A DNA stretch of 64,000 nucleotides from Myxococcales bacterium (GTDB taxonomy: Bacteria > Myxococcota_A > Polyangia > Haliangiales > Haliangiaceae). This document shows positions 1 through 64,000 of the stretch, one piece after another (position 1 is the first letter of the stretch; each line of letters begins with the position of its first letter). The notes beneath the pieces were generated by a model. It made no database searches. It saw only the letters and a program-made list of their open reading frames with translations, and had not been told where the DNA came from. Location of the stretch: the NCBI GenBank assembly GCA_016707895.1, contig JADJGV010000034.1:757625-821624 (forward strand), given 5' to 3'. Both the position numbers and the translations under genes were made by a program.

Positions 1-18
1 GATGCAGCTGATGACAGC

Positions 19-1083
19 ATGCGCCGTCACCGCTCGCTGGCGCTGCTCGTGGTGGCGGCCTTGGCCGCCCCGCCGGTCCTCGCGCAGCCGGTGCCCGCGT
101 GGTCGCCGCCGCCACCAGCGGCGCCGATCGCCGCGGTGGCGCTCCCGCCGATCGCCGCGGTGGCGCCCCCGGCGTCCGCGGCGTCGGACGCGCCCGAGCC
201 GGCCGACGCGTCCGCGCCGGGCGCCCCGCCGCTCGACGGGGATCACCCCACCAACCGCAGCCTCGTGCTGTCGGCGGCCGGCGCCGTCGGCATCTACGCC
301 GTGCTGTATGGCTGGCTCAGCCTGGCGTGGTTCGTCCGCACCACCGACGCCGACCACTTCGCGTTTCACGACGAGGGATGGTTCGGCCCCGACACCTACG
401 CCGGCGGCGCCGACAAGCTCGGCCACCTGTGGGGCAACTACGCGATGACCCGCGGCGTGAGCCGGATCCTGCAGTACGGCGGCTGGCCGCGGACGGGCAG
501 CGTCCTCGTCGCCGGCGGGTTGTCGCTGGGGTTCTTCACCGTGTCGGAGATCAAGGACGGCTACAAGGTCGAGTACGGCTTCTCGTACGGCGACATGATC
601 GCCAACACCGCCGGCGTCGCGCTCGGGGTGCTGCTCGAGTTCGTGCCGGCGCTCGATCGCCGGTTCGACGTGCGCATGAGCTACCTGCCGTCGGACGAGT
701 ACCTGGCGCGCCTCGAGGAGGCCGGCCCGTTCAACACGCCCGAGGACTACTCGGGGCAGACCGTGCTGGTGGCTTACCACCTGGGGTCGATCCCCGCGGT
801 GCGCGCGCGGCTGGGCTGGGTGCAATACCTCGACCTGTCGATCGGCTACCGCGCCCGCAACTACCTGCCGCTGCCCGACGACGGCGCCGACCGCTCGCAG
901 GAGCTGTTCGCCGGCATCTCGCTCGACGTGCAGGCGATGGCCGCGGCGATCGCCGGCCGCGGCGTCGGCGGCCGGGTGCTCAACTTCGTCACCGAGATGT
1001 ACCAGCCGCCGTTCACCACGCTCGAGCTGGGCGCCGCGACCCGCGCCAGCGCGCAGCCGATGGGCTCGGCGATGACGCCGTGA
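19..1083 (+). CDS. Secreted protein with an N-terminal signal peptide, DUF2279-like
   Basis: ORF 19..1083 has a hydrophobic N-terminus (LALLVVAALAAPPVLA) and an Ala/Pro-rich linker, followed by a conserved domain with GWFGPDTYAGGADKLGHLWGNY that resembles DUF2279 periplasmic proteins. GC3 is high throughout. Confidence 0.55.
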   Translation: MRRHRSLALLVVAALAAPPVLAQPVPAWSPPPPAAPIAAVALPPIAAVAPPASAASDAPEPADASAPGAPPLDGDHPTNRSLVLSAAGAVGIYAVLYGWLSLAWFVRTTDADHFAFHDEGWFGPDTYAGGADKLGHLWGNYAMTRGVSRILQYGGWPRTGSVLVAGGLSLGFFTVSEIKDGYKVEYGFSYGDMIANTAGVALGVLLEFVPALDRRFDVRMSYLPSDEYLARLEEAGPFNTPEDYSGQTVLVAYHLGSIPAVRARLGWVQYLDLSIGYRARNYLPLPDDGADRSQELFAGISLDVQAMAAAIAGRGVGGRVLNFVTEMYQPPFTTLELGAATRASAQPMGSAMTP

Positions 1084-1086
1084 CCG

Positions 1087-2022
1087 TCACGGCAGCGCGA
1101 CGTCGATCCACACCGGCCAGTGATCCGACAGCGCGATCGCGCGCTCGACCCCGCCGGGCGTGGCCGCCGCGCCGCGGACGTACAGCGAGTCGAGGCGCGC
1201 CGCGACCAGCCCGGCGAACTGCTCGGTCGGTCCCAGCGCCGCGGTCGGCGTCGCGTAGCCGACCTGGCGCATGTAGCCGTCGATCACCGGCGCCTGATCG
1301 GTGTCGACCACGGTCGAGCCGGGCAGGTCGGGCACCGCGCCGCCGGTCCAGACGTAGGGGTTGGTGTTGAGGTCGCCGCCGACCACCGCCGGGGCCGGCG
1401 CGTCGAGCACCGCCGGGCGCAGCTGCAAGATGCGATCGCCGGCGTTGAGGCGGGTGTCGAGGTGCAGATCGACCACGCGCAGCGCGGTCGCGCCGACCCG
1501 GACGTCGGCGGCCAGGGCCCGCCGCGGCACCTGGCTGAACGCCAGGTCGGCGTAGGGCAGCTCCATCACCTGCACCCGCTCCAGCGGCCAGCGCGACAGG
1601 ATCGCCGGCCCATGGGTGCCGTCGCCCTCGATGCGCTCGGGCGCGTACGCGTAGCCGAGGTCGAGGGCCGCCGCCAGGCGCCCGGCCCGCGCGCCGCCCT
1701 CGCCGGGGTGGGCCTCGATCTCTTGCAGCAGAATCACGTCGGCGGCGGCCAGCGCCGGTGTGGCGCGGATCGCGGCGGCCAGGCCGTCGACGTTGGCGCC
1801 CTTGGCGACGTTCCAGGTGACCACCCGCAGGCGTGCCGGCGGCGTCGACGGCGCGTGCGGCGGCGGCGCGCTTTCCGGCGTCAGCGGCCCGGTGATCACG
1901 TCGGCGTCGACCCACTCAGATGGCGGCCCCAGATCGGTCGTGCAACCGGCGAGCGCCAGCGCCGCGAGCGTCGCGAGCGCCACCGCCGGAGCGGTCGGGG
2001 CGGCCGCGTTGACGGGCGACAT
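1087..2022 (-). CDS. Endonuclease/exonuclease/phosphatase (EEP) family lipoprotein
   Basis: There is a signal peptide and lipobox (LALAGCTT). The motifs WNVAKG, ILLQEIE, the final SDHWPV, and the conserved D/N/H pattern are typical of EEP-fold hydrolases. Confidence 0.7.
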   Translation of the reverse strand: MSPVNAAAPTAPAVALATLAALALAGCTTDLGPPSEWVDADVITGPLTPESAPPPHAPSTPPARLRVVTWNVAKGANVDGLAAAIRATPALAAADVILLQEIEAHPGEGGARAGRLAAALDLGYAYAPERIEGDGTHGPAILSRWPLERVQVMELPYADLAFSQVPRRALAADVRVGATALRVVDLHLDTRLNAGDRILQLRPAVLDAPAPAVVGGDLNTNPYVWTGGAVPDLPGSTVVDTDQAPVIDGYMRQVGYATPTAALGPTEQFAGLVAARLDSLYVRGAAATPGGVERAIALSDHWPVWIDVALP

Positions 2023-2087
2023 CTGATGAGCCTACGCGCGCGCGGGCCGCGGCCGTGCCGAAATCGGCGGCGGCCGGTCCGGCGCGA

Positions 2088-3308
2088 TCAGCCGACCGCG
2101 ACCACGATCGCCGCCTGCACCGTGCCGATCGCCGCGCCGAGCACGCCGCCCAGCGAGACCAGGATCCACTCGTCCTCCTCGAACACGCCGCGCAGCACCC
2201 GCTCGAACTCGGCCTTGTCCATCGCCGCCAGCGAGCGCTCGAGCGTGTCGGCGATGCCGAGCTGGGCGCGCAGCGGCGCGTCGAGGGCCTCGATCACCGC
2301 CGGCGCGGTGACGGTGAGCTCGGCGGTGACCGCGGCGATCACCCGGGCCTTGACCTCCGGCGTCGGCGCGGCGCCGGCGGCCATGGCGGCGAAGTTCAAC
2401 AGCGGCCCCAGCTCGCGCTCGAGGGTGGCGGTGGCGACGGCCACCAGCCGATCGCCGCCGCGCGCCACCACGTGGGCCACCAGATCCTTGGGGCCGATCA
2501 CCTCGGTCGACAGCATCGCCGCGTACTCGCGCGAGATCTCTTCCTGGCGCGCCGGGAACAGGCCCTGGAACGGGAACACGCCCAGGTAGTAGGTGCGCTT
2601 GAGCGGGCGGAAGATCATCTGGATCGCGAACCAGTTGTTGACCAGGCCGTCGATGGCGCCGATCAGCGGCAGCAGCCACCACTTCTCGAGCGCGGCGTAG
2701 CCGCCGACCTCGAGCAGGCCGATCAGGAAGCCGAGCACCGCGCCGTACCAGATCACCACCTGCAGCTCGCGGCGGCCGACCCGCTGGAACAGCCGGGCCA
2801 GGCGGTCGGCGTTGGAGCCCGAGAGCTGCTCGACGATCAGCCCGCGGACGTCGATCACCTCGTGCAGCAGCGGCCGCAGGTCGCGGACCAGCGCGGCCAC
2901 CACCGGCCGGGTCAGGGGCCCGAGTTGACCGATCAGCTGGTCGCGCACCGGCGGCGGCAGGCCCTCCCAGATGCCCGGCTTGATCGCCTCGAGCGCAGCG
3001 CGGGTGAGCGCCGGGCCGCGGGCCTGCAGGTGGGGCGCCAGCAGGTCGGCCAGCTTGGCCGGATCGATCGTGTCGAGCAGGGTGTCGACCCCGACCCCGG
3101 TCTTGGCCACGGTGTCGGCGACGCCGCTGGCGAACTTGGGCGCGCGCCGCTGCACCACGCCCTGCCAGCCGAGGTGCCAGCTGGGCGGTCCCACGCCGAC
3201 CCACCGCGCCGGGTGGAACAGCATCTTGATCGCCACCCACTTGCACGTGTAGCCGATGATGGCGCCCACCACCGGCAGGAAGATCAGGATCTGGACGAAG
3301 TGCGACAC
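2088..3308 (-). CDS. DUF445 (YjiN-like) membrane protein
   Basis: A hydrophobic N-terminus (ILIFLPVVGAIIGY) is followed by a long helical domain, with a second TM pair in the middle (VIWYGAVLGFLIGLLE). The architecture matches the DUF445 family. Confidence 0.65.
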   Translation of the reverse strand: MSHFVQILIFLPVVGAIIGYTCKWVAIKMLFHPARWVGVGPPSWHLGWQGVVQRRAPKFASGVADTVAKTGVGVDTLLDTIDPAKLADLLAPHLQARGPALTRAALEAIKPGIWEGLPPPVRDQLIGQLGPLTRPVVAALVRDLRPLLHEVIDVRGLIVEQLSGSNADRLARLFQRVGRRELQVVIWYGAVLGFLIGLLEVGGYAALEKWWLLPLIGAIDGLVNNWFAIQMIFRPLKRTYYLGVFPFQGLFPARQEEISREYAAMLSTEVIGPKDLVAHVVARGGDRLVAVATATLERELGPLLNFAAMAAGAAPTPEVKARVIAAVTAELTVTAPAVIEALDAPLRAQLGIADTLERSLAAMDKAEFERVLRGVFEEDEWILVSLGGVLGAAIGTVQAAIVVAVG

Positions 3309-3381
3309 CCTTCCGCGAGGATAGCCCGGGCCGCCCGTCGCCCGGCGGCGCGATCCGCGGTGAGAGGCCGTGTAACCGCGG

Positions 3382-3567
3382 TCTCACGTGGGAGATGGCC
3401 GGGAGCGGGGTGGGCCAGCGATCTCCCACGTGGTGGATGGCGCGGCGGGCGGGCCAGCGATCTCCCACGTGGTGGATGGCGCGGCGGGCGGGCCAGCGAT
3501 CTCCCACGTGGTGGATGGCGCGGCGGGCGGGCCAGCGATCTCCCACGTGGGGGATGGCCGGGGGCGC
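3382..3567. repeat. 39-bp tandem direct repeat: three identical copies, a variant fourth copy, and a partial upstream copy
   Basis: GGGCCAGCGATCTCCCACGTGGTGGATGGCGCGGCGGGC recurs at 3412, 3451, 3490 and 3529 with exact 39-bp spacing. A degenerate copy sits at 3382. Each unit contains the palindrome CCACGTGG. The array lies between the 3' end of the 3D-domain gene and the 5' end of the DUF445 gene, both on the minus strand. Confidence 0.9.
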
Positions 3568-3594
3568 GGGGGGCGGGGCGGGAGCGGCCTGCGC

Positions 3595-4488
3595 TCAGAT
3601 CGAGCCGGCGGCCGAGCGGCGGACGCCGCCGCCCTTCTGGGTGCAGCGGCCGGCGCCGCTCCAGACCTCGACGCTCTTGGACCAGCTGTGGCTGCCGCCC
3701 CGGCGCGCGAGCGCCTTGTAGTAGGCGCGGCGCCCGACGAACAGGTCGAGCTGCTTGCCGTCGATGCCGCCGCCGGTGTCGACCGCGACCACGCAGCCGT
3801 CGTGGACGAAGCCGCCGACCCCGGCCGGGCCTGGCATGCGCAGGCCATCGAGCGCCGGGATGTACAGCAGGCTGCCCATCTTGACGACCTTGGGGTCGAC
3901 GGCGACCGAGCGGTACGGGACCAGGGCCCGGCCCGAGCCGCCGGTGCCCCAGGCCTTGCTGGCCGGGACGATGTGGAAGCAGCGACGCCCGCACGCACAG
4001 CGGGACGCGACGTTGACCAGGCGGCCGTCGCGGAGCCGGCCGGTGCCCTGCATCGCGACCTGGGCGGCGAACGCTGGGGTCACGTGGGCGAGGGGCACGC
4101 ACGCCTGGTCGTTGAGCGGGATCAAGGCGGGCGCGGCGGGCGCCGCCGGGGCCGCGACCGGCGCGCCGGCGGCCAGCGCCACATCGTCGTCGCCGTTGTC
4201 GTTGGCGGCGGGGGCGGAGCCCATCTCGGCCTCGTGGATGATGAAGTAGAAGGTCATCTGGAACCGCCCGATCGGCGCCTCGGCGGGCGTCGGCGCCGGC
4301 AGCACCCGGGCCGCGACGGCGGGCGCCGGCGCGACGATCGGCGGGGTCATCTCGAGCCGCTGGCTCGGGCGATCGCACGCGGCGAATCCGAGCCCGGCCG
4401 CCATCCAGGCGACGCTGCGTCTCCGGAAGCGGTCCAGGGTCGCGCGGAGGGCCCGAGCGGCGCGGCGGAGAGCATCGGTGATTCGCAT
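3595..4488 (-). CDS. 3D-domain protein (MltA/YuiC-like cell-wall lytic transglycosylase fold), probably a lipoprotein
   Basis: The C-terminal part carries the 3D-domain hallmark (FYFIIHEAE ... LLYIPALDG ... GGFVHDGCVVAVDTGGGIDGKQLDLFVG). The start was chosen at ATG 4488 (MRITDALRR), which is preceded by GAGG 6 nt upstream. A lipobox-like GLGFAAC follows. The ORF track extends to 4842, but that upstream portion overlaps a structured leader. Confidence 0.6.
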   Translation of the reverse strand: MRITDALRRAARALRATLDRFRRRSVAWMAAGLGFAACDRPSQRLEMTPPIVAPAPAVAARVLPAPTPAEAPIGRFQMTFYFIIHEAEMGSAPAANDNGDDDVALAAGAPVAAPAAPAAPALIPLNDQACVPLAHVTPAFAAQVAMQGTGRLRDGRLVNVASRCACGRRCFHIVPASKAWGTGGSGRALVPYRSVAVDPKVVKMGSLLYIPALDGLRMPGPAGVGGFVHDGCVVAVDTGGGIDGKQLDLFVGRRAYYKALARRGGSHSWSKSVEVWSGAGRCTQKGGGVRRSAAGSI

Positions 4489-4705
4489 GGTTGCCTCGCG
4501 CTGCGGGTTCCTTCCGGTGGCCATGCCTCCGGCGATCACCCGCATGGTTCGCCTCGTCCGAGCCATCCCCGCGTATGCGTTGGGACGACCCTTGGAGGGC
4601 TGCGGTTGGAGCGGTTCCTCTACGGGGAACCGAAATACTACCCAGGATCGGCGCGGCCGTGGGCCGAAAATCGACCGGGCGATCGGATTGGTTGGACCGT
4701 CGGCG
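4489..4705 (-). ncRNA. Structured 5' leader of the 3D-domain gene; candidate c-di-AMP (ydaO-type) riboswitch-like element
   Basis: This 217-bp intergenic stretch has lower GC than its flanks. On the minus (mRNA) strand it reads ...GGUUCCCCGUAGAGGAACC (hairpin)...CCCUCCAAGGG...CGCAUACGCGGGGAUGGCUCGGACGAGGCGAACCAUGCGGGUGAUCGCCGG...GGAAGGAACCCGCAGCGCGAGG-AUG. The ACGCGGGGA, GGCGAACC and CGGGU..CCGG blocks resemble conserved ydaO-motif segments as I recall them. The downstream gene is a cell-wall hydrolase, a common ydaO regulon class. This has not been verified with a covariance model. Confidence 0.25.
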
Positions 4706-5692
4706 CTAGGCGGCCAGCAGCGCGCGCAGCACGAACGACCCGAGCCAGTGGCCGCCGGCGTAGCTCGGCGACGCGATCGCGGCGATCGCCGCGGCGAGAT
4801 GCGGGTCGGCCAGCGCGCGCAGGCGCGTCGCGCGCGGGTCACCGGCGGGCAGCGCGGCGGCGATCTCGCGCGCCATCCACGCGCGGCTGGCGCCGAGGCC
4901 GTCGAGGTGCACCAGCCGACCGTCGTCGCGATCGGCGGCGCGCGGCGGCGGCCACGCGATCGTCGCCAGCTCGGGCAGCGCGCGATCGATCCAGGCCGCG
5001 AGCTCGGCCGGCGCCAGCGCCCGCGCCATCAGCGCGGCGGCGCCGAGCCCGGGCGACAGGAAGTCCTCGCCCGACGGCTCGAGGTGCAGCGCCGGCCCGC
5101 GATCGCCGTCGTGCAGGCGGCGCGCGGCGGCGGCGATCCGTTCGGCGATTTCGGGCGCGCCGGTTGCCCGGGCCCAGTCGATCGCCAGCGCCGCGGCGAA
5201 CGCCGACTGCGCGTGGGTGCCCGCGCGCACCGCGTGGGGCAGCCGCTCGAGCCACGCCGCGATCCGCTCAGCGGCCAGCGCGGCCAGGGGCGCGGCGTCG
5301 CCGGCCCAGGTCGCGGCCCGCGGCCACGCGGCCAGCTCCCCATGGAGCGCGCACAGCCAGGCCAGGCCGTACGGTCGCTCGAAGCTCGGGTGGGCGTGGA
5401 GGTACGCCAGCTCGCCGGCCCAGGCGTCGGCGGTGAACGAGCCGGCCAGCGCCGCCTCCGCGTCGGCGGCCAGCGGGTGGGCCGGCCAGCGGCGGGCGAA
5501 GGCGGCCAGGGTCCAGTGGCCGTGGACCGCCGAGTGCCAGTCGAACGCGCCCCAGAAGATCGGGTAGAGCCCCCGGGGGGTGACGGCGGCGTCGTCGGCG
5601 ACGACGTGGGTCAGGTGGTACGGGTGCGGGCGATGGATCGCCGCGAGGGCGAGCGCGGCGGCGTGGGCCGCGGCGCTCGCGTCGGCTACCAC
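4706..5692 (-). CDS. DUF2891 family protein
   Basis: The motifs PIFWGAFDWHSAVHGHW and the His-rich conserved core are typical of DUF2891. The start was set at GTG 5692, which overlaps the stop of the upstream small membrane gene by a few bp. The longer ORF reaching 5836 would overlap that gene extensively. Confidence 0.55.
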   Translation of the reverse strand: MVADASAAAHAAALALAAIHRPHPYHLTHVVADDAAVTPRGLYPIFWGAFDWHSAVHGHWTLAAFARRWPAHPLAADAEAALAGSFTADAWAGELAYLHAHPSFERPYGLAWLCALHGELAAWPRAATWAGDAAPLAALAAERIAAWLERLPHAVRAGTHAQSAFAAALAIDWARATGAPEIAERIAAAARRLHDGDRGPALHLEPSGEDFLSPGLGAAALMARALAPAELAAWIDRALPELATIAWPPPRAADRDDGRLVHLDGLGASRAWMAREIAAALPAGDPRATRLRALADPHLAAAIAAIASPSYAGGHWLGSFVLRALLAA

Positions 5693-6129
5693 CAGCGGCC
5701 GCCGTACTTGTTGGTGACGTAGGCCATCAGGACCGCGGCGACGATCGCGACGACGCCGAGCAGCGACTGGAACGGCAGCACCTTCTTCTGCATCTCCATG
5801 GCCTTCTGCTCGGCCGGCGAGTCGCCGGGGATCCACTTGGCCACCAGCGGCATGCCGAACAGGAAGCCCAGGCCCAGCTCGGCGACCAGCGTGCCGACCG
5901 CCGCCAGCAAGATCGACATCGGGAAGCCCGACGCGGTCATGTCGTTCATGTGCGGCAGCATCCGGGCCGCGTTGATGATGCCCCAGACGAGCAGCACCAC
6001 GCCGATGATCCCCTGGAACGGGACCAGCTTGTCGATCAGATCCTTGGCCTGGGGCTTCTGGGCGATGATCAGCCCCGACAGCGCCAGGACGCCAGCCAGC
6101 GTGAGCATGATGACGGTGATCCAGTTCAT
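5686..6129 (-). CDS. Small polytopic membrane protein (about 147 aa)
   Basis: Four predicted TM helices are present. AGGAGG lies 5 nt upstream of ATG 6129. GC3 is high. Confidence 0.55.
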   Translation of the reverse strand: MNWITVIMLTLAGVLALSGLIIAQKPQAKDLIDKLVPFQGIIGVVLLVWGIINAARMLPHMNDMTASGFPMSILLAAVGTLVAELGLGFLFGMPLVAKWIPGDSPAEQKAMEMQKKVLPFQSLLGVVAIVAAVLMAYVTNKYGGRWW

Positions 6130-6188
6130 GCGGTCCTCCTGGCGGCGATCCTACGCCGGCCGCCGCGGCCCGGGGGCGCGGCGCGCGA

Positions 6189-9851
<3,663 letters not shown>

Positions 9852-9952
9852 CGCCCGTCGGTAGCACGAAGCCCGGGCCGGGCCAACGGGCCGGGCGCCG
9901 GGCCGCGATCGCCGCCGCGTCACATCGGCGGCGGGGCCGGGCACTACCGGGC

Positions 9953-11053
9953 GTGACCACCGCGCTCCACGCCCCCGCTGCGCACCAGCTGCCCGCGTCG
10001 CACGATCAGCAGCCCGACGGCCCCCGCACCGATGACCGCGACGGCGCCGTCGCCGAGCTGCTGGCGTTGATCCAGTCCGACGGCCTGTCCCCCGAGGTCG
10101 CGGCGCTGGTGGCGCGCCGCCACCCGCACCAGCTCGACCGCCTGATCGCGCACCTGCACCAGCACGGCAACGCGTTCGTCGACGAGACGCTGGCGCTGGT
10201 GGCGCGGCCGGCGGGCGACGCGGCGTTGCCGACCCGCGCTGACGACGCCGGCGCGGCACCGGCGCGGCCCGCGAGGCCGGCGCGGGCGCTGCCGGACGTC
10301 GCGACCCAGGCGGCGGCGGTCGGCGCGACGGCGGGCGAGGTCGGCGCGACGGCGGGCGAGGTCGGCGCGACGGCGGGCGAGGTCGGCGCGACGGCGGGCG
10401 GCGAGGTCGAGGCCGCGCTCCAGCCCGAGGTCGAGCCGGACTACGCGGCGTCGCGGGCCTGGAACCGCGCCCACGTGCGCAACGTGGTGCGCTTCGACTA
10501 CGCGACCAAGCACCGCTACGCCGATCAGCGCCGGAACGGCGAGCTCGACGTGTACCGGGTGGCGCAGTGGCAGCGCGAGCACCAGGCGGCCTACCCCGAT
10601 CTCGAGGTGACCGGCATGGTCGACGAGCTGACCTGCGAGATCGCCGAGGGCCGGCCGCCGCAGCCGCGCCCGCCCAAGCCCCACCACCCGCCGTCGGTCG
10701 AGCTGCTGCCGACGATCGCGCTGCCCAACGTCCCCGACGGCACGCTCTACCCCGCGGGCCGTCGTTTCCATGTGCCGTTCGAGGTGCAGGCGCGCCCCGG
10801 CACCCAGATCTGGCTGCAGGGCTACATCCCCAACGGCATCCCCGAGGCGCGGCGGGTGGTCACCACCGACGGCGACGGCCACGCCACCGGCACGCTCGAG
10901 TTCAACGCCCAGGGGATCGGCGCCGACGACCGCCCCGAGGCGGTCTACGCGCTCACGATCATCGGCACCGAGAGCCCCGCCGAGGGCGGCCGCTCGGGGC
11001 CGGTCATCCAGCGGCGGATCCGCATCGTCAGCGCGCCGCCGCCGATCTGGTGA
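9953..11053 (+). CDS. Hypothetical protein with an internal 7-residue tandem repeat (VGATAGE, four copies)
   Basis: This is a 366-aa ORF with high GC3. A 21-bp DNA repeat at about 10310..10395 encodes GEVGATA repeated four times. A C-terminal beta-rich domain is present. No family was recognised. Confidence 0.45.
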
Positions 11054-11056
11054 CCG

Positions 11057-12208
11057 TCAGGCGCCGACGGCGCGGGCCATCCGCACCACCGCCTCCTCGA
11101 GCAGGCCGGCGGTGGTCGCCAGGTTGAGCCGCGCCCAGCCGTGGCCCTCGACGCCGAAGCTGGGGCCGGGCGACAGCGCGACCTTGCCGCGGGCCAGGAA
11201 CGCGGCGGCCGGATCGTCGCCGAGGCCGAGCGCGCGGCCGTCGAGCCACGCCAGGTAGCCGGCGGCCGGCGGCGCGTAGCCGACCGTCGGCAGGTGGCGC
11301 GCGAGCAGCTCCGCGAGCAGCGCGCGGTTGCGATCGAGCATCGCGATCACCTGCGCGCGCCACGGCCCGCCGGCGGTGAAGGCGGCGCGGGCGGCGAGGA
11401 TGCCGAGGTGACCCGCGTGGTACGAGATCTCCGCCGGCAGGCGCGCCAGGATCGCGCGCGGCGCGTCGTCGCACGCGACCAGCACCGCGGCCTTGAGGCC
11501 GGCGAGGTTCCAGGTCTTCGACGCCGAGGTCAGCACGATCGCGCGGCGCGCGGCGGCGGCCGACACCATCGGGAACGGCGTGTGGGTCGCGCCCGGCAAG
11601 GTCAGCGGCGCGTGGATCTCGTCGGCCAGCACCAGCACGTCGTGGCGATCGGCCAGCTCCGCGATCGCGGCCAGCGCCGCCGGCGCATACACGACGCCGG
11701 TCGGGTTGTGCGGCGAGCACAGCACGTGGACCCGCGCGCCGGCGGCGTAGGCGCGCTCGATCGCCGCCAGATCGGGCGCGAAGCCGCTGGCGGTGCGCGC
11801 CATCGGCGCGGTGATCACCTGCCGGCCGAGGTGGCGCGCGGTGCCGGCGAACGGCGGGTACACCGGCGGCTCGATCACCACCGCGTCGCCGGGCGCGGTC
11901 GCGACCTGCAGGAGCTCGGCGAGGCCGGTGACCACGTCGGGCACGACCCGCACGTCGCGCGGCGCGACCTCCCAGCCCCAGGTGGCGCGGGCCCACGGCG
12001 CGAACGTCGCGCCCAGCCCCGCGGGGTCGGCGTAGCCGCAGTCGTCGTCCTCGATCGCGCCGTGCAGCGCGGCGCGGATCGGCGCGGCCAGCGGGTAGTC
12101 CATCTCGGCCACCCACGCCGGCAGCACGTCGACCGGGTAGCGCGACCACTTGGCGCTGTGGCGCCGGCGCAGGCTGGCCTCGGTGATCGCGTCGAACGGG
12201 TGACCCAT
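11057..12208 (-). CDS. PatB/MalY-type C-S lyase (cystathionine beta-lyase-like PLP aminotransferase)
   Basis: The protein has a class I/II aminotransferase fold with the PLP-lysine motif (SASKTWNLAGLK) and MalY/PatB-like N- and C-terminal signatures. Confidence 0.8.
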   Translation of the reverse strand: MGHPFDAITEASLRRRHSAKWSRYPVDVLPAWVAEMDYPLAAPIRAALHGAIEDDDCGYADPAGLGATFAPWARATWGWEVAPRDVRVVPDVVTGLAELLQVATAPGDAVVIEPPVYPPFAGTARHLGRQVITAPMARTASGFAPDLAAIERAYAAGARVHVLCSPHNPTGVVYAPAALAAIAELADRHDVLVLADEIHAPLTLPGATHTPFPMVSAAAARRAIVLTSASKTWNLAGLKAAVLVACDDAPRAILARLPAEISYHAGHLGILAARAAFTAGGPWRAQVIAMLDRNRALLAELLARHLPTVGYAPPAAGYLAWLDGRALGLGDDPAAAFLARGKVALSPGPSFGVEGHGWARLNLATTAGLLEEAVVRMARAVGA

Positions 12209-12241
12209 GGCGCGATGCTACGCGCGATCCGCCCCGCTGGC

Positions 12242-13563
<1,322 letters not shown>

Positions 13564-13567
<4 letters not shown>

Positions 13568-14904
13568 GCGGGCTCCGCCGGCGGCCGCGCCGGCACGGTG
13601 ATGGTGGCCAGCGTGCCGCCCCCGGGCGCCGCCGCGATCGTCAGCGCGCCGCCGTGGAGCTCGACCGCGGCGCGGGTCAGCGCCAGGCCCAGGCCCGAGC
13701 CGCCGGGGCGCAGCGCCGCGCTCGCCGCCATCCCCGGCCCGGTGTCGCGCACGTCGACGCGGGCGCCGCCGTCGGCGGTCGCCGCCACGGTGATCGCGAT
13801 CCGGCCGCGGCGCGGCGTCACCGCCAGCGCGTTGCCGACCAGGTTGAGGATCGCCTCGCGCAGCCGCTGGCCGTCGCCGACGATCGTCGCGCCGCCCGCG
13901 CAGGTCACCGCCAGCTCGCCGCGATCGGCCTGGGTCGCGACCAGCGCGGCCACCTCGGCGGCGATCTCGCCGAGCGCGATCGGCGCCGGCGCCAGCGCGG
14001 CCAGCGGCCGGGTCATCGCCAGGTAGTCGCGCACCGTGGCGTCCATGCGATCGATCTCGGCCAGCGCCACCGCGGCGCGCTGCGGTCGGCGATCGCCGTC
14101 GCGATCCTCGGCGAGCAGCTGCACCATCGCCTTCACCGCGGCCAGCGGGTTCTTGAGCTCGTGGGCGACCCGCGCGCCGATCGCCTCGGTGGCCTGGTCG
14201 CGCGCGCTGGCCGCCGCCGCGGTGGCGACCCGCAGACGATCGAGCACCGCCGCCGCGCGGGCGTGCGCCGCGACCACGGTGGTGACGCCGACGTAGGCCA
14301 GCGCGACCGCGCCGGCGCTCGACGCGACGTACATCCACGGCACCGCCGGCGCGCCCAGCGGCGGCCACGGCCAGCCGCGCGGCACCAGCGCCAGCGCCAC
14401 CAGCGCCACCGCGAGCAGCGCCGCGAGCCGCGGCGCGATCCGGCTGCCGGCGAACGCGGCGACGCCGACCACCACCGGGGCCAGCACCAGCGGCACCAGC
14501 GGGCTGGCCAGCCCGCCCGACAGCCCGCAGCCGACGGCGAGCGCGACCACCGTCAACGCCAGCGACGTCGCCAGCCAGCGCGCGCCGATCGCGTGGGCGC
14601 GGCACCACCACGCTTCGGCGACGAACAGCGCCAGCGCCAGGCCGATCGCCGCGGCCAGCGCGCGCCGTTGCGCCAGCGGCGCCGCGGTCGCGGCGGTCAG
14701 CGCCGCGTTGGTGATCGCCACCGGCAGCACGATCCACGGGCGCGCGCGCAGGAAGCGGCCGCCGACCTCGCGCACCAGCGCGGCGGCGCCGGGCGTCGGG
14801 GCGCCGACGTCGCGTCGGGCGGCCGACGCGGCGGGGGCCGTGGTCGAGGTGGAAGCGGGCGTGATCACGAGGGCTCGGTCGCTGGCACGGGTCTTCCAAT
14901 GCAC
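13564..14904 (-). CDS. Sensor histidine kinase
   Basis: The N-terminal half has multiple TM helices. HisKA (HELKNPLAAV) and HATPase_c (DTGPGM, GGSGLGL) motifs are present. It is translationally coupled to the response regulator. The exact start is uncertain. Confidence 0.75.
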
Positions 14905-14930
14905 GCGCTGCGCCTGACCAGGAGCATCGC

Positions 14931-15551
14931 ATGAACTCGTCGACCTCGATCCGTCCCCTCGCCCTCGTCACCCTCGGCTGGCTCGCCGCCGTCGTGCTCG
15001 TCGGCGCCACCAGCGTCGCCGCCCACGCGCGCCCGCTGGTGCCGCTGATGATCCTCGGCCCGGTCGCCGCGTGGATCGTCGCCTACCGGCGATCGTCGAC
15101 GTGGCGCGCGCGCATCGACGCGCTGCCGCTGCGGTGGCTGATCGGCCTGCACGCCGCGCGCGCGCCGATCGGCGTGGGCCTCCTCCTCGCGCACCAGCGC
15201 GGCATGCTGCCGGCCGCGTTCGCGATCAAGGCCGGCTGGGGCGACGTCGCGGTCGGCCTCGGGGCGGTCGCCGCGGTCGTCGCCGCCCGGGCGGCGGTCG
15301 CGCCGCGCTGGCTCGGGGCGTGGAACCTGCTCGGCGCGATCGACATCGCGGTCGCGGTCGGCACCGCGCAGTACCTGTTCGTCGTCGAGCGCGAGCCGCT
15401 GCTCACCGCCGGCGCCCCGCACCTGCCGTTCATCCTCTTGCCCGGCTTCATCGTGCCGCTGGTGATCGCCACCCACGTCGCGATCGCCGCGCGCCTGCGC
15501 CGCGCCGCCGCGCCCGCGCCTCAGCGCTTGCCCTCGTTGACCTCGCGGTAA
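14931..15551 (+). CDS. Hypothetical polytopic membrane protein
   Basis: It is divergent from the kinase and has five or six hydrophobic helices. Its 3' end overlaps the convergent small lipoprotein gene by about 30 bp, so its true end, or whether it is real at all, is uncertain. Confidence 0.4.
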   Translation: MNSSTSIRPLALVTLGWLAAVVLVGATSVAAHARPLVPLMILGPVAAWIVAYRRSSTWRARIDALPLRWLIGLHAARAPIGVGLLLAHQRGMLPAAFAIKAGWGDVAVGLGAVAAVVAARAAVAPRWLGAWNLLGAIDIAVAVGTAQYLFVVEREPLLTAGAPHLPFILLPGFIVPLVIATHVAIAARLRRAAAPAPQRLPSLTSR

Positions 15552-15817
15552 CAGGTCTCCATCTCGAGGTAGTTGTCGAGCACGGCCTGCGGGATCTCGG
15601 CGCCCTTCACCTGCTTGCCGTAGGCCAGCTGGATCTTCTCGGCCTTGCCCTTGGCGTCCATCGCGCAGCGCTGGGTGTGGCAGGCGCAGACCTCGTCCTT
15701 GATCTGGACCAGCCGAGCCTCCATGGCCTTGGGGTCGGTCGGCGCGCTCTTGCCGCACGCGGCGGCGAGCACGAGGGCCAGGGACACGAACGCGGCGCGC
15801 ATCATCGAGTTGGTCAT
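15521..15817 (-). CDS. Small Cys-containing lipoprotein (98 aa)
   Basis: It has a signal peptide plus lipobox (LVLAAACGK), four further Cys residues, and a Lys-rich composition that is distinct from the background but with high GC3. Confidence 0.55.
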   Translation of the reverse strand: MTNSMMRAAFVSLALVLAAACGKSAPTDPKAMEARLVQIKDEVCACHTQRCAMDAKGKAEKIQLAYGKQVKGAEIPQAVLDNYLEMETCYREVNEGKR

Positions 15818-15943
15818 GCGGGGCGATACAGCAACCCGCGGACCAGCGCGCGATCGGCCGGTGACGCGGTGTTGCGCCGTCGGTGGGGCCGCCCTCGTCG
15901 GCGCGCGCCGGATCGGCGCGCCGGGTCGGCGCGCCGCGCGGCG

Positions 15944-17932
<1,989 letters not shown>

Positions 17933-17996
17933 GCCTGACGGTCGTATAGGCGGTCGGCCAGGTCAACGGGGAGGAACCGGCCGCGCGCACCGTATT

Positions 17997-19577
17997 ATGA
18001 GCGCCATGTCCTCCGATCGCGAGCTCGCCCACCGCCACGACGCCGACCACGATCCGCGCAAGCGCCCGGCCGACCGCGAGGCCGCGGACGCGCCGCCGCC
18101 CGACCTCGCCGGCGTGGTCCAGGCCAAGGCCGACGGCGGCCGGGTCGCGCTGACCGGCGACCAGGACGTCCGGGCCGCCGCCGCCACCGGCGTGCAGTCG
18201 GGCGGCAGCCAGCTGCCGCACCTCGACAAGATCCAGGCGTCGTTCGGCGGCGCCCACGATCTGTCCGGCGTGCGCGCCCACGTCGGCGGCGAGGCGGCCG
18301 CCGCCAGCGCCCAGATGGGGGCCCAGGGCTACGCCACCGGCTCCGACGTCGCGTTCGCCCAGCAGCCCGATCTGTTCCTCGCCGCCCACGAGGCCGCCCA
18401 CGTCGTGCAGCAGCGAGAGGGCGTGCAGATGAAGGGCGGCGTCGGCCAGGCCGGCGACGTCTACGAGCAGCACGCCGACAAGGTCGCCGAGCGCGTCGTC
18501 GCCGGGCAGTCGGCGGCCGATCTGCTGCCGGCGTCGGCCGGCGGCAGCGGCGGCGCGGTGCAGATGTACAACGAGAAGGTCATCAGCGGCGAGGCCTGGC
18601 GGGTCTCGGAGTCGGGCAAGTCGATGCTGAAGGAGGAGGACAAGCTCCAGGATCTGTTCGCGACCAACGATCTGATCGCGACCGCCAACGCCGCGCTCAA
18701 GACCGCCGGCGACAAGGGCTCGTTCATCTCGCTCAAGGCCGGCGCGGCGTCGCTGAAGGTCGGTGAGAACACCCTGCACCGCGTCGAGCCGGTGATGAAC
18801 CCGACCGGCACCGACGCCGCCAACGACATCCTGCGCGAGGCCAACAAGGACGGCGCCGAGGACAGCGCCGGCGAGACCGACGACTCGATGGCGCTGTGGG
18901 CCGACTGCGGCCGGTCGTCGCGCACCATCATGGGCACCGACGGCCAGGGCCAGGCGCCGCACGCGAAGTACAAGGACGGCGGCGGCACCGCCACCACCGG
19001 ACGCTCGTACAACCCGGCCACCTACTCCGACGAGATCTACCTCAAGGAGGTGCCCAAGTTCCTGAAGAGCGCCGAGGCCGCGGCCTACCTGAAGGACGGG
19101 GTGCACTACGACGCCGGCGACAAGACCGCGCTCAAGACGCCGACCACGGCGGACGAGGCGCGCGCGATGTACTGGGAGCTGGGCGAGGACGGCCGCCGTG
19201 CGTTCGACAAGTTCGCGGGCATCAACACCGCGGCCGATCCGGCGATCGGCGGCGCGTACACGATGAACACCGAGTACAAGATGCCGGGCTCCGGCGTGGT
19301 GCCCGGCAAGAAGCGCTGGAACTTCCACTGGGGCGGCGTGATCCTGAAGGACGGCAGCAACAACGTCACGCTCGAGAACTACGCGGTCGGCTTCGCCGCG
19401 ACCGGCGACGCGGCCAAGGACGCGGAGAACCGCAAGCGCGCGTACGACTGGGTCAACCACGACTGGAACTTTCAGATGTACGGTACGGCCAAGAAGGGCC
19501 AGAGCTTCCATGAAGAGCACCTCGACACCGGGACCCACGGCACCCGGGCCAGCACGTTCGCCGCGCAGGTCGACTAG
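17997..19577 (+). CDS. DUF4157 (zincin-like HExxH metallopeptidase) protein with a large C-terminal domain of unknown function; putative toxin or effector
   Basis: The N-terminal region matches the DUF4157 pattern ([19 protein letters not shown] ... [29 protein letters not shown]). The C-terminal roughly 330 aa are K/N/Y/W-rich, are not recognisable, and contain Cys and His candidates (LWADCGRSS). Start candidates are ATG 17997 and ATG 18006, both in frame. GGAGG lies about 20 nt upstream of 17997. Confidence 0.75.
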
Positions 19578-19580
19578 TGT

Positions 19581-19648
19581 CCTTCGAGGGCTTGTCGCCA
19601 AGCCCTCCCCCATGGGGTCATGCCCCCATGGGGCCCCCTCCCAAGACG
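19581..19648. repeat. Intergenic palindromic element, copy A (reverse orientation relative to copy B)
   Basis: AGGGCTTG-TCGC-CAAGCCCT hairpin followed by CCCCATGGGG-TCATG-CCCCCATGGGG. The reverse complement aligns along its length with the element at 56864..56930, with paired substitutions that preserve both palindromes. Confidence 0.65.
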
Positions 19649-20163
19649 CGAGACTCCCGGCGCCACGTGGCGGCGTGCTCGTGCTCGCGCTCGCGCTGAT
19701 GCTCGCCGCGTGCAACGGTTCGAGCTCACGCGGCGGCGAGCCGACGGTGGCCCGGCCGTCGAGCGCGGACGCCGCCGCGGCGATCGTCGCCCCTTCCACC
19801 GAGGACGCCATGCAGGAACCCACGCTCCCCGTCATCCGCGCCGTCACCGACGTGGCCGCGCACTTCGGCGCCCGGGTCGAGGCCCACGGCACCTACGCCG
19901 TGCTGTCGACCGGCCGCCACAAGATCATGTACACCCGCGCCGACGGCTCGACCGGCGCTACCAACAAGGTGGCGCAGCTGGCGCTCGACGGCGGCGGCGC
20001 GATCGAGCTGTGGGTGCGTCCCGACGACGAGCTGGCCACGCTGGGCGGCAAGCGCGTCGTGGTGATCGGCAAGCTCGTGCCGCCCGCCGCGGAGGCCGAC
20101 GGCGTCGCCGCGCCCGACGGCGGGCCGAGCCTGGTCGAGATCAGCTCGGTCGCCGCCGAGTAG
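19612..20163 (+). CDS. Lipoprotein immediately downstream of the DUF4157 gene; candidate immunity protein
   Basis: A lipobox (LALALMLAACNGSS) is preceded by Arg residues. The start is uncertain: ATG 19612 lies inside the repeat element, and GTG 19675 is the alternative. The mature part is about 150 aa with no recognised domain. Confidence 0.5.
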   Translation: MGSCPHGAPSQDARLPAPRGGVLVLALALMLAACNGSSSRGGEPTVARPSSADAAAAIVAPSTEDAMQEPTLPVIRAVTDVAAHFGARVEAHGTYAVLSTGRHKIMYTRADGSTGATNKVAQLALDGGGAIELWVRPDDELATLGGKRVVVIGKLVPPAAEADGVAAPDGGPSLVEISSVAAE

Positions 20164-20193
20164 CGACGGTCACCGCAGGCTGGCCGGTCGCGC

Positions 20194-21120
20194 TCAGAAC
20201 CCGGTGCAGATGAAGTTCGCGCCCTGGGCCGGGTAGTAGAACAGGTCGGTGAAGCACATCTCGTCGTCCGACGAGTCGCCGAAGCGGACGGTGGCGCCGG
20301 TGGTGTTGTTGTAGCTGCACGTCGTGGTCAGCACGTCGCCCGGGCGCAGCTCGACGAACGGCGCCACCAGCTGGAAGTTCTGGTGCTCGAAGTCGTAGGG
20401 CTGGTCCTGGAGCACGATGTCGGGCGAGCCGGTGCGGCGCACGACCGAGCGCAGGTTGGTGCCGAGCTTGTGCATGTGCGAGGACAGGGCGAACACCTGG
20501 ATCGGCTGGCTGGTGATGTTCGAGATGTTGCAGGTGCCGGACTGGGTCGAGGCGCCGGTCGGCACCACCAGGGTCGCGGTCGGCCCCGCCAGCACGATCT
20601 CGCCGACGTTCTGGATCTCGGCGGCCGTCGCCTCCTGGATCAGCGTGCCCGAGGTCCCGGTCAGGACCTGATCGCTGGTGTTGTAGAGGTGCAGGTTGAG
20701 CAGGAGCCGGGTGCCGGCGGTCAGGTGCAGCCCGACCCCCGCCGGGAACGTGAAGTCGGGCGAGCCGACTCCCGAGCCGTAGATCATGCTCTGGCCGTTG
20801 GTGCCGGCGCTGCAGCGCACGGTGCCGTCGGGCTGGCTGCCGGTGTAGCGGGTGAGCACCGTGTGGTGCGTGCCGGGCGGGATGATCGGCCGGAACGCCT
20901 TCACGTACATGTCGCGCGGCACCGTCGCGTACACGCAGTAGTAGCCCTCCTCGCCCATGTTGAGCGACCAGTCGCCCTGGACCAGCGTCTGCCAGCCGTC
21001 GGGCGCGTCGACGGTGCCGACGGCGGCGTCGACGTCGAGGACATCGTCGGCCGGCATCGAGCTGCCGCCGTTGCAGGCGACGACCAGGGACAGGGTGACG
21101 GCGAGGCAGGCGCGGCGCAT
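20194..21120 (-). CDS. Secreted lipoprotein, possibly with a Cu-monooxygenase-like HxH...M motif
   Basis: Signal peptide and lipobox (LSLVVACNGG). The mature protein is beta-rich. SHMHKLG and DEMCF loosely resemble Cu-M site ligands of PHM-like domains, but this is a weak match. Confidence 0.5.
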   Translation of the reverse strand: MRRACLAVTLSLVVACNGGSSMPADDVLDVDAAVGTVDAPDGWQTLVQGDWSLNMGEEGYYCVYATVPRDMYVKAFRPIIPPGTHHTVLTRYTGSQPDGTVRCSAGTNGQSMIYGSGVGSPDFTFPAGVGLHLTAGTRLLLNLHLYNTSDQVLTGTSGTLIQEATAAEIQNVGEIVLAGPTATLVVPTGASTQSGTCNISNITSQPIQVFALSSHMHKLGTNLRSVVRRTGSPDIVLQDQPYDFEHQNFQLVAPFVELRPGDVLTTTCSYNNTTGATVRFGDSSDDEMCFTDLFYYPAQGANFICTGF

Positions 21121-21217
21121 GCCGCGAGCGTGCCACAACGCCGGCGCGGGTAGGGACACTTTGCCGCAGGGACGCGGCTCGGCTTGACGCCGCGGTCGGC
21201 GGGCGCCGAGGCCCGCG

Positions 21218-21964
21218 TCACCGCGTGGCGGTGAGCTTCAGATCCGCGCTGGCCCCGTCGGCGCCGGGGGCGACCTCGAGCCACAGGCTGAACATCGTGT
21301 CCCGGGCGCTGGGCGCGTCGGAGAACGAGCCCGTCTGGTGCGCGTCGAAGGTCGCCGCGACGCGGCCGGTCCACAGCACCGTCGGGGTCTCGCCGGTCGT
21401 GGGCCCGCTCCGGTCCGTGTAGATCGCGGGCTTGCACTCCTCGAGCGCGGCGACCGCCGCCGCATAGGCCGTCGACAAGTCACCGTCCGCACCGGTCCAG
21501 ATCACGCGCGCCGCGCGCGCCCCGTCGGTGGCGGCAGCCACTTCGTCGGTGAGCTGCTTCGCGGCCGCACACGCCGCGGTCACGACCGCCGCCGTCGCCT
21601 CGGTGCTGACGCGCTCGACCCAGTCGCCCCAGACCCCTTCGAGGCGGTCGAACTGGTGCTCCGACAGCATCGGCCGGCAGGCGCCGTAGTCCTTCATGGT
21701 CGGCGTGGCGGTCATGCACGCGATCAGCTCGCCGGACCACGCCTCGCTCCGGCAGCTCGACGCCAACAGCTCCACCAGCGGCTCCCGCACCGGCCCGTCC
21801 GGCGCGTTGCGCATCCGGAGCCAGTCGAGGCGCTCGAGGTTCGCGCCCGCGCCGTGGCAGGGATCCGACGGAGTCGTCCCGCGCGCCCCCTTCGCCTGCG
21901 GGCCGCACCCCGCGACGACCGCACCGAGCCACAGCAACCCCAGCGCGCGCGCCATCGTGTTCAT
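21218..21964 (-). CDS. Hypothetical lipoprotein
   Basis: Lipobox (LGAVVAGCGPQ) and several Cys pairs. No family was recognised. Confidence 0.5.
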   Translation of the reverse strand: MNTMARALGLLWLGAVVAGCGPQAKGARGTTPSDPCHGAGANLERLDWLRMRNAPDGPVREPLVELLASSCRSEAWSGELIACMTATPTMKDYGACRPMLSEHQFDRLEGVWGDWVERVSTEATAAVVTAACAAAKQLTDEVAAATDGARAARVIWTGADGDLSTAYAAAVAALEECKPAIYTDRSGPTTGETPTVLWTGRVAATFDAHQTGSFSDAPSARDTMFSLWLEVAPGADGASADLKLTATR

Positions 21965-22074
21965 CGGACGTACGGTAGCGCGTCCGCCCCGTCGCCGGGC
22001 AGGGTCGGTCGCCGATCATCGTGGTGACGATGACCGTGGTTGCTCGGGCCCGGTCGATGGCGCATACCCTGGGC

Positions 22075-23238
22075 ATGCGGATCCACGCGACGCTGGCCCT
22101 GGCGGTGGTGGCGGCCGCCGCGTCGACGGTCGCGGCCGAGCCGGTGATCGAGCGGGTGGCGGTGGTCGGCCGGTCGTCGCCGGGCGCGCCGTGGACCGAC
22201 GCCGCGACCGAGGCCCGGGTCGACGCTGGCGCCGAGCTGGCGGTGGTGGCCATCGCTCGCGACGGGCGCCGGCGGCTGGTGCTGGCCGATCCCGCGGTGG
22301 CGCCGCTGCGGCTCGGCGGGCGCGCGGTGCCGGCGCGCGATCGACTGGGGCTCGACGCGCTGGGCCCGATCGCGGTGCGGTGGTCGATCGTCGAGCCGCA
22401 CGGGTTCCGCACCGGCGCCGCCGCCAACGGCGCGACCTCGCGCTTCTACAGCAACGTGTCGACCGAGCGCGGCGACTTCGGGCGCTGGCTCGGCTACGAC
22501 CGCATCGAGTACTTCGCCACCGAGGTCCGGCCGTGGACCGACGGCGTGACCGGCGCGCGGATCCCGGCCGAGGTCGTGAGCGGCGACCCCGACGCGATCC
22601 AGGTGGCTGGCGTCGGCACGGTCCGCTACCAGGCGTCGCTGCGGCTGCCGTCGGGCGCGGTCGTGGCCAGCCCGGGCGCCGAGGCGGTCGACGCGTTCGG
22701 GCTGCTGCCGTCGGTCCACCGGGTGTCGCTGCGCACCGGCGACGACTTCGTGGGCTGGCTGTCGGCGTACCTGCTGGTGCCCGAGGTGTTCGGCTCGGCG
22801 GGCGGCGGCAAGAACCACCAGACCGAGCGCTTCACTGGCGCCGACTGCGCCGACGTGATGGTGGGCGCGGCCCGGCGCGGCGGCGCCCGCCTCGCGTACA
22901 CCAGCGTCGCCGGCCTGCCCAAGGTCGCCCGCACGATCGCCGCGGCGACGACGCTCGACGACGTCGGCCGCCCGGCGCGGCCGATCACCGGCGTCGCCCT
23001 GGGCGATCTGATCCGCATCGACTACGGCGGCACGCTCGTCGGTCACACCCCGCGCGGCTGGGATCACGTCGCGGCGCTGTGGGAGGATCGCAGCGATCCA
23101 GCCGGCCCCAGCGGCGGCGGCCCCGACGGCCAGCTCGACGGCTTCGACCTGGTGATCCACATGGGCCACCCGCGCCTGGTGATCGAGCCGCTCGCCGCGC
23201 AAGCGCCGGCCACCGTCGACGTGCTGCGCTGGCGGTGA
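22075..23238 (+). CDS. Hypothetical secreted protein
   Basis: The signal peptide is MRIHATLALAVVAAAASTVAAEP. The GADCADVMVGAARRGG ... LVGHTP ... DHVAALW pattern suggests a possible papain-like (NlpC/P60-type) Cys-His arrangement, but this is speculative. Confidence 0.5.
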   Translation: MRIHATLALAVVAAAASTVAAEPVIERVAVVGRSSPGAPWTDAATEARVDAGAELAVVAIARDGRRRLVLADPAVAPLRLGGRAVPARDRLGLDALGPIAVRWSIVEPHGFRTGAAANGATSRFYSNVSTERGDFGRWLGYDRIEYFATEVRPWTDGVTGARIPAEVVSGDPDAIQVAGVGTVRYQASLRLPSGAVVASPGAEAVDAFGLLPSVHRVSLRTGDDFVGWLSAYLLVPEVFGSAGGGKNHQTERFTGADCADVMVGAARRGGARLAYTSVAGLPKVARTIAAATTLDDVGRPARPITGVALGDLIRIDYGGTLVGHTPRGWDHVAALWEDRSDPAGPSGGGPDGQLDGFDLVIHMGHPRLVIEPLAAQAPATVDVLRWR

Positions 23239-23346
23239 TCACGACCGGCGCGTCTCGGCGCTGTGCACGGCGTTGCACAACACCGGGCGGGGGCGCGAGG
23301 GATTCCGAGCGGATGCCAGGGCACGCGGCTTGCTGATGGTCCGCGC

Positions 23347-23685
23347 ATGCCTGGAATCAACCTATCCCACGCGATCCTGGGTGTCCTGCTCATCGCCGGT
23401 TGTGGCAAGGCCGAGACCGGCGACGCGTGCGCCACCGCCGACGACTGCGACGACGAACGGTGCATCACCGGCGGCAGCTTCCCCGGCGGGACGTGCACGC
23501 CGGCGTGCGCCACCAACGCCGATTGCCCCCAAGGCTTCAGCTGCATCTCGCGCAGCTCCGGGATGTGCCTGCGTGACTGCACGGCGACGCAAGCGTGTCA
23601 GGACGAGCGCGGCGCCGCGTGGCAATGCCGGCTCGAGTCGCTCCAGGAGGGCGGTGGCAACCAGATGGTGTGCATCGGCGCGTGA
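23347..23685 (+). CDS. Small Cys-rich lipoprotein (112 aa)
   Basis: Lipobox (LLIAGCGKAE). Fourteen Cys in 90 residues, in repeated CxxxxC, DC and C-T-A-T patterns. Confidence 0.55.
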   Translation: MPGINLSHAILGVLLIAGCGKAETGDACATADDCDDERCITGGSFPGGTCTPACATNADCPQGFSCISRSSGMCLRDCTATQACQDERGAAWQCRLESLQEGGGNQMVCIGA

Positions 23686-23705
23686 GCGTGCGCCGGGGGC
23701 CGTGA

Positions 23706-25448
23706 TCACCACGCGGCGGTCAGCGTCAGCCGGCCGCTGCGGGCCCGCGGATCGTCGAGGTCGAACAGCTCGAGGGCGCCGCGCAGCTGGCCGTGGGCCC
23801 CGCCGATCGCGCGCGCCCACTGCGCCGCGGCGCCCCAGCCGCGGCCGGCGCGATCGAGCCGCCCGATCGCGGCCACGCCGAGGGTGCGGGCGCCGCGGGT
23901 GAACGCGTAGCTGGCGCGCGCGGTCGCCGCGCCCTCGAGCGTCGAGCCGGCGACCTCGCCGGCGAACCCGCCGCCCGGCAGCCAGCGCAGCGCGCCGTCG
24001 ACGCCGCGCTCGGTCGCGGCCCCGGCGCTCGTCGCGCGCCGCCCGCGCAGCGCGACCTCGAGCTGCACGTCGTCGCCGAGCGCGCCGCCGGCGCCGACGG
24101 CGGCGCGATCGAACCCCGGCGCCGCCGCGTCGCGCCACCCGCCCAGCCGCCTCTCGTCGAGGGGCGCCACCCGCTCGGCCGCCGCGTAGACCGTCAGGCC
24201 GTCGGCGCGCGCCGGCGCCCAGGTCGCCACCAGCCGCGGCAGCACCGCGTCGGCGCGGGCGGTCCCGAGCTCGCGGCGATCCCAGCGGACCGCGGCGGCG
24301 ATCCGCCAGCTCGCCGTGGGCTGCCAGGTGTCGTCGAGGTACGCCCGCAGGTCGCCGTGCTCGGCGGCGTCGGCGCGGCCCATGCCGACCTCGCCGCCGA
24401 CGCGGGTGACGTGGCTCCCGAGCCCGCGCCAGCCGCGGGTCGCGGCCAGCCGACCGGCGACGCGATCGACCGCCGCCGCCGGCGCCGCGCTGGCGCGGCC
24501 GGCCGCCGCCCCGGCCGGCGGCGTCAACGTCTCGCCGGTGATGCCGAACGCGATCGTGCGGCGCCCCTCGTCGGCGCGCAGCACCAGCTGGGCGTCGCCC
24601 CACAGATCGCGGCCGCCGTCGCCGAGCCAGGCGCCGAGCAGGCTCACCTGGCCTTCGCCGGCGGTCTCGTCGGCGCCGCTCATGGTCGCCATCAGCTGCG
24701 CCTGGTGCTGGCCCTGCCGGCCGTCGGCGGCGCCGGTGCGGGTCAGCGCCACGCCGGTCGACCACCACGCGTGATCGCGCTCGATCGGCGCCGCGTGCAG
24801 CGCGACGAACCGCGCGTCGGGGCCGAGCTCGAGGCCGACCAGGCCGGCCAGCCGCGGCGGCCGGGCCACCAGCGTCGCGTCCAGCGTGCCGCCGCTGGCG
24901 CCGGGCAGCGCGGCGTCGGCCGGCCCGGTGAGCACCGCGAGCTGGTTGACGAACTCGCCGGCGATCGCCGGGGCGCCGGGCAGTCGCAGCGCGCCGGCGA
25001 TCGTCGTCGCCGTGGTCGCCGGCCGCGCGCGCGGATCGAGCCCGGCCAGCCCGAGGTGATCGCGGCGCGCGAGCAGCGGCGCGGTCGCGGTCCACGCCGG
25101 CACCGGCGCGGGTGGGGGCGGGGCGTCGTCGTCCTCCACCCACGGCGACGGCAGCCGCTGGTTGACCGTGGCCGCGCGCTCGTCGGTGACGAGGATCCCG
25201 CGGCGCTCGACGACGACCTCGTCGAGGTAGTACGTCAGCAGGTAGTCGCCGGGGGGGACGTCGAGCGCGTAGGTGCCATCGTCGGCGGTGATCGCCGTCC
25301 GCTGGAGCGCACCGCTGCTGGCCACGACGGTGACCCCGGCCGCCGGCGCCCGGGCGATGTCGGTGACCTGGCCGTCGATCGTGCCGGCGTGGGCGGCGCC
25401 GATCTCGAGACACGCGAGTCCGAACGCCAGCGTCGCGATGAGCTTCAT
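23706..25448 (-). CDS. Outer-membrane beta-barrel protein with an N-terminal carboxypeptidase-regulatory-like domain
   Basis: Signal peptide MKLIATLAFGLACLEIGAAHA. The N-terminal module GTIDGQVTD ... GVTVVASSGALQRTAITADDGTYALDVPPGDYLL is of the CarbopepD_reg type. A long Ala/Gly/Arg-rich barrel-like region ends in an aromatic residue. Confidence 0.6.
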   Translation of the reverse strand: MKLIATLAFGLACLEIGAAHAGTIDGQVTDIARAPAAGVTVVASSGALQRTAITADDGTYALDVPPGDYLLTYYLDEVVVERRGILVTDERAATVNQRLPSPWVEDDDAPPPPAPVPAWTATAPLLARRDHLGLAGLDPRARPATTATTIAGALRLPGAPAIAGEFVNQLAVLTGPADAALPGASGGTLDATLVARPPRLAGLVGLELGPDARFVALHAAPIERDHAWWSTGVALTRTGAADGRQGQHQAQLMATMSGADETAGEGQVSLLGAWLGDGGRDLWGDAQLVLRADEGRRTIAFGITGETLTPPAGAAAGRASAAPAAAVDRVAGRLAATRGWRGLGSHVTRVGGEVGMGRADAAEHGDLRAYLDDTWQPTASWRIAAAVRWDRRELGTARADAVLPRLVATWAPARADGLTVYAAAERVAPLDERRLGGWRDAAAPGFDRAAVGAGGALGDDVQLEVALRGRRATSAGAATERGVDGALRWLPGGGFAGEVAGSTLEGAATARASYAFTRGARTLGVAAIGRLDRAGRGWGAAAQWARAIGGAHGQLRGALELFDLDDPRARSGRLTLTAAW

Positions 25449-25542
25449 CTCGCGACCCACGCGCCGGCGCGCGCGCCGATCTCGCGGCCGCGCTCACAGC
25501 CGCTCGCGCGCTGCGATCGCGCCGCGGCGGCCTGCGACAGCG

Positions 25543-25878
25543 CTACGGGACGCCGGGGAACGCGTCGACCGCGCGGATCGTGATGTCGGGGAACGCGTCG
25601 ACGTACTGGATCGTGAAGTCGGGGAACGCGTCGACCCGCTGCCAGCGGCCGCAGCTGTCGGGGAACGCGTCGACCCACTTCACCCGCAGATCCTCGAACG
25701 CGTCGACCCGCTTGACCCGCAGGTCGGGGAACGCGTCGACCACCTTCACCCGGCCCGCCAGCTTCTTGCCGTGGGCCGTGCAGTCGGCGCCGACCTGTGC
25801 CGCCGGCTCGGGGCTCGCCGTCGCCACCACCGCCGCGCCGAGCCACACGAGAGGCACACACGCCAGGAAGCGCCGCAT
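25543..25878 (-). CDS. Small secreted protein with five or six tandem 11-residue repeats (x-VDAFPD-xx-I/V-x)
   Basis: Signal peptide MRRFLACVPLVWLGAAVVATA. Repeats are VKVVDAFPDLR, VKRVDAFEDLR, VKWVDAFPD.., VDAFPDFTIQY and VDAFPDITIRA. The underlying DNA has a 16-bp direct repeat (CGGGGAACGCGTCGAC) six times with 17-23-bp spacers. Confidence 0.5.
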   Translation of the reverse strand: MRRFLACVPLVWLGAAVVATASPEPAAQVGADCTAHGKKLAGRVKVVDAFPDLRVKRVDAFEDLRVKWVDAFPDSCGRWQRVDAFPDFTIQYVDAFPDITIRAVDAFPGVP

Positions 25879-26033
25879 GGACCGGTGCTACCGCGTCGCC
25901 GATGGCCTCGCAAGCGACCACCGACGCCCACATCCGCGCTGTGTGCGCCTTGCACAAAGCCGGGGCAGGGACAGCAGACGTCCAACGATCTCAAACGGAT
26001 GGCGGGGCACACCGGTTGCTTTGGAACCCGGCC

Positions 26034-26747
26034 ATGCGCTTCGTCCAACCTGTCCTCGCGTACATGATCCTCGGCGGTTCCGTCATGGCCTGCGGCGGTG
26101 GCGGCGTCCTCGATCCCGGCGCCGGCGACGATCCGGGCACCGGCTCGCTGACGCTGCAGGTCGACGCCGACGTCAACGCGCGGCCGATCGTGGCCAACGC
26201 GCAGAGCGAGGAGTCGTTCACCACCGAGTTCCACGTCCGCGTGCAGAAGGGCGCGGCCGACGTCACCACCGGCACCGTCACCGTGCGGTCGCGGGGCGGC
26301 GACGTCGCGCTGATCTATGGCGCCGACAACCGCTGGCACGGCGCCCAGGCCGGGTACTGGGAGGTCTACGAGCTGGCGGTCGAGTCGGGCACCGACTTCG
26401 TCGACGGCGTCCGCGTCGACGGCCCGGCGCTGCACTACTTCAGCGCGCCGCTGCCCGGCGCCACGCTCGACTCGCTGGTCGCGCAGGCCATCACGTGGAA
26501 GCGCGGCGAGGCCGCCGACCAGACCACCCTCGACACCGACAAGATCGACGAGCTCGCCATCCCCGACACCGGCACGTTCTCGCTGCCCGCGGGCAGCCTG
26601 AAGAACAAGGCCGACGGCGTCGAGCAGGAGCGCATCCGCATCGACCGCTTCAGCACGGTGATCCCGACCGGCGCGGTCGCCGGCTCGCAGATGCGCGTCG
26701 AGGTGCGCAACGAGATCGAGGTCCTGGTCCAGGCCACCGGCCTGTGA
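26034..26747 (+). CDS. Hypothetical lipoprotein
   Basis: Lipobox (GGSVMACGGGG) followed by a beta-rich mature domain. The start was moved to ATG 26034 within the longer ORF 25797..26747. Confidence 0.5.
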   Translation: MRFVQPVLAYMILGGSVMACGGGGVLDPGAGDDPGTGSLTLQVDADVNARPIVANAQSEESFTTEFHVRVQKGAADVTTGTVTVRSRGGDVALIYGADNRWHGAQAGYWEVYELAVESGTDFVDGVRVDGPALHYFSAPLPGATLDSLVAQAITWKRGEAADQTTLDTDKIDELAIPDTGTFSLPAGSLKNKADGVEQERIRIDRFSTVIPTGAVAGSQMRVEVRNEIEVLVQATGL

Positions 26748-26825
26748 TCGGCACGCGCGATCGAGGGTGAGCGATCGTCACCCGGGCGCTGGCGTCGCGA
26801 TGGCGCGCGTGTAGTATCCGCCGCC

Positions 26826-28199
<1,374 letters not shown>

Positions 28200-28233
28200 G
28201 CGGCGCCGTGACGCCGGCGCGCGCGCCGGGCGT

Positions 28234-29784
28234 TCACTGGTAGCGACCGACCCACAGCGTGCGGCGCGTCGTCATCGCGGGGAGGCCGTCGGTCATCATC
28301 CACATGACCACGGCGCTGCCGTCGGGGGCGACGGCGACGTGGGGCTCGCTCGCGCTGACGCCGTCGTCGACCTCGACCAGCTCGGCCGCCTGCCATCCGC
28401 TCGCCGGCACGAAGCGGCGGGCGTACACGTCGCCGCGGTCGGCGGCCCCGTGCAGCCAGGCGACGTGGACCGCGCCGGCGGCGTCGACGCCGAGCGACGG
28501 GCTGGGGGCGTAGACGCCGGCCAGCGCGATGACCTGGGCGGCGCCCCAGCCGGCCCCCGGCGCGTAGCGGCTGGCGCGCACGGCGTAGGCGCTGCCATCG
28601 TCGACCGCCCAGGCCGCGGTGATCGCGCCGAGGCCGTCGGCGGCCATCACCGGGTCGGTCGGCGACGTGGCGCTGATCGCGAGCGCCGTCGACGGTGTCC
28701 AGGCGCCGCCGGCGAAGCGGCTGGCGCGCAGCTCGCGCTGGGTCGACGGCAGGTTCGACGTCCAGATGGCGTGCACCACGCCGACGCCATCGACCGCCAG
28801 GCTGACGCCGTGGCCTCCGTCGCCCCCCGGCACCGCGACCCGCGCGCCCCAGGCGCCGGTCGCCGCGCGTCGCGCCGACCACACGGCGATGTGGCCCTCG
28901 TAGCCCTGCCACCACGCGACCGTCGCGGCGCCGTCGCCGTCGACCACCACCCGCGGGAAGTACGCGTGGTGGTAGATCACCGGCGGCACCTGCGTGGCGT
29001 CGACGTGCGAGTCGTCGTGCTCGAGCAAGGCCGGCGCCTCCCAGGTGCCGTCGGCGCGCTGGCGGCGCGCCCAGACGTTGGCGATGTTCGCCGCGCCCTG
29101 GGTCCACGCCACCACCGCCGCGCCGGCGTCGTCGACGGCGACCGCGGGATCGCCGGTGAAGGTCGCGTCGGCGCCCTGGAGCTCGACCATCGCGCCCCAG
29201 CCGCCGGCCGGCGTGTAGCGCGCCGCGCGGATCGCCGCGACGCCGTCGACGGTGGTCCGGGCCTGCCACACGATCACCACGTGCCCGCCGGCGCTCGCCG
29301 CCAAGAGCGGCGCGCGCCCGTCGTAGCCGTCGGCCAGCACCACCGGCGGCGCCCAGCCCGCGGCCGGCGTGAAGCGCCCGCCCCACAGCTCGACGTAGCC
29401 GACGCCCGGCACCTGGCGGCGCCACGCGGCGGTGATCACGCCGTCGGCGCCGCGGACGATCGCCATCCCGTCGCTGGCCCACGCCTGATCGCCGGTGAGC
29501 CCGGTGGCGGCCGGCGCCGACGTCCAGGCGCGCACCACCGACGTCGCGTCGGGCGGCACGGGCGCGGCGTCGGGCGCGGTCGCGTCGGGCGGCACGGTCG
29601 CGTCGGCGGGCGGGCTGCTGTCGGGCGCGGTCGCGTCGGCGGGCGGGCTGCTGTCGGGCGCGGTCGCGTCGGCGGGCGGGCTGCTGTCGGGCGCGGTCGC
29701 GTCGGCGGGCGGGCTGCCGTCGGGGCCGCCGCCGCCGCCGCCACAAGCGACGACGCCCACCACGACCAGCGGCGCGAGGTTCAT
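28234..29784 (-). CDS. Repeat-rich secreted lipoprotein (Pro/Asp linker repeats plus beta-propeller-like repeats)
   Basis: Lipobox (VVGVVACGGGG). There are four APDSSPPADAT repeats, encoded by a 33-bp DNA repeat at about 29560..29725, followed by recurring A-x-V-A/V-W motifs consistent with propeller blades. Confidence 0.55.
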   Translation of the reverse strand: MNLAPLVVVGVVACGGGGGGPDGSPPADATAPDSSPPADATAPDSSPPADATAPDSSPPADATVPPDATAPDAAPVPPDATSVVRAWTSAPAATGLTGDQAWASDGMAIVRGADGVITAAWRRQVPGVGYVELWGGRFTPAAGWAPPVVLADGYDGRAPLLAASAGGHVVIVWQARTTVDGVAAIRAARYTPAGGWGAMVELQGADATFTGDPAVAVDDAGAAVVAWTQGAANIANVWARRQRADGTWEAPALLEHDDSHVDATQVPPVIYHHAYFPRVVVDGDGAATVAWWQGYEGHIAVWSARRAATGAWGARVAVPGGDGGHGVSLAVDGVGVVHAIWTSNLPSTQRELRASRFAGGAWTPSTALAISATSPTDPVMAADGLGAITAAWAVDDGSAYAVRASRYAPGAGWGAAQVIALAGVYAPSPSLGVDAAGAVHVAWLHGAADRGDVYARRFVPASGWQAAELVEVDDGVSASEPHVAVAPDGSAVVMWMMTDGLPAMTTRRTLWVGRYQ

Positions 29785-29876
29785 GTGCGGTGCCGGTGCA
29801 GCGGCCGTGCCGTCCGTCTGGTCGATCAGCGCGGGCCGGCCTCGCTGGCGGTCCGCGCCTTGCACTGACCGCGTGC

Positions 29877-30155
29877 ATGAAGTGCGAGACCTGCGGCAAC
29901 GACTACGACAAGGCGTTCGAGATCACGCTCGGCGACGGCACGCGCCATGTCTTCGACTGCTTCGCCTGTGCCATCCACGCCCTGGCGCCGAGCTGCGCCC
30001 ACTGCGGCGTGAAGATCATCGGCCACGGGGTCGAGGCGCCCGGCACGTTCTACTGCTGCGCCCACTGCGCCCGGCACCACGGCCACGACCAGCTCAAGGA
30101 TCGGGTCGAGACCGGCAACGACGGCCGCACGCCGACCGCCGTGTTCAGCCACTGA
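29877..30155 (+). CDS. Small Cys-rich putative zinc-binding protein (92 aa; four CxxC-type pairs)
   Basis: MKCETCGNDYDKAFEI ... CFAC ... CAHCGVKIIGHGVE ... CCAHCARHHGH. It looks like a conserved small zinc-ribbon or metal-binding family. Confidence 0.5.
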   Translation: MKCETCGNDYDKAFEITLGDGTRHVFDCFACAIHALAPSCAHCGVKIIGHGVEAPGTFYCCAHCARHHGHDQLKDRVETGNDGRTPTAVFSH

Positions 30156-30216
30156 CGCGACGGCGCGCGTGCGCCTGCGCCCGGCGTGACGGCGCGGCAC
30201 GGTCGGCCCGTCACCG

Positions 30217-31617
30217 TCAGCCCCGCGCCGTCGGCGCCGCCACCGCCTCGACCTCGCGGCGCCAGGCGCGCAGGAGGTCGGCGGCGTCGCAGCGGCCGAC
30301 CGTGGCGACGGTGGCGATCGCGTCGGCGCCGGCGCGGACCACGGTCACGACCGCGGCGCCGCGGCTGCGCGGGATCTGTGGCGGCGGGGCGGAGGCGGCG
30401 ATCAGCGCTGGCCCGTCGGGCAGGCGCAGCATCGACAGGCAGGCGTCGCCGGCGAGGTGCTCGCTGGGGCCAGCGGTCAGCCGCGACGGACCGCCGGCCA
30501 GCGCCCGGCGCTTGATCGCCAGCGGCAGCGGCAGCCCGTGCAGGCCGGCCAGGAGGCGGGTGGCGATGCCGGCGCCGGCGGCCTCGCGGGCGATCGCGGC
30601 CCGGGCCCGGGCGGCGAACGCGTCCAGCGGCTCCGGCCGACCGTCCGAAAACCGGACCGATAGCAGCGCCGGCCGCACCCGCCGGGCGAAGCGCGCGGGA
30701 TCGTCGGCGGCGCCGGGCGCCACCGGCAGCTGCAGCGGCGGCGAGCGGCGCGCGCGGGGATCGCCGCGGCGGTGCAGCACGACGCCCAGCGCGTAGGCCC
30801 CGGCCACCGCGCCGACGGCCGGCGCCGGTCCCCAGCACAGCTCGAGCGGCTCGCCGGCCACGATCGCCAGCGGCGGAAGCGCGACGTCGGCGGCGTCGAC
30901 CCGCAGCCCCGGCGGCGCGACCGCGGCGGCGATCGCCTGGGTCAGGAGCGCGTGGCCCCATCCGTCGACCACCAGGTGGCAGGTGGTGACCGCGGTGTAC
31001 GGCCCCATGCGGGCGACGCCGAGCCACGGCCCGCCGGCGGCGGTCCACGCGCGGCGGTGGCCATGGCGGATCCGCGACGGCGCGTCGTCGCCGAGCGCGA
31101 CCACCACCTGCGGCGGCGGCCCGTCGAGCGTGAGCCGGGACGGCTGGCCGCGCAGCGTGCGGGCCAGCGCCCGCGCCAGATCGGCGTCGTGGGCCGGGCC
31201 GCGGTCGTCGAGCTGGCCGTGCCAGACCCGAGCGCCGATCGCGAAGCCGACCCGCCCCGGCTGCGCCAGCGGCGTGGTGTGGGCGCTTCCGCCGGCGCGC
31301 GCGATCGCCACCGCCAGCGGCTGGTCGGGCAGGGTGCCGTCGAGGTGCGCCACGGCGGCCCGGGCGGCGTGGGCGCTGGCCACCGCCCAGGCGATCCAGT
31401 CGGCGGCGTCGCGCGGCAGCGGCGTCGGCGCGGCCATGAACGTGTCGGTGCCGGGGTCGGCGTCGGACGCGAGGTACGCGGTGGCGCCCCGGCCCCAGGG
31501 CTCGGCCATGGCCGCGGTGCCGAGCAGCGCCCACCACGCCGGGTCGCGGCGCCATCCGTCCGGCGCGAACTCGTCGACCAGCGCGGCCAGCTCGCGGCCG
31601 CGGCGCAGCGCGCTCAC
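30217..31617 (-). CDS. HxxxDG acyltransferase-like protein (condensation/WS-DGAT/PapA5 superfamily), tentative
   Basis: The motif TCHLVVDGWGHALL matches the HxxxDG catalytic motif. The start was set at GTG 31617, overlapping the TGA of the upstream methyltransferase in a GTGA arrangement. The ORF track fuses it to an Arg-rich upstream artefact. Confidence 0.45.
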   Translation of the reverse strand: MSALRRGRELAALVDEFAPDGWRRDPAWWALLGTAAMAEPWGRGATAYLASDADPGTDTFMAAPTPLPRDAADWIAWAVASAHAARAAVAHLDGTLPDQPLAVAIARAGGSAHTTPLAQPGRVGFAIGARVWHGQLDDRGPAHDADLARALARTLRGQPSRLTLDGPPPQVVVALGDDAPSRIRHGHRRAWTAAGGPWLGVARMGPYTAVTTCHLVVDGWGHALLTQAIAAAVAPPGLRVDAADVALPPLAIVAGEPLELCWGPAPAVGAVAGAYALGVVLHRRGDPRARRSPPLQLPVAPGAADDPARFARRVRPALLSVRFSDGRPEPLDAFAARARAAIAREAAGAGIATRLLAGLHGLPLPLAIKRRALAGGPSRLTAGPSEHLAGDACLSMLRLPDGPALIAASAPPPQIPRSRGAAVVTVVRAGADAIATVATVGRCDAADLLRAWRREVEAVAAPTARG

Positions 31618-32258
31618 GCCAGCCTCAACAGGTAGACCGGCTGGCGATCGTCGGCGTGGCGCTCGATCGTGGCCCAGCCCGCGGCCCGGGCCAAGGCGAC
31701 GATCGTCGCGGCCGGCGGCGCGGTGGCCACCACGAGCGGCCCGAAGGCCCAGGTCAGCCAGCGGCTCCCCAGCGCCCGGGCGTGGCGGTCGACCCGCGCG
31801 CGCGGCGCCTCGGGATCGAGCTCGACCAGCCACGCCACGCCGCCGGGGCGGATCACCCGCCGCAGCTCGGCCAGCGCGGCGCGGCGATCCTGGACGTGGC
31901 GGATCGACGACACGCTGACCGCGGCGTCGATCGACGCGGTCGCGAACGGCAGCCGCTCGGCGCGGGCGCGCACCCGGGGCCCGGGCGCGGCGAAGTCGCG
32001 GCTGGGCTCGACGTCGACGACGCAGGCGGTGGGGCAGGCCGCGCGCAAGGCGCGGCCGACGGTGCCCGGGCCGGCGCCGACGTCGAGCACCACCCGCGCG
32101 TCGGCCAGGTCGGCGCGCCAGCGCGCGGCCAGCCGCTGGTCGAGATCGCCGAACGCCGGGCGCTCGTGGGTGGCGTAGCGGCGGGCGCTGGCGCCGGTGA
32201 ACGGCGCCCGGTACAGCCGGCCGTCGAGCCACCGCCCCAGCCGGCTGGACGCGAACAT
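31614..32258 (-). CDS. Class I SAM-dependent methyltransferase
   Basis: Motif I (VLDVGAGPG) and a post-I acidic residue are present. The protein is about 214 aa and is translationally coupled to the downstream gene. Confidence 0.75.
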   Translation of the reverse strand: MFASSRLGRWLDGRLYRAPFTGASARRYATHERPAFGDLDQRLAARWRADLADARVVLDVGAGPGTVGRALRAACPTACVVDVEPSRDFAAPGPRVRARAERLPFATASIDAAVSVSSIRHVQDRRAALAELRRVIRPGGVAWLVELDPEAPRARVDRHARALGSRWLTWAFGPLVVATAPPAATIVALARAAGWATIERHADDRQPVYLLRLA

Positions 32259-32341
32259 CGGCTGAGCTTACCCCGTGCGCGCCGCCACGCCGTAGACGCG
32301 GGCTCACCCACGGGGGTGGCGCGGTGGTACCGTCCGCGGTC

Positions 32342-34321
32342 ATGGTGCGTCCGATCAGCCTGACCTATCCCTTGTTCGCGGCCACGCTGGCCGCCGCGCT
32401 CGGCTGCGGCGACGACGGGGGCACCCCGCCGCCCGACGGCATCGCCGCCGAGTGCAACCCGCTGGGCGGCGTCACCTGCCTCATGCCGTGGCCGTCGGCG
32501 GCCTACGAGGTCGCCGATCCCGCGACGCCCACCGGCGTCCGCCTGGCGCTGCCGGCCGAGGCGATGCCGGTCAACATCGACAACACCGCGGTCGACGTCG
32601 CGCCGCTCAACCGCTTCGATGGGTTCGCGCCGTCGGCGCCGGCGCTGGTGGTGATGCCCAACGGCATCTCCGGCGTCGGCCTGCCGCCGCCCGAGGACCC
32701 GGCCAGGTCGCTGGCCGCCGACTCGCCGATCGTGCTGTGGAACATGGACACCCACGCGCGGGCGCCGTTCTTCGCCGAGATCGATCAGAACGTCGTCGAC
32801 CCCAAGCAGCGCGCGCTGATCATCCGGCCGATGGTGCGGCTGGATCCGGCCAGCCACTACGCGGTGTTCCTGCGCGACACGCTCAAGGACGTCGACGGCA
32901 ACCCGCTCGTCGCGCCGCCGGCGTTCGCGGCGCTGCGCGACGACACCGCCTACGAGCACCCGCGCCTGGGCCGCGAGCGCTACCCGGCGATCTTCGCCGA
33001 GGCCACCGCCGCCGGGCTGACCAAGGCCGAGCTGGTGCTGGCCTGGGACTTCCACACCGCGTCCGACGAGTTCCTCCACGCCGACCTGCTGGCGATGCGC
33101 ACCCAGGCGCTGACCGCGATGGGCCCGGTGGGCGCCAACCTGACCTTCAGCGCCACCCCGCGCGCGGCCAACGCCACGCTGGTGTCGCGGGCCTTCATCG
33201 GCACGTTCAAGTCGCCCGACTTCCTCACCCGCGGCGAGGCCGACGACTCGATCCTGCGCCGCGACGGCGCCGGCGTGCCGGCGCAGCAGGGCCTGCGCGA
33301 CGCCAACTTCGCCGCGATCATCCCCAAGTGCGCCGAGACCGCGACGCTGCCGCTGCCGGTGGTGATCTTCGGCCACGGCCTGTTCGGCTCGGGCTCCGAC
33401 TACCTCGACGACGACTTCCTGCAGAAGGTCGCCGATCAGTACTGCTACGTCGTGTTCGGCGGCGACTTCATCGGCCTGACCGATCGCCAGTTCACGGTGG
33501 CCGCGCTGGCCGCCAACGACCTCAACAAGGGCGCGTGGATCACCGAGAAGCTCGCGCAGTCGGTGATCGACTTCATCGCGCTCGAGCACGTCATCCGCGG
33601 CCCGATGCGCGCCGCGCCCGAGTTCAAGCGCGGCGGCGCCGAGATCATCGACGCCAGCCGGGTCTACTACCTGGGCGGCTCGCTGGGCGGGATCATGGGC
33701 AACGTGTTCATGGCCTACGACCCGACGATCACCCGCGGCGCGCTGGGCGTGCCGGGCGGCGCCTGGACGATGCTGTTCGAGCGGTCGATCGCGTGGTCGG
33801 CGCTGCGCGGCGCGGCCACCGGCGCCTACCCCGATCCGCTGGTCTACGAGCTGCTGGTCAGCCTGCTCGGCATGAAGTTCGAGCCGTACGATCCGATCAC
33901 CACCTCGGCCAACGTCATCAACGACCCGCTGCCCAACACCCCGCCCAAGCAGATCCTGATGTGGGAGGCGATCGGCGACTGCCTGGTCAACAACTACTCG
34001 ACGGAGACCGTGGCCCGGACGATGGGCCTGTCCCTGATCACCCCGTCGGTGCGCACGCCGTTCGGCGTGCCGCCGGCCACCGCGCCGATCACCTCCGGGC
34101 TGACCGTGCTCGACGAGCACCCCAGCCCGCTGCCGCCGTCGACCACCAACGCCCAGCCGATCGAGGACAACGGCACGCACTCCGGCGTCAACAAGCGCCA
34201 GGCGGTGCTCGATCAGGTGCGGCAGTTCATCCTCGACGGGACGATCACCCAGACCTGCCAGGTCGGCGGCCAGCCCGCGGCCTGTGACTGCGCCACCGGC
34301 GCCTGTGGCTCGCGGCTCTAG
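32342..34321 (+). CDS. Secreted alpha/beta-hydrolase-like lipoprotein (putative esterase or lipase)
   Basis: Lipobox (LAAALGCGDDG). The serine nucleophile motif GGSLGG (YYLGGSLGGIMG) is present. The protein is about 660 aa and is Cys-rich at the C-terminus. Confidence 0.6.
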   Translation: MVRPISLTYPLFAATLAAALGCGDDGGTPPPDGIAAECNPLGGVTCLMPWPSAAYEVADPATPTGVRLALPAEAMPVNIDNTAVDVAPLNRFDGFAPSAPALVVMPNGISGVGLPPPEDPARSLAADSPIVLWNMDTHARAPFFAEIDQNVVDPKQRALIIRPMVRLDPASHYAVFLRDTLKDVDGNPLVAPPAFAALRDDTAYEHPRLGRERYPAIFAEATAAGLTKAELVLAWDFHTASDEFLHADLLAMRTQALTAMGPVGANLTFSATPRAANATLVSRAFIGTFKSPDFLTRGEADDSILRRDGAGVPAQQGLRDANFAAIIPKCAETATLPLPVVIFGHGLFGSGSDYLDDDFLQKVADQYCYVVFGGDFIGLTDRQFTVAALAANDLNKGAWITEKLAQSVIDFIALEHVIRGPMRAAPEFKRGGAEIIDASRVYYLGGSLGGIMGNVFMAYDPTITRGALGVPGGAWTMLFERSIAWSALRGAATGAYPDPLVYELLVSLLGMKFEPYDPITTSANVINDPLPNTPPKQILMWEAIGDCLVNNYSTETVARTMGLSLITPSVRTPFGVPPATAPITSGLTVLDEHPSPLPPSTTNAQPIEDNGTHSGVNKRQAVLDQVRQFILDGTITQTCQVGGQPAACDCATGACGSRL

Positions 34322-34397
34322 CCTCCACGTGGGCGCCGCCTTCGAGCTGTCACCGAGTCGCGACCGCCCCGCCATCGCCGGCGGGCGATGGTCGGGC

Positions 34398-35501
34398 GTG
34401 CGGCTCATCCTGTCATGCGCGGTGCTGACCACCGCGGCCATCGCCCACGGCGAGCCCGCCGCCACCGCGGCCGGCTTCGCGCTGCACGGCGGCGGCTACC
34501 TGCAGCCGCAGCTCCGGCTGCGCGCCAACGACCCGGTGGCGCCGTTCGACGAGGACGGCTTCCGGGTGCGGCGGGCGCGCGTGCTCGGGCGCGCCGAGCG
34601 CACCATCGGTCGCGTCGACGTCACCGTCAACCTCGAGAGCGAGCTGACGCCCGACTTCCGCTTGCTCGACGCGTCGGTGGCCGCGGCGTCGTGCCTCCCC
34701 GGCGGCGGCGGCTGGCGGGTCGAGGCCGGCCAGTTCAAGGCGCCGGTGTCGCGCCAGGCGCTCTTGTCCGACAGCCGGCTGGGCTTCGTCGACAAGCCCG
34801 AGCTGGCCAGCCTGGCGCCCGATCGCCAGCTCGGGGCGATGGCGACGCTGAACGTGCCCCACGCGCCGATGGCCCGGCTGTCGGCCGGGCTGTGGAACGG
34901 CGAGGGCGTGAACCAGGGCGGCAACGTCGACGAGCACTTCCTGTTCGCGGGCCGGGCCGAGGTGCGGCTGCTCGGCCGCGACGCGCCGCTGGCCGAGTCG
35001 GCGCTGGCCGGGCGCGCGCTGTGGCTCGGCGGGTCGGGCGGGCGCGAGGCGCGCAACAGCGGCGACACCACCGAGACCCTGACCACCGTCGGCGGTGACG
35101 TCGCGTTCGCGCTGGCCGGCGTGTCGGGCAGCGTCGAGTACCTGCAGGTCGAGCACGCGTTCAGCGGTGACGCGCGGCCGGCCTACCGCGCCAACGGCGT
35201 CGTCGGCCAGCTCGCCTACCTGCTGCCGCCGCTGGGCGTGGCCGGCCGGCTCGAGGTCGCGGCGCGGGTCGAGGAGATCGACCGCAACGACACCGTGCCG
35301 ATCATCCGGCCGGGCGATCCCGATCAGTCGCTGCGCTACTACACCGGCGGCGTCAGCTGGTACCTCGACGGCCACGACCTCAAGCTGCAGGTCACCGGCT
35401 CGCACATCGTCGAGGTCGAGGACCGCGATCGCACCGGCGGCGACGCCGCGTACCACAACGACACCCTGCTGGTGCAGGTCACCACCCGGATCGAACGATG
35501 A
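34398..35501 (+). CDS. Phosphate-selective porin O/P family outer-membrane protein
   Basis: Signal peptide VRLILSCAVLTTAAIAHG. The beta-barrel has OprO/OprP-like features. The start is GTG 34398, and the earlier ATG 34284 would overlap the upstream gene. The stop overlaps the next start in an ATGA arrangement. Confidence 0.55.
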   Translation: MRLILSCAVLTTAAIAHGEPAATAAGFALHGGGYLQPQLRLRANDPVAPFDEDGFRVRRARVLGRAERTIGRVDVTVNLESELTPDFRLLDASVAAASCLPGGGGWRVEAGQFKAPVSRQALLSDSRLGFVDKPELASLAPDRQLGAMATLNVPHAPMARLSAGLWNGEGVNQGGNVDEHFLFAGRAEVRLLGRDAPLAESALAGRALWLGGSGGREARNSGDTTETLTTVGGDVAFALAGVSGSVEYLQVEHAFSGDARPAYRANGVVGQLAYLLPPLGVAGRLEVAARVEEIDRNDTVPIIRPGDPDQSLRYYTGGVSWYLDGHDLKLQVTGSHIVEVEDRDRTGGDAAYHNDTLLVQVTTRIER

Positions 35502-36781
35502 AGCGCGCGCTGGTGCTCTGGTCCCTGGTCGGCGCGTGCGTCGCCGGCAACCCCTCGGTCGAGACCCCCGACATCGACCGCCTGGGCGGCTCGATCACGC
35601 CGCCCGGCTGCCCGCACCAGATGGTCACCCGGGTCGGCGCCGAGGCGCCCGGGTTGCCCGGCGCCGTGGTGGGCGACGACCCCGCGATCCGCCAGGTGCA
35701 CCTCGGGCTGGTCGGCGATCCGCGCAGTTCGATGGTCGTCGACTGGCGGACCGGCGACGCCACCACCACCGCCGGCAAGGTGCGGTTCGGGGTCGGCGCC
35801 GCGCTCGATCGCGAGGCGCCGGGGCTGACGTTCACCTACGTCGCCGACTTCGGCAACGGCGCGGTGGTGCGCATGCACGAGGCCCACCTGTGCGGGCTCA
35901 CCGCCGACACCGTCTACAGCTACCAGATCGAGTCCGACGCCGGCCACGCGTCGCCGGTCTACCAGTTCCGCACCGCGCCCGACGTGGCCGCGACGCCCGA
36001 CGCCGAGGTGACGATCGCCGCGGTCGGCGACAGCCGCGACGGCTACGCGGTGTGGGCGCAGATCGTCGATCAGCTGATCGCCCGCAGCCCCGACGTGATC
36101 GTGTTCTCGGGCGACGCGGTCACGCTGGGCCAGCAGCAGCGCGAGTGGGACGAGTTCTTCACCGCCGGCGAGCCGCTGTTCACGCAGGTGCCGGTGGTGT
36201 CGGCCCACGGCAACCACGACATCAACGCCCCCAACTACTACGCGCAGCTGGCGATGCCCGGCGACGAGGAGAACTTCAGCTTCGACTACGGCCACGCCCA
36301 CCTGGTGGTGGCCAACGACACGCCCGAGCAACTCGACGACCTGACGGGTAAGATCCCGGCGTTCCTCACCGCCGACCTGGCGGCCCACGCCTCCGCGCCA
36401 TGGCTGATCGTCAACCACCACCGCCCGGTCTACTCGGCCTCGACCCGCCACGGGTCGGACACCACGCTGCGCGACACCTGGGCGCCGATCTTCGACCAGG
36501 CCCAGGTCGATCTGGTGCTCAACGGCCACGATCACGACTACGAGCGCACCAAGCCGATGCGCGGCAACCAGGCCCAGGCGTCGGCCGCCGACGGCACGAT
36601 CTACGTGGTGTCGGGCGGGGCCGGCGCCGAGCTGTACGAGAACGGCTCGGACTTCTGGACCGAGACCTCGGCGTCCTTGCACTCGGCGACGGTGGTGCGG
36701 GTGCGCGCCAACCAGCTCGTGCTCGAGGCGTTCGACGAGACCGGCGCGGCGATCGACGGGTTCACGATCGCGCGGCCGTGA
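35498..36781 (+). CDS. Purple acid phosphatase-like calcineurin-type metallophosphoesterase (secreted)
   Basis: Signal peptide and lipobox-like LVGACVAGN. Metallophosphoesterase motifs are present: GDSRD, GDAVTLG, SAHGNHD, and GHDHDYER (the GHxH motif). Confidence 0.75.
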   Translation: MKRALVLWSLVGACVAGNPSVETPDIDRLGGSITPPGCPHQMVTRVGAEAPGLPGAVVGDDPAIRQVHLGLVGDPRSSMVVDWRTGDATTTAGKVRFGVGAALDREAPGLTFTYVADFGNGAVVRMHEAHLCGLTADTVYSYQIESDAGHASPVYQFRTAPDVAATPDAEVTIAAVGDSRDGYAVWAQIVDQLIARSPDVIVFSGDAVTLGQQQREWDEFFTAGEPLFTQVPVVSAHGNHDINAPNYYAQLAMPGDEENFSFDYGHAHLVVANDTPEQLDDLTGKIPAFLTADLAAHASAPWLIVNHHRPVYSASTRHGSDTTLRDTWAPIFDQAQVDLVLNGHDHDYERTKPMRGNQAQASAADGTIYVVSGGAGAELYENGSDFWTETSASLHSATVVRVRANQLVLEAFDETGAAIDGFTIARP

Positions 36782-37926
36782 TCGCGCGCGCGCTGGCGCT
36801 GGCGCTGGCGCTGGTGGTCGCCGCGGTCGCGCCGGCGCGGGCCGACGACGCCGCAGACCAGGCGGCGTTCACCGCCGCCAGCCAGCGCCTGGCCGCCGGC
36901 GACCCGGCGGGCGCGCGGGCCGCGTTCGAGGCGCTGGCGGCCGCGGCCCCCGACGGGCGCTGGGCCGACGACGCGCTGGCCGAGGCCGCGGCGCTGGCCG
37001 AGGCCGCCGGCGATCTGGCCGGGGCGCGCGCGCTGTGGGGCCGGATCGTCCACGACCACGGCGACGGCCGGCTGGCGCGCCGGGCCCAGGCGCGGCTCGA
37101 CGCGCTGGTCGCGGCCGGCGGCGCCGATGGTGGCTTCGACGCGGTCGCGGCGGCCCACGAGCGCCTGGTGCGCGCGGCCGCCGCCGCCGAGGATCCCCAC
37201 GCGGCGCTGACCGAGCTGGGCGCGCTGCTCGAGCGCGAGCCGGCGTACCCGGCGTGGTTCGTGGCCGCGCTGTGGCTGGGCCAGGCCTGGGGGCGCATCG
37301 GCGAGCGGCGCCTGGCCGCGACCTGGCTCGATCGCGCGATCGCCCGTGCGCCCGGGGCGGCCGAGCGCTTCCGCGGCGAGCTCGAGCGCGCGCGGCTCGA
37401 CGCCGACGCCGGCGCGCTGGCCGCGGCCCGGGCCCGGCTGCTCGCGCTGACGCCGCCCGACGCGGTCGCCGCCGACGCGCGCGCCGAGCTGGTCGCCGAG
37501 CTCGATCGCCGGGCCGCGCGCAGCCGCTGGCGTCTGCTCGCGGCAGGCGCGCTGGCGATCCTCGGGCTGGCCGCACTGGCGACGCTGCGCCGGCAGCATC
37601 GGGGCTGGCGCGCGGCCGGGCGCGCGCTGTGGCCGCCGCCGATGGAGGTGGTGTACCTGGCGCCGGTGGCGATCGGCATCGCGCTGGTGGCGCGCACCGG
37701 CAACCCGCTGGCGGCCGCCGCCGTCGAGCGCATCCTCGTCGGCGGCGTGCTGGTCGCGTGGCTGGGCGGCGCCGTCGCCCGGGGCCCGCTGGCGCTGGCC
37801 GCGCGGCTCGGCTTCGTCGCCGCGGTCACGCTCGCGATCGCGGCCACCGCGTACCTCGCGGTGGTCGACGATCAGCTGCTCGATCTGCTGCTCGAGACCT
37901 GGCGCTCGGGCCACGACATGCGCTGA
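36778..37926 (+). CDS. Signal-peptide protein with an Ala-rich helical (TPR-like) periplasmic domain and C-terminal TM helices
   Basis: GTG 36778 overlaps the phosphatase stop in a GTGA arrangement. VIARALALALALVVAAVAPARA is followed by helical repeats and three or four C-terminal TM helices. Confidence 0.45.
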   Translation: MIARALALALALVVAAVAPARADDAADQAAFTAASQRLAAGDPAGARAAFEALAAAAPDGRWADDALAEAAALAEAAGDLAGARALWGRIVHDHGDGRLARRAQARLDALVAAGGADGGFDAVAAAHERLVRAAAAAEDPHAALTELGALLEREPAYPAWFVAALWLGQAWGRIGERRLAATWLDRAIARAPGAAERFRGELERARLDADAGALAAARARLLALTPPDAVAADARAELVAELDRRAARSRWRLLAAGALAILGLAALATLRRQHRGWRAAGRALWPPPMEVVYLAPVAIGIALVARTGNPLAAAAVERILVGGVLVAWLGGAVARGPLALAARLGFVAAVTLAIAATAYLAVVDDQLLDLLLETWRSGHDMR

Positions 37927-37936
37927 GCGGCGCGCC

Positions 37937-39175
37937 TCACCGCGTGAACTGTTCGACGGGGCGGTACTCGGCGGCGCGGTCGCCCATCTGCGCCGCGAAC
38001 CACGCGGCGCGCTGGCGGCGGGCCACGCGATCGGCGACCGCGTCGAGGCGGGGCAGCGCACGGCGCGCGGTCTCGGCGGCGAACCGCAGCGGCGCCGGCG
38101 CCAGCACCGCCAGCGGCCACAGCCCGGCCGACGGCAGCCGGTTGGCGGCGTAGGCCGGCGGCGGCATGAACACCCGGGTGAAGCCGCGGTGCAGGCCGTC
38201 GGTCCACCACGCGCGCACCCGCGCGGGCCACGGCAGCGCGGCGGGCGGCGTGAACGCGGCGACGTACGACGCGCACAGCGCGCGGCCGTCGTCGCCGGCG
38301 CGGCCGGCGCCCTTGAGCGCGGTGACGAACGCGAGCTGCGCGCAGTCGCGCACCGTCGTCGGGAACCACCGCGGGCGGACGCCCATCAGGTGGCCGACGT
38401 AGCGCCAGAAGTGCAGCATCGCCTCGATGTCGGCGGTGGTCGGCCGGTAGCCGAGCAGCCGCATCGCGTAGCCCGGCGCGAAGCTGCCGCCGAGGATCGT
38501 CAGCAGCGCGTCGGCCTGGCTGATCGGCACGCCCCACGCCGCGGCGTCCCACTCGGGGTGCGCCAGCAGCCGGCGGCGCACGAACACGTGCATCATCCGC
38601 ACCCGCAGCGCCGAGGCCCGGCCGGCGGCGCCGCGGTCGAGGCCGCCCGGCTCCGACACCGCGATCCAGAACGCGCAGGTCTCGAGGAACCGCTTGCGGG
38701 TGCTGCCGCCGGCGTAGGCGCCGGTCAGCGCCAACGGCTTGGCCACCGAGTTCTCGGCGTAGGCGGCCAGCGTGATCGCGCCGGCGAAGCGGAACACGTC
38801 CGCGCCGTAGCGGCGGAACACCGTCGCGCCGTGGGCCAGCCGCGCGCGATCGAGCCACGGCGGATCGTCGTCGAGATCGGCGAACAGCGCGGCCAACGAC
38901 GCCGGCGCGGCCGGCACCGCGGCGACGCCGGCGGTCAGCGCCTGCTCGAACATCGCCCGGCCGCGCGCCGGCTCGCCGCCGAGGTACAGCTCGTCGACCA
39001 CCGCCTCGGCCAGCGGATCCGCGTCGTAGTACGCGGCCGCGAACGCGCGCACCACCTCGTCGGCCGGCGCCAGGTCGAAGCCCAGCACGCGCTTGCCGAC
39101 CGCGCGAGCGGCCCGGGCCCACGGGCGCTCGAGGCGGTCCCAGTAGCGAAACTCCGTCGGCTGCGGCGTGCTCAC
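37937..39175 (-). CDS. MpaB/DUF2236 family oxygenase
   Basis: Conserved DUF2236 core (FWRYVGHLMG, RMMHVFVRRRL). The start was set at GTG 39175. ATG 39244 would overlap the upstream convergent gene. Confidence 0.55.
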   Translation of the reverse strand: MSTPQPTEFRYWDRLERPWARAARAVGKRVLGFDLAPADEVVRAFAAAYYDADPLAEAVVDELYLGGEPARGRAMFEQALTAGVAAVPAAPASLAALFADLDDDPPWLDRARLAHGATVFRRYGADVFRFAGAITLAAYAENSVAKPLALTGAYAGGSTRKRFLETCAFWIAVSEPGGLDRGAAGRASALRVRMMHVFVRRRLLAHPEWDAAAWGVPISQADALLTILGGSFAPGYAMRLLGYRPTTADIEAMLHFWRYVGHLMGVRPRWFPTTVRDCAQLAFVTALKGAGRAGDDGRALCASYVAAFTPPAALPWPARVRAWWTDGLHRGFTRVFMPPPAYAANRLPSAGLWPLAVLAPAPLRFAAETARRALPRLDAVADRVARRQRAAWFAAQMGDRAAEYRPVEQFTR

Positions 39176-39189
39176 CGGCCGACTATGCC

Positions 39190-40059
39190 TCACGGCCGCG
39201 GCGGGAACGCGAGCTTCTTGACCGCGAACGTGCCCTTGGCGCACGGCGGCGGCGCGGGCTTGGGCGCGCCGCGCGGCGGCGGCGGCGGCGGCGCCCCAGC
39301 GACGGTCAGGTAGACGTAGGTGACGCCCTTGGCCGGCGCGACCACGGCCTTGGACCAGGCGCAGGCGCCGAAGGTGATCGTCAGCGTGCGCTTGCCGGGC
39401 GCGACCGGCAGGCGCGCGGCCAGGCGGTGGCGGTCCTTGCCGCCGTCGACGGTCAGGTCGGCGCGATCGAGCCAGCCGGTGCCCGACACCACCAGGTTGC
39501 CGTCGACCCGCGTCGGCGGCGCGAGCCGCGCGACGTGCTTGCCGGTGGGCTCGACCAGCTCGACGTCGGAGCGGAACGACAGCGGCGTGATCGCGTCGAA
39601 GCGGTGGGCGCCGGGCGCCATCTCGAGGAAGATCGGCGGCGGGCCGGCCTGGCGGACGCCGTCGATGAAGATCACCGCGTCGGGCGCGTCGCTGGTCACG
39701 TCGACGTCGCCCTTGATGGCCTCGAGCCCGGCCAGCACCTTCTCGACCTTGACGCGATCGGGCGCGGCGGGCGCCGCCTCGAGGTAGGCGCGGTACTCGC
39801 GGATCGCGCCGCGCACGTCGTGCTTGCGGCGCAGCACGTCGGCGAGGTTGTAGGTGACGTTGGGGTGGGGGGCGATCTTCTGGACGAAGCGGTAGCGCTC
39901 GATCGCGGTGGCCAGATCGCCGCGATCGTCGGCCGCCTGGGCCTCGGCGAAGGCGGCGCGCGCGGCCTCGGCAACGTCGGGCGGCAGCGGCGCCGGCTGG
40001 GCGTGGGCGAGGGCGCCGACGGCCAGGGCCGCCGCCAGGGTCAGGGACGAGGCGCGCAC
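39190..40059 (-). CDS. Secreted TPR-like protein with a poly-Pro C-terminus
   Basis: Signal peptide VRASSLTLAAALAVGALAHAQP. TPR-like helices are present (YRFVQKIAPHPNVTYNLADVL). The C-terminus contains PPPPPPRGAPKPAPPPC. The ORF is open further upstream, so the start was chosen by the signal peptide. Confidence 0.45.
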   Translation of the reverse strand: MRASSLTLAAALAVGALAHAQPAPLPPDVAEAARAAFAEAQAADDRGDLATAIERYRFVQKIAPHPNVTYNLADVLRRKHDVRGAIREYRAYLEAAPAAPDRVKVEKVLAGLEAIKGDVDVTSDAPDAVIFIDGVRQAGPPPIFLEMAPGAHRFDAITPLSFRSDVELVEPTGKHVARLAPPTRVDGNLVVSGTGWLDRADLTVDGGKDRHRLAARLPVAPGKRTLTITFGACAWSKAVVAPAKGVTYVYLTVAGAPPPPPPRGAPKPAPPPCAKGTFAVKKLAFPPRP

Positions 40060-40173
40060 AGCCCGAAGATAGCGCGCGGACGGCGCCGGGGCCGCTGCCC
40101 GTGATTTCGGACGGTTGTCTGTTTTTGCGGAAATCGGCCGCGATAACGGACGAGTGTCTGCTACGGTGCGGAG

Positions 40174-40869
40174 ATGACGCCGCAGGCCCACCCGTACCGC
40201 GACCTCGCCGTGATCGACAGCCGGGCGCCGCGCACCAACCAGACCGTCGTCGCCATCGTCGCGTCGATCGCGGTGGCGACCGGCGCGTGGTGGTTGCTGG
40301 CGGTGCTGGCCGCGCAGCTGGCGATCGCGGTGCGCTTCGGGCGGCGTTACTGCCTGCCGTGCCGGCTGTACTTCGACGTGATCCAGCCGCGGTTCGGCGA
40401 GGGCCCGCTCGAGGACTCGCGCGCGCCGCGCTTCGCCAACCTCATCGGCGCGAGCGTGCTGGCGGCGGCGGCGGCGAGCTACGCGCTCGGCTGGGTCACG
40501 GTCGGCGCGAGCCTCGGGCTCACGGTGGTCGTGCTGGCCACCGCCGCGGCGACCACCGGGCTGTGCGTCGGCTGCGAGCTGTACAAGGTGATCGCGCGGG
40601 CGCGCGGCATCCGCGGGGGCACCATCGCGCGGGTCGACCTCGCCGGCCTGGGCGAGGTGCCCGCCGATCGCGACGTGGTCGTGGTGTTCACCCACCCGCT
40701 GTGCGGCGACTGCCAGCGGGTCGGCGCACAGCTCGCCGCGTCGGGCAAGCCGGTGGTCGCGGTCGACGTGTCGCGCCGCCGCGACCTGGCCAAGAAGTAC
40801 GGCGTGACGCTGGTGCCGCTGGCGGTGGCGGTCGACGCGCGCGGCCACGTCACCGCGCGCCTGGCGTGA
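40174..40869 (+). CDS. DUF4395 membrane domain fused to a thioredoxin-like CxxC domain
   Basis: The N-terminal half is hydrophobic. The C-terminal half has PLCGDCQ (CxxC) and a thioredoxin-fold-like beta-alpha pattern. Confidence 0.55.
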   Translation: MTPQAHPYRDLAVIDSRAPRTNQTVVAIVASIAVATGAWWLLAVLAAQLAIAVRFGRRYCLPCRLYFDVIQPRFGEGPLEDSRAPRFANLIGASVLAAAAASYALGWVTVGASLGLTVVVLATAAATTGLCVGCELYKVIARARGIRGGTIARVDLAGLGEVPADRDVVVVFTHPLCGDCQRVGAQLAASGKPVVAVDVSRRRDLAKKYGVTLVPLAVAVDARGHVTARLA

Positions 40870-40882
40870 CCGGCCCGGGCGG

Positions 40883-41566
40883 CTACGCCGCGGGGCGCTC
40901 GCCGAAGATCGCCGTGCCGATCCGCACCAGCGTCGCGCCGCACGCGATCGCCACCGCGAAGTCGTGGCTCATGCCCATCGACAGGTGCGGCAGCGGCACG
41001 GCCGGCGTGGCCAGGCGATCGCGCAGCGCGCGCAGCGCCGTGAAGTGCGGCCGCGCCGCCTCAGGATCGTCGGTGGGCGGCGGCATCGTCATGAAGCCAT
41101 CGACCCGCAGCCCCGGCACCGCCGCCAGCCCGGCGACCAGCGCCGGCGCGTCGGCGACCGCGACCCCGCCCTTGGTGGCCTCGCCGGCGACGTTGACCGC
41201 GATCAGGATCGGCTGGACGGCGCCGGCCGGCAGCCGCTTGCCCAGCTCGACGCCGAGCTCGAGCGAGTCGACCGCGTGGATCAGCGCGACCTTGCCGGCG
41301 ATCTGCCGGGCCTTGTTGCGCTGCAGCCGGCCGATGAAGTGCCAGCGCGGGTGGGTCGCGGCGCTGGCCTGCTTGGCCAGCAGCTCCTGCACGTAGTTCT
41401 CGCCGACGTCGGTGGCGCCGGCGGCGACCACCGCGTCGATCGCCGCGACCGGGTGCAGCTTGGACACCGCGACCAGCGTGACCTCGTCGGGGCGCCGGCC
41501 GCAGGCGGCGCAGGCGGCGTCGACGGCCGCCCGGGTGGCGCGCCAGCGCGCGGCGAGGTCGGTCAC
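40883..41566 (-). CDS. yggS: YggS family pyridoxal-phosphate homeostasis protein
   Basis: It has an alanine-racemase-like TIM barrel with AVSKLHP (the PLP lysine) and HFIGRLQRNK. GTG 41566 overlaps the maf stop in a GTGA arrangement. Confidence 0.8.
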   Translation of the reverse strand: MTDLAARWRATRAAVDAACAACGRRPDEVTLVAVSKLHPVAAIDAVVAAGATDVGENYVQELLAKQASAATHPRWHFIGRLQRNKARQIAGKVALIHAVDSLELGVELGKRLPAGAVQPILIAVNVAGEATKGGVAVADAPALVAGLAAVPGLRVDGFMTMPPPTDDPEAARPHFTALRALRDRLATPAVPLPHLSMGMSHDFAVAIACGATLVRIGTAIFGERPAA

Positions 41567-42144
41567 GCGGCGTGCCCGTGGGCCAAGCGGACCTCGGCGG
41601 CGCCGGTGGCGCGCAACAGCTCGACCACCTCGGCCAGCGGCAGCCCGGCGATGTTGGTGATCGAGCCGCGCACGCTCCGCACCAGCGCCGCGCCGATGCC
41701 CTGCACCGCGTAGGCGCCGGCCTTGCCGTCCCACTCGCGCGACGCGACGTAGTCGGCCAGGAGCGCCTCGTCGAAGTCGACCATCTCGACGTCGCTGGTG
41801 ACGGTGATCGCGTGGACCTCGGCGCCGCGTCGCAGCACCACGGCCGTGGTGACCTGGTGAGTCCGGCCGCGCAGCGCGCGCAGCATCACCGCGGCGGCGT
41901 CGCCGTCGGCGGCCTTGCCGAAGATCCGCCCGTCGACGATCACCGTGGTGTCGGCGGCCAGCACCCAGTCGTCGTCGCTGGCCAGCGCCGCGGCCTTGGC
42001 CGCCGCCACCCGCTCGACGTAGGCCACCGCCGGCTCGTCGGCGCCGGGGGTCTCGTCGATGTCGGCGGGGTGGACCGCGAACGCGACCCCGATCCGCGCC
42101 AGGAACTCGCGGCGGCGCGGCGACGCCGAGGCCAGGATCAACAT
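41563..42144 (-). CDS. maf: Maf-like nucleoside triphosphate pyrophosphatase (septum formation protein Maf)
   Basis: LILASASPRRREFL at the N-terminus and a full-length Maf fold of 193 aa. Confidence 0.85.
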   Translation of the reverse strand: MLILASASPRRREFLARIGVAFAVHPADIDETPGADEPAVAYVERVAAAKAAALASDDDWVLAADTTVIVDGRIFGKAADGDAAAVMLRALRGRTHQVTTAVVLRRGAEVHAITVTSDVEMVDFDEALLADYVASREWDGKAGAYAVQGIGAALVRSVRGSITNIAGLPLAEVVELLRATGAAEVRLAHGHAA

Positions 42145-42276
42145 CGCGCCTTATATACAGCGCGGGGGCCGAAAGCGCGATGAGCGCCCGGAGGCGCTCA
42201 TCCTCGATCGATCAGCCGGCGGTCCTCGCTCACACCAGGGAGGGCTGGCGAAGCGAGGTGCCCCGCCGAGGATCTC

Positions 42277-42338
42277 GCGTTTCGGGTGGGGGGCCCCACG
42301 TCTTGTGGGGGAGGGTCTTTGCGAAAGACCCTCTCAGA
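42277..42338. repeat. Intergenic palindromic element, copy C (divergent variant)
   Basis: GCGTTTCGGGTGGGGGGCCCCACGTCTTGTGGGGGAGGGTCTTTGCGAAAGACCCTCTCAGAG. It shares the GGGTGGGGGCCCC ... GGGGGAGGG block and the AGGGTnTTT-GCG-AAAnACCCT hairpin with the copies at 19581 and 56864. It abuts the stop codon of the gene at 42340. Confidence 0.55.
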
Positions 42339-42339
42339 G

Positions 42340-44181
42340 TTACTGCGGTGGGGGCCAGCCGCCGCCCTGGGGCGGCGGGCCACCGAAGCCACCCGGCGGC
42401 GGGCCACCCTGCGGCGGCGGGAAGCCACCCGGCGGCGGGCCACCGAAGCCCGGCGGCGGACCGCCCGGGGGCGGGTAGCCACCACCCGGCGGCGGGCCGC
42501 CGAAGCCACCGCCCTGCGGCGGCGGCGTGTTGTTGCCCTTCACCATCTTCATGACCTCGTCGTACGCGGCCGGCGCCGTCAGCATCAGCACGCCGAAGTA
42601 GGCCAGCAGCATCAGCAGCGAGCGGACCAGCATCAGGAACCACTCGACGAACTTCACGTGGTCGCCGTGGATCAGCAGCGCCAGCATGAACAGCACGATC
42701 TGCACCGGCAGCCACACCAGCAGCGCCGCGGTGGCGTGCGGCGCGAAGGCGTCGACGGCCTGGAGCGCCGGCGGCAGCTTGCGGGCGGGGACGACGAACA
42801 CCGCACACGCGGTCGCCACCAGGCACATCACCAGCAGCAGCAGCGCGTAGACCTTGAACATCGCCCCCTTGAACAGCCCGCCGGCGAAGTCGCCGTCGAA
42901 GTGGTTCAGGACGTTGGTGGTGATCGTCACCGTGCGCGACTCGCGGTCGGCGTCGATGCCGTCACCCGCGAAGATGCCGAGCAGGACCATGCTGGCGCCG
43001 ACGGCGATGATGATGCGCGCGGCCTGATCGTCGGGGCGCTGCAGCCGCGCCAGCAACCCGAACAGCAACGTCGAGATGCCGATCGTGTAGAAGAACGTCA
43101 GGCCGATGCTGCTCGGTCCTTCGGAGATCGTGGCGATGCCGTTGACCACCACGCCGATGAACGACACGCCGAACGGCAGCCACTCGAGCACCACCGGCGG
43201 GATCTTCGCGCGGATGTCCTTGGGCGCGACCGACACCAGCAGATACGACGCCGCGGCGAGCAGCGGCCAGATCAGCCCGCGGAACGCGCGGCCCTTCCAG
43301 GCGAACGTGAGCGGGCTGAACTTGACCGGGATGAAGATCGCGATCGCGAGCGCGGCGCCCAGGATCATGAGCGCCATGCGCTGCAGGTCGGGATCGCGCA
43401 GCTTGGCCAGCGGCACGCCGAACAGCGTCCCCGGCTGCGACTGAGGCAGCTTGCGCGCCCAGTCGTCCATCGGGCCGGGCAGGTTCTGCTGCGGCGGGGC
43501 GAACGCGCCCTGCGGCGGGCCCGCGAAGCCGGGCGGCGGACCACCGGGGGGCGGGCCACCGAAGCCGGGCGGCGGACCACCGGGGGGCGGGCCACCGAAG
43601 CCGGGCGGCGGACCACCGGGGGGCGGGCCACCGAAGCCGGGCGGCGGACCGCCAGGCGGCGGACCCCCAAAGCCAGGCGGCGGACCGCCGGGAGGCGGGC
43701 CCCCGAAGCCGGGCGGCGGACCGCCGGGAGGCGGGCCCCCGAAGCCGGGCGGCGGACCGCCGGGAGGCGGGCCCCCGAAGCCAGGCGGCGGACCGCCGGG
43801 AGGCGGGCCCCCGAAGCCGGGCGGCGGACCGCCGGGAGGCGGGCCCCCGAAGCCAGGCGGCGGACCCCCGAAGCCGGGCGGCGGACCCGCGGGCGGCGGC
43901 GGTGACGCGACCGGCGGGGGCGCAGCGACGGGCGGCGGCGGCGCCACCGGCGGCGGCGCGGCAGGCGGAGGCGGCGCGGCGGCCGGGGCCGGCGGGCCGG
44001 GCGGCTTCGGCGCGGTCGCGGGGCCGAGCTTCGGCGCCGCGTATCCGAACATCGTCTTGGCGGGGCCGCCGCTCGGCGCGGCCGGCGCCGCCGGCATCGG
44101 CCGCCCGCACGTGCCGCACGCCGGCGCGGTCATCAGCACGGCCGCGCCACAGAACGGGCACGGCCTGGTTGGTGTCGCCAT
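42340..44181 (-). CDS. Zinc-ribbon protein with Pro/Gly-rich repeats and a polytopic membrane domain
   Basis: The N-terminal zinc ribbon is CPFCGAAV ... CGTCGRP. About 190 aa of GPPPGFGGPPPG repeats follow, then eight or more TM helices, then a second Gly/Pro-rich tail. The ATG at 44181 has GGGAGAGAG 10 nt upstream. The ORF track continues upstream as an antisense proC artefact. Confidence 0.7.
   Translation of the reverse strand: MATPTRPCPFCGAAVLMTAPACGTCGRPMPAAPAAPSGGPAKTMFGYAAPKLGPATAPKPPGPPAPAAAPPPPAAPPPVAPPPPVAAPPPVASPPPPAGPPPGFGGPPPGFGGPPPGGPPPGFGGPPPGGPPPGFGGPPPGGPPPGFGGPPPGGPPPGFGGPPPGGPPPGFGGPPPGGPPPGFGGPPPGGPPPGFGGPPPGGPPPGFGGPPPGGPPPGFAGPPQGAFAPPQQNLPGPMDDWARKLPQSQPGTLFGVPLAKLRDPDLQRMALMILGAALAIAIFIPVKFSPLTFAWKGRAFRGLIWPLLAAASYLLVSVAPKDIRAKIPPVVLEWLPFGVSFIGVVVNGIATISEGPSSIGLTFFYTIGISTLLFGLLARLQRPDDQAARIIIAVGASMVLLGIFAGDGIDADRESRTVTITTNVLNHFDGDFAGGLFKGAMFKVYALLLLVMCLVATACAVFVVPARKLPPALQAVDAFAPHATAALLVWLPVQIVLFMLALLIHGDHVKFVEWFLMLVRSLLMLLAYFGVLMLTAPAAYDEVMKMVKGNNTPPPQGGGFGGPPPGGGYPPPGGPPPGFGGPPPGGFPPPQGGPPPGGFGGPPPQGGGWPPPQ
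43526..43900. repeat. 36-bp tandem repeat, about 10-11 copies, inside the CDS, encoding GPPPGGPPPGFG
   Basis: GAAGCCGGGCGGCGGACCACCGGGGGGCGGGCCACC and close variants recur in tandem. Confidence 0.85.
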
Positions 44182-44280
44182 GGCTATCGCTCTCTCCCTT
44201 TGCGACGGAACGTAACGCGCTGAGCGATCGACGGTCAACGCGAGGGGCCGCGGATCGCGCCCTCGTGGTACATCGCGATC

Positions 44281-45107
<827 letters not shown>

Positions 45108-45111
<4 letters not shown>

Positions 45112-45398
45112 GCTGGCTGCGCGCCACCGCCGACGGCGTCGCGCTCGACGTGCTGGTGCAGCCGCGGGCGTCGCGCCCGAAGCTGGGCCCGATCCACGGC
45201 GATCGGATCAAGGTCGCGGTCACCGCGCCGCCGGTCGACGGCGAGGCCAACGCCGCGGTGATCGAGCTGGTGGCCAAGGCGCTGGGCGTCGCGCGCGGCG
45301 CGGTCGCGGTGACCGCCGGTCAGGCGTCGCGGCGCAAGACGCTGGCGATCCGCGGCGTCGATCTGGCGCGGGTGACCGCGGTCGTGGAGGCCGCGTGA
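45108..45398 (+). CDS. yggU: YggU/DUF167 family protein
   Basis: A 96-aa protein with the DUF167 pattern (VQPRASR ... VTAPPVDGEAN). The GTG start overlaps the proC stop. Confidence 0.75.
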
Positions 45399-46744
45399 GG
45401 CGCGCCGCGGTGGTGGCGCTGGTCGCCGGCGGTTGCGGCGGCGCCACCGGCACGATCGGCCTCGAGCTGGTCACCGCGCCGGGCTCGACGGTGCTGGCCG
45501 ACGTGGCGCGGGCGCGGCTGACGCTGTCGTCGCCGCCGACCGTGGTCGACGCCACCCGCGGCCCCGACGGCAAGTTCCACCTCGCGATCGACGTGGTCGC
45601 CGAGGGCCCGTCCGGCACGCTGACCTTCGAGGGCTGGGACGCCGGCGACGCGCTGATCGCGATCGGCCGCACGCCCGCGCTGCCGATCGCGGCGATCGAC
45701 GCCGAGGTCGCGATCTACGTGGCCGCGCCCGACAGCCTGGCCGCGGCGCCGGTCGCGCTCGATCCGCCGCGCACCGCGGTCGGCAGCGCCGCGTACCCGT
45801 TCGGCGTGCTGGTGGCCGGCGGCCGCGATGGCGCCGGCGCGGCCTCCGACGCGGTCGCCATCTACAACGTCTTCACCCACGCGTGGCAGGTCGGCGTCGA
45901 TCTGCCGGCGCCGCGGGTCGCGCCGACGATCGGCGCCAGCGCGCTGGGCTACGCCTACGTGCTCGGCGGCGACGACGCCAGCGGCGCGCCGACCGGCACG
46001 CTGTGGCGCTACGACACCACCGTCGCGCCGGCCGGCGCGGTGCTGGCGCTGACCGATGCGCCGACCCTGGCGCGCACCGCGGCGCCGATCGCGCTGGTGC
46101 GCAGCGAGGGCTTCATCGTCGGCGGCGCGCCGCCGGCGGTGATCGACGGCCTGACCCGCACCCTGACCGCGGCGCCCAGCCTGCCGCCGCTGGCCGGCGC
46201 CGCGGCGTCGGTGGTGGTGTCGGCCGGCGGCGCCGACGCGCTGTACGCGGTGTTCATCGGCGAGGGCAGCGGCGCCAGCGGCGTCGTGCGGTTCGCGGCC
46301 GACGGCGCCACCGACGAGGCCAGCGCCCCGGCCAGCGCCCGCCGCACCGGCCACGGCGCGGTCGCGCTCGGCGACGGCCGGGTGATCGTCATCGGCGGCG
46401 CGGTCGGCGGCGCGCCGGTCGGCAGCGCGATCGTCGCCAGCCCGGCCAGCCACCTCTACGTCGAGCAGCCCGCGGTCCTCGCCACCCCGCGCGCCGGCGC
46501 CGCGATCGCCGCGGCGGGCGGCGTGCTGGTGGTGGCCGGCGGCACTGACGCCAGCGGCGCGATCGTGCCGACCGCCGAGATCCTCGATCTGACCACGCTC
46601 GCGCATCGCACCACCGTGCCGATGGTCGTGCCGCGCACCGGCGCCGTCGCCCGCCCGCTCGCCGACGGCCAGGTGATGATCGTCGGCGGCACCGACGCCG
46701 CCGGCCAGCCGGTCGGCGTGGTCGAGTTGTTCACGCCGCGCTGA
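45395..46744 (+). CDS. Kelch/beta-propeller repeat lipoprotein
   Basis: GTG 45395 overlaps the yggU stop. Lipobox LVAGGCGG. Repeated G-G motifs with Y/W and VGG blades are present (AYVLGGDD, GFIVGG, VIVIGG, VMIVGGTD). Confidence 0.6.
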   Translation: MRRAAVVALVAGGCGGATGTIGLELVTAPGSTVLADVARARLTLSSPPTVVDATRGPDGKFHLAIDVVAEGPSGTLTFEGWDAGDALIAIGRTPALPIAAIDAEVAIYVAAPDSLAAAPVALDPPRTAVGSAAYPFGVLVAGGRDGAGAASDAVAIYNVFTHAWQVGVDLPAPRVAPTIGASALGYAYVLGGDDASGAPTGTLWRYDTTVAPAGAVLALTDAPTLARTAAPIALVRSEGFIVGGAPPAVIDGLTRTLTAAPSLPPLAGAAASVVVSAGGADALYAVFIGEGSGASGVVRFAADGATDEASAPASARRTGHGAVALGDGRVIVIGGAVGGAPVGSAIVASPASHLYVEQPAVLATPRAGAAIAAAGGVLVVAGGTDASGAIVPTAEILDLTTLAHRTTVPMVVPRTGAVARPLADGQVMIVGGTDAAGQPVGVVELFTPR

Positions 46745-46758
46745 GGCGCGATCGGGAG

Positions 46759-46818
46759 CCCGATCCCGATCCCGATCCCGATCCCGATCCCGATCCCGAT
46801 CCCGATCCCGATCCCGAT
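46759..46818. repeat. Hexanucleotide microsatellite (CCCGAT)10
   Basis: Ten perfect CCCGAT units lie between two convergent genes, which end at 46744 (+) and 46843 (-). Confidence 0.92.
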
Positions 46819-46842
46819 CCCGTCTCCGTCCCCGCTCCCTCG

Positions 46843-47628
46843 CTACGCCCACTCGACCGAGCGCATCGACAGTGAGCCCATCGTCCAGCCGGTGACCGGG
46901 TAGCGCGGCGGCGGCAGCGCGTCGCCGTGGGCGGCGGCGCCGGCCGCGACGAGCAGCGGCGCGAGGTGTTCGACCGACGGGTGGGCGTCGCGCAGCGCGG
47001 GCGCGTCGTCGAGCACGCGGCCGAGCGCGGCCAGGTCGCCGCGGTCCAGCGCCGCGGTGGCCCAGGCCTCGAACGCCACGGCCCACGGCGGCGGCGCGGC
47101 GGCGGCGCTGTCCCAGTCGAGCCGGCCGAGGTTGTGCACCAGGCCGCCCGAGCCGAGCACCAGCACGCCGTCGGCGGCCAGCGGCGCCAGCGCGCGGCCG
47201 AGCGCGAGCCAGCCGGCCGGGCCGGTGCGCAGCGGCAGCGCCACCTGCACCACCGGCAGGTCGGCGGCCGGGAACATCTTGAGCAGCGGCACCCACACGC
47301 CGTGATCGAGCGCGCGGGTCGGCTCGGCCTTGGCGCCGGTGAGCTCGCGCACCTGGGCGGCGAGCGCGGGCGCGCCCGGCGCCGGGTAGCGCACGTCGCG
47401 CAGCGCCGGATCGAAGCCGCCGAAGTCGTAGGACAGCGGCGCGCGGGCCTCGACGCCGGTGCGCGCGATCGCCGACACCCAGTGCGCCGACACGATCGCG
47501 ACGCCGCGCGGCGGGGCCTCGGCGCGCAGGCGCGCGCCCCACGCCGCCAGCGCCGCGGCGAAGCCGCCAACTTCGAGCGCCAGGTTCGGCGCGCCGTGGC
47601 TGATGAAACCGACCGGGATGCGGGCCAT
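46843..47628 (-). CDS. Class III extradiol ring-cleavage dioxygenase (LigB/DODA-like)
   Basis: IPVGFISHGAPNLALE ... VAIVSAHW ... GSGGLVHN match the conserved His ligands and fold of 4,5-DOPA-dioxygenase-like enzymes. The start is ATG 47628. Confidence 0.75.
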   Translation of the reverse strand: MARIPVGFISHGAPNLALEVGGFAAALAAWGARLRAEAPPRGVAIVSAHWVSAIARTGVEARAPLSYDFGGFDPALRDVRYPAPGAPALAAQVRELTGAKAEPTRALDHGVWVPLLKMFPAADLPVVQVALPLRTGPAGWLALGRALAPLAADGVLVLGSGGLVHNLGRLDWDSAAAAPPPWAVAFEAWATAALDRGDLAALGRVLDDAPALRDAHPSVEHLAPLLVAAGAAAHGDALPPPRYPVTGWTMGSLSMRSVEWA

Positions 47629-47693
47629 GCAGGCAGCGTGGGGCCGCGCCGCGCCGCGGCCAAGCCCGGCCGCTGGGACAGTCCGTGCCGCCG

Positions 47694-49282
<1,589 letters not shown>

Positions 49283-49337
49283 TGGCGGCGCAATCTACGC
49301 GCCTGGCCGGCCGGCGCCAATGGTATAGGCTGTCCCC

Positions 49338-49710
49338 GTGGACGATCGCACGCCGCTGACCATCGCCGAGGCCGAGGCCATGCTGGACGGGTTGCCGCTG
49401 GTGGCGGCGATGGGGGGCGGGATGAACGACATCAAGGCGGTCCGGGAGAAGTGCCTGGCCGCCGGCATCCCGGTGCTGATGGGGTGCCCCGGCGGCGGCA
49501 GGGGTTGAGGCACCAAGACGCACCTCCTGGTCGAGGAGGACGACGTGCCGGCCATCGCGGCGCTGCTGGCTGACGACTGGCAGGCCTCGCTGGCCCGCGA
49601 AGGCGTGGCGCCGGTGGCCCCCACCGACGCGGCCGCGTGCCCGGCGTGCGGCGCGACCGACGAGCTGACCGCCGACGGTGAGTGCCCGGGCTGCGGCCTG
49701 GTGCTCGGCT
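49338..49710 (+). pseudogene. Small ORF interrupted by an in-frame TGA; C-terminal zinc-ribbon-like CxxC pairs
   Basis: The reading frame starting at GTG 49338 (VDDRTPLTIAEAEAMLDGLPLVAAMGGGMNDIKAVREKCLAAGIPVLMGCPGGGRG) hits TGA at 49506 and then continues in the same frame (GTKTHLLVEEDDVPAIAALLADDWQASLAREGVAPVAPTDAAACPACGATDELTADGECPGCGLVLG) to TAG at 49708. It lies in a 680-bp gap between prfC and the NHL gene. Confidence 0.3.
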
Positions 49711-49960
49711 AGTCCGCGAGCCGCGGCGCGACGGCGCCGACCTCGAGACGCCGCCGGCGTGCTCGGCGACCTGCGCGTTCGACGTCGCGCGCGCTTTGCA
49801 CGGTTCGCGGAGCGCGGCGCATGCGGTGCTGGCGACGACCGCGCGGCCGCCGCCTGGACCCGCTGGACGCGGCCGGCCCGGGCACGGGAGATGCAGTCTC
49901 CGACGGCGCGGGCCGCCGGCCTCCGCACCGCGGACACGCGGCCCGTCGATCGGAGGCCCC

Positions 49961-51118
49961 ATGTTGCGGCTGCGGACCCTCGCGCTCACGATGCTGGTGG
50001 CGGCGGCGTGCACCGGGACGACCAGCGGTGGCGACGACGCCGCGGTCGACGGCGCCATCCCGCCGATCGACGCCGCGGGAGACATCGACGCGGCGATCGA
50101 CGCGGCGATCGACGCGGCGATCGACGCAGCCGTCGACGCCCCGCTCGCGCCGTGCGACATGCCGGCGATGGGCGAGGAGGTCGCGACGCTGGCCGGCTGC
50201 CCGAGCGCCGGCGCCGCCGACGGCGTGCGCGGCATGGCGCGGTTCGCCAACCCGGTCAACGTGCTGGCCGGCGACGGCGAGGTCTACGTCGCCGACTTCG
50301 ACAATGGGCGGATCCGCGCGGTCGCGCCCGACGGCGCCACCCGCACGCTGGTGATGGCGAGCAACTTCCGGCGGCCGTTCGGCCTGGCGCTGCACGCCGG
50401 CGTGCTCTACGTGTCGACCGACGACAACGATCTGGGCGCGCACTCGAGCACGACCGGCACGGTGTGGCGGGTCGACCTGGCGTCGGGTGCGGCGACCGTC
50501 GTCGCCCGCGATCTCGGGCGACCGCGCGGCCTGGCGGCGCTGCCCGATGGGCGGCTGGTGCTCTCCGACTACGTCCACCACACGGTGTCGCTGTTGACGC
50601 CGACCACCGGCGAGGTGGTGGTGCTGGCCGGCGCGCGCGATCAGCCCGGCTACGCCGACGGCCGCGGCGCCGCGGCGCGGTTCGACGGCGCCTACGGCGT
50701 GGCGCTGCTCGCCGACGGCCGGATCGCGGTCGCTGACTACAACAACCACCGCCTCCGCGCGATCACGCTGGCCGGCGACGTCACGACCTTGGCCGGCACC
50801 GGCGCCCGCGGCCGCGCCGACGGCCTCGCTGCGTCGGCGAGCTTCGGCTCCCCGCAGGCGCTGGCCACCGACGCCGCCGGCCGCCTGTACGTCAGCGACA
50901 CCGACAGCTTCACCGTGCGGGTGCTGGCCGACGGCGCCGTCGCGACGGTCGCGGGCGCGGGCACCGGCGGCTGGCTCGACGGGCCGCGCCTGACCGCGCA
51001 GTTCTGGGGCCTCGAGGGCCTGGCGGTCGCCGCCGACGGCCGCACGCTGTGGGTCGCCGACGGCAGCCGCGGCGAGGACGTGCCGTACCACCGGGTGCGA
51101 CGGGTCGAGCTGCCGTGA
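49961..51118 (+). CDS. NHL-repeat beta-propeller lipoprotein
   Basis: GGAGG lies 4 nt upstream of ATG 49961. Lipobox LVAAACTG. A DAAIDAAIDAAIDAAVDA linker is encoded by a 12-bp tandem repeat. Six NHL-like blades are present (VYVADFDNGRIR, LYVSTDD, LVLSDYVHHTV, IAVADYNNHRLR, LYVSDTDSFTV, LWVADG). Confidence 0.7.
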   Translation: MLRLRTLALTMLVAAACTGTTSGGDDAAVDGAIPPIDAAGDIDAAIDAAIDAAIDAAVDAPLAPCDMPAMGEEVATLAGCPSAGAADGVRGMARFANPVNVLAGDGEVYVADFDNGRIRAVAPDGATRTLVMASNFRRPFGLALHAGVLYVSTDDNDLGAHSSTTGTVWRVDLASGAATVVARDLGRPRGLAALPDGRLVLSDYVHHTVSLLTPTTGEVVVLAGARDQPGYADGRGAAARFDGAYGVALLADGRIAVADYNNHRLRAITLAGDVTTLAGTGARGRADGLAASASFGSPQALATDAAGRLYVSDTDSFTVRVLADGAVATVAGAGTGGWLDGPRLTAQFWGLEGLAVAADGRTLWVADGSRGEDVPYHRVRRVELP

Positions 51119-51166
51119 ACCTTCGCGCGTATCGAGCGCCGGGGCGCTGCGCTACCATCGCCGCCA

Positions 51167-53524
51167 ATGCGCACGGCGATGTCCCTCGGCTTGCTCCTCG
51201 CGCTCGGCCTGGCCGGCTGCGGCGGCTGTGACAACACCAGCGGCGGGGGCGTCGACGGCGCCGATGGGACCGGCTTGTGCGGCGGCGTGGCATGCACGGC
51301 GGAGCAGGCGTGCCGCTACGACACCTGCGTGCCGACGCCGAGCGCGTGCGTCGATGGTCGCTGCCCCGGCGACCTGCGCTGCGACACCCCCGCGAACGAG
51401 TGCCTGCCGTGGGGCGTCGGCCCCGGCGGCACGTTCGACACCGCGTGCGTCCGCGAGGTCGTGCCCGGCGTGTTCTTCCCCGGCGTGCAGTGCGAGTGGC
51501 TGGGCCCGCCCGCCGGCGATCCGTTCCCCGATCACAAGAACGTGCTCGGCTCGCCGATGGTGGCCGATCTCGGGCTCGGGGCCGGCGAGTTCACCAGCCC
51601 GTCGATCGTCTTCATCTCGTACAACTTCACCGACGGCGGCGCCGAGTCGTGCGCCGGCAGCAACCCGGCGTACTTCGGCGTGCTGCGCATCATCGACGGC
51701 GCCACCTGCGGCCAGTTGGCCAGCCTGCCCAACCCGATCATCGCGGCGCAGTCGGTGGCGATCGCCGATCTCGGCGGCGTCGATCGCAAGCCAGAGATCG
51801 TCGCGGCCCGCCAGGACGGCGGGCTGATCGCGTTCACCCGCTCGGCGGCCGGCGCCTGGGGCGTCTTGTGGTCGTCGGCCGACACCTACGGCGACGCGTT
51901 CTGCAACTGGACCGGCCTGTCGATCCACGATCTCGACGACGACGGCGTGCCCGAGATCATGTACCAGGGCGCGGTCTACTCGGCGGCCGGCGTGCTGCTC
52001 AACACGCCGATCGTGCCGACGACGCTCGAGCCGCGCTCGACCGGCTACATCCCGGTGATCGCCGACGTCGACAACGACGGCGCGCCCGAGTTGGTGGCGG
52101 GCCCGCAGATCTACGACTGGGATCGCACCACCACCGAGTGGGTGCCGGCCCAGGCCATCGGCGGGGTCGGCGGGCGGGTCGCGGTGGCCGACCTCGGCAC
52201 CTTCGGCGCCGCCGCCGGCGCCGACGATCGCGGCGCGCTCGACGGCCAGGCCGAGGTGGTGGTGGTCAACGCCGGCCTGGTCCACGCCTACACGCTGACC
52301 GGGCGCGAGGTGTTCACCGGCGCGCTGCAGGGCACGCCGGCCGGCAACGGCGGCCCGCCGACCCTGGCCGACTTCGACGGCGACGGCCGCGTCGAGATCG
52401 CGTCGGCCGGCGGCTCGGCCTACACCGTGTTCGATCCCGATTGCGTCACCGGCGCCGCTGCGGCGGTGTGTGCCAGCGGCCGCGCCGACGGCATCCTGTG
52501 GACCCAGCCGTCGCAGGACCTGTCGTCGAACGTGACCGGCTCGTCGGTGTTCGACTTCGAGGGCGACGGCCGCGCCGAGGTGGTCTACGCCGACGAGTGC
52601 TTCACCCGGGTCTACGACGGCACCAGCGGCCAGGTGGTGTACTCGCGGTTCCGCCGCTCGTGCACCTGGTACGAGAACCCGATCGTCGCCGACGTCGACG
52701 CCGACTTCAACGCCGAGATCGTCGTGCCGTCCAACACCAACTGCAACGTCACCTGCCCGGCGCTCGATCCGATCTTCGACGGCGTGCAGTGCCTGGACAA
52801 CTCCGACTGCCCGGCCAGCGCGCCGTGCGGCCGCGACGCGGCGACCGACACGCTGGGCAAGTGCCGCTGCACCGTCGACGCCGACTGCGGTGGCGACAAC
52901 TTCGTGTGCCGCGACCCGATCGCCGGCCCGGCCGCCGCTGGCAAGGTGTGCCGCGCCGAGAACCCCGGCCCGGGCACGGCGTTCGGCGTGCGGGTGATCG
53001 CCGATCGCGTCGACCGCTGGGTGGGGACCCGGCCGATCTGGAACCAGCACGCGTACAGCGTCACCAACGTCGACGACAACGGCGTCGTGCCGCGGACGTC
53101 GCAGTGGCTGCGCAACTGGACCCAGCCCAACCTCAACAACTTCCGCCAGAACAGCCCGGGCAGCGGGCTCGGCGCCGGCGCGTCGCCGGATCTCACCGCC
53201 CATGCCGCGACGATCACCTGCATCGCCGGCGGCGCCCGGGTCACGGTCAACGTGTGCAACCGCGGCACCGAGCCGGTGGCCCGCGGCCTGACGGTGTCGG
53301 TCTACGGCGGCAGCCCGCCGGGCGCGCTCGGCTGTCAGGCCCAGACCATCGGCACGCTGGTGCCGGGGACCTGCCAGGACGTCAGCTGCGACTGGCCCGC
53401 GGCCGGCAGCGTCGGCACGGTGATCGTCGACGATCGCGGCATGCAGGTGGGGGCGAACCTGGAGTGCCGCGAGGACAACAACACGCTGGTGCTGACCGGC
53501 ATCAACTGCCCGGTTGGGCCGTAG
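51167..53524 (+). CDS. FG-GAP/VCBS repeat-containing secreted lipoprotein (integrin-alpha-like propeller) with a Cys-rich C-terminal region
   Basis: Lipobox LALGLAGCGGC. Multiple FG-GAP-type repeats with DxDxDG calcium-binding-like motifs (DLDDDGVPE, DVDNDGAPE, DFDGDGRVE, DFEGDGRAE). There are about 35 Cys. Confidence 0.75.
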   Translation: MRTAMSLGLLLALGLAGCGGCDNTSGGGVDGADGTGLCGGVACTAEQACRYDTCVPTPSACVDGRCPGDLRCDTPANECLPWGVGPGGTFDTACVREVVPGVFFPGVQCEWLGPPAGDPFPDHKNVLGSPMVADLGLGAGEFTSPSIVFISYNFTDGGAESCAGSNPAYFGVLRIIDGATCGQLASLPNPIIAAQSVAIADLGGVDRKPEIVAARQDGGLIAFTRSAAGAWGVLWSSADTYGDAFCNWTGLSIHDLDDDGVPEIMYQGAVYSAAGVLLNTPIVPTTLEPRSTGYIPVIADVDNDGAPELVAGPQIYDWDRTTTEWVPAQAIGGVGGRVAVADLGTFGAAAGADDRGALDGQAEVVVVNAGLVHAYTLTGREVFTGALQGTPAGNGGPPTLADFDGDGRVEIASAGGSAYTVFDPDCVTGAAAAVCASGRADGILWTQPSQDLSSNVTGSSVFDFEGDGRAEVVYADECFTRVYDGTSGQVVYSRFRRSCTWYENPIVADVDADFNAEIVVPSNTNCNVTCPALDPIFDGVQCLDNSDCPASAPCGRDAATDTLGKCRCTVDADCGGDNFVCRDPIAGPAAAGKVCRAENPGPGTAFGVRVIADRVDRWVGTRPIWNQHAYSVTNVDDNGVVPRTSQWLRNWTQPNLNNFRQNSPGSGLGAGASPDLTAHAATITCIAGGARVTVNVCNRGTEPVARGLTVSVYGGSPPGALGCQAQTIGTLVPGTCQDVSCDWPAAGSVGTVIVDDRGMQVGANLECREDNNTLVLTGINCPVGP

Positions 53525-53545
53525 GGACCGCAACGCACCCGCGCC

Positions 53546-54856
53546 TTAGCGGCCACCCGCCTTTGCGGATCCCCGCGTTCTCCTGGCCGGTGGGGCCTGG
53601 GATCGGCGGCGCTTGCGTGCCGCCGGCGGCGTCCTGACTTCGGCGCCCGCCTGAGCCGGAGCCGCCGCGACCTCGCCGCCAGCATGCGGCGGCGCCACCG
53701 CTTGTTCGCCTTCCACGTGGGATGGCGGCGCCCCGTACGGCCGCCCATCGGCGTGCACGAACCGCAGCTTGCCGGGCGCAGTGCCGACGATCTGTAGCCG
53801 ACCATCGTGCGCCGCCTTGTGGTGCGCCGAGCAAAGCGCCGTCAGCTTGGTCGGCGTGTGATCGCCTCCCTCCACCCGCGGCACGATGTGGTGCACGTCG
53901 ACGTACCGCGCGTTGCGGCACCCCGGCACGACGCACCGCCCGCGATCCCGCCGCAGCACGGCGCGCCGGGTCCGCGGCGGGATCGTCTTGGTCACCCGCG
54001 CGGGCTCGTCACCGTCGACCCGCCCGAGGAGCTCGGCGTCGCACGACGCCTGCGCCAGCTCCGTTTCACTGATCTCGATCGTGTGCCCGGCCACGTCCTG
54101 CCAAGCGCGGAGGCAGTCGGGGCACCGCGTGATCGCGATCTGATACATGGGCCTGGACGCCGCCGCGGCATCTCCCGCGTGGGATCCCGCCGCGGCATCT
54201 CCCACGTGGGAGCCCGCGCCGGGCAGCTGGCCATCGCACAAGGTCGCGAGCAGGTCGCCATCGGTGAGCGGGTGCCCGCACGCCGCCTCCAGCGCGCGCC
54301 GCGCCGCGGTGAACTTGCCCCGCACCGCCGCCGGCAGCAGCAGCCGCAGCTCGTGCAGGCGCGCGGCGGGGGCCGGCGGATCCTCCGGCGAGTCGCCCCG
54401 CCGCCGCCCGCTCACCATCTCCTCGATCTCCCGCACGGTGTGCTTGGCCGCCGCCGTCAGCCACGCCGCCTCGGTGTCGACCGTCGCGACCCGGGTCAGC
54501 TCGCGCGCGGCGCTGTACGCGACGTCGCCGGCGGACATCGCCGCCCGCAGCTTCGGCAGGACCGCGAGCGCGTCGGCCACCCGCAGCCGCTCCCGCGCCG
54601 GCCCCGGCGCGTAGCCCAGGATGCGCTCGACGTACTCGAAGAACGTCGCGAAGCCGAACTCGCGATGGACGCCGAGCGCCCGCGCGCGCCGCAGCCACGC
54701 GGCCTCCTCGACGTCGAGCGCCGCCCGCCGCCGCGCCAGCCCGCGCAACGTCCGGTCGACCTCGCGCCAGTCGTCCGCGGCCGCCGCGCCAGCCGCCGCC
54801 GCGGCGGCGGCCGCCGCCTCGCTCACCTTCAGTCCGCCCGCTGCACCGTCCACCAT
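53546..54856 (-). CDS. HNH endonuclease with an N-terminal DUF222 domain (13E12-repeat family)
   Basis: C-terminal HNH motif: CVVPGC ... VDVHHIVPRVEGGDHTPTKLTALCSAHHKAAHDG. The N-terminal DUF222-like helical region is present. The start was chosen at ATG 54856. The upstream part of the longer ORF, which reaches 55078, coincides with low-GC palindromic DNA. Confidence 0.7.
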   Translation of the reverse strand: MVDGAAGGLKVSEAAAAAAAAAGAAAADDWREVDRTLRGLARRRAALDVEEAAWLRRARALGVHREFGFATFFEYVERILGYAPGPARERLRVADALAVLPKLRAAMSAGDVAYSAARELTRVATVDTEAAWLTAAAKHTVREIEEMVSGRRRGDSPEDPPAPAARLHELRLLLPAAVRGKFTAARRALEAACGHPLTDGDLLATLCDGQLPGAGSHVGDAAAGSHAGDAAAASRPMYQIAITRCPDCLRAWQDVAGHTIEISETELAQASCDAELLGRVDGDEPARVTKTIPPRTRRAVLRRDRGRCVVPGCRNARYVDVHHIVPRVEGGDHTPTKLTALCSAHHKAAHDGRLQIVGTAPGKLRFVHADGRPYGAPPSHVEGEQAVAPPHAGGEVAAAPAQAGAEVRTPPAARKRRRSQAPPARRTRGSAKAGGR

Positions 54857-54904
54857 GCCCAGGCCCTCAGCAAGCCGCACGCCAGCCGTAACCCCGCGAC
54901 GCCT

Positions 54905-55010
54905 GGCGCCGCGTGTCCGAATCTCGGACATAATGGCCGGATTCGTCCGGTTTCGTCCGGCGTTCCGGCCATCCCCGGACAGCCGCGGGTGTCCGGCGCC
55001 GGACACCCCG
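54905..55010. promoter_or_regulatory. Palindromic operator-like sites upstream of the HNH gene
   Basis: TGTCCGAATCTCGGACA (54913..54929) and GTGTCCGGCGCCGGACAC (54988..55005) share TGTCCG/CGGACA half-sites. Between them lie direct TTCGTCCGG repeats. Local GC is lower than in the surroundings. Confidence 0.4.
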
Positions 55011-55144
55011 CAGCCCTCGCCGCCCCGATGCGCCCGGCGAAGCAGCCCGGCAGTGACCGGCATTGGGGTTGGCGCCAAGCGTTCGGCGTTGGCTTGGGCG
55101 ACCGCGACGGAGCGCCGAGCCGTGCTGCATCCGGAGCCGGCGGT

Positions 55145-55801
55145 TCAGCGGCGGGCGCGGACGTGGAGCGACTCGAACATCAGGCCGCGGGTGCGGGTCT
55201 GGTCGAGCTCGCGGCGGCGGTCGGGGCCGCCGCCGTCGATCGTCGCGGCGGAGGCGAGCTCGCGGCGGGCGTAGTCGGTCCAGACGCGGGGATCGTCGCG
55301 GCAGTCGTAGCGACGGCAGGTGGCGGGGCGGTGGGCGTAGGCGTCGCAGCCGGTGGCGCCGAGGTGGGCGCAGCGGCCGTCGGGGCCGTGGCGCAGGAGG
55401 TACGGGCGGCCGTGCTCCCAGCGCAGGATCCCCTCGTCGAGGTCCTGGCTGGAGAGCGCCACGTCGAACTCGCAGCAGCGCGCGCCGCAGATCGGCAAGA
55501 GCTCGAGGCACGGCGGACCGTCGTGGGGCGGCTCGGCGTACTTGTCGACGTCGTCGGCGATGACGACGCGGCCGGGCGCGTTGGCGTCGGCGAGCGCGAT
55601 CGCCGGGAGCAGCGCCGCGGCGCGGGCGTCGACGGCGGCCTCGGCGGCGGTGGGATCGGCGGTGGTCGCCGCGACCTGCTCTCCGAGCGCCACCACCCGC
55701 GCCGCCAGCGCGCGCAGATCGCCGCGCAGCTCCTCGAGCGCGAGCAACGTCGCGCGCACCGTCTGCAGCAGCTCGGCGGCGGTCAGCTCGGGCTCGGCCA
55801 T
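55145..55801 (-). CDS. YkgJ/UPF0153-type Cys-cluster protein (putative Zn/Fe-chelating domain)
   Basis: CLELLPICGARCCEF is a CxxCxxCC-like pattern. Further Cys residues follow (CAHLGATGCDAY ... CRRYDC). Confidence 0.5.
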   Translation of the reverse strand: MAEPELTAAELLQTVRATLLALEELRGDLRALAARVVALGEQVAATTADPTAAEAAVDARAAALLPAIALADANAPGRVVIADDVDKYAEPPHDGPPCLELLPICGARCCEFDVALSSQDLDEGILRWEHGRPYLLRHGPDGRCAHLGATGCDAYAHRPATCRRYDCRDDPRVWTDYARRELASAATIDGGGPDRRRELDQTRTRGLMFESLHVRARR

Positions 55802-55819
55802 CGCGGCGTCACGCTCCGC

Positions 55820-56803
55820 TCAGAAGTCGAAGCCGGTGGAGACCGAGAACGTCTTCTGGGCCGCGGCCTGATCGGTCGAGTCGCAGTTGGTGGTGCGCGA
55901 GTTGGTCGTGCACACCGCGTCGGTCGGGCGATCGTCGACCGAGTTGCCGGCCATCGCGTAGGTGCCCTCGAGGGTGATCGCGAACACGTAGTAGCGGAGC
56001 TTGGCGCCGACGAACACCCGGTGGCGGATGATGTCGTCCTGGTCGCGGAACACGAAGTCGAGGTCGCGGTCGGCCATGTTGGCCGGGTCGAGGCCGTCGA
56101 CGTTGGGCGTGGGATCGATGACCTCGGAGCGCGGGATGATGATCAGCGCGTCGTAGCCGAGGTACGGGTTGGCGTTCCAGGTGCCGCCGACGCCGAACTG
56201 CTTGCCGATCGACGCGTCGATCGAGACGACGGTCAGGTCGAGCTCCTTCTGGCCCATCAGGCGCGAGACCGCGCCGCGCACCGCCAGCGAGGGGATGGGG
56301 AGGTCGTGGTAGCCCTCGTGCAGCGCGAGCTTGGCGTAGCCCTGCGCGGTCCACAGCCGCGAGTCCATCAGGTGCACCGCGCCGGCGCCGAACTCGATCG
56401 ACGGCAGCGGGAGCCACATGCCCTTGCGGACGAACAGCCCGAGGTTGGGCAGCATGCCCTCGCCGTGGGCCATCGCGCCGGTGCCGCCGGGGTCGGGCGA
56501 CGCCTGCAGCGCGCGCCAGTAGGGCCGCGTCGACGAGATCGACGTCCACGCCAGATCGGCCGAGAACTGGAAGCCGCCGAAACCCAGCGTGTCGGCCGGC
56601 GTCGACAGCCGCGGCGCCAGCGCCACGCCCAGCTCGCTGACCAGCGATCGGAACTCGAGGTTCTGGCCGACGGTGTGCGGCGCCCCGGCGCCGTCGTCGA
56701 CCACGGTGCCCAGGCGGCCGAGCACGAGGTCGTTGTCGCCGGCCGACGCCGCGCGCGGGCAAAGCCAGAGGGCCGCGGTGAGGACCAAGGCATTACGCCG
56801 CAT
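55820..56803 (-). CDS. Outer-membrane beta-barrel protein
   Basis: Signal peptide MRRNALVLTAALWLCPRAASA. There is an alternating hydrophobic beta-strand pattern and a terminal aromatic residue (the sequence ends GFDF). The overlapping 317-aa ORF 55809..56762 is an Arg-rich artefact. Confidence 0.65.
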   Translation of the reverse strand: MRRNALVLTAALWLCPRAASAGDNDLVLGRLGTVVDDGAGAPHTVGQNLEFRSLVSELGVALAPRLSTPADTLGFGGFQFSADLAWTSISSTRPYWRALQASPDPGGTGAMAHGEGMLPNLGLFVRKGMWLPLPSIEFGAGAVHLMDSRLWTAQGYAKLALHEGYHDLPIPSLAVRGAVSRLMGQKELDLTVVSIDASIGKQFGVGGTWNANPYLGYDALIIIPRSEVIDPTPNVDGLDPANMADRDLDFVFRDQDDIIRHRVFVGAKLRYYVFAITLEGTYAMAGNSVDDRPTDAVCTTNSRTTNCDSTDQAAAQKTFSVSTGFDF

Positions 56804-56863
56804 TACCGGGAGGGTAGGGCGCGGCCGTCCATCTCGTCAACACGTCCGGGCTCTCGCGGGTTT

Positions 56864-56930
56864 GCGTCTTGGGTGGGGGCCCCGCGGGGGCATGACCCCG
56901 CGGGGGAGGGTTTGGCGACAAACCCTCAGC
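56864..56930. repeat. Intergenic palindromic element, copy B
   Basis: GCGTCTTGGGTGGGGGCCCCGCGGGGGCATGACCCCGCGGGGGAGGGTTTGGCGACAAACCCTCAGC. It has two self-complementary CCCCGCGGGG blocks and an AGGGTTTG-GCGA-CAAACCCT hairpin. It lies in a divergent intergenic region. Confidence 0.65.
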
Positions 56931-56949
56931 AGCGGGGTACCGTGCCTGG

Positions 56950-57726
<777 letters not shown>

Positions 57727-57831
57727 GGTCGGCCTTGCGCCGCCGCGCCCGGCGCAGTACGGACTAGCATCCTGACCTGGACCGCCCACCCCGCGCGCCG
57801 CCGCCCCGATCAGATCGCGCTGATCGTCGCG

Positions 57832-58176
57832 GTGGCGTTGCTGTCGGCGTGGGCGGTGCTGGTGACGCTCGAGGCCCCGTGGCTGGCGGCGCTGGCGGTG
57901 GTGATGATCGCCGCGGCGGTGGCGCCGTTCTGGCTGCCGACGCGCTACCGGATCGACGACGGCGGCATCGAGGAGCGGCGCTGGCCGCGGCGCCGGCGGC
58001 GCAGCTGGCCCGAGCTGCGGCGGGTCGAGGTCGGGCCGCGCGCGCTGCTGGTGTCGCCGTTCGCGCGGCCGTCGTGGCTGGATCGCTACCGCGGCATGGT
58101 CGTCATGTTCGACGGCGGCGACCGCGCGGCGATCGTCGCCGCGGTGCGAGCCCGGATCGGCGAGGGCGCGGCGTGA
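57832..58176 (+). CDS. Small membrane-anchored protein
   Basis: An N-terminal TM hairpin is followed by a short soluble domain. The stop overlaps the next start in a GTGA arrangement. The start is uncertain, and the ORF is open from about 57770. Confidence 0.4.
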   Translation: MALLSAWAVLVTLEAPWLAALAVVMIAAAVAPFWLPTRYRIDDGGIEERRWPRRRRRSWPELRRVEVGPRALLVSPFARPSWLDRYRGMVVMFDGGDRAAIVAAVRARIGEGAA

Positions 58177-58457
58177 CCGCGGGCGACGCCGCCGAGGCCG
58201 CGCTGACCGCCGACGACCGGGCGATGCTCGACGAGCTGGCCGACGCGATCGCCGCGCGCCGGCTGACCTCGGCCGCGATCTTCTTCCTCGAGTCGATCCA
58301 GCCGCTGGGCTACCTGGGCAGCCAGCTGATGCTGGGGCTGCGGCCGCTGGTGTCGATCGTCTGGCCGTCGCCGGTGCGCTGGGACCAGGTGCAGCGGGTG
58401 CTCGAGCAGCGCGGCGCGATCGAGGCGCTGCTGCGCCGGCTCGAGGCCCGGGCCTAG
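58173..58457 (+). CDS. Small hypothetical protein (94 aa)
   Basis: It is translationally coupled to the upstream gene and ends 6 bp before the GlmL-like gene. A hydrophobic segment is present (SAAIFFLESIQPLGYLGSQLMLGL). Confidence 0.4.
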   Translation: MTAGDAAEAALTADDRAMLDELADAIAARRLTSAAIFFLESIQPLGYLGSQLMLGLRPLVSIVWPSPVRWDQVQRVLEQRGAIEALLRRLEARA

Positions 58458-58462
58458 GCCCC

Positions 58463-60322
58463 GTGATACAACGGCCGGCGATGTCCGCGCACCCGCACGC
58501 CGCGCCCGCGATCGATCCGGCGGCGATCCGCTCGGTGATCGCGACCGACTGCGGGTCGACCACCACCAAGGCGATCCTGATCGAGCGGAACGCCGCCGGC
58601 GAGTACCGGCTGACCGCGCGCGGCGAGGCGCCGACCACGGTCGAGGCGCCGGTCGAGGACGTCACCCGCGGCGTGCTCAACGCGGTGCGCGAGATCCAGG
58701 AGCTGCGCGGCCGGCAGTTCCTGTCCGACGGCAGCGCCGCCCACCCCCACGGCGCCGACGGGCCGATGATCCTGCGCCCCGAGCAGGACGGCGTCGGCAC
58801 CGACCTCTACATCTCGACCAGCTCGGCCGGCGGCGGCCTGCAGATGATGGTGGCCGGCGTGGTCAAGAACATGACCGCCGAGAGCGCCACCCGGGCCGCG
58901 CTGGGCGCCGGCGCGATCGTCATGGACGCGATCGCGGTCAACGACAGCCGCCTGCCGCACGAGAAGATCGAGCGCATCCGGCAGCTCCGCCCCGACATGA
59001 TCCTGCTGGCGGGCGGCACCGACGGCGGCACCCGCAAGCACGTCGTCGCGCTGGCCGAGCTGTTGCGCGCGGCCCAGCCCCGGCCGCGGCTGGGCGCCGG
59101 CTTCGACCTGCCGGTGATCTACGCCGGCAACCGGATGGTGCGCGGCGACGTGCGAGCCATCCTCGACGGCCGGGTCGCGCTGCAGTTCGTCGACAACCTG
59201 CGGCCGACGCTCGAGACCGAGCACCTCGCGCCGGCCCGCGACGCGATCCACGACGTGTTCATGGACCACGTCATGGCCCAGGCCCCGGGCTACGGCAAGC
59301 TGATGAGCTGGGCCGACGCGCCGATCATGCCGACGCCGGGCGCGATGGGGCTGATCATCCAGGCGCTGGCGGCGCGGGACCAGGTCAACGTCGTCGGCGT
59401 CGACATCGGCGGCGCCACCACCGACGTGTTCAGCGTCTTCGACGGCACCTTCAACCGCACGGTCTCGGCCAACCTCGGCATGTCGTACTCGGTGTCCAAC
59501 GTGCTGGCCGAGGCCGGGCTGGCGTCGATCCAGCGCTGGGTGCCGTTCCCGCTCGATCCCGCCGAGCTGCGCGATCGCATCGGCGGCAAGATGATCCGCC
59601 CGACGACGATCCCCGAGACGCTCGAGGAGCTGAAGATCGAGCAGGCGATCGCCCGCGAGGCGCTGCGGCTGTCGTTCATCCAGCACCGCACGTTCGCGGT
59701 GAAGCTGCACGGCGCGCAACAGGCGCGGTCGATCGCCGACGCCTTCGCGCAGGGCGGCTCGGACTCGCTGGTCGACCTGATGAAGCTCGATCTCCTGGTC
59801 GGCTCGGGCGGCGTGCTCAGCCACGCGCCGCGCCGCGCGCAGTCGATGCTGATGATGATCGACGCGTTCCTGGTCGAGGGCGTCACCGAGATCGCGGTCG
59901 ACTCGATCTTCATGATGCCGCACCTGGGCGTGCTGTCGACGATCCACCCGGCGGCGGCCACCGAGGTGTTCGAGAAGGACTGCCTGGTCCGCCTGGGCAC
60001 CTGCGTCGCCACCGTCGGCGCGCCCAAGCACGGCCCGGCGCTGACCGTCGAGCTGCGCCTGCCGGGCGGCAGCACCCAGAAGCTCGAGCTGGCCGCCGGC
60101 GCGCTCGAGCTGGTGCGGCTGGCCGACGGCGAGTACGCCGAGGCCACGCTGACCCCGGCCCGGGGCGTCGACGTCGGCGCCGGCCCCGGCGAGCGGCTCG
60201 AGCGCCGGCTGCGCGGCGGCCAGGTCGGGCTGGTGTTCGACGCCCGCGGCCGCCGGCCGCTCGACGTCGTCGGCGATCACGCGGCCGAATGGGCCCAGGC
60301 CATGGCCTTGTACCCGAGCTGA
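58463..60322 (+). CDS. GlmL/MutL-family (glutamate-mutase-L-like) actin-fold (ASKHA) ATPase
   Basis: The N-terminal phosphate-1 motif is ATDCGSTTTKAIL, and a second nucleotide-binding motif is GVDIGGATTDVF. The 619-aa length is typical of the GlmL family. Confidence 0.75.
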   Translation: MIQRPAMSAHPHAAPAIDPAAIRSVIATDCGSTTTKAILIERNAAGEYRLTARGEAPTTVEAPVEDVTRGVLNAVREIQELRGRQFLSDGSAAHPHGADGPMILRPEQDGVGTDLYISTSSAGGGLQMMVAGVVKNMTAESATRAALGAGAIVMDAIAVNDSRLPHEKIERIRQLRPDMILLAGGTDGGTRKHVVALAELLRAAQPRPRLGAGFDLPVIYAGNRMVRGDVRAILDGRVALQFVDNLRPTLETEHLAPARDAIHDVFMDHVMAQAPGYGKLMSWADAPIMPTPGAMGLIIQALAARDQVNVVGVDIGGATTDVFSVFDGTFNRTVSANLGMSYSVSNVLAEAGLASIQRWVPFPLDPAELRDRIGGKMIRPTTIPETLEELKIEQAIAREALRLSFIQHRTFAVKLHGAQQARSIADAFAQGGSDSLVDLMKLDLLVGSGGVLSHAPRRAQSMLMMIDAFLVEGVTEIAVDSIFMMPHLGVLSTIHPAAATEVFEKDCLVRLGTCVATVGAPKHGPALTVELRLPGGSTQKLELAAGALELVRLADGEYAEATLTPARGVDVGAGPGERLERRLRGGQVGLVFDARGRRPLDVVGDHAAEWAQAMALYPS

Positions 60323-60343
60323 TTCGCTATCTTCCTCCGACCC

Positions 60344-61465
60344 ATGGGCGACGCCTACACCCCCGGCCTGACCGTCACGCGGCGCACCCGCGTGCGCAAG
60401 CCGCGGCGGCTGCCGATGCCGGGGAAGGTGCTGCGCAAGGTCGGTGATCGCGTCACGTCGCAGGACGTCGTCGCCCGCACCGAGCTGCCGGGCAAGGTCC
60501 ACCTGCTCAACCTGGCCAACGCGCTGGGCGCGCTGCCCGACGAGCTGGCCGCCAAGCTGCTGGTGCAGCCGGGCGGCGCGGTGACCAAGGGCGCGCCGCT
60601 GGCCCGGAGCGCCAGCTTCTTCGGCCTGTTCAAGCACACCGTCGCGTCGCCGATCACCGGCACGCTCGAGTCGGTGTCGGCGGTGACCGGCCAGGCGGTG
60701 CTGCGCGAGCCGCCGGTGCCGGTCGAGGTGCGGGCCTACGTCGACGGCGAGGTGGTCGAGCTCCTCGGCGACGAGGGCGTCGTCGTCGAGACCGAGGCGG
60801 CGTTGATCCAGGGCATCTTCGGCCTGGCCGGCGAGGTCCACGCGCCGATCGCGATGGTCGCCACGAGCTGCGACCAGCCGCTGACCGCGGCCGACGTCAC
60901 CGCCGCGCACCAGGGCAAGGTGATCGTCGGCGGGGCCCGGGTGTCGCTCGCGGCGATGCGGAAGGCGATGGACCTCGGCGTCGCGGCGATCGTCAGCGGT
61001 GGCTTCGCCTACCAGGACGTGCGCGAGCTGCTCGGCTACGACGTCGGCGTCGCGGTCACCGGCACCGAGGACCTGCCGACGACCTTGGTCGTGACCGAGG
61101 GTTTCGGCGACATCGCGATGGCCAAGGCGACGTTCGCGCTGTTGCAGTCGTTCGACGGCCGGCCCGCGTCGGTGTGCGGCGCCACCCAGATCCGCGCCGG
61201 CGTGATCCGCCCCGAGGTGGTCATCCCGGTCGGCGCCGACGCCGCCGCGGCCGACGAGGTCGCGCCGCCGGCCGGGCTGGCGGTGGGCGCGCCGGTGCGC
61301 TGCATCCGCGCGCCGTACTTCGGCAAGCTGGGGACGATCAGCGCGCTGCCGACCGCGCTGCACACGCTGCCGTCGGAGACCAAGGTGCGGGTGGTCGAGG
61401 TGGCGCTGGCCGGCGGCGAGGTGGTCACGGTGCCGCGCGCCAACGTCGAGGTGATCGAGCGATGA
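60344..61465 (+). CDS. Hypothetical protein with an N-terminal barrel-sandwich hybrid (lipoyl-like) domain; operon partner of the GlmL-like ATPase
   Basis: PMPGKVLRKVGDRVTSQDVVARTE and SPITGTLESVSAVTGQAV fit the two halves of a barrel-sandwich hybrid motif. The remaining roughly 230 aa were not recognised. The stop overlaps the next start in an ATGA arrangement. Confidence 0.55.
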   Translation: MGDAYTPGLTVTRRTRVRKPRRLPMPGKVLRKVGDRVTSQDVVARTELPGKVHLLNLANALGALPDELAAKLLVQPGGAVTKGAPLARSASFFGLFKHTVASPITGTLESVSAVTGQAVLREPPVPVEVRAYVDGEVVELLGDEGVVVETEAALIQGIFGLAGEVHAPIAMVATSCDQPLTAADVTAAHQGKVIVGGARVSLAAMRKAMDLGVAAIVSGGFAYQDVRELLGYDVGVAVTGTEDLPTTLVVTEGFGDIAMAKATFALLQSFDGRPASVCGATQIRAGVIRPEVVIPVGADAAAADEVAPPAGLAVGAPVRCIRAPYFGKLGTISALPTALHTLPSETKVRVVEVALAGGEVVTVPRANVEVIER

Positions 61466-62904
61466 GGGCGCTGATCGTCGGGCCGCTCGTCGCGCTCGCG
61501 CTCGGGCTCGCCACCGCCGCGGCGGCGCAGCCGAGCCTGACGCCGTTCCCCGACGAGCCGCCGCCGGCGCACGCCGGGCCGCGGCCGGCGCCGACCGATC
61601 CGAACCAGCCGACCCCGCCGGGCCCGCCGGCCCCGCCGCCGCTGACGCCGATCGAGCCGCCGCCGCCGGTGCGGCCGCCGCCGGTCGAGGCGGTGGTGCC
61701 GGGCGTGACCGACCTCGAGGTCGTGGCGCCGGACAACGACGACGGCCGCCACCTGCGCGTGACCTTCAGGCGCGCGCCCGACGTCGCCGACGACGTCGTC
61801 ACCGCGGTGTTCCGCCGGCCCCACGGCGCGGTCGGCGCGCCGCCGGTGTACCCGACGCTCCTGGCGCCAGCCGCCGGGACCGCGCCGCGCACCTGGGATC
61901 CCACCTTCGCCGGCGCGCCCGATGTCGCGGTCGGCGCGCCGGCCACCGGCGACGCGGTCGGCCCGTGGACGCTGACCGCGCTGCTCGAGGGCGGCGAGGA
62001 CGTCGTCGTCGACGAGGTGCCCCCGGGCGGCACCTACGAGTACGTCGTGGCCGAGCTGCGCCGCGGCCCCGGCAAGGCGGTCGTGGCCAGCTCGGTCGGC
62101 GCGGCGATCGGCCCGCGCACGCCCGCGGCCGCGGTGTTCAACACCGACCGGGTCGGCTACCTCGGCATCGTGCTCTTGATCGCCGGGCTGATCGGCTACT
62201 ACGTGCGCGCGGCCAAGGGCCGCAAGCAGGACCTGTACGTGCGGCGGCTGCCCGGCGTCGACGCGATCGAGGACTCGATCGGCCGCTCGACCGAGATGGG
62301 CCGGCCGGTGCTCTACGTGACCGGCCTCGAGGACATCCAGAACATCCAGACCATCGCGTCGCTGCTCATCCTCGGCCACGTCGCCGAAAAGACCGCGCAG
62401 TACGACACCGACCTCACCGTCGCCAACTACTACCCGCTGACGATGGTGGTGGCCGAGGAGGTCGTGCGCCAGGGCTACGCCAACGCGGGCCGGGTCGACG
62501 CCCACCGCCCCGAGCGCTGCCTGTTCATCACCGCCGAGCAGTTCGCGTTCGCCGCCGGCGTCAGCGGCATCATCCTGCGCGACCGGCCGGCCACCAACAT
62601 CTACTTCGGCACGTTCTACGGCGAGTCGCTGCTCCTGGCCGAGACCGGCTTCCTCACCGGCGCGGTGCAGATCGCCGGCACCGCCGAGCTGACCCAGCTG
62701 CCGTTCTTCATCACCGCCTGCGACTACACGCTGATCGGCGAGGAGCTGTACGCGGCGTCGGCGTACCTGACCAAGGAGCCCACCTTGCTCGCCAACCTCA
62801 AGGCGGCCGACGCGTTCAAGATCCTGGCGATGCTGTTCATCGTCGTCGGCGTGACGCTGGCGACGATGGGCGTGTTCGACCTGGGCCCGGCGGTGTTCAA
62901 GTGA
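61462..62904 (+). CDS. Membrane protein with a Pro-rich periplasmic N-terminal region and a large conserved C-terminal domain
   Basis: Signal peptide MRALIVGPLVALALGLATAAAA. A Pro-rich segment precedes a TM helix (VGYLGIVLLIAGLIGYYV), a conserved soluble domain, and a terminal TM helix. The stop overlaps the next start in a GTGA arrangement. Confidence 0.55.
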   Translation: MRALIVGPLVALALGLATAAAAQPSLTPFPDEPPPAHAGPRPAPTDPNQPTPPGPPAPPPLTPIEPPPPVRPPPVEAVVPGVTDLEVVAPDNDDGRHLRVTFRRAPDVADDVVTAVFRRPHGAVGAPPVYPTLLAPAAGTAPRTWDPTFAGAPDVAVGAPATGDAVGPWTLTALLEGGEDVVVDEVPPGGTYEYVVAELRRGPGKAVVASSVGAAIGPRTPAAAVFNTDRVGYLGIVLLIAGLIGYYVRAAKGRKQDLYVRRLPGVDAIEDSIGRSTEMGRPVLYVTGLEDIQNIQTIASLLILGHVAEKTAQYDTDLTVANYYPLTMVVAEEVVRQGYANAGRVDAHRPERCLFITAEQFAFAAGVSGIILRDRPATNIYFGTFYGESLLLAETGFLTGAVQIAGTAELTQLPFFITACDYTLIGEELYAASAYLTKEPTLLANLKAADAFKILAMLFIVVGVTLATMGVFDLGPAVFK

Positions 62905-63821
62905 AGAAGACCGTGCCGCTGGTGATCGGGATGATCTTCGGCGCGTTCGCGCTGGCCGAGTTCTACATCCCGCACCACCAAGTGGGCGCGCTGTCCAACG
63001 AGTTCCGCTCGTGGGCCGCGATCCTGTCGGCGGCGGCGTTCATCATCGGCGGCGTCAACATCCTGCAGGTGACGTGGCCCAAGATCCGCCGGCGCGAGCC
63101 GGACTGGGGCTACAAGGTGGTGCTGCTGGGGGCGGCGGCGGTGATGCTGGTGGTCGGCCTGCCGTGGCACAAGCTGGGCGATCCGCCGAGCCGTCCCACC
63201 GTGACGTTCGGGCCGAGCCTGCCGCCGTCGGCGCCCGGCGAGCGACCGCCCGCGGCCGTCGTGTTCGTGCAGGTGCCGGCCGACGTGACCTATCAGGTCG
63301 GCGCCACCGTCGGCGTCGGCACCGGCGATCCGGAGCCGGTCAGGGTCGCGGCCGGCGAGGTGACGATCAAGCTGTCGCGGCGGGTCGCCGGCTACCGCCC
63401 GCTCGAGACCAAGGTGACCGTGGCGGCCGGCGACACCGTCAACGTCGAGGGCGACCCGCCGATGCTGTGGGGGCGCGACGGCCGGGTGTTCGTGTGGATC
63501 TACGACCACGTCTTCGGCCCGGCCAACGCCACCTTGTTCGCGCTCTTGGCCTTCTTCGTCGCCTCGGCGGCGTTCCGCGCGTTCCGGGCCCGCAACGCCG
63601 AGGCCGCGCTGCTGCTGGGCGCGGCGATCTTCATGATGCTGGGCCGCGCGCCGCTGGGCCGCGCCATCTCCGACGTGCTGCCCGATCTGGCGCAGTGGCT
63701 GCTCGACGTGCCGTCCAACGGCGGCCGCCGCGCGATCATGATGGGGGCGGCGATCGGCGCCATCGCCACCGGCCTGCGGGTCATCCTCGGGCTCGAGCGC
63801 TCGCACCTGGGGAACGACTGA
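62901..63821 (+). CDS. Polytopic membrane protein
   Basis: Multiple TM helices with a central soluble region. The stop abuts the next ATG in a TGATG arrangement. Confidence 0.55.
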   Translation: MKKTVPLVIGMIFGAFALAEFYIPHHQVGALSNEFRSWAAILSAAAFIIGGVNILQVTWPKIRRREPDWGYKVVLLGAAAVMLVVGLPWHKLGDPPSRPTVTFGPSLPPSAPGERPPAAVVFVQVPADVTYQVGATVGVGTGDPEPVRVAAGEVTIKLSRRVAGYRPLETKVTVAAGDTVNVEGDPPMLWGRDGRVFVWIYDHVFGPANATLFALLAFFVASAAFRAFRARNAEAALLLGAAIFMMLGRAPLGRAISDVLPDLAQWLLDVPSNGGRRAIMMGAAIGAIATGLRVILGLERSHLGND

Positions 63822-64000
63822 TGGCCGCCGCCCGCGAACACTGGAGCGAGCGCCTGCAGCGCTTCGACCGCCGCTGGATCTTCCTGGTGATGGCGGTGGC
63901 GGTGGTGGTGCCGCTGTTCTGGCCGCTGGGGCTGCCGGCCAAGCCCGACGCGATGACCAAGGCCGCGTACAACGCGGTCGAGGCGCTGCCGACCTGCGAG
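63822..64000 (+). CDS. Membrane protein, 5' fragment that continues beyond the window
   Basis: MAAAREHWSERLQRFDRRWIFLVMAVAVVVPLFWPLGLP includes a TM helix. The ATG immediately follows the upstream stop. Confidence 0.45.

Follow-up and report, generated by a model that had tools for sequence, protein, structure and literature searches.

Three short palindromic stretches in a 64,000-nt segment of a Myxococcales genome (the window; 75% G+C) raise the question of what kind of element they are: a coincidence of base composition, a structured RNA or protein-binding site, a device of the host acting at the ends of its genes, or a repeat that moves. An earlier note on the window had proposed that they are copies of one hairpin-bearing unit whose stems change in a paired way, and had read this as selection on secondary structure in a REP/MITE-like element, a small RNA or a protein-binding hairpin. 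The answer developed below is that they probably belong to a non-autonomous, recently mobile repeat.

Layout of the three window copies

Read on the G-rich strand, which defines the forward direction throughout, the copies share the plan that had been proposed for them: GCGTYTYGGG-W-GGGGG, a hairpin (H1), a single G and a second hairpin (H2). All three lie where the earlier note had put them, with slightly wider limits, and their parts are as follows.

19586-19660, minus strand: copy A
19586..19607, minus strand: H2 of copy A, GAGGGCTTG-GCGA-CAAGCCCTC, with a 9-bp stem and a GNRA loop
19608..19633, minus strand: H1 of copy A, CCCCATGGGG-GCATGA-CCCCATGGGG, with a 10-bp stem
19634..19660, minus strand: G block GGGAGGGGG and 5' tag CCGGGAGTCTCGCGTCTT of copy A
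56851-56927, plus strand: copy B
56851..56879, plus strand: 5' tag CTCTCGCGGGTTTGCGTCTT and G block GGGTGGGGG of copy B
56880..56905, plus strand: H1 of copy B, CCCCGCGGGG-GCATGA-CCCCGCGGGG
56906..56927, plus strand: H2 of copy B, GAGGGTTTG-GCGA-CAAACCCTC
42273-42333, plus strand: copy C
42273..42293, plus strand: 5' tag TCTCGCGTTTC and G block GGGTGGGGGG of copy C
42294..42310, plus strand: short H1 of copy C, CCCCAC-GTCTT-GTGGGG
42311..42333, plus strand: H2 of copy C, GAGGGTCTTT-GCG-AAAGACCCTC

The 5' tag of the window copies is (C)TCTCGCGTYTY, followed by the G block GGG-W-GGGGG; H1 is clamped by CCCC/GGGG and H2 by GAGGG/CCCTC in A, B and C alike, with the single G between the hairpins. 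The paired differences that first drew attention to these sequences are there: the H2 stem carries CTTG/CAAG in A, TTTG/CAAA in B and TCTTT/AAAGA in C, and the core palindrome of H1, two arms of CCCCATGGGG in A, becomes two arms of CCCCGCGGGG in B, a change of four substitutions that keeps two base pairs. The H1 of copy C is shorter (CCCCAC-GTCTT-GTGGGG). Alignment by software leaves the similarity intact, and folding yields two adjacent hairpins on either strand at each copy (MFE from -34 to -60 kcal/mol when 84-91 nt around a copy are folded).

In a genome of 75% G+C, a chance likeness of G+C-rich hairpins is the first explanation to be weighed, and taken singly GGGGGCCCC and GGGGGAGGG are not rare in shuffles of the window. 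The combined patterns, however, far exceed shuffle expectation: a 20-nt head pattern (<=3 mismatches) occurs three times in the window against 0.06 expected, with none of 100 shuffles reaching three, and the H2 pattern occurs four times against 0.31 expected. A covariance model built from 48 copies, all of them from other genomes, and run over the whole window with filters off returns exactly A, B and C (63.8, 62.6 and 48.6 bits; E ~1e-10 to 1e-7), its weaker matches being reverse-strand echoes of the A, B and C hairpins or lying at chance level. Together with the more than 100 copies of the same architecture in other genomes that a wider pattern scan brings up, the shuffles and the covariance model refute chance similarity, to which we assign next to no probability.

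Distribution of the family and pairing of its hairpins

That wider scan used the pattern GGGGGCCCC-N(4-34)-GGGGGAGGG-N(9-20)-CCCTC on one genome per species, a search that itself imposes part of the clamps' invariance and leaves the hairpin interiors free. It finds at least 107 loci in species-representative genomes, where the search for further copies that the earlier note had suggested might have stopped at three. Three of these at least 107 matches lack hairpin complementarity and are chance (Acidobacteriota, Dehalococcoidia and Streptomyces); the remaining matches listed are all from Myxococcota, under the labels Kofleriaceae, Sandaracinaceae/Sandaracinus, Nannocystaceae, Polyangiaceae/Polyangiales and Sorangiineae. 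Cultured carriers among the matches listed are Plesiocystis pacifica SIR-1, Enhygromyxa salina SWB007, Paraliomyxa miuraensis SMH-27-4 and Nannocystaceae ST9; Myxococcus-type genomes do not appear among the matches listed. The closest homologues of the window's Maf and of its 327-residue protein are labelled Kofleriaceae.

Several genomes contribute at least 10 loci apiece to the scan, and near-identical variants are private to each genome, a pattern that within-genome amplification would produce. At loci L007, L037, L042, L062, L064, L077 and L097 the copies form direct tandem arrays, whose period is 72-114 nt; among the loci examined, inverted pairs are rare and were seen only in L030 and L086. 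The part of the unit that lies 5' of the hairpins spans 10-20 nt in the window's own lineage and up to ~100 nt elsewhere, with extra hairpins, and in several lineages the conserved unit is 40-100 nt longer at its 5' side, carries additional covarying hairpins and totals 95-155 nt. At the other end, a position-specific profile of the G-rich strand has an A-rich 3' flank, with an A-rich tail (CARAAA) directly after CCCTC in most lineages. A scan of viral contigs gave five matches, two of them short look-alikes and none informative; the look-alikes, on IMG/VR contigs of 63% G+C (L175 820-860 and L176 3743-3779), read GGGGGCCCC-short H1-GGGGGAGGG-H2-CCCTC and may be chance matches or host-derived fragments.

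Among 101 distinct core sequences there are at least 86 variants of H1 and at least 69 of H2, whose interiors differ yet stay complementary; the stems, of 6-13 bp in H1 and 8-10 bp in H2, are nearly always uninterrupted. Complementarity of the unconstrained interiors is 76% in H1 and 88% in H2, against 47% and 57% when 3' arms are swapped between equal-length copies. Pair counts were made on equal-length classes, because a MAFFT alignment of the full unit misregisters H1 where G runs differ in length. Among these sequences, which are related to one another, the 25-nt class of H1 has double changes in seven of seven variable pairs, and 94.3% of its cells pair, a level that none of 500 shuffles attains (77.6%) and that falls to 55% or less once the register is shifted; for the equal-length class of H2 the figures, from related sequences again, are 97.7% and 88.6% (0 of 500). 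Within single genomes, copies that are otherwise identical have T-A, G-C or C-G as the pair beside the H2 clamp. The claim of covariation, originally made on three copies, is strong well beyond them. Paired changes in DNA palindromes can also come from self-templated correction, without any selection, and are therefore by themselves no proof of selection on an RNA.

As to which strand folds, G-U pairs number 21 on the G-rich strand and 8 on the other, the G-rich strand is the more stable in 84 of 97 variants, and GNRA loops of H2 number 10 on the G-rich strand and 1 on the other; since these counts are small and the sequences not independent, they give a hint, and no more, that the G-rich strand is the folding strand. 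The same excess of G-U pairs and GNRA loops, the lower folding energy and the strong covariation are what one would look for in small RNA genes or riboregulators read from the G-rich strand, antisense to gene 3' ends. Yet no promoter-like or terminator-like signals flank the copies: scans for sigma-70-like promoters at A, B and C, and for canonical terminators on both strands there, find none. There is no corresponding Rfam family either: Rfam 15 at the gathering threshold gives no match in the window, the best match of copy A at a relaxed threshold scores 13.6 bits against gathering scores of at least 37, and 18 related loci yield tRNAs only. High copy number, direct tandem arrays, an in-frame intragenic copy and genome-specific sequences are, moreover, the properties of a repeat, and an origin as small RNA genes is accordingly very improbable.

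Scarcely better placed is the proposal that a host protein, for example a nucleoid or topology factor, binds the copies as double-stranded or cruciform DNA where supercoils accumulate behind genes. Binding of gyrase and IHF has been proposed at E. coli BIMEs; a location at gene ends would suit such a role, as would the conserved blocks, among which GGGWGGGGGCCCC and GGGGGAGGG flank H1 as a homopurine mirror repeat. Against this, the interiors vary freely provided that pairing is kept, which suggests that a hairpin and not a duplex sequence is the recognised object, and rapid gain and loss between close relatives (see below) argues against an essential architectural role; we regard the proposal as improbable. 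Three further candidates suggested by GGG-W-GGGGG...GGGGG-A-GGG and by GGAGG/CCUCC in H2, namely G-quadruplex, H-DNA and Shine-Dalgarno/anti-Shine-Dalgarno mimicry, were weighed from sequence alone and set aside because the C runs that pair with the G runs are conserved and covary as ordinary stems.

Filled and empty sites and the ends of genes

Relatives with flanking proteins 94-96% identical lack all three window copies at the corresponding sites. Site A was compared across metagenome orthologues of the upstream eCIS_core/DUF4157 gene: the element is present, with one H2 substitution, on a contig with 100% identity; it is absent next to the 94% and 89% orthologues, where a TGA stop abuts the lipoprotein gene; a diverged copy of another subtype, with a different junction (TGA|GAGGG), accompanies the 83% orthologue; and the 41% orthologue is again without the element. 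In element-free relatives the genes flanking copy A abut or overlap. The tag CCGGGAGTCTCGCG of copy A recurs in the copy at L116 and is missing from the empty sites. Site B is empty in relatives whose 327-residue protein is 96, 83 and 80% identical; their spacer measures 65 nt against 146 nt, with TCGCT in place of 86 nt of the window, and the DNA inserted relative to these empty sites is 56851-56936. Site C is empty in relatives with Maf 95, 91, 74 and 70% identical, and the 91% relative keeps TTCTGAGAGGCTCC, a possible footprint. The other subtype at site A in the 83% lineage and this possible footprint at site C imply a history that is not one simple insertion, and absence at an orthologous site can also be explained by deletion of an older copy. 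The window copies are recent insertions or otherwise unstable.

Site C has a further stretch that the empty sites of its relatives lack:

42216..42272, plus strand: extra 57 nt adjoining copy C

Read from its sequence, the stretch forms a hairpin CCTCGCT...AGCGAGG around an H2-like GGGAGGGCTGG core and may be what is left of an earlier, decayed copy, or else belong to copy C as a longer 5' arm; in the former case site C would have been hit twice.

An insertion of another kind lies at L022 2226-2285, where the element is inserted into a flavin monooxygenase gene without breaking its reading frame; the product gains 47 residues that the closest homologues (504, 504 and 499 residues; 85-89% over the whole query) do not have. 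It is flanked by a 5-bp direct repeat, CTGAA, the only clean candidate for a target-site duplication that was seen. Comparison of filled with empty sites at A, B and C uncovers neither terminal inverted repeats nor a target-site duplication, and no consistent duplication. Insertion polymorphism at all three window sites, with the in-frame insertion at L022, lends direct support to the REP/MITE-like reading put forward in the earlier note.

A separate length polymorphism was observed at 53534-55130, where the window has ~1.6 kb containing an HNH-domain ORF (53546-55078, minus strand; the HNH motif alone matches known models) that neither L168, a relative at 96% identity, nor L171 possesses. In L168 these convergent genes are separated by ~70 nt of GGTCGC/GGTCCC simple repeat. 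Nothing visible connects this second lineage-specific insertion with the hairpin element.

In 42 of the 115 copies listed, an ORF on the opposite strand, counted when of coding-type GC3, has its stop 0-38 nt past H2, with a mode of 5-8 nt; the mirrored test on the 5' side finds one in 104 copies. A profile over the copies likewise has a peak of reverse-complemented stop codons at offsets 6-8. Along the coding strand of the upstream gene the usual order is stop, 5-8 nt (often U-rich), H2', H1', CCCCC-W-CCC and the lineage-specific part, the C-rich strand being the one in the sense of that gene at stop-adjacent copies. The stop context CTGAG is found at 33% of element-adjacent gene ends and 9% of other predicted ends (odds ratio 5, p = 2e-4, against a background ORF set that is crude and noisy).

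Within the window, copies A and C conform to this rule and B breaks it, which agrees with the context first described for them (A and C 3' of stops, B between divergent genes). Copy A begins 8 nt past the TAG stop (19575-19577) of the plus-strand eCIS_core/DUF4157 gene, and copy C ends 6 nt short of the TAA stop (42340-42342) of a minus-strand gene for a Pro/Gly-rich protein. Copy B occupies a divergent intergenic region of 146 nt, forward relative to the downstream enoyl-CoA hydratase gene, and ends 22 nt short of that gene's GTG start (56950). The stop codons at A and C differ from those of all relatives, TAG at A and TAA at C where the relatives have TGA; at site C a second in-frame TGA abuts H2 (TAA CTC TGA GAGGG), and element-free L164 reads TGA TTC TGA GAGG. 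These changed stop codons may bear on the mechanism of insertion.

Some details of the neighbouring genes were recorded in passing. The lipoprotein frame downstream of copy A (19510-20163) is open through the element to an ATG in the upstream gene, and an in-frame ATG within H1 of copy A lies in the same frame. The gene upstream of copy C (42340-44139) encodes a long, Pro/Gly-rich, repetitive C-terminus of PPPGGF/PPPQGG units whose repeat number differs among relatives L162-L167; its product has no match in Pfam. Elsewhere in the family, a copy at L041 3278-3337 lies within an array of ~11 tRNA genes, where it has the same orientation as the genes and precedes one tRNA by 6 nt, and copies adjoin groES/groEL in three genomes (L023, L025 and L047). 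Two of the groEL copies stand 6-7 nt past the stop, both in Sandaracinaceae, and are possibly an orthologous conserved site; the copy at L023 is in the groES-groEL spacer.

A position so close behind stop codons invites the explanation that the unit is a cis-acting 3'-UTR element of the host (a terminator that dispenses with a U-tract, a barrier to 3'-to-5' exonucleases or a ribosome-stalling device) that has spread because it is useful. Tight spacing of 5-8 nt, fixed orientation, very stable hairpins and clamps kept across several Polyangia families would fit a host function too, and E. coli REPs within 15 nt of a stop reportedly cause ribosomes to stall and translation to drop (work cited in PMC12306157). 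Several observations speak against it. On neither strand are the hairpins followed by a U-tract, and the scan for terminators is empty; the 94-96% relatives, with genes otherwise intact, lack A, B and C; copy A is inserted between genes that abut in relatives, and B in a divergent 5' region, with another copy in a tRNA array and another in an ORF; and it is the strand complementary to the mRNA that G-U pairs and GNRA loops speak for. Site C, furthermore, retains its own conserved hairpin plus CTTTCGG downstream: at ~42180-42215, in the minus-strand reading, a hairpin ATGAGCGCCTCCGGGCGCTCAT is followed by CGCGCTTTCGG, upstream of maf and a TATATAA box. This hairpin is downstream of the site C insertion and kept in all relatives L162-L167, and it probably serves the Pro/Gly-rich protein gene as native terminator, or else has a regulatory role; the element is accordingly not required for termination there. 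A useful 3'-UTR element is therefore an unlikely origin of the family, though less so than a small RNA gene or a duplex binding site, and host function at the mRNA 3' end is possible as a secondary effect.

Proposed mobilisation and comparison with known repeat systems

The reading that we prefer, a non-autonomous and recently mobile palindromic repeat of a Polyangia branch, REP/BIME-like and MITE-like, is the probable one, and it is supported by genome-specific copies, hairpins that keep their pairing, lack of coding, proximity to stops, arrays, occasional intragenic copies and turnover between genomes ~95% identical in protein. The element has no gene of its own, and no transposase gene turned up beside the copies. 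A tblastn search of 848 kb around ~110 copies with approximate queries for E. coli RayT and IS200 TnpA finds no match, though a distant or distal RAYT might have escaped it; a Pfam scan of 55 window ORFs finds no transposase domain; and all-against-all clustering of 666 ORFs from element-bearing loci brings out no recurrent neighbour beyond Ser/Thr kinases, TPR proteins, sigma factors and groES/groEL.

A scheme can be put forward. An enzyme acting in trans would mobilise the elements, and what it would recognise is the pair of clamped hairpins, together with the G block, when the G-rich strand is single-stranded. The analogy is with the recognition of hairpins by IS200/IS605 and RAYT enzymes, and it is on this analogy and on the strand asymmetry that such an enzyme is tentatively proposed, with somewhat more doubt than confidence; recognition of clamped hairpins, as proposed, would leave the interiors free to change while pairing. 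Insertion would prefer a context that contains a stop codon, C-TGA-G/T, and purifying selection would clear insertions elsewhere. E. coli REPs have been shown to affect mRNA 3'-end stability or translation termination; once inserted, the present element would place a very stable double hairpin a few nucleotides behind a stop and may likewise affect either, as a by-product and not as the cause of the family's existence. A bolder version, which we consider rather unlikely, is that of an old mobile element persisting vertically in Polyangia, with non-RAYT machinery, homing to C-TGA-G/T in fixed orientation and recognised through its G-rich-strand hairpins and G block; if true, it would make a new class of site- and strand-specific hairpin element, possibly with a new enzyme partner.

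Small palindromic repeats are known mostly from Proteobacteria, and no account of repeats of such a kind in myxobacteria was found in the searchable literature. The double-hairpin family is to that extent previously undescribed; its kind is known, and its novelty lies in how the unit is built, in its fixed orientation, in its range across Polyangia and in the enzyme that is missing. It is a clean case, with clamps across Polyangia families, dozens of covarying variants, a near-fixed orientation to stops and turnover at ~95% protein identity. Clamps, covariation, orientation and turnover make questions testable in cultivable hosts (Plesiocystis, Enhygromyxa and Nannocystaceae ST9): which enzyme mobilises the element, whether it targets a stop context, and what a double hairpin 5-8 nt behind a stop does to translation termination and mRNA decay. 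The copies are also markers for strain typing, and likely cause contig breaks and gene-calling errors (spurious long ORFs, extra in-frame peptides) in high-G+C MAGs.

Among known systems, intrinsic (Rho-independent) terminators share with the family G+C-rich stem-loops directly downstream of genes; they differ in that here no U-tract follows the stems, a U-rich stretch instead preceding the hairpins in the mRNA sense in many lineages, and in that the copies are dispensable in close relatives. Like MITEs (Correia/NEMIS, ERIC, RUP, BOX, SMAG), the elements are non-autonomous, structured, intergenic, dispersed, 50-150 bp long and polymorphic for presence or absence. In classical MITEs, however, the terminal inverted repeats match those of a parent IS and target-site duplications are regular; neither is found here, bar CTGAA in L022. 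Rickettsia palindromic elements, which Ogata et al. are said to have described in 2000, reportedly insert in frame into genes and are translated as an extra peptide, as does the small palindrome in L022 with its 47 residues; but that is one intragenic case among ~120 copies of a family that is overwhelmingly intergenic and stop-adjacent, and there is no sequence similarity. The MIRUs attributed to Supply et al. (1997) are said to be 40-100-bp elements of a high-G+C genome that lie between operon genes in one orientation, near or overlapping stop and start codons. Copy A resembles them in lying between genes that abut in relatives, with the downstream frame open through the element; MIRUs differ as variable-number tandem repeats without sequence similarity to the present family, which is defined by covarying hairpins.

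The closest comparison is with the REP/BIME/REPIN of Enterobacteria and Pseudomonas, which are mobilised by RAYT (TnpA_REP) Y1 HUH transposases. A RAYT (PF01797) is encoded by a single-copy gene flanked by the repeats; here none was found with approximate queries in the 848 kb around ~110 copies. REPs are usually genus-specific, unlike the present clamps, which are common to several families of an order- or class-level group. The unit itself is composite, with two different adjacent hairpins (and up to three more), invariant G/C clamps and a single-stranded G block; orientation to the upstream gene is close to fixed, which also sets it apart from REP, and the arrays are direct where those of REPIN and BIME alternate, inverted pairing being no rule of the family (two pairs seen). 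The REP likeness claimed at the outset holds for a mobile palindromic repeat and fails for the canonical head: CGTC does occur ~10 nt upstream of H1 in A and B (GCGTCTTGGG), but C has CGTT and other lineages carry GAGTCGGG, GGCTCGTGGG, GGAGCGGG or CAGTGAGG in its place, so that the family has no common GTAG or CGTC head and its conserved element is GGG-W-GGGGG. With REP, BIME and REPIN it shares short, G+C-rich imperfect palindromes in many extragenic copies, and with REPs genome- or lineage-specific sequence, many copies within 15-20 nt of an upstream stop, clusters or arrays, lack of terminal inverted repeats and of coding capacity, and occasional copies in ORFs (PMC3733652; PMC12306157). 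REPs near stop codons and within ORFs are documented in other bacteria (PMC3733652; PMC12306157). Given the lack of a GTAG/CGTC family head, the direct arrays and the RAYT search, what is claimed is a resemblance to REPs and not membership of the RAYT-REP system.

Follow-up and report, generated by a model that had tools for sequence, protein, structure and literature searches.

The window, the whole 64,000-nucleotide stretch of DNA that was analysed, belongs to a Kofleriaceae (Myxococcota) genome, and its last part, 57832-64000, consists of seven genes, g1-g7, all in the same direction (+). They make up the first two thirds of an operon of nine genes, g1-g9; on a near-identical contig (L001) the operon goes on past the window edge with the rest of g7, followed by g8 and g9. 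The genes are as follows:

57832..58176, + strand: g1, open reading frame for a small membrane protein of 114 aa
58173..58457, + strand: g2, 94 aa, its start overlapping the g1 stop as GTGA
58463..60322, + strand: g3, MutL/GlmL-family ASKHA ATPase of 619 aa, with a Pfam MutL match
60344..61465, + strand: g4, cytoplasmic three-domain partner of g3, 373 aa
61462..62904, + strand: g5, membrane protein of 480 aa with DUF6754
62901..63821, + strand: g6, polytopic membrane protein of 306 aa, with a GTGA overlap with g5
63821..64000, + strand: g7, first 60 codons, with a TGATG start; 316 aa in full
L001 10921-11871: full gene of g7 on the near-identical contig, 316 aa
L001 11868-12872: g8, 334 aa, beyond the window
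L001 12888-14285: g9, LolCE-like permease of 465 aa, beyond the window

The gene map bears out the earlier note on this DNA, which had described a seven-gene overlapping run with a GlmL-like gene and two small genes 5' of it, and the stretch past 64000 that the note wished to see is supplied by the near-identical contig. The start-stop coupling that it had described throughout holds for the GTGA, ATGA, GTGA and TGATG overlaps, but not for the g3/g4 junction, which is a 21-nt spacer; g2 and g3 are separated by a 5-nt spacer. Directly 5' of the operon, the window carries an enoyl-CoA hydratase gene.

The Pfam family MutL (PF13941) matches g3 over its full length (profile positions 1-450 of 450) at 2.4e-125. 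Comparison with the NCBIfam models NF040745, NF040744 and TIGR01319 gave scores below the curated cut-offs in each case, namely 226 bits (cut-off 475) for GlmL, 216 bits (cut-off 600) for the Or-4 model and 169.7 bits (cut-off 204) for TIGR01319 (glmL_fam). Identity to canonical GlmL is 27-30%, and g3 is about 150 aa longer than the canonical proteins (461-467 aa), with a conserved C-terminal extension of 110 aa that ends in DxRGRP. The phosphate-1 motif (DCGSTTTK, 29-36), the phosphate-2 motif (DIGGATTD, 314-321) and the adenosine motif (GSGGV, 447-451) are invariant in the alignment, in which the invariant residues are D29, G31, T33, T35, K36, D314, G316, G317, T319, T320, D321, G449, G450 and, in the extension, D593 and R595. 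The nearest other Pfam families are Hydantoinase_A and BcrAD_BadFG, and no match was found in Pfam or NCBIfam to the families of MreB, FtsA, ParM, PilM and MamK, nor any sequence relation to the GspL family. These comparisons identify g3 as a divergent, long-form member of the MutL/GlmL family of ASKHA ATPases in which every nucleotide-binding motif is intact. Its relatives are annotated in the databases as 'glutamate mutase L'; in single proteins, one relative is fused to a GntR HTH and another to a Peptidase_M1 domain.

Canonical glmL genes stand in glmS-glmL-glmE operons, as in the loci L093 and L094, from which GlmS, GlmE and methylaspartase were taken as the tblastn queries. Neither GlmE nor methylaspartase gave a single match in the window and the 92 related loci (1.56 Mb), and the sole B12-binding domain found, also the sole GlmS-like match, lies in MetH, about 50 kb upstream. 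None of ten other large window genes that were scanned is a mutase, and no mutase occurs among the recurrent neighbour families of the related loci. The claim that a GlmL-like ATPase is found here without a mutase gene was thus correct, and orthologues beside B12 aminomutases, which the note had named as evidence against its own reading, were found neither in the 92 loci nor in the window.

Three domains make up g4, a barrel-sandwich hybrid at the N-terminus, which resembles NqrA/RnfC_N, a central alpha/beta domain and a C-terminal SH3/KOW-like domain; no signal peptide, TM segment or hydrophobic N-terminus was found. It adjoins g3 in 51 of the 59 loci with enough flank, over which all presence counts were made, and several other lineages have it as a C-terminal fusion to the cytoplasmic ATPase. 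With adjacency in 86% of loci and these fusions, g3 and g4 form an evolutionarily obligate pair. The barrel-sandwich hybrid domain is present as the earlier note had proposed, but its likeness to a HlyD adaptor did not stand, since g4 is cytoplasmic: the role of a periplasmic HlyD-type adaptor was rejected on the lack of a hydrophobic N-terminus and of any HlyD-family Pfam match and on the fusion to a cytoplasmic ATPase, and a long coiled coil is absent from the g4 model. A biotinyl/lipoyl carrier was likewise rejected, as K19, the only invariant lysine in 45 g4 homologues, lies outside the hairpin region; the Pfam match covers only profile positions 43-70.

The two small genes differ in their constancy. 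A conserved hydrophobic motif, PAIxFLESxKPLxFLGSQ in the alignment, characterizes g2, which is present in 47 of the 59 loci, is fused to the N-terminus of the g3 homologue in protein P0271 and is positioned after g4 in loci of the Marinimicrobia type; it is proposed to be a membrane anchor or adaptor for the ATPase. By hydropathy, g1 has an N-terminal hydrophobic hairpin and a basic soluble tail; it has no Pfam or NCBIfam match, its homologue lies 5' of g2-g3 in 26 of the 59 loci (about 44%), and it is an accessory part of the system.

Downstream of the ATPase pair, g5-g8 are four co-inherited inner-membrane proteins with about 16 TM helices in total. The signal-peptide, Pro-rich protein (g5), the polytopic protein (g6) and the further membrane protein (g7) of the earlier note are all found; the module, however, actually comprises four core proteins. 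From its N-terminus, g5 is built of a signal peptide, a Pro-rich linker, a periplasmic FN3 domain, a TM helix, a cytoplasmic alpha/beta domain, a highly conserved helical region with probably buried acidic residues, and a C-terminal TM helix; the alpha/beta domain is on the inside, the signal peptide and FN3 domain on the outside. Residues 223-471 are a full-length match to DUF6754 (PF20539; 1.4e-102, 342.6 bits, cut-off 27). Invariant acidic residues lie in its hydrophobic helices, and invariant E, D and C residues occur in its motifs; the AF2 model is of low confidence, with a pLDDT of 50-60, exactly at the most conserved helical region. Six hydrophobic segments (6 TM) are present in g6, the core of which is about 210 aa; residues ~95-195 are a PEGA-like insertion that is Kofleriaceae-specific in the alignment and not a core feature. 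A TM helix stands at either end of g7, and the roughly 230 aa between them form a domain with a predicted periplasmic location. A faint T2SSK/HHH-like match of g8 falls in a Kofleriaceae-specific insertion and not in the core, and periplasmic insertions occupy loops of both g6 and g8, which are not detectably homologous to each other.

No Pfam family was found for g6 (above cut-off), g7 or g8, and no PDB relative for g6 or g7; none of the components has a solved structure or a paper. Searches with Pfam, NCBIfam and PDB profiles found no known transporter family in g5-g8 and no cofactor-binding or enzyme family signature, nor did sequence, profile or fold relate any component to the known transporters, channels or pumps. 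A match of the downstream proteins to a well-characterised transporter family, which the note had also held against its reading, is confined to g9 (LolCE/LolF). The latter has MacB_PCD and FtsX domains, scores 299 bits with TIGR02212 (4e-89; below the cut-off of 362) and matches LolF in the PDB at 2e-54. It adjoins the cluster only in four Kofleriaceae loci, and no ABC ATPase gene occurs in the operon.

The core gene order is kept in dozens of loci across more than 12 bacterial phyla. The order (g1)-g2-g3-g4-g5-g6-g7-g8 is found in Myxococcota, Latescibacterota, Eisenbacteria, Nitrospirota, anammox Planctomycetota, Zixibacteria, Ignavibacteria, Marinimicrobia and others, so that the neighbourhood conservation within Myxococcota and beyond about which the note had asked is in place. 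Recurrence on this scale is more than chance, and the conserved core is a seven-component system of many diderm phyla. The full g4-g8 set occurs in 37 of the 59 loci, and in about a quarter of loci g3-g4 are found without g5-g8 within 10 kb; reciprocally, starting from DUF6754 proteins leads to loci that have MutL and g4 as well. The g5-g8 module is present in one to three copies beside a single g3-g4 pair, and these tandem copies are ancient paralogues, 29-56% identical, with g7 the most divergent. The most conserved component of the system is g3, with 59-83% identity in 80 loci of many phyla; its 59-66% identity between phyla, together with 41-52% for the g5 core, points to strong purifying selection. 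From the synteny, the ATPase pair would be physically coupled with g5-g8. The neighbours are heterogeneous, and comprise, depending on the phylum, envelope genes (Tol-Pal, the LolCE-like g9, CdsA, a YegS-type lipid kinase and an RlpA-like protein) as well as the glycine cleavage system and peptide ABC transporters.

The system was compared with several known ones. With GlmL/MutL and Or-4, g3 shares the Pfam family, the ASKHA fold and the three nucleotide motifs, but apart from its length, extension and low identity it differs from GlmL in that it is never beside glmS or glmE in the related loci, being paired or fused with g4 and usually followed by g5-g8. The Type VII ABC mechanotransmission systems (MacB, LolCDE/LolF, FtsEX) offer a functional analogy only, in the combination of a cytoplasmic ATPase, a membrane module, periplasmic domains and envelope substrates; a link to them is the LolCE/LolF-like g9 in the same predicted transcript in Kofleriaceae. 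The ATPase here, however, is of the actin fold and not an ABC protein, g5-g8 lack MacB_PCD and FtsX domains, and g9, unlike LolCDE, has no adjacent LolD-type ATPase and is missing from the cluster outside Kofleriaceae. In PilM-PilN/O, FtsA-FtsN and GspL, the bitopic membrane proteins of an envelope machine provide the docking site for an actin-fold protein, and the present operon likewise encodes small and bitopic membrane proteins alongside a cytoplasmic protein of the ASKHA fold; PilM, FtsA and GspL, however, have no sequence relation to g3, and pilus and secretin genes are absent at the operon. Rnf and Na+-NQR combine the N-terminal barrel-sandwich hybrid of NqrA/RnfC with several small polytopic subunits and one that is bitopic and periplasmic; only the g4 N-terminus shows a resemblance here. 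In place of a redox module, an ATPase serves as the energy source, g6 and g8 lack detectable homology to one another, no Fe-S or flavin motifs were found, and g5-g8 gave no Pfam match to Rnf-Nqr, NQR2_RnfD_RnfE or FMN_bind, even when E up to 1 was allowed for 24 g7 orthologues. The reactivases of B12 enzymes DdrA/GdrA and EutA are ATPases of the actin fold too, and remodel the protein complex that is their partner; g3 does not match them in sequence, and the complex that it would serve lies in the membrane and bears no B12 signature.

It is very probable that the operon encodes a conserved, mutase-independent, membrane-associated system. The uncharacterised membrane-associated machine of ATPase, barrel protein and membrane proteins that the earlier note had suggested is supported and strengthened, and neither of the two outcomes that it had named as refuting was found. 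Tentatively, and with somewhat less than even confidence, it may be an ATP-driven inner-membrane transporter or translocator powered by the actin-fold ATPase. In such a machine, g2 together with the cytoplasmic alpha/beta domain and loops of g5-g8 would dock g3-g4 at the membrane, ATP binding and hydrolysis by the ATPase would cause conformational changes in g5-g8, and these would carry a substrate through the inner membrane or extract one from it. The candidate membrane-embedded carboxylates in g5 and the periplasmic domains of g5 and g7 would belong to the moving module, and the paralogous g5-g8 modules may be alternative clients of one motor, as among the ABC and ECF transporters in which one ATPase is shared. 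Weak hints at an envelope substrate, such as a lipid or lipoprotein, come from the neighbours Tol-Pal, LolCE, CdsA, lipid kinase and RlpA, which occur in different phyla. We know of no primary transporter with an ASKHA ATPase as its power source.

Instead of driving transport, g3-g4 could spend ATP to assemble, cofactor-load or repair a membrane-bound enzyme complex formed by g5-g8. To our knowledge, and by the NCBIfam names, a chaperone- or reactivase-like role is the only one ever proposed for the GlmL family, the characterised neighbours of which are accessory proteins of enzymes; the invariant E, D and C residues of g5 might form an active site, and one ATPase pair for several paralogous modules would fit a shared maintenance factor. 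It is rare, however, for an accessory chaperone to surpass its client in conservation, whereas g3 surpasses every other component, g5-g8 bear no cofactor or enzyme signature, and the reactivase role of GlmL itself is, as far as we know, presumed rather than demonstrated; by analogy with GlmL and with DdrA and EutA, the ASKHA reactivases of B12 dehydratases, such a role is conceivable but unlikely. A related idea, in which g3 is an ordinary GlmL/Or-4 reactivase displaced from a mutase encoded elsewhere and its neighbours are unrelated, could appeal to the Pfam match and the annotation of its relatives, but is effectively refuted by the scores below all GlmL-family cut-offs, the low identity and additional length, the absence of GlmE and methylaspartase, and the tight synteny and fusions of g3 with g4 and g2 across phyla.

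That g3-g4 are instead a membrane-tethered, ATP-dependent enzyme of the hydantoinase, oxoprolinase or kinase type of ASKHA proteins, coupled to uptake in a vectorial metabolism and using a small molecule, perhaps of amino-acid or peptide origin, which g5-g8 deliver, is suggested by secondary matches of g3 to Hydantoinase_A (7.6e-7) and Hydant_A_N, by GcvT/H/P, Opp-type ABC transporter and SBP_bac_5 neighbours in some phyla, by the Peptidase_M1 fusion and by the enoyl-CoA hydratase gene just 5' in the window. These neighbours are clade-specific rather than universal, though, g4 has no Hydantoinase_B or other catalytic signature, and the fusion is a single MAG protein that could be a gene-calling artefact, which leaves this explanation rather unlikely. 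Polymerisation of g3 at the membrane, in the manner of MreB, FtsA or MamK, with g5-g8 and envelope machines such as Tol-Pal organised by the resulting scaffold, would agree with the actin fold (Pfam clan of MutL), with a cross-phylum identity of about 60%, which we take to be comparable to that of MreB, with g2 as a small membrane-binding partner and with the Tol-Pal genes that adjoin in several lineages. It is nevertheless improbable, given that g3 matches none of the filament families and has enzymes or activators as its nearest relatives, and that fusions to the 370-aa g4, or singly to a GntR HTH or Peptidase_M1, would be unusual for filament formers. The block from the enoyl-CoA hydratase gene to g9 lies between the arms of a 64-bp inverted repeat and an HNH-domain gene lies a few kb 5', as might be expected of anti-phage defence or mobile-element cargo; PADLOC, however, assigned none of the nine proteins to a family, cross-phylum conservation is very high in housekeeping-like neighbourhoods, and the only plasmid matches are canonical GlmL genes of less than 33% identity, so that such an origin is hardly credible.

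The transport reading can be put in a more specific form, which is doubtful but possible: a novel class of primary energy-coupled membrane machine, in which an ASKHA motor, completed by its fused or paired partner g4, drives one to three interchangeable four-subunit modules (DUF6754 and three unnamed families) in a housekeeping envelope or transport function. The operon probably represents a new kind of membrane machine, from a family without a studied member. If the specific form is true, an actin-fold ATPase would do the work for which other machines have ABC, P-, F/V- or AAA+ type motors, and the machine would serve a housekeeping function in many diderm phyla without model organisms, among them Nitrospirota, anammox Planctomycetota, candidate phyla of the FCB group and, in the case of the present genome, the Kofleriaceae.

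The operon at the end of the window (57832–64000) was mapped from its open reading frames and from the junction sequences, which gave seven co-directional genes on the plus strand (G+C 72–78%), the last of them running off the window. The genes and their upstream neighbour are:

56950–57726, enoyl-CoA hydratase (ECH) gene, 105 nt upstream of g1
57832–58176, plus strand, g1, 114 aa
58173–58457, plus strand, g2, 94 aa, GTGA overlap with g1
58463–60322, plus strand, g3, 619 aa, 5-nt spacer after g2
60344–61465, plus strand, g4, 373 aa, 21-nt spacer after g3
61462–62904, plus strand, g5, 480 aa, ATGA overlap with g4
62901–63821, plus strand, g6, 306 aa, GTGA overlap with g5
from 63821 past the window end, plus strand, g7, TGATG junction with g6

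The gene description, overlaps, signal peptide and Pro-rich region reported in the earlier note were all recovered, except that g3 and g4 do not share a start-stop overlap. Exact-protein look-up of g6 located the same operon on public contigs, of which a 373-kb contig of GCA_964269055.1 matches the window tail at 99.87% identity and two shorter ones at 100%. Further genes of the operon on these contigs are g7 (316 aa), g8 (334 aa, starting with a 4-nt overlap with the preceding gene) and g9 (465 aa, after a 15-nt spacer). By database name, the closest homologues belong to Kofleriaceae, Myxococcota, which assigns the organism to that family.

In the GCA_964269055.1 strain, a cluster of 13 substitutions together with a 1-bp insertion, close to the 3′ end of g4 (window 61414–61433; about 8513–8533 of L001, a near-identical public contig carrying the full operon), brings g4 and g5 into the same frame and creates an 853-aa ORF, which could be a real fusion or an assembly error. 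A 64-bp GC-rich two-hairpin element (…GGGGGCCCCGCGGGGGCATGACCCCGCGGGGGAGGGTTTGGCGACAAACCCT…) lies upstream of the ECH gene at 56864–56927, and an inverted copy, 90.6% identical, lies just past the g9 stop codon (L001 14290–14353); the two flank the 10.4 kb that run from ECH to g9. Neither the rest of the 64-kb window nor 93 other loci contain a further copy, and the element may be regulatory, a terminator or a remnant of mobility. Downstream of g9 (L001 14135–20921) come first a convergent gene, whose 1332-aa product is a Ser/Thr kinase containing an AAA_16 domain, and next a YcaO–TfuA pair. Upstream of the operon, two minus-strand genes (53546–55078 and 55145–55801) encode proteins with an HNH-endonuclease domain and a CxxCxxCC zinc/iron-chelating domain. 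Elsewhere in the window (15947–17962, minus strand, and 17109–19574, plus strand), an AAA ATPase with a winged-helix domain is encoded beside a protein with the core domain of an extracellular contractile injection system.

The product of g3 matches the Pfam family MutL over the whole profile (2.4e-125), with secondary matches to Hydantoinase_A and BcrAD_BadFG. The nucleotide-binding motifs of the actin-fold (ASKHA) superfamily, DCGSTTTK, DIGGATTD and GSGG, are invariant among diverse g3 homologues, and a conserved C-terminal extension of 110 aa ends in an invariant DxRGRP. As judged from its sequence, g3 is an active-looking actin-fold ATPase. Homology of the extension to g4 was rejected by hhalign. 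Among long-form MutL-like representatives, P0252, P0259 and P0287 have degenerate phosphate-1 and phosphate-2 motifs (e.g. DCGTSMTT, DVGEVITE, DLDDSLTK) and may be catalytically dead paralogues. Three others have N-terminal fusions: P0250 (1332 aa, from a Bacillota MAG) to a Peptidase_M1 domain, P0296 (703 aa) to a GntR HTH domain, and P0244 (1304 aa) to some 690 aa that include a TSP3 repeat; these may be real or artefacts of gene calling.

Relatives of the ATPase are named 'glutamate mutase L' in the databases, and g3 could on that basis be taken for a displaced GlmL, the accessory protein of a B12-dependent mutase. What g3 has in common with GlmL proper is membership of the Pfam MutL superfamily; of the four defining features it lacks three, namely curated score, mutase context and size. 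It scored under all curated NCBIfam thresholds (GlmL, 226 bits vs 475; Or-4, 216 vs 600; glmL_fam, 169.7 vs 204). A protein search of plasmid records yielded annotated operons of the canonical glmS-glmL-glmE-methylaspartase type, in Peptoclostridium and Ensifer, whose GlmL proteins are 461–467 aa long, are devoid of the extension and share 27–30% identity with g3. When GlmS, GlmE and methylaspartase of both operons were used as tblastn queries against the window and 92 related loci (1.56 Mb), GlmE and methylaspartase gave no match, in agreement with the earlier note that the operon is without a B12 mutase. GlmS gave one weak match, 50 kb upstream, to the B12-binding domain of a full-length cobalamin-dependent methionine synthase, MetH (6192–10859, minus strand); no other B12-binding domain was found in the window. 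Nor did orthologues elsewhere prove to adjoin aminomutases, the outcome that the earlier note had named as fatal to its reading: no mutase occurred among the recurrent neighbour clusters scanned against Pfam. With neither mutase genes nor mutase neighbours and with so low an identity to canonical GlmL, a displaced accessory protein is highly improbable, and the database label wrongly places thousands of genes in the B12-dependent fermentation of glutamate.

The g4 protein contains no hydrophobic segment. Its AF2 model (pLDDT 85) begins with a barrel-sandwich hybrid region, continues with an alpha/beta domain and ends in an SH3/KOW-like barrel, and fold searches returned domain-level matches only, to KOW/SH3 and to the N-termini of BCCP, NqrA and RnfC. 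A conserved lysine for biotinyl or lipoyl attachment is absent, and a role as biotin or lipoyl carrier was rejected. The HlyD-like reading of the barrel in the earlier note had to be abandoned because g4 is cytoplasmic and occurs fused to the ATPase: many representatives of 900–1050 aa are g3–g4 fusions (e.g. in Candidatus Ozemobacteraceae and Candidatus Zophobacter). One representative is a g2–g3 fusion, joining the ATPase to g2, a small protein with a hydrophobic motif. It is clear that g4 is the obligate cytoplasmic partner of the ATPase.

Downstream of its FN3 domain, g5 corresponds to Pfam DUF6754 (1.4e-102), in which E388, E394, D421, E427 and E428 are invariant among 50 sequences; AF2 confidence is low in this most conserved part, and the fold search, dominated by FN3 matches, was uninformative for it. 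Six hydrophobic segments were found in g6 and six or seven in g8, and in g7 the N- and C-terminal TM helices enclose a domain of about 230 aa that, by the positive-inside rule, should be periplasmic. A weak PEGA match in g6 and a T2SSK/HHH match in g8 lie in loop insertions confined to Kofleriaceae (outside this family both proteins have about 210 aa), and links to S-layers and to type II secretion were therefore rejected. Homology between g5 and g7, and an inverted-topology pairing of g6 and g8 like that of NqrD/E, were also rejected by hhalign. Apart from the DUF in g5, no Pfam family above the curated cut-off was found for g1, g2, g4, g6, g7 or g8, no significant NCBIfam match for g1, g2, g6, g7 or g8, no consistent Pfam family at permissive E-values for 24 g7 orthologues, and no meaningful match in PDB sequence and profile searches with g3 to g8. 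The last gene, g9, encodes a LolCE/LolF-like permease (TIGR02212, 4e-89; PDB LolF, 2e-54).

Clustered at 90%, the relatives of g3, g4 and g5 number at least 8,000 each, figures that are lower bounds since virtually all scored candidates passed the E-value limit. Clustering at 50% leaves 2894 representatives of the MutL family, of which many are about 600 aa long and have the extension as well. A scan with the g3 alignment of one genome per species gave at least 600 matches, and the best 80 loci, 59–83% identical to g3, were taken; between phyla the identity of the ATPase is about 60%. These 80 include Myxococcota, Latescibacterota, Eisenbacteria, Zixibacteria, Nitrospirota, Planctomycetota (Brocadia, Scalindua), Ignavibacteria, Calditrichaeota, Marinimicrobia, Fidelibacterota, WOR-3, Lentisphaeria and others. 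All ORFs of the related loci were translated and searched with g1 to g9, and the gene order (g1)-g2-g3-g4-g5-g6-g7-g8 was found repeated across those phyla. In the 59 loci with enough flanking DNA, g4 adjoins g3 in 51, the complete g4–g8 set is present in 37, g2 in 47, g1 in 26 and g9 in four, all Kofleriaceae. About a quarter of loci have g3–g4 without g5–g8 within 10 kb, and loci reached from DUF6754 proteins likewise contained MutL and g4. Proteins g5–g8 form a co-inherited four-protein inner-membrane module with periplasmic and cytoplasmic domains. In several lineages, two or three tandem copies of this block accompany a single g3–g4 pair; the membrane module has been multiplied and the ATPase has not. 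Paralogues between copies share only 29–56% identity (g7 the most divergent, the g5 core the least), which indicates that the duplications are old.

The unmatched ORFs flanking the related loci were clustered. In Eisenbacteria-type loci (L021, L025, L031–L033, L043, L074), gcvT-gcvH-gcvP lie directly upstream of g1-g2-g3 on the same strand, and Latescibacterota loci have peptide ABC transporter genes and a TonB-dependent receptor. Marinimicrobia-type neighbours are CdsA, a YegS-type lipid kinase and an RlpA-like protein. In Zixibacteria/Ignavibacteria-type loci, TolQ-TolR-TolA-TolB-Pal-YbgF directly follow g4 on the same strand; in these loci (L047, L051, L053, L087, L089, L091, L092) a gene for a 250-aa protein with signal peptide, periplasmic domain and C-terminal TM helix separates g3 from g4, and three g5–g8 modules lie divergently upstream.

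From anatomy and synteny only, we infer a mechanism in which the ATPase pair g3–g4 would dock at the cytoplasmic face of g5–g8, with g2, the alpha/beta domain of g5 and conserved loops on the cytoplasmic side (in g8, for example, FLYKDNPFYKxAEH) as contacts, and ATP use by the pair would drive conformational work in the membrane module. The invariant g5 carboxylates, set in hydrophobic helices, would suit binding of an ion or substrate, and one motor serving several diverged modules would be the pattern of transporters sharing an ATPase. On these grounds we tentatively favour an ATP-driven transport or translocation machine, and neighbouring genes of the Tol-Pal, LolCE, CdsA, lipid-kinase and RlpA kinds weakly suggest that its substrate would be an envelope component. 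No similarity to any known transporter was found for g1 to g8; of the match to a characterised transporter family that the earlier note had allowed for, there is only that of g9, in the four Kofleriaceae loci.

The same ATPase pair and membrane module might instead act as a chaperone or reactivase for a membrane enzyme, which we consider unlikely, or as a membrane-tethered ATP-dependent enzyme coupled to uptake, which appears a little less probable still. An actin-like scaffold is improbable. Among known systems, the inferred way of working somewhat resembles that of type VII ABC mechanotransmission systems, or of PilM and FtsA, actin-fold proteins that dock on assemblies in the membrane, and the subunit pattern recalls Rnf/NQR, but no membrane-subunit family is shared with any of them. 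A defence system or mobile cargo is very hard to credit, and defence was rejected, as no PADLOC model was matched by the operon proteins. Literature searches on DUF6754, PF13941, TIGR01319 and GlmL-like proteins, also in combination with Tol-Pal or actin-like ATPases, found nothing relevant, and FcmB, described in 2025 as a 'fifth bacterial actin family', is a ParM relative unrelated to the g3 system.

With these corrections, the interpretation of the operon as an uncharacterised membrane-associated machine is supported. What emerges is a genuine, widespread and strongly conserved but uncharacterised system, which we rate, with a mechanism read only from its architecture and gene order, as outside every known kind of system. 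If that mechanism is true, it would be a new motor type among the few ways of coupling ATP to membrane work, and it would give a function to a block of conserved genes in nitrifiers, anammox bacteria and sediment candidate phyla.
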